Source of the DNA: Atractiella rhizophila
Taxonomy: Eukaryota
Direction of reading: 5' to 3'
DNA length: 20,000 nt
Assembly (NCBI GenBank): GCA_021432655.1
Contig: MU271230.1
Span: 113,651-133,650, forward strand
Shown here: piece after piece, positions 1 through 20,000 of the stretch
How positions within the stretch are numbered: position 1 is the first letter of the stretch
Layout of the letters: each line of letters starts with the position of its first letter
The notes under the pieces: model-generated
What the model saw: the letters and a program-made list of their open reading frames with translations, nothing else
Database searches by the model: none
What the model was told of the DNA's origin: nothing
Made by a program: the position numbers and the translations under genes

Positions 1-1
1 G

Positions 2-1182
2 GACCGTCATGCCTTGTCTATCAAGCTCTTCATTCTTCGCGCCAATGCGGAGTCAACTAAGCCGCTTGCTGTTTTGGTCGAGGAGTGGACGGCAAAGAAG
101 ACCACCCTCTTATGGAACGAAGATGGCGAAGAGACACTCACTCTCGCCACTTCGATATCTTTTTCGCTCGATTCACCTCTTCTCAGAAAACATGAAGACC
201 TTAGCGCCTTTATCCATGCCCTATTATCTTGGACTCCTGATGGCCACCTGGCAGACGACATTATCGCTATCGGGGATAAAAATTTTTCCACATCAATCGG
301 AACAGTCTTCCGTGCTCGTCACATCAATCTTAACCGTTGGGCTTGCTGAGGAGATTGTGGATGTCCTCACAAACTCGAAACCTTTGTGCATGCTGGCACC
401 AATTCGTGAATATATCAATCGCTTAGTCCTTGGTCCCATTCTACCTTTCAATGGCACTGCTTTATCACTTCAGCCGTTGACTGAAGTTCTCATATAGAAG
501 GCTCGTAAAAATGTACGATAAAGATGAATCTGAGCGGATCGGACTGCTGTCGTTTCGCAACGATTATGGAAACCTTGAATACGTCCTTCTAGCTGCCTTT
601 CACCACCTGGATGATGGGACAACAGCTTGCATCTTCATAGCAGAAACCTGGAATTTTCTGTATCTTCAAAGCCTGCTCTCCATAGCACTGTTTCAGGCCG
701 CTTTATTCTAAATAACATCCATATCTATTACATCACTGACGGCTCGATTGGCGCTGGCTCTTGGATTAACATTTCAACTGAAGGGGAATGTACAACAGGC
801 GCTGATACGGTTCGAAGAAGCGAAGGAGCTGTATGTGGTTGTGGAAGATCAGCAAGGCCGTGCCCACTGCATCCGTGGCATGGGGGAGATCGAGCAGGCT
901 CGTGGGCGTAACGAGGAAGCGTTGAAAAGGTTCGAGGAGGCGAAGGAGCTGTTTGTGGTTGTAGAAGATCAGCGTGGCCTTGCCCACTGCATTTTCAGCA
1001 TGGGGACGATCGAGCATAGTCGCGGGCTTGACGAGGAAGCACTGAAATGGTTCGAGCAGGCAAAGGAGCTGTATGTGGTTGCGGACGATGTGGGAGGTCA
1101 ACTTAACTGCCTTTCTAACATGGCGTCTGTTCATGCATCCAAAGGGATGGAAGAAGGTGCATCGCCCCCGAAAAGGCTTTGA
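2..1182 (+). pseudogene. Fungal NLR-like gene (NB-ARC helical/winged-helix region + TPR repeats), 5' end outside window, disrupted
   Basis: Frame 2 reads DRHALSIKL (GLPLA-like)...SISFSLDSP...LLSWTPDG; shift to frame 3 near 270 gives MLAPIREY; shift to frame 1 near 480 gives NDYGNLEYVL; in-frame TAA at 709-711 is followed in the same frame by 40-aa TPR repeats (748-1182). Two frameshifts plus one stop. Confidence 0.8.
781..1160 (+). repeat. 120-bp tandem repeat encoding 40-aa TPR units (about 3 copies)
   Basis: GGTTCGA(A/G)(G/C)A(A/G)GC(G/A)AAGGAGCTGT(A/T)TGTGGTTG recurs at 809, 929 and 1049; peptide FE(E/Q)AKEL(Y/F)VV three times. Confidence 0.95.
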
Positions 1183-1639
1183 AACTGAGAGGCATGATTG
1201 GATGGTTTCGGTCCATTTCACCTTACAGTCTGGTATAAACTAACTATCTGTTGCAGTTGGTAGATTCAGCTTGGCCTTACTGTTCTAAGTCTCATTCATC
1301 AGCGCATAGGCTGCTGCGCTTCGAAGTAGAGAACCGTAGTCGGTCTTCGACTTCGTTAACAAGGAGCAACATATCAAACCTGCTCTGTGTCTGTTGTCTC
1401 AGGGCTTTTCAGTGGAATTTTTTTGGTATATGTTGTTTGAATAGCAACTTGCACTTTCTGTTTAGCCAGCCGAAGGACGCTCGCTGAAAGTGGCTTTGCG
1501 CTTCAGTTTTGAGGACATTTACACAGGACCGCCGATAATTCGGAGGTTGAGAGCGACATGTTTGTTTGGGATCCAGCGCTCGATGCGTACAACATTACAG
1601 CTACAACAGAACAGACCTACACATCTTTACTTACGGTTC

Positions 1640-3204
1640 TTCAATGGATGACGAACGATGAGCTCGACCTCGAACTCCTCCTTAACGCATCTAAATCCGA
1701 CAAACCCTCCTCTTCACGCTCCTTATAACCAGAGCTTGGACCTTGCACGGATCCAAACGGGGGGTGAGCCAAAAGGGGGCTGACGGGACAATACAGACGA
1801 CAACGGGTGTCGTTCGATGATCTCGTAGAAGACGGCTTCCAGCTTTGCAGATTACGCGTAACGGTCTTTAGAACATGGGGACTTCTTCGGAAAAGACTGC
1901 CGGGACCATGTGTTCGTACGCGCTGATGGGTTGTCGAACAGTCATTCCCAACCTTCCGAGCATGAGTGCGACCCACACTCCGAAGATGAGATCGAAAACA
2001 TCCACGGCCGGACTTCTTCTCCTTCGTGGACTTTGAGGAGGTTGTCAACTTGGAGCATGATGACTTGGAGCATGAAAGCGTGGAAAAGGTACGGATGCCG
2101 CCGTTGTTGATTACGAGGATTCGGAGCCTTTGTTCGTTCGTCTTCTTGACATTATCGGGGACTTTGAAAATCTTGACGGTCTGAACTTGGGATGGGCGGA
2201 GGACGAGAAAGGTGTTGGGGTAGCAGATCTGGAGGTTACGGGCGATGCGGTACGTGATGCGAAGTGAAATTTCTAAGGCAGAACTGCCGCTTTGACAAGG
2301 AATGGGCTGGGTTTGTACAGCTGCAATACTGAAAGATTTTGAACTCCGATGCCTACATTAGAACGAAGATCTTCTTGCGAATCGGCGTTGAATGCGTGGT
2401 CGGCATGAGACAAATCCTCAGTGTCTTCATGGTTGCTGGGATTTGATGAAGGCTGAGGCGCTTAGAGCTCGAGATGAAATCGATGACGATTGACCCAGAA
2501 CTGCTTGTTGAACGTGAGACGAAACTGAGGAAATGCCTGTCGGATCTAGACTAGAGCTACCAGGCGAGCGGCCAAAGAATACTTGAAACTGGCTGTGAGG
2601 AAGAGGAAGAAGAATCAAGGAATACGGAATACAGTACAGCTGCAGTCCGATCCGGTACGTACGAATGCATCAAAGAAAATCCAGACGAATGAGGATGTGA
2701 GAATATGAAGGGAGGGAAGCTTAGGATAACTTGATCAATTTTGTCAACTCGCGAAGGTGGAGGAACGAATGCTAGGAAAAAGACTATGAACCATCCAGCA
2801 CTAAGTTGAAGTTATGCTTCCGCTTGAGCAAAGGAGATATTCAGTACTATGAAGGCTACACAATATCGAATATCGAATTGACTAGGGAGAACATAAAATT
2901 CATCCCACCAACTCTCCAACTCATCCCTCGTCTCAAGGTCGACCACGCCAGGATTGATAAATTCAAGACTCATAGGACTCCTGAGACTCTTTCTCTGATC
3001 GTGCAGAAACGCTTGACACTCAACACACAAAACTCAGGAACAGTCCGATATCTTGCTGTCTACCACAAGCTTTTACATACATTAAAGTTACACCGCACAT
3101 CCCGAAAATGCATCAGCCCGTCCAACTCGCATTGCGACAGTCCACCTCCTCATAATCGACAAGATCTAGATGGACGAGGAACTCTGGGCGAAGCATATAA
3201 TGAG
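1640..3204 (+). pseudogene. Decayed coding region, probably the 5' part of the TET-like gene
   Basis: Protein-like acidic stretches (SFVDFEEVVNLEHDDLEHES, ILETGCEEEEEESRNTE) interrupted by TAG/TGA stops and frameshifts. ORF 2806-3216 joins exon 3257 in frame if 3205-3256 (GGGAGC...TTACAG) is an intron with a mutated GT donor. Confidence 0.45.
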
Positions 3205-3256
3205 GGGAGCCTTTGATTCATTCATCCCAATTGTCATATGAATAGGATCCTTACAG

Positions 3257-5461
3257 GCCAAGGGCCATGCAAAGAAGGAACGATGGGCCCAATTGCTGAG
3301 AACGTCCAAGTCTATGATGAACGCCCGACCTAATGGGATCGGGAACCTTGAGGGCCGCTATTATAGGCTGTTGGCCATACTATCTAGAGGCGCTACCAAG
3401 TCAGCTTTTTTCCCCATTCTCCCAGTTGCAAAATGACATATTTGTTATTCTGATGGTAGGGAGGCGGTGGAGAAGATGGTGACGCTGGAGGAACTACGAC
3501 ATGACGCCGCCGAGGTACTGGTGGTCACCGCATCCGGCACCAACGGGGTATTCTCAAAGGATGTCCACAATCCACTTTTTCTCTTGGTTCTGCTCTCAAT
3601 TGAGGTGAAGGATGAGAAACTATTCGCGCCTGGGGTTACTGGTTCGTTGCCCTTAATTTCTTCGTGTCGCAGTAGCAACGATTTCCAGGAATGACGCTAC
3701 AATGCTTCGCCCAGGAGCATTTGTTCGTGTCGAATATTGTTCCGACATTGCTAAAAGTTTCTATTGACTATGTCAGTTTCCACGGCCCTCCCCTGGTATC
3801 CGCTGACCTAGCATTCAGTCAGAGTCAAAAAGGGTTTATGGTGACCTCTTTCGGGTCGAGCGCAATCAGAAAATAAACTTCTGCACGACTTTCCCCTTCG
3901 CAGCCAAATGGATAGCTAAGATCAGCAGCGAAAGGGAGGTCCACAAGAAAATCGAGCGAGCTGCTGCACGTGCTTCGATTCGTATCCTTCGATTGAACCG
4001 TGTCCTGGATGCCAAAAAGGAGAAAGAAACGGACAACAAACTCTTTTTTCTTCACGGTCTGTTTCACTTTTGCTTTTCTGACGTCGGTGTAGGTGGCTGA
4101 GCCATCTCACAGACCCGTCTGGAGAAATTGGCCTCCCACCTTCCCCGATACGGAACCCGAAATCCCGAAGGACGAAAGATGCAAATGAGAGCCTGCGAAA
4201 AGTGCTCGAGTTATGCGACTTGGTGATTGTCGAACCCAGCTCCCATGAACCAGAGTCAGTTTATGTCCTGGACCAGGATTGGCTAGTAGAGAACAATCAT
4301 CCTGCGGCGGACCCAGACTGGATTCCAGAAAATGGCGATCGATTGCCTTTGGAAGCTTTAGTATTTTGTTCTTGTAATCATTTGCAAGCACGAATAACCC
4401 GCATCAAATCAACAGATTGCTAGCGAACATTTCAACATTGTCGATGACGACATGGATTGGGATGCGATAGACGCAATAATGTCTACTCTGGATCTACTTG
4501 CTCCGATAGTTCGGCACAAAGCGCAAGCCAATAGCTCTCGAGGGCACATGAGTGGATTTTCTGGCCAACGCGCGGTTCAGGTACGGAGGAGTGTTGGACC
4601 TTTTGCGCTGAAGAGCAATTGCTCCGGCAAGGTGAGTAGGTTCAGGGTTCCCGTTCTAGTTGAGTCAGATTCCTCTCTCCTGCATGTAGAGGCCTCGTGA
4701 AAATTTCGACGATGAAGACCTGATGGAATCTAAGCGCGCGGAAGGGGAAAGAAGAGATAGGTGTAAGCTGGAGCTGGCAGATACCAACAGTGGTACAGCA
4801 ACCGTCCATGCATCTCCAGTTGCTCAAATGGAGTGTTCAGTGGTCGGATGCCGCCTCTTGACTTTGATGGAAAAGGTTGTTCCAGAAATCTATTACGACT
4901 GGAGCATGTCCAACCTGGAGCATCCCTCAAAAGCAAATCTCCAATTTCTCCCTGTCACCCAGTACTGCGCTAGTGCCTACGTGGGACCATCTCATGTCGA
5001 CAAAACTGATCGCAACTTCACATACAGTCACAACGCATTCAATGAAGAGTACGAGATGTGCCCTTTGGCGAATTCAATGTTCTTTCCGGCATTTGATGTG
5101 AGTTCTAGCCGTCGAGGGCGGACGACTGACAATATCTGTCCAGCTTGTCCTAACGACGCCTGGAGGTTCGGTGCACGGTTGGAGGAGCCGCGACCTGTAC
5201 CACGCGACGCTCCTCGCGCCTCCATATTATGGTCATAGTCGCGAAGTCGATGGTGAACCTCTTTTTCGGGCGGCGATGGGCATAGTTACATTGGCGAGTA
5301 GCACCGTCATAAAAGAGCTCGGCAAAGGCAACCTGGAACACGAAATCTACAGACACGAGGGTTGGAACGCAACATCCCTGGAGAAGTTAACTGCAGTAGC
5401 TCAAAAGAGAACGAATAAGTACACTTGCAGACGCTGGGCAAAGATGCGGGGCGCAGCCTAA
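3257..5461 (+). CDS. Multi-exon gene with C-terminal TET/JBP-like 2OG-Fe(II) dioxygenase domain (about 610 aa from 3257; true start uncertain, first ATG 3314)
   Basis: Exons 3257-3399, 3460-3641, 3689-3771, 3819-4056, 4113-4360, 4416-4631, 4690-5097, 5144-5461; all seven introns GT..AG, 46-60 nt, phase-compatible, no stops. Motifs RGHMSGFSGQR, YVGPSHVDKTD (HxD at 4993-5001), MFFPAFD|LVLTTPGGSVHGWRSRDLYHAT (His 5201), LFRAAMG (Arg 5267). Possible extra in-frame intron 4763-4819. Confidence 0.75.
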
Positions 5462-5624
5462 CGCCACATGGTACTGTTGAAGTGAAGACGCTGAAGTCGT
5501 GTATAGTCCATTGTAGGATTAGTTACTTCGTTTGGTCATTCTTTTTCACATCTGAAAATGTGTTCACGAGAAGAGAGATTTTGATGTTGTTCTATTCTTC
5601 AACCCAACTCCCTTTCCGACATTC

Positions 5625-6279
5625 ATGGCACCACCTCGTCCAGAAAGAGGTCAACGTCCAACTTCATAGTGTTTACAGAAGGATGATTGTGAGAATTCAC
5701 ACAAGGATCAGGAACCAGTCAATGAGTGGCGTCTACAGTACCATCTGCACCAGCTAACCCCATCCAGAGATCACAGGACAGCTTGGAGCCGCCACAAGCA
5801 TCAGAACCAGTGGTGGATGGACCTGAGTACTTTGTTGTCGAAGTTGGTGATGAAGAGGAGTCAGGACTCTGTTGATCGCCAGCATGACATTGACATATGG
5901 ACATGCAGGGATTCCCACATTGTTTTTCACGGCGAAGAACTTGGCGATGACTCTGAAATAGAATCAGAGTAAGTAGGTATGACTTAGTAATGATTTAACA
6001 ATGTCACAGTGCAATAACCCTACTTTCTTACCATCCGAGGAAAGCGAAGGGATAATCTCTGATACCCGTCACACAGCTGCGGATATACAAGCCCACAATA
6101 GAACATATCCCTGCATACCCCTAGCTGTCTTTAACAAGGAGGCTACTAGTATGCTCCTAACTGTGGGCATTTTGAGGAAGAGAAAGACAGAGGCTCTCAA
6201 GAACTATGTTCATTATGAGGCCATCCTTGAGCTGATGAGGTGCCAAACATTACAATGTGAAAATGTCAAGAATTCATGA
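5625..6279 (+). pseudogene. Decayed intron-containing gene of unknown function
   Basis: ATG at 5625 (MAPPRPERGQ), acidic stretch with stops and frameshifts, GTAAGT...CACAG intron-like segment about 5969-6009, then open frame to 6279. Confidence 0.35.
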
Positions 6280-6735
6280 CCAACATCATGCTGCCAGCAT
6301 TGCTGAATGGCCATCTGAAACTCATCCACTTAACAGATGCAGAACAGCCCACAGCAGAGTGCAAGAGAAGCTTTGGAGTGCTGCAAAAGTGAAGGCAGAC
6401 GGCTAAACTTAGGCAAGCCCTCCCTCTCAGGTTTTGGGATCAGAGTCGAGGCGAGGTTCGGCAAGTAGCTCACCAACCAACTCCGTAATAGTCTGCCTGT
6501 CTCAAAGCTTTCACTTTCATTTCTCAAGTCAAGGGTATCATATCAGAGCTCATCAGCAAGGGCCTTTAGGCATACTGAAGCAGTCAGGCAGGACACAACA
6601 CAACTTAACAAACGACCCACGGAAGGAGACCCTATAGATGATCTAGGAGTTGGATACCAGAGCCCCCATCAATCTTTCAAGGATAGCACAATAATGGACT
6701 ACTCGAGCGAATCGGAGATATGCCAAGTTTCAAGA

Positions 6736-6865
6736 CAACATTTTCTTCAGGGTGCTGTTTTTATTGGAGGCAGGGTTGTACCCTGGATGCCTAGGAGGCA
6801 AGGATTCAGCCAGGATCTTGTTCCTGACAGAGGCAGGGTTGAACCCTAAAGTACTGTTAGTAGTC
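6736..6865 (+). repeat. Dispersed repeat copy A (putative DNA transposon terminus) with internal GAGGCAGGGTTG motifs
   Basis: 6736-6793 closely matches 17137-17194; both are followed by TACTGTTAGTA(G/A)TC (6852-6865; 17193-17206). Confidence 0.85.
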
Positions 6866-7879
6866 TATGCCCACCAGCACTCACAGCCCCTCTTAGTCCT
6901 GCAACAAGCATCCCAATGGAAAGAACAAGCCAGGGGCCATTAAGCAGGCTCTACGGTGAATTCCCCTAGGATGAAAGCTAACAGATGAGCAGAGGCACAC
7001 CATCAGCTCATTAAAGCTTGTGCGTGCAGTGTCCCCTTCTACAGGCACCAGGCCCCTGTCTTCTTCATCAACTCTGAATTTATAGTTCAATCTGAGGCAT
7101 GCTGGCATGGAATTATGACGACACTCCGTCAAAGATTTGATGAGGATGGCCTTGTTCACCCAGGGCTATGCTTCATGAAAGACTACCCCAAGCAAATCTC
7201 TGTATTCAGCACACTCCCTCCTCACCATACTCAAAAATGAGAAACTCAGCCGTATGCATGAGCATTGGAGAGTGTGCCTATTTACTCATAACATTCGTCA
7301 CAGGAATATGTTTGGGAATAGTAAATTACTGCTGTAACATGATGTCAAGTGCACCTATGAGGGAATCTGGGAATGAAATAATAAGTTCCTGAATGAATCA
7401 TTCCAGGAAGCGTTTAGAGGACCAGAGGTACAATGGATGATGAATGTTGAAAGTGACCCTGAAGTAAAAGCACTAATCAAGAGATCCAAAGGTGATGAAG
7501 TATTTGAGTGAGTACTCCACTTAGTGATATTCCTCAGGCTGAAAGAAGACATTCCAGACCACTTAGAGGACATCACCCACCACGGAGCAACATCTTATGT
7601 TCGGGTTGACTGTAAAATTAAATCTGGTGTTTTTCGGGAAAATGGCCCTCAGGCCAACTCAGGCTCTTGTAACTAGATCCAGTTTGCATACCCTTCGTGT
7701 TGCGCTTAGGATAGGGTGTCTACTGACATGCTGCTCGGATTGGCACAGTCTAGGACTGATGTGACTGCTTTCAGGTTGAGTGAGGTGCTTCACTGCACGT
7801 CTCTAGCATAACAGCAAGATCTTTCGCCTTGTCGGGGTAGCAAATCATTCTTAGGTGACTCAGATAAGATGGGTCCCTC

Positions 7880-8953
7880 AGGTTCTGGCTTAGATCGAGC
7901 TGCCTTGTCATGTGAGCTGCATCAGCTGGTTGTTCGAATTTGGGCTGACGGAGCTCACCTTTGCCCTAACCCTAAGTTCGTTCCTCAGCCAAACATTTGG
8001 AGAGCTGGTCTGTCAGGACGTTCTATATGTAGAGTCCTTCACTGTGGCCTTACAGACAAAGTCTTGCCTAAAATATGCACATACGATGGTTCCTCTCCCA
8101 TACTTTCTTGCCACACCATTGTGAGCTGCTTCAGCCAGCTTCCGCTCGATAACTCAGCAAACATCCCGCTGGAAACAACATTGTTCTGTTAGTGGGTGTA
8201 ACAATGAACCCGAGTTGTGGTTGGTTACCATCCGGACGATTTTTCTTGAACTCGAATGAATACGTCGGGATGCTGTTCTGCACGAACCATAATAAACGTT
8301 GACCTTTTGCTTTTGTGATCATGCTGGTGTCAAAGGTTGACTCCCAGCCACTCCACACTTTTTCCTGCAACGGCATCTGTCAACTGCTTTTGCATTAAGT
8401 CGTGCCTAGCCATGGGAACGATTCTCTTCTCAGCTTTCAGTTCAGCCTTCTCCAGGGCATTTTGTTTGTCCTCAGTGCCATCTAAAAGGCAGTCCACCCA
8501 CCATTTTGCGGGAAACTAAATGATAAGCAAGGTCGGTGAAGATGTGCAGTAATGTGGCAAGTCGGACCGTGCTAAAGCGAAGTTCATCTGCTCCGCCCAT
8601 TATGACTCCACTTTGTTGCTCAATTGTCTCCTGCAGGTTGTCTCATGATGTCATCCAGGCATTCAGGCGTCAGGCGCGTCGCTACATCCATAGCACTAAC
8701 TGCATGTTGGATAGCTGTCCAAGTCAGGATGTAAATGAATGATTCAATGTGTCGTCGGGTTCATGTTGGATCTTCTCATCGGACAAACGTGCTTGTAAGA
8801 GTTAGACCGATATGAACTCATTAAGTCCCCTGCTCCAAAGTTAATGATTGCAAGAATATCACCAGCAAAGTTCTCAGGGCTTCATTTCAACACTTTGAAT
8901 TCCCAATCAATCGAATATCCCTGTGGCTCTTCTTTGATAATAGGTTCTGCCAT
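7880..8953 (-). pseudogene. Decayed gene of unknown function, weak kinase-like hints at its 5' end
   Basis: Protein-like frames with scattered stops: MAEPIIKEEP...LK*SPENFAGDILAIINFGAG, RRHIESFIYILTWTAI, KQNALEKAELKAEKRIV. Confidence 0.3.
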
Positions 8954-9554
8954 CAAGTAAGGAGTAGATACTCTAAAGGGACAGGTAGCTGACCTGAAAG
9001 ACACGTGGCTGCACTTTCGTTGTCTGTCAATCCGGCCATGTTGGGAGCGACAAGGGCAGAGAGTATGGCGAGCCACCTGAAGAAGCCGCATGGAACCCCA
9101 ATGCTGAGCACTTACCTTCTCTGCTTCCTCTCCATCTCCCACCCAAACCTCCCCATGCTCAAAGCGCTGCTAATGAGGCCTTACAGCTTACACTTACCTG
9201 GACGGCCCCCTTGGATCCAGTGGCAACCTCCCTCTTGACAACCTGCTTGAAGAGGGAGCCATTCCAGCGTGCATCCTCATCAAAGAGGAGCTCCAGAAAT
9301 TGGTCATGATATTCAATGACCTCTTCATAGCCAGAAACATCCCAAGTGCAGTCTATAAAAAGAGACCACCGAAAGAGAGAGCTACGATGATGACCCCTCA
9401 CAAAGTCCACACATCAGAGTAAGAGCAGCCCAAAGACTCAAAAGCAGTGACCTCCGCCTATACTTCTTCTAGGATGCAGCTGAAGTCTAAGTCACAATCA
9501 AACCTCAGGAGCAGTATATCTCTCACCTCCAGAGCGGATGGTCCATCAAATGAA

Positions 9555-10100
9555 AAGCTTTCCCTGTCATTGTCCACACCGTCCCCACCTCCTTTGACGT
9601 CGACTCTGAGGAATAGATCCAAAGGTGAATCAGCCCCACAACCTCAGCGACCACATTTCTAAATTAACCTGGTGCCATACTAAGAAGAATCCAACCTCCT
9701 CCAACCATGAGAAGGTGAAAACTCGCTCCTCCCTTATCATTTATCTCAACAATGCCTCAGCCGCCAACATGTTGATAGAGTTTAGTCTCATCATTGACAG
9801 GAAAGTGTATATGGCAAAGAAATTGATCAGAGATGTCCTCTATTGCTTTAAGTGTCAGCAGCCTGGTCTCATCGCTACAAAATGCAAAGCACCCGTTTCC
9901 TGTGGGGTTTGTGCTGGCCCTCACTTTACTAAGTCTTGCTCCATTTCATGTGCAAATACCATTCCATGTCACAATGCACAATCTTGCTCCCATAGACCAA
10001 TTGAGTGTTCTTTATGTAGTCCTACAAAACATAATGCTTCGTAAGGTTCGGAGTGTGATGTCCTGAACGAACTGAGGCTCTTGCATCGTATTCAAGTTGG
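9555..10100 (+). mobile_element. Tad1-like LINE ORF1 (gag-like) remnant
   Basis: KAFPVIVHTVPTSFD, SSLIIYL...AAN.LI, zinc knuckles CFKCQQPGLIATKC (His lost), CGVCAGPHFTKSC and CSLCSPTKHNAS*GSEC; stops and frameshift; probably extends upstream to about 9100; no ORF2 recognised. Confidence 0.85.
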
Positions 10101-10639
10101 TACTGCCAGATTCTATCTGAAATGAATGACAGCATCATATCCATTCCCAAAGACTCTTCTAACCAGCTAAGTTCTCCTGTTTCATTTTATTCCTCTCCTA
10201 TTCCTTTCCTTCAGCCACTCCATCTCTCTCACTTCCACATAGCCCTTCAAACCCTCCTTCCCCCATACAAGACCAATCTCCATCCTGAAACCACTTCCTC
10301 ACCTCATCCAACAACCACTCCACCAGCACTGATGCCCTGGAACCTTGCCGGGCTGGCTTAGTGCCGACCTAGTTACTCAAGGCACCACCAGCTAAACAGT
10401 GACCGAAATTTGGCTCTGCAGCAGTGCAACTTCGGTGCTTTTAGTGGGTGCTTTTGTTTGAAACTGATTTCTGGTGCTTTTAGTGCCCATCGTGTGCCAT
10501 GTCAGTGTTGCCTCAGTACCGAGAATCAGTGCTTTGCCAGTGCATGTCTAGCGCTGTTCTAGTCGTGTCTCAGTCTCTGCCTAGGTTTGCTAGATTTTTC
10601 TCTTGAAATGGATAATCACATTACATTGTCCTATCCTCA

Positions 10640-11640
10640 AATTACATTGTACGATGCAAGTATGATCGTGTCTACCAACATCACAGACATATTGAATGTG
10701 CACAAAGCTAGGGTCATGTCCAACATGAACAAAGAATTGTTGCATGCTTGCTCCGCCTGAGATGTCAAATCCGGGTGCATTGAAGGAGGAACTGCTCGAA
10801 ATGTATATACATTCTATCACGCTCGAAATCTTTTTCCGGTTACTTACTGTTGAACCTTGGGTATAAAGGGTTAATCTGCACTGTTGGGAATGACTGGTCA
10901 TTTTAGTGCAATTGGCTAAAACCAGCATGGTAGCGAGAGCTGACCCTGCATACCCAGGTTCGAACCCCTGTCTGAGCACTTTAGCCATATTGTGAGAGTG
11001 GGGCAAAACCACTATAAAAGCTGTTGAGTGGGTGCTCTTCCCCACTATAAATGATGGAAGGAAATGGTTGTGGCAGAGAAAGTGGTTGCAGACAGTACAG
11101 ATTAGGGAAGGGTGTTGAACCTTGGGTATAAAGGGTTAATCTGCACTGTTGGGAATGACTGGTCATTTTAGTGCAATTGGCTAAATCCAGCACTTGCCAC
11201 TGTTTATTGGTATGCCTATCATTCAGGGCAATGAAAATAATACCATAAACGTGAGAATTATGAACAGGTCCGCAGGTTATGAGCGGAAGATTCAGTTGAA
11301 GCACCGCCTGCCAAAATGGTTCCATATGAAAAGATGCATTGCAACAATCTAACACTCCTGAGTGTCAGTTGCTGTTGATGTTGTCCTTGTTGAATTCCCT
11401 GCTAGCACAGTTAGGTTGGAAGGTTTACCTGTCGGATATTAACCCTTGAAACTGACATCATGGACGTTTCGAAAGCAGGTGTTCAATCCTGTTAATTGCA
11501 CAGTGGAAGAGAGACACTTTGTCCATCATCAATTAGCAATTGAGCCTGAAAGGTCACAGCATGTATGGAGCAGACAACCATCTGCCATTAGTTGCAACAA
11601 AGGTTTCATCTCCCTCCTGAGCTGGAACAACATTCGCTCT
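10640..11640 (-). pseudogene. Decayed intron-containing gene interrupted by the TRIM
   Basis: Protein-like frames with many TGA stops; removing the TRIM restores GTAAGTAACC...GAGCAG, an intron-like segment; downstream frame has CSCWT*P*LCAH. Confidence 0.3.
10848..11192 (+). mobile_element. TRIM (miniature non-autonomous LTR retrotransposon), 345 bp
   Basis: LTRs 10848-10927 and 11113-11192 (80 bp, TG..CA, one mismatch); PBS TGGTAGCGAGAG from 10928; PPT AGGGAAGGG 11104-11112; 5-bp TSD CTTAC/CTTGC. Confidence 0.93.
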
Positions 11641-12045
11641 TGTCACTGTAGTGGTTCTCAAGGTGGGGATGGAACGTGAGTGAGGGATGGTGGTTGTGTC
11701 TTGGCATTCATTCTATGGATTGTACATGGGTGCCTGCCACAGATGCCAGCTCATAAAGAAGATAAAATAGGTGGCAGGCTGAATAAAATGATGATATGAG
11801 ATGAGTAAAATGATAAGATTTTCTATTGACTCATGTATTATGGGCTTTCCCGCGATGTTGTTGGATCATTTATCCATTCATCCTTACCTCTAAAAGCCAT
11901 CCGTTCTTGGCATGAGTCATAAAACGCACTTTTGAGCATTCATACCTCCCTCAGCAGGCACATTGAAACGAAATGAATTACACCATCTCACCACATATGC
12001 TTGCGCCTTTCTGAAGCCTCGAGGAAATTTTGTTCTGAAGGGGGT

Positions 12046-12076
12046 AAAAAATGCGTTTCATACTGGACTCGAACCC
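12046..12076 (-). other. tRNA/SINE-like 3' fragment (B-box plus T6 run)
   Basis: Minus strand reads GGGTTCGAGTCCAGTATGAAACGCATTTTTT; no matching 5' half, so not a complete tRNA. Confidence 0.4.
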
Positions 12077-12539
12077 TCACAAGAGTCACAGTAGGGTTCA
12101 AGGGGCCATGCCCCTTGCGAGTGGGTTGGGGGGCCTGAGGGACGAAGGCCTCTGACACACTTGTTGGCCTATAAAAGCGGCCTTACTTGTTAATGTGAAA
12201 TTCATGTTATTCCTCATCATCTTACTTTGCCCTCACAGCAGAAAGCGCGGTAAGAATTGAGGTAAGTTCCCTGGGCTGTAGAAGCCCCCCTGTAAGATCC
12301 ATTCTCTTAATTCGGAGCCCAGATAGCTTGATAAAAGCGGCCTTACACTTCAGTGTGGCTAGCATAAGCTGGTTCATGTCTCTCCTTTTCGTTTAAGCTT
12401 TTATTTATTGATTGAGGCTCTTAGTTCTCACTCTAGTCGAGCTAAAGGAACTTATTTTTTATAGTAGAGTCTCACACTTTACTTGCTGCCACTGGATGTG
12501 GGTTAGGGTTAGTGAGTTGGACAAAGATCTCTGCTTGTC

Positions 12540-13790
12540 ACGGATGGTATTGCAGATGGCGTAGTAGGATGAGCAAAGCAAGCTTCAGAGGCTCTTTAAG
12601 GCTCGAACCAGATTTGGAGGCTTGAAGATTTGGGGTAATGAGATAATGATCCATAACTTCTGTCACAAACAACTTTAGCTCATCTGGCTTCAATATCCCC
12701 AGCAGTTTGGTGCCTAACCAATCAGTTCCTCAGCGAACGCAGTTCCCGTCCAATGCCAGCTTCACCTTCACAAACCCCAACATTGTAGCAAGTGGTTCGG
12801 TTCGGCGAGATGTGCTTGGGTTGGTACTTTAACCTCTCTGAAGCCATCTCTCCGCCCCAATTTCTTCTGTTCACACTCTCTCATATATGTTTCTCGAATG
12901 CCTCTTTGCTCCAAATCCGTATGTTTCCCAGCTCCGAACGATGTCACCCTAGTTCAGTAACTATGTCGACTATACCAGTTCGCATTTTCTCATGCTCATG
13001 AAATTTGATGCTCATGGCACACCACGGACCGTGAAAGGCCGGAAAGGAAACCCTGCTAACCCACAGCTATCATATGGTTGATTGAGATTCAGACCAATAT
13101 ATCGGTGCCAGGAAAATGTCCTGACCACATTGTACACCGTAGGAATTCAGAAGCACGATGCAATCTAAATTTCAGTGTAATTCTTATTAATAAATCTTGT
13201 TTAGGTCCAGAGGCTTTCTATCTCACTCAAGAGTGCTCAAATTTGCCTTTTCTGGATTGGCCTTAAAGGAAGGAAGCTAAGAATACCCTCAGAATGAAAG
13301 GAATATCCGCACCATGGAACAGAATTAGCCACGAACCATCCGCAGAGTCTACCTAACTATTGGCAAGAGGAAGGTTGCTCATATGGGCAGTAGGGTTAAA
13401 CGACATTTTTAAAAGTATGGTAATATCGAAGTCTCCGAGCTGAATGCATGTGTTTGACAGAGGGAGCATAAGTTGGATAAAAGTATAAGTAATGAATCAG
13501 TATGTATACATCGATAAAAATCTAGAGGAGATTTTCCGGAGGCGGGCAATCCACATCTTCCTAACGTCGGTGACAACATCAGTAGGAGCATCCAGCTTGT
13601 TGGGCTTGGTCGGATTTTGCAGTCTAGTTTCGTACCACTCAGTGGCAAAGTTCCTTAGTTTTCTGGAACAAGCTGGCGGAGCTTTCGTCCCTCGGGGGGA
13701 CCACATCAAGTATCCACTGTTTTTCAATACAAAGTGGTTGACTATACTGTTAGAAACATGCTGAGAGATAATCAGTGATTGAGTACTCAT
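12540..13790 (-). pseudogene. Decayed gene(s) of unknown function
   Basis: ORF 13497-13790 plus downstream protein-like frames (MSIKFHEHEKMRTGIVDIVTELG*, WLGTKLLGILKPDELKLFVTEVM) broken by stops. Confidence 0.25.
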
Positions 13791-14262
13791 AACACTTCTT
13801 TGGAAACTACATTAGGGGTGTCAAAGTTGTGATAAATCACACTTGTCAAGCAGCATACATTTGCTGAATCAAGGTTGATGATGATGAACTTAAGTGCCCA
13901 TACAGGCTTATATGCCATTCAAAAGACACGCACCTCATGGAGCCTCATAACAACACATGAAAGCCTGTAAGTGCACCTATAAGCAAGAAAGGTTGTCCAG
14001 GTGCGGTCACGAATGGTGCAGATTGCTAGATGTCTGGAAAAGCTGCAGCCAACTGCAGCTCCTTGCATGAATGGTATCTTCACTCACCAAGCTTCTTCAC
14101 TGAAGGATGACCTGCGCTCTGCTTTTCTCCCAGCTCTTCCAGCTCTATTAGCATCAACATGTCACCAAAAGCCACAGCCAGAAAGCATGGAACCAGCTAA
14201 CTTGCGAGAACTACTGTTACTTGAAGGTACACTTCCAAGAAAAACTATTAAGTCCATAGTTA

Positions 14263-15887
14263 TGTTAGTTGTAGTGTGCTGTTTTGGTCATCTGCCTTGT
14301 ATGACTCATATGAGTCATATGAGTCATCACTATGTAGTTTAGTTCTGCCTAGGAGTGTTGGTGCTCATTATTGACCACCAACTACTCCTAGGTATGTCTC
14401 TCTATACTTCTCTAATGTCTCATTATTGACCACCAACTACTCCTAGCCTTAGATCCTTACATGGTAGCGAGAACTGGTGGCTAGGATTACACCCATCACC
14501 TTCCTCCTCCTCCAGACCACATTTTCACCCCTCCTGCACTCAAGTTTCGCTCAATTTCGATGATCAAGACAGATCTGTGATCCTCAGACCTTCCTTTATC
14601 ACCTCAGAAGGTGTCTGCTTACTCAGGAATCAAGAAATATCGAAATCTATCACCTTACCACCCATCTCCTGCCTCAAAACGCACTTTGCCACCCTGGACT
14701 TAAACTTTGATGAATTTAGACGTTATAGGGCTTATTTTGATCGTGAAACACTGCGCTACAACTTTACTAGGAACCACCTTGGTCACAATAAGCGAAAATT
14801 TCGAGATAGCCACTCCATCACCTCCTTCATACCCCTAAAACACAATTTTCGACTTTTTGAAGTCAGATCAGGTCTGATGTGGACAATTTTATCACCATTG
14901 GATTCACAATAGGCTATTCTACTATCCTACAACAGATAACCTTGATCAGACAAGTCAAAATTTCGAAATTTGCCACCATCACATCAACATCACAACAGCC
15001 CTACCTCCTTTCTCCATCACATCAGTGGATCTTAGGACTCAACCACAGGCTCTGGGAGGATGTTTGGGATGGAAATGGCTCTTAATGGGTTGGAATTTGC
15101 TGGGCTGAACAGTCTTGCTGCAGCAAATGATGTCACTATGCCCCAAGCAAGCCTTGAGTGGATAGCAGACACTGGTGCAACTTCCCACATGTCTCCCCAT
15201 CGTCATTGGTTCAGAACCTACCAGAAGAAAGTTATTCCTATTAGAGTAGCAAGTGGAGAAGTGATTTGGAGTGCTGGGATTGGGAGCTTGATCTTTGAAA
15301 CCAAGTTGGGGGAGAAGAAGACCACTACTATTACCATTTCAGACGTCCTACATGTCCCCAAGCTCTGGAACAACCTCCTGTCAGTCTTCAGGCTAACCAT
15401 CTACAAAGGAATGAGGGTCTCCATCAAGCACAACAAGGTTCTCTTCTTCCAGCATCAAAAACTCTGCCTTACTGCCACTGTGGACTACAAGAATGGAAGC
15501 ATGGCTGGGATACTCAATGGGAACACCCTTCCTGCTCCAGAATTTGCTGGAAATGCTTCCACACTGCCTATGGATGCCTCTCTGTGGCACAGAAGACTTG
15601 GACATCTTAATTATGAGGACATCAAGCGTCTGAAGAGGAAGGAACTTGTGAATGGGATGATTTTGGACCTGGAGGATGATCCAGACCCTATTTGCGAGCC
15701 ATGCCTAGCTGGGAAGCAACATAGGGTCTTTAATAAGTCCACAGAGACTAGGGAGAAGGAGATATTGGCTAGAATCAGCTCAGACCTACATGGACCTCTT
15801 CCAGTCACATCCAGGGAAAGATATCAATATTGGGTCACCTTCATTGATGAAGCAACAAATCATTGCACCATCGCCTTCCTTAAGAGT
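14263..15887 (+). mobile_element. 3'-truncated Ty1/copia LTR retrotransposon
   Basis: Putative 5' LTR about 14263 (TGTTAG; start uncertain) to 14461 (..TACA); PBS TGGTAGCGAGA 14462-14472; gag not recognisable; pol homology stops at IAFLKS (about 15887). Confidence 0.9.
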
Positions 15888-15902
15888 TCCTGGCATCATT
15901 AA
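15060..15902 (+). CDS. Copia pol fragment: protease, GAG-pre-integrase, start of integrase core
   Basis: WIADTGATSHM, VLHVPKLWNNLLSV, LWHRRLGH, CEPCLAGKQHR, ISSDLHGPL, YWVTFIDEAT; protease followed directly by integrase is copia order. Confidence 0.95.
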   Translation: MFGMEMALNGLEFAGLNSLAAANDVTMPQASLEWIADTGATSHMSPHRHWFRTYQKKVIPIRVASGEVIWSAGIGSLIFETKLGEKKTTTITISDVLHVPKLWNNLLSVFRLTIYKGMRVSIKHNKVLFFQHQKLCLTATVDYKNGSMAGILNGNTLPAPEFAGNASTLPMDASLWHRRLGHLNYEDIKRLKRKELVNGMILDLEDDPDPICEPCLAGKQHRVFNKSTETREKEILARISSDLHGPLPVTSRERYQYWVTFIDEATNHCTIAFLKSSWHH

Positions 15903-15918
15903 CACTTTAAGGATACGA

Positions 15919-16430
15919 ATGGCAGATTTCTCAGATTTCAATCATCAACCTCCTGAGCTTCCAGGTGATAGAAGAAGGAAGAAGGTGCTGACCGACAGAG
16001 AGAGGAAGGCTGCAGAATCAGCCACAATTGCATATGATTGGGATCAGATATACGGAGAGCACATTGATGGCATAGGTGACTTGTTACATAATCGATCATC
16101 TAGATATCTGAAGATGCTGAGTGGTTTGTTTGAGAGGTTGTTTCTTGTCAGTGAAGGAGAACAAATCAGGTTAATTGATGTGTACATAGAACGACTGCAA
16201 TATATCAGGAAAACAGTTTCCTGGATTAATGTGAAATGGATAAGTTGGTGCATCGATCTGTTTGGTATGTTTAAACCACTCAGATTAACTTAATACTTTC
16301 TCAGGTGTATGTTCTAGAGCTATGGGCAGATCTCTTTCCGAAAGGAGGTTGGGAACAGAATCTGAAGAGGATTCACCATTTGAGTCCTCATTGTTCTATT
16401 TGGAACAGGATGGGACAATCTGTGAGTAGG
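15919..16430 (+). pseudogene. Unknown intron-containing gene fragment abutting the copia truncation
   Basis: ATG 15919 (MADFSDFNHQPP...), open to 16264; intron-like GTATGT...CTCAG 16265-16304 continues in frame (GVCSRAMGRSLSERRLG...); decays afterwards. Confidence 0.4.
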
Positions 16431-16795
16431 GGACCACATAATGTGGCGGTTGCTTTATTGAAGGGCAATACTGATAAGACTAAAAGCTTAGTAAATTGGG
16501 GGATCAACGAGACATCGACTATAGAGAACAACTTGGTAGTGGACAGGTATGTAGTTGAAATTGAACTTGATATAATTGACTTGCCTGTGGACTGAATATG
16601 GCCATAGGTAACAGATCAGGATTATCTGGCAGGAGGGTCAATCAACTTTGTGGACTAAACATTTATTTCAACATCAGTAACTATAATGCAGAGGTGACAA
16701 CAGGAGGCACTCAAGTAAGCAAGTCTTCTTCGAGAAACTGCATGCCTACATTTGTTAGAGCTGGAAAGCTGACAGAGATCATCAGTGTTCCATAC

Positions 16796-17080
16796 CAGAC
16801 CCCACTTCAGCTGGTGTTGATAACCTATCAACATAGGCCAGTAAATTATGCTCCTCAGACCCCTCTTGAGCTGCTGTCGATAAAGTATCGACATGGGCTA
16901 GTTTTATTCCAATTGCACTTCCCTCACCCCTCTTGAGCAGTTGTTGATAACCTAAGTTTCCATGAAATTTTGGTCCTCAGACCCTCTTCAGCTTCTGTCG
17001 ATAACCTATTGCCAAGGCATAGTTTCCTTGAAATTTTGGTTCTCAAACCCTAGTCAGCTGTTGTAGATAACGTATCGACC
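16796..17080. repeat. Five degenerate tandem units (53-69 bp, last partial) with a palindromic core
   Basis: Units start at 16796, 16856, 16925, 16978, 17044; consensus CAGACCCCTCTTSAGCTGYTGTYGATAACCTATCRACA. Confidence 0.9.
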
Positions 17081-17136
17081 TTGACTGGATTTGTGTTCTT
17101 ATCTGAGACAGGGTTCTACCCCGGTTGGCTGAGAGC

Positions 17137-17206
17137 CAACATTTTCGTCAGGATGCTGTTTTGATGGAGGCAGGGTTGTATCCTGGGGTGCCTACTGTTA
17201 GTAATC
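17137..17206 (+). repeat. Dispersed repeat copy B (putative DNA transposon terminus)
   Basis: Matches 6736-6793 plus 6852-6865. Confidence 0.85.
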
Positions 17207-17207
17207 A

Positions 17208-17535
17208 AACAAGATACCCTCTCATCGGTGGCAAATCATTTCTGTTGACATCATAGGTCCTTTACCAATGAGTAGCAGATATAATGCTATCTTGGTTATG
17301 ATTGATCGTCTCTCTAAACACACACACTACATTCCCTCTACACACATGATGGACTCTGCAGGTTTGGCTCACATTTTTTGAGATCATGTTTGGAAACTCC
17401 ATGGCCTGCCTGAAGAAATCACATCAGACAGAGGGTAAGAGTTAGGAGATTTATGATGGATCTGTACTCATTTCTTGGATTCGTTGGACACCATTGACTG
17501 CCTATCACGCTCAGACAGATGAGCAGACTGAAAAA
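17208..17535 (+). mobile_element. Ty3/gypsy integrase core remnant
   Basis: IPSHRWQIISVDIIGPLP...ILVMIDRLSK...HVWKLHGLPEEITSDRG, then after a frameshift TAYHAQTDEQTE; internal stops. Confidence 0.93.
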
Positions 17536-17544
17536 GCTACACAA

Positions 17545-18885
17545 ACATATATTGAGCCCTCAACTCTAAATAGGCTAAAATAGGCAATCTGGGGGTGATC
17601 CTGACAATACCCTCCTATTTTCTGGATCTGAAAGGTACTGAAAATATCCAAAGACAAGATCGATCACTGTCGGTTTCTTACTGACCATGGGAAGCCTCTA
17701 GGAGATGGAGCTTGTGGTCACAACAGTGTATTGTGGTTTGCGTCGAAGCACCAAATATGCATTGTGCCAGCGTATGGTGTAAAGTGTTTATGTGGAAGGA
17801 AGACCAATGAGCCATGACCATAGTTTTCACAAGGAAGATATACCAATGTACATATTGCCACCATTAAAGATGTCTAGCCCAACTTCAATTATCCATTGGA
17901 GAAGGCATCAAGGGCGTTAAAGATCCTTTGCAATGGAGCATACAACATTAACTCTTGTGGGGTTGTTGTGACTGCCTTGAGTGCGGTGAAAATGACGAAT
18001 TGCAAAAAGGTGGCACTTTGAGAGTAGGATTTTTGTGGTGGAAGTCATCAATGGCACCTTTGGCGTGGTCTTGAAGGTTTTGGAGTGGTTTTCAAGAGTC
18101 ACTGGCCACAGTGTATCCTTTCCATCGTACACAGTATTGAAACTTTCCACCTCTTCTTTTCCTCATAAATCTCCTCTGCTTCATATTCTTCCACACCATC
18201 ACCATTAATAGTGTCTGGTACAGGAGGGGCAAGCATGTCCGGTTATGCCTTGTTTAACAGGCAGACATGGAATGTTGGATGTATCTTCCAGTGTGCAGAG
18301 AGATTAAGTCGGATGTTCCAGTCACCAATTTTCTGTAAAATCTTGAAAGTCCATACCACTTGTCTGAGAGTTTCTTGATAGGTCTCATCGTTGTGATATT
18401 TTTTGCACTGACCCGGACTAAATCACCATTGTAGTAGGGTGTTGCAGGCGATCTCTTCCAGTCATAAAACTTTGCCATCTCGTCAGCTGCCTTCCTCTGT
18501 AGCAGTTCTTAGCCAGAGTTTGTACAAGTTCCGAGTGGTGGTGGTGGTGGTTGACCTTTATTTTTGCCCTCATACACACATTTAGCTATCACACCTCAAT
18601 ACTGACTCTGCCTCTGCCTCTGCCTCCTTCATATCCTTTACAAACTGGTCTGCTGCTGGAAATGTCATGTATGTTACTGATTCAAAGTGCAGTCGGAGAT
18701 GTTGGCTACAATCAAGCATAAAGTGAGAGTATTGTGTGGAAGAATATATCCGATTGTTGTAGGAGAGCTTAGCAAGCAAGGCCAATTGAGCCCAATCTCT
18801 TGGCCATAGTTAACAAAAATATATGAAAATTGCCTCAGGGTCTTGATTTATTCTTTTTTTCACATTTCTGTTTCCCCATCTCTTT
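17545..18885 (-). mobile_element. Chromovirus (Ty3/gypsy) 3' remnant: integrase C-terminus, chromodomain, PPT, partial 3' LTR
   Basis: DGETE, LSYNN..YSSTQYS, RKAADEMAKFYD, GDLVRVSAKNITTMRPIKKLSDKWYG, EEYEAEEI, QYCVRWKGY..SDS*KPLQNL; PPT AGAAAATAGGAGGGTAT (17623-17607) followed by TGTCAGG at 17606. Confidence 0.92.
18498..18593. mobile_element. 96-bp solo LTR inserted in the chromovirus integrase
   Basis: TGTAG...CACA flanked by 4-bp TSD CCTC (18494-18497, 18594-18597); removal restores ...ESVLRKAADEM. Confidence 0.88.
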
Positions 18886-18898
18886 GCCCTACATATGT

Positions 18899-18997
18899 TG
18901 TAGTTGTTCTTAGTGGGAGGTTGTACCAGTTGCGAGTGGTGGTAGTGGTGGTTGTAGTTGACTCTCTAATTTTGCCTTTGTACGTTTAGCTACCACA
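18899..18997. mobile_element. 99-bp solo LTR of the same family
   Basis: TGTAG...CACA, homologous to 18498-18593; TSD ATGT/ACGT (one CpG-type change). Confidence 0.82.
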
Positions 18998-19190
18998 ACG
19001 TGACCTTTGCACCATATCTTAGATGAAGTTAGAGTTATTGTATTTGTAGCTGTTTAGCCCTTTATGTATATAGGCAAGAACAATGCCCCGAGAGACCTAG
19101 TTTGTTCTCTCAGGATTTCTGCTTAGCATTGTCCTTGCAGTACATGACCTAATACATCACATTCACACACAGCTTTGCATCCACCCAAAC

Positions 19191-19289
19191 AAATTTGTCT
19201 CAGATGTCACCACAGCCCTCTATGGACTTCTTGGGATTCAAGCAGCTCCATCAGCAGCATACCATCCTCAAACTGATGGTTAAACTAGG
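19191..19289 (+). mobile_element. Small Ty3/gypsy integrase fragment
   Basis: KFVSDVTTALYGLLGIQAAPSAAYHPQTDG*T. Confidence 0.85.
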
Positions 19290-19450
19290 CACATCAGACT
19301 TCAAGATTGCCTATAGCTACCATGGAGGAGGACTCACTGGCTCCAGACTCAGACTAATTTAATGGGGTTACACATGGTGAAAACTGCATAGTTTACAATT
19401 GTCATTCATTCTATTCACCATAGAATTGTCACACTTGACAACACCTCACT

Positions 19451-20000
19451 TCAATAAAAGAAGAGCCGTAAGTTCAGGTAATCTGAAGACCTGCCTCCAT
19501 CCTTCAAATTTTTCCTCCACTTCTCCGGATCTCTGAGTGCTTCATATATTTTAGGTGACCATTCAAACTGTGGAGCAACCAGATATAACACACGCAATGT
19601 GTCTTTAAAGAGGGCAGATGTCATGGTCAAAATATGGCAACCTGCTCCCTTTCCAAAGCAACGGGTAAGGGCCAACTCTTGTAAACTGGGAGTGAAGGGT
19701 CCAGTGCAGGGGAACTCCCAATCTGCTAACGGGAAGTGACGCAGTTCAAGAACTTGTAAGCGGGGTATTTGAGCAACAAGGTCATAGAAGTCCTTGGTGA
19801 GATATAAAGGATGTCCCTCGGAGCGAGCAGGCCAGGCAACGTGCTCCTGAGGTGCCCAGCCGGGATACTCCCTGCCGGAGAGTCGCAGAATCTCCAATGT
19901 TCCCTTGCAAGCTCGCAAAATGGGGTACAGAAAAGTGTCCAGGGATTCGTCGGGAATGAAAAGCTCCAACAATCTGAAATGCGGCAGTGGCTCGTTGCGG
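19451..20000 (-). CDS. 3' end of an LRR-like (F-box-associated type) protein, 5' end outside window
   Basis: Frame open from window end to TGA at 19451-19453; LxxLxL units TLEILRL, RLQVLEL, SLQELAL, TLRVLYL. The F-box itself is not visible. Confidence 0.65.
   Translation of the reverse strand, partial: RNEPLPHFRLLELFIPDESLDTFLYPILRACKGTLEILRLSGREYPGWAPQEHVAWPARSEGHPLYLTKDFYDLVAQIPRLQVLELRHFPLADWEFPCTGPFTPSLQELALTRCFGKGAGCHILTMTSALFKDTLRVLYLVAPQFEWSPKIYEALRDPEKWRKNLKDGGRSSDYLNLRLFFY

Follow-up and report, generated by a model that had tools for sequence, protein, structure and literature searches.

Does the locus BT69DRAFT_824524 of Atractiella rhizophila encode a dioxygenase of the TET/JBP kind? 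An initial annotation, made from the DNA alone, had described a hidden gene of eight exons with TET/JBP-like motifs and a long N-terminal region. We find at this locus a real, spliced, expressed gene of nine exons, located at positions 3170/3314-5461 on the plus strand of the window (the whole stretch of DNA analyzed, 20 kb in length). Its C-terminal part is, on balance, likely to be a very divergent Fe(II)/2-oxoglutarate (2OG) dioxygenase of the TET/JBP kind, with a double-stranded beta-helix (DSBH) fold, for which oxidation of 5-methylcytosine (5mC) is predicted. The gene was hidden in part. A GenBank model of 265 aa (P0004) already stood at the locus, limited to a portion of exon 3 and exons 4-6; it ends before the catalytic-looking part.

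The gene structure was examined with contigs of public runs X1, X2, X3, and X7 mapped on positions 2700-5700 of the window. Seven short introns had been proposed to join the open reading frames (ORFs) into about 610 codons. Splicing these introns, all of them GT..AG and 46-60 nt long, gave 1836 nt, or 611 codons, with 0 internal stops and a TAA at 5459-5461. Every one of the seven was spliced at its GT..AG joint in contigs of run X7 (7/7). The introns of the initial annotation stood, and its exon count did not: an eighth GT..AG intron of 48 nt, in frame at 4793-4840 and missing from its list, was also joined in X7, and the same 16 codons are absent from the deposited paralogue proteins P0001 and P0002. 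The true model therefore has nine exons, and it comprises 595 codons if counted from 3257 or 576 if counted from 3314, where the first ATG lies.

From 5' to 3' on the plus strand, exon 1 (3257-3399) lies in a frame that is open from 3242 and contains in-frame Met codons at 3314 and 3317. Intron 1 (3400-3459, 60 nt) is joined in X7 as 3399>3460 and is skipped in P0002 and P0003. Exon 2 (3460-3641), placed by the spliced ORF and the paralogue alignment, is followed by intron 2 (3642-3688, 47 nt; X7 joint 3640>3688, cut +1), the junction of which is also seen in P0003. Exon 3 (3689-3771) is present in P0003 and P0004 and skipped in the deposited model of P0002. Intron 3 (3772-3818, 47 nt; X7 joint 3771>3819) leads to exon 4 (3819-4056), where P0004 is 100% identical to the window translation, as it is over all of exons 3b-6. 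Intron 4 (4057-4112, 56 nt; X7 joint 4055>4112, cut +1, contig record 14) precedes exon 5 (4113-4360), which is placed by the spliced ORF and the deposited-protein alignment. The introns on either side of exon 6 (4416-4631) are joined in X1 as well as in X7: intron 5 (4361-4415, 55 nt) as 4360>4416 and intron 6 (4632-4689, 58 nt) as 4629>4688 (cut +2). The part that resembles TET/JBP begins in exon 6, which holds MSGFSGQR (4548-4571).

Exon 7 (4690-4792) encodes a charged linker, RPRENFDDEDL...ADTNS, and is separated by intron 7 (4793-4840, X7 joint 4791>4840, cut +1) from exon 8 (4841-5097), which contains YYDWS (4891), SHVDKTD (4990-5010), and FFPAFD (5080-5097). Intron 8 (5098-5143, 46 nt) is joined as 5097>5144 in X7 and X2. 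P0001 and P0005 read FFPAF[DN]/LVL across it (the slash marks the intron), and P0005 is the exact spliced peptide. Exon 9 (5144-5461) holds LVLTTPGGSVHGWRSRDLYHAT (His 5201-5203), LFRAAMGIV (Arg 5267-5269), and the stop codon; it has no further intron because the X7 contig over 5173-5688 is colinear with the genome. Run X3 contributed two contigs, one of them unspliced over 4237-4387, across intron 5, and is neutral on splicing. One X1 contig has an out-of-frame joint, 4629>5026.

There is no start codon at 3257, and the position does not serve as a splice acceptor; one X7 contig follows the genome without a break from 3128 to 3357. Upstream on the plus strand, an ATG at 3170 opens a frame of 23 codons (3170-3241) that is closed by a TGA at 3239-3241. 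This ATG, the TGA, and the main ORF are all in the same frame, and the first in-frame ATG downstream of the TGA is the one at 3314. Because the X7 contig over 3128-3357 is colinear and has 0 letters different from the genome, the TGA is also present in an RNA-like contig. Two readings fit the segment 3170-3241: it may be an upstream ORF, or it may be what is left of the ancestral start after a nonsense codon closed the frame. A GT..AG stretch at 3233-3256 was considered as an intron that would remove the TGA and was rejected because its 24 nt are too few for an intron and the X7 contig is not spliced there. Paralogues P0002 and P0003 align to the locus from 3254/3257 on, and in both the residues AKGHAKKERW...SKS, encoded ahead of ATG 3314, are conserved.

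An in-frame TGA between ATG 3170 and these conserved N-terminal residues suggested that the gene might be a decaying paralogue, transcribed and no longer made into full protein. The surrounding region is rich in retroelement debris, and the out-of-frame joint in the X1 contig would also fit such decay. However, the 576 downstream codons are open across eight correctly spliced introns, and changes relative to the paralogues are mostly synonymous. Moreover, the N termini of the paralogues vary in length anyway, and no recognized motif is lost with a start at 3314. We consider decay unlikely, and it is orthogonal to the question of which family the protein belongs to.

At least three paralogous loci exist besides this gene, giving a family of at least four loci, with 62-84% identity among the paralogues in the exons compared. 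The deposited model of P0001 begins at the Met of MDWDAIDAI, in exon 6, and that of P0002 ends before the distal His. The gene is under purifying selection. Among 39 listed differences from contigs of expressed paralogues (28 further differences exist), synonymous changes number 28 and nonsynonymous ones 11, and 29 of the 39 fall at third codon positions. Within the differences listed, the codons of both His residues of HxD...H and of the distal Arg show synonymous changes only, and the Asp codon of HxD shows no change. A HMMER profile search over 1,835,955,588 representative proteins returned 4 matches, all from the same family and none from outside it; rust or mushroom proteins accounted for 0 matches in this 1.84-billion-protein search. 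By sequence comparison, this is an orphan family without detectable relatives elsewhere.

The motifs reported in the initial annotation (SHVD, FFPAFD/LVLTTPGGS, W.S..LYHAT, and a distal Arg) are all found in the spliced translation. SHVD is encoded at 4990-5001, with its His at 4993-4995 and its Asp at 4999-5001, and a further Asp follows at 5008-5010 (HVDKTD). FFPAFD/LVLTTPGGS spans 5080-5097 and continues from 5144 onward, across intron 8. The distal His of W.S..LYHAT is at 5201-5203; the distal Arg, in LFRAAMG at 5267-5269, lies 22 residues past it and is followed by Ala-Ala, where the phage consensus has x-Ser. The 2-His-1-carboxylate pattern HxD...H is present at the level of sequence; P0001 and P0005 retain both HxD and the distal His, and P0002 retains HxD. 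Two Arg residues are candidates for binding 2OG, that of LFRAAMG (5267-5269) and that of MSGFSGQR (4548-4571). The latter motif aligns to phage TFGYAPRR, and its Arg is replaced by Cys in P0002.

The spacing of these motifs was compared with the actinophage TET/JBP consensus. Here, HxD is followed by P after 32 residues, by H after a further 23, and by R after a further 22; in the phage consensus, 27 residues lead from YHRDGFN to LHLPEY, 23 to VHG, and 15 to YRISVVYY. The position three past HxD is Asp in this protein (HVDKTD) and Asn in the phage consensus (YHRDGFN). We take NgTet1 Asp234 and TET2 Asn1387 to occupy this same position, three residues after the metal-binding Asp. NgTet1 Asp234 contacts N4 of 5mC, and the TET2 equivalent is Asn1387 (PMC4678852).

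That the protein belongs to TET/JBP is probable from its language-model features, its motifs and their spacing, and profile alignments below significance. An ESM Atlas look-up with P0001 as the query gave Tet_JBP (PF12851) as the best clusters, with a score of 0.95, a value that shuffled proteins reach about once in 100. The query shared 210 and 202 of 256 features with the best Tet_JBP clusters. Tet_JBP was carried by 23 of the 30 hits and was the only family named among them; this look-up yields no alignment.

For alignments, Mycobacterium phage Cooper gp2, 120 phage relatives, and IMG/VR loci served as TET/JBP references. Comparison with phage TET/JBP by hhalign gave P values of 0.13, 0.27, 0.38, and 0.32, none of them significant. 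The best local alignments, not significant either, fell on two signature motifs in colinear order, pairing MFFPAFNLVLKTPGGSVHGWRSRDLYH with LHLPEYDVVVPCGDGSVTFFEGYRLVH of Cooper gp2 and SRRRMSGFSGRRA with SRSRTFGYAPRRP. MAFFT repeated the SRRRMSGFSGRRA/SRSRTFGYAPRRP pairing and the DW[SR] match, and it did not align HVD with phage HRD. A hidden Markov model (HMM) of 120 phage TET/JBP sequences scored the spliced C-terminal 297 aa at 1.5 bits, which 28 of 3000 shuffles reached; with P0001, the same HMM was equaled by 137 of 3000. When the profile was broadened to 161 phage sequences, the corresponding counts were 128/3000 for the window protein and 611/3000 for P0001. A reciprocal shuffle test gave 123, 152, and 121 of 1000, with two of five targets unscored. 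Results of the shuffling were marginal and lacked robustness, and neither they nor hhalign revealed significant profile similarity to accepted TET/JBP members.

Database searches were also negative. The HMMER comparison with Pfam Tet_JBP proposed in the initial annotation gave no match at E ≤10. Pfam returned no family at E ≤1 for eight pieces of the window (seven single exons and one upstream ORF) and none at E ≤10 for P0001, P0002, P0003, P0004, and P0005; neither the window pieces nor P0001-P0005 reached the Tet_JBP PF12851 cut-off of 34.9 bits. PDB sequence matches at E ≤10 included no TET and no other oxygenase, PHROGs and tblastn against phage genomes gave nothing relevant, and a search for PF12851 in bacterial genomes gave 0/5 and 0/401. 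The lack of a sequence match is weak counter-evidence because bona fide TET/JBP proteins score marginally too. Cooper gp2, an accepted member, is itself under the PF12851 cut-off at 28.2 bits, and among PDB sequences the phage TET/JBP profile reaches NgTet1 at E 0.013-0.017 and TET2 at 0.53. Fungal TETs of the PE type are given an HHpred E of 1.4 in Kojima 2025 (PMC12730594). AlphaFold2 models of P0001 (5-row alignment) and P0003 (9-row alignment) carry no fold information because their pLDDT values are 33.6 (mean) and 36.6, respectively.

The TET/JBP-like assignment draws support from ESM features, from motifs and spacing, and from sub-significant alignments that fall on signature motifs, and it finds no significant match in Pfam, PDB, PHROGs, or hhalign. 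A rival reading is a fast-evolving orphan family without dioxygenase activity, in which the motif pattern and the language-model likeness are coincidental. The absence of significant sequence or profile similarity to any known family, the marginal shuffle tests, and the unusable AlphaFold models (pLDDT 33.6 and 36.6) are in line with this explanation, and the motif is short, so that its conservation among paralogues 62-84% identical says little. Coincidence would, however, have to account for an ESM score of 0.95 with 210/256 features and 23/30 hits in one family, and for five colinear motif matches spaced nearly as in phage TET/JBP, with exactly 23 residues from Pro to the distal His. It would also have to produce the HxDxxD base-contact pattern and candidate catalytic codons that vary only synonymously between paralogues. 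We regard this explanation as improbable.

Alternatively, the protein might be a 2OG/Fe(II) oxygenase of cupin fold outside TET/JBP, for example, an AlkB-like enzyme or a protein or small-molecule hydroxylase, with a substrate other than a DNA base. The HxD...H...R pattern is common to the entire 2OG/Fe(II) superfamily, Tet_JBP is a member of the cupin clan, and the language model may be detecting clan-level features. Against this, no other 2OG oxygenase family of Pfam appeared at E ≤10, the named ESM hits were Tet_JBP only, and the N-terminal G....R motif together with HxDxx[DN] fits TET/JBP specifically. We give such an oxygenase only a slim chance.

For the fold, family, and substrate, as for the role of the N-terminal part, we infer the following from the reading that we favor, a TET/JBP-kind enzyme. 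The last ~250-300 residues (exons 6-9) would fold as a very divergent DSBH Fe(II)/2OG dioxygenase. SHVD would supply a His and an Asp, and LYHAT a His, as iron ligands, and 2OG would be held by the Arg of MSGFSGQR and/or that of LFRAAMG. The Asp of HVDKTD, three past HxD, may contact the exocyclic N4 of a flipped-out 5mC, as NgTet1 Asp234 does. Because of this candidate contact, analogous to that in NgTet1, the predicted reaction on DNA is oxidation of 5mC to 5hmC and perhaps beyond. Helical structure is probable for the first ~300 residues, which might target or regulate the enzyme. As the initial annotation had proposed, this region has no assignable family: Pfam and PDB sequence searches gave none, and weak TPR-like leads had scores of ≤0.87. 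A TPR query against genome contigs found no relative.

Some fungal TETs are borne on transposons, with a transposase and terminal repeats around the gene; this arrangement was not found within the 20-kb window. Pfam identified no transposase domain in 109 stop-to-stop frames of the window (12 + 97, overlapping sets), and inverted repeats of at least 25 nt numbered 0. The only Pfam domains in the window frames were a TPR (712-1179) and a copia-type Pol_BBD/gag_pre-integrase fragment (15036-15899).

We tentatively propose, as a possibility somewhat short of even, that the gene represents a further fungal TET/JBP-like type beside PU, AG, and PE: host-encoded, restricted to Atractiellomycetes, with an NgTet1-like Asp for recognizing 5mC and a fused helical (possibly TPR-like) targeting or gating module of ~300 aa. 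Its divergence would be such that nothing beyond language-model features and motif geometry gives it away. If so, it would be a natural example of a TET core gaining a regulatory or targeting arm. If the TET/JBP assignment itself is right, TET/JBP-like oxidases would extend further into Pucciniomycotina than the known rust transposon copies. They would do so in a form invisible to standard annotation, since Pfam is silent and the deposited model stops before the catalytic part. For biochemistry, the enzyme would be a compact one, combining an NgTet1-type contact to cytosine with an unexplored N-terminal module. The locus would thereby speak to the extent of DNA-modification machinery concealed in fungal orphan genes. 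Should the TET/JBP assignment fail, what remains is an expressed orphan gene family restricted to one species.

Compared with known systems, the protein shares with NgTet1 an Asp three past HxD, assuming that we place NgTet1 Asp234 correctly. It is like NgTet1 (PDB 4LT5, 5CG8), human TET2, and CcTET in its candidate HxD...H triad and distal Arg. CcTET has Gly331 three past Asp328, according to Kojima 2025 (PMC12730594), whereas Asp is found here. The C-terminal domain is ~270 aa long, as in the Tet_JBP clusters found by ESM. Unlike PF12851 members, the protein has Arg-Ala-Ala instead of Arg-x-Ser and a charged insert of ~35 aa that separates the N-terminal G....R motif from the core, and it has no significant sequence or profile match to them.

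Mycobacterium phage Cooper gp2 is a TET/JBP reference in the Fig. 7 legend of the same source (PMC12730594). With actinophage TET/JBP proteins of this type, the protein shares, in colinear order, S.R..G[FY]....R, DW[SR], HxDxx[DN], and P.[FY][DN].V....[GD][GS][ST]V......H, a similarity that is not statistically significant. Both have 23 residues from Pro to the distal His, and in both a hydrophobic strand comes after the Arg. The phage proteins are free-standing and ~290-320 aa long; the gene described here adds ~300 N-terminal residues and introns.

Among fungi, the nearest comparison is with the PU, AG, and PE types of TET, which, in Kojima 2025 (PMC12730594), are likewise multicopy, lineage-restricted, and found in Basidiomycota; Atractiella is not mentioned in that text or in one of its supplements. 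In contrast to these transposon types, the gene has no transposase and no inverted repeat of ≥25 nt in the 20-kb window. The PE type is likewise nearly invisible to sequence methods and was recognized by its structure (PMC12730594). That type has HxE (PMC12730594) where the Atractiella protein has HxD, and the Atractiella protein differs from all three types in its long N-terminal fusion.

The initial annotation had proposed an eight-exon gene at 3257 to 5461 (+), with seven short canonical introns and about 610 stop-free codons upon joining. Its eight exons gave 1,836 nt (611 codons) without a stop, ending in the TAA at 5459 to 5461, and all seven introns (46 to 60 nt) had GT..AG borders. In a search of public sequencing runs, the strongest match was run X7 (0.72 of sampled words); six further runs had a small share, and contigs of four runs (X1, X2, X3, and X7) were compared over 2700 to 5700. 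Every annotated intron appeared as a GT..AG joint in X7 contigs: 3400 to 3459, 3642 to 3688, 3772 to 3818, 4057 to 4112, 4361 to 4415 (intron 5), 4632 to 4689 (intron 6), and 5098 to 5143 (the last intron), all on the plus strand. Introns 5 and 6 were also seen independently in X1, and the last in X2. The exon count required revision: X7 revealed a further in-frame intron of 48 nt at 4793 to 4840 (+), and two deposited A. rhizophila paralogues, P0001 and P0002, lack exactly its 16 codons. The corrected model has nine exons and 595 codons counted from 3257. A database peptide of 116 aa, P0005, reproduces exactly the sequence obtained by splicing out the last intron, and the junctions of introns 1 to 6 and 6 to 8 are backed by a third paralogue, P0003, and by P0001, respectively. 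These results confirm both the existence of the gene and its splicing.

The library kind of X7 is not on record, and its spliced contigs are most simply explained as cDNA. In X3, an RNA run by its record, one contig continues into intron 5 without splicing. In one X1 contig of low depth, the donor of exon 6 at 4629 is connected to an acceptor at 5026/5027, so that 396 nt, including the HxD motif, are lost; by count this joint would be out of frame, and the contig may be chimeric or reflect an aberrant isoform. Contigs of X1, X2, and X3, from other samples or studies, match the gene mostly with 0 or 1 differences, and an X2 contig with 12 differences looks paralogue derived. A. rhizophila appears to be present in these samples and to express the gene there too.

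Position 3257 is neither a start codon nor a used acceptor. One contig from X7 follows the genome without a break from 3128 to 3357. A TGA at 3239 to 3241 lies in frame with the main ORF; the in-frame ATG upstream of it, at 3170, opens only 23 codons, and the first ATG downstream, at 3314, leaves 576. Because the residues encoded by 3257 to 3313 (AKGHAKKERW...), before this ATG, are conserved in P0002 and P0003, the window copy may have lost its original N terminus to a nonsense codon and now start at 3314.

With exons 7 and 8 as the protein query, the only two matches were A. rhizophila hypothetical proteins, P0001 (75% identity) and P0002 (77%); P0001 as the query added P0003 and P0004. The last of these (BT69DRAFT_824524; 265 aa) agrees with the window at every residue from partway through exon 3 to the end of exon 6, and the gene is therefore the BT69DRAFT_824524 locus. 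The deposited model (3612 to 4637) opens at an out-of-frame ATG (3612) in exon 2, continues from there into exon 3, and stops two residues past exon 6; exons 1 and 2 and 7 to 9 are missing from it. The description of the gene as hidden was thus half true: a GenBank model exists, but it stops before the catalytic-looking part. When 1,835,955,588 representatives were searched exhaustively with an HMMER profile (E up to 0.001), four proteins were recovered, all from this family, which by sequence is an orphan. Some paralogue copies or their annotations are defective: the P0001 model omits 19 residues holding the distal Arg strand, and in the P0002 model the last intron is read through and the Arg of a GQR motif is replaced by Cys.

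Expressed-paralogue contigs of X7 were compared with the window. Among the 39 differences listed (of 39 plus 28), 28 were synonymous, 11 were nonsynonymous, and 29 affected the third base of a codon; for the HxD His, distal His, and distal Arg, the only codon changes were synonymous. The 19-codon stretch left out of the P0001 model evolves as coding sequence in these contigs.

The N-terminal approximately 300 residues matched nothing in Pfam or PDB, in keeping with their description as unrecognized. For P0003 residues 1 to 325, ESM features gave TPR or ANAPC-like leads only (0.85 to 0.87), and the low-quality Atlas model (pLDDT 0.38) had TM scores of 0.30 to 0.42 against TPR proteins. AlphaFold2 predicted helices only (pLDDT 36.6). 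A probably helical structure of the region is a lead only.

A scan of 109 stop-to-stop frames (12 plus 97, overlapping sets) revealed no transposase domain in the 20-kb window, which also has no inverted repeats of at least 25 nt. The window thus offers no link between the gene and the TET-carrying (TET+) DNA transposons described in Kojima 2025 (PMC12730594), although a larger element is possible. The sole Pfam matches in the scan were TPR repeats and a copia-type Pol fragment. The former (TPR_12, E 2e-17), at 712 to 1179 (+) with repeats at 799 to 1089, are encoded by three 120-nt tandem units and probably belong to a longer gene, TPR or NLR-like, that extends beyond the left window end. The latter (Pol_BBD, E 6e-21; gag_pre-integrase, E 5e-14), at 15036 to 15899 (+) and continued at 15709 to 16290 with a change of frame, appears to be a decayed element. 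An ORF at 9610 to 10041 (+), Cys rich with CCHC-like spacing by eye and no Pfam match, suggests a retroelement gag remnant. An 80-nt direct repeat (10848 to 10927 and 11113 to 11192; 99% identity, 265 nt apart) sits within minus-strand ORFs that overlap and encode repeated peptide sequence, and a perfect 28-nt direct repeat occupies 14364 to 14391 and 14419 to 14446, 55 nt apart.

TET/JBP expansions in basidiomycetes were reportedly described by Iyer et al. in 2014. The initial annotation had called the gene product a TET/JBP-like dioxygenase, and comparison with Tet_JBP by HMMER did not bear this out: with limits of E 1 for the eight window pieces and E 10 for P0001 to P0005, no Pfam family matched. 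Single-protein and profile queries of PDB sequences found no oxygenase, and PHROGs and phage genomes yielded nothing useful. AlphaFold2 modeled P0001 at pLDDT 33.6, too low a confidence to inform on the fold. An ESM Atlas look-up with P0001 returned Tet_JBP in 23 of 30 matches, including clusters at 0.95 that shared 210 and 202 of 256 features, a score that, in the calibration of the tool itself, about 1 in 100 shuffled proteins attain; a basidiomycete cluster without a family was also among the matches. Full-text literature searches on the A. rhizophila genome and on Atractiella methylcytosine turned up no such gene, and Atractiella is unmentioned in the text and one supplement of Kojima 2025 (PMC12730594).

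Mycobacterium phage Cooper gp2, an accepted member whose PF12851 match (E 4e-8) falls short of the cut-off and which serves as a TET/JBP reference in a figure legend of Kojima 2025 (PMC12730594), was used as the direct reference, with 120 of its relatives and 41 from IMG/VR. The phage consensus motifs SRSRTFGYAPRRP, DWR, YHRDGFN, LHLPEY..V.P..D.TV.......VHG, and YRISVVYY correspond, in the same order, to SRGHMSGFSGQRA, DWS, SHVDKTD, MFFPAFDLVLTTPGGSVHGWRSRDLYH, and LFRAAMGIV in the window protein. The annotated SHVD, W.S..LYHAT, and distal Arg motifs are all present. Residue spacing follows the pattern HxD-32-P-23-H-22-R in the window protein, against HxD-27-P-23-H-15-R in the phage proteins. 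The best local hhalign alignments fell exactly on two shared motifs, with P-values of 0.13 to 0.38. Against an HMM of 120 phage sequences, the scores of the window protein and P0001 were reached by 28 and 137 of 3,000 shuffles, and against a broader HMM (161 sequences) by 128 and 611; the reciprocal test gave 121 to 152 of 1,000, with two of five targets unscored. The shuffle tests are marginal and not robust. The failure of sequence methods is weak evidence against TET/JBP identity, because a bona fide phage TET/JBP profile barely reaches NgTet1 (E 0.013 to 0.017) and TET2 (0.53) in PDB, and the HHpred E value of PE-type fungal TETs is 1.4 in Kojima 2025 (PMC12730594).

We lean toward a TET/JBP-like reading of the gene, a plausible assignment that falls short of proof. 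The Asp at HxD+3 occupies what we take to be the position of NgTet1 Asp234, and because that residue contacts N4 of the base, 5mC is the predicted substrate. The N4 contact with 5mC, and Asn1387 as the TET2 equivalent, are given in PMC4678852. If the assignment is true, the protein would be an extremely divergent, previously undescribed form of TET/JBP.
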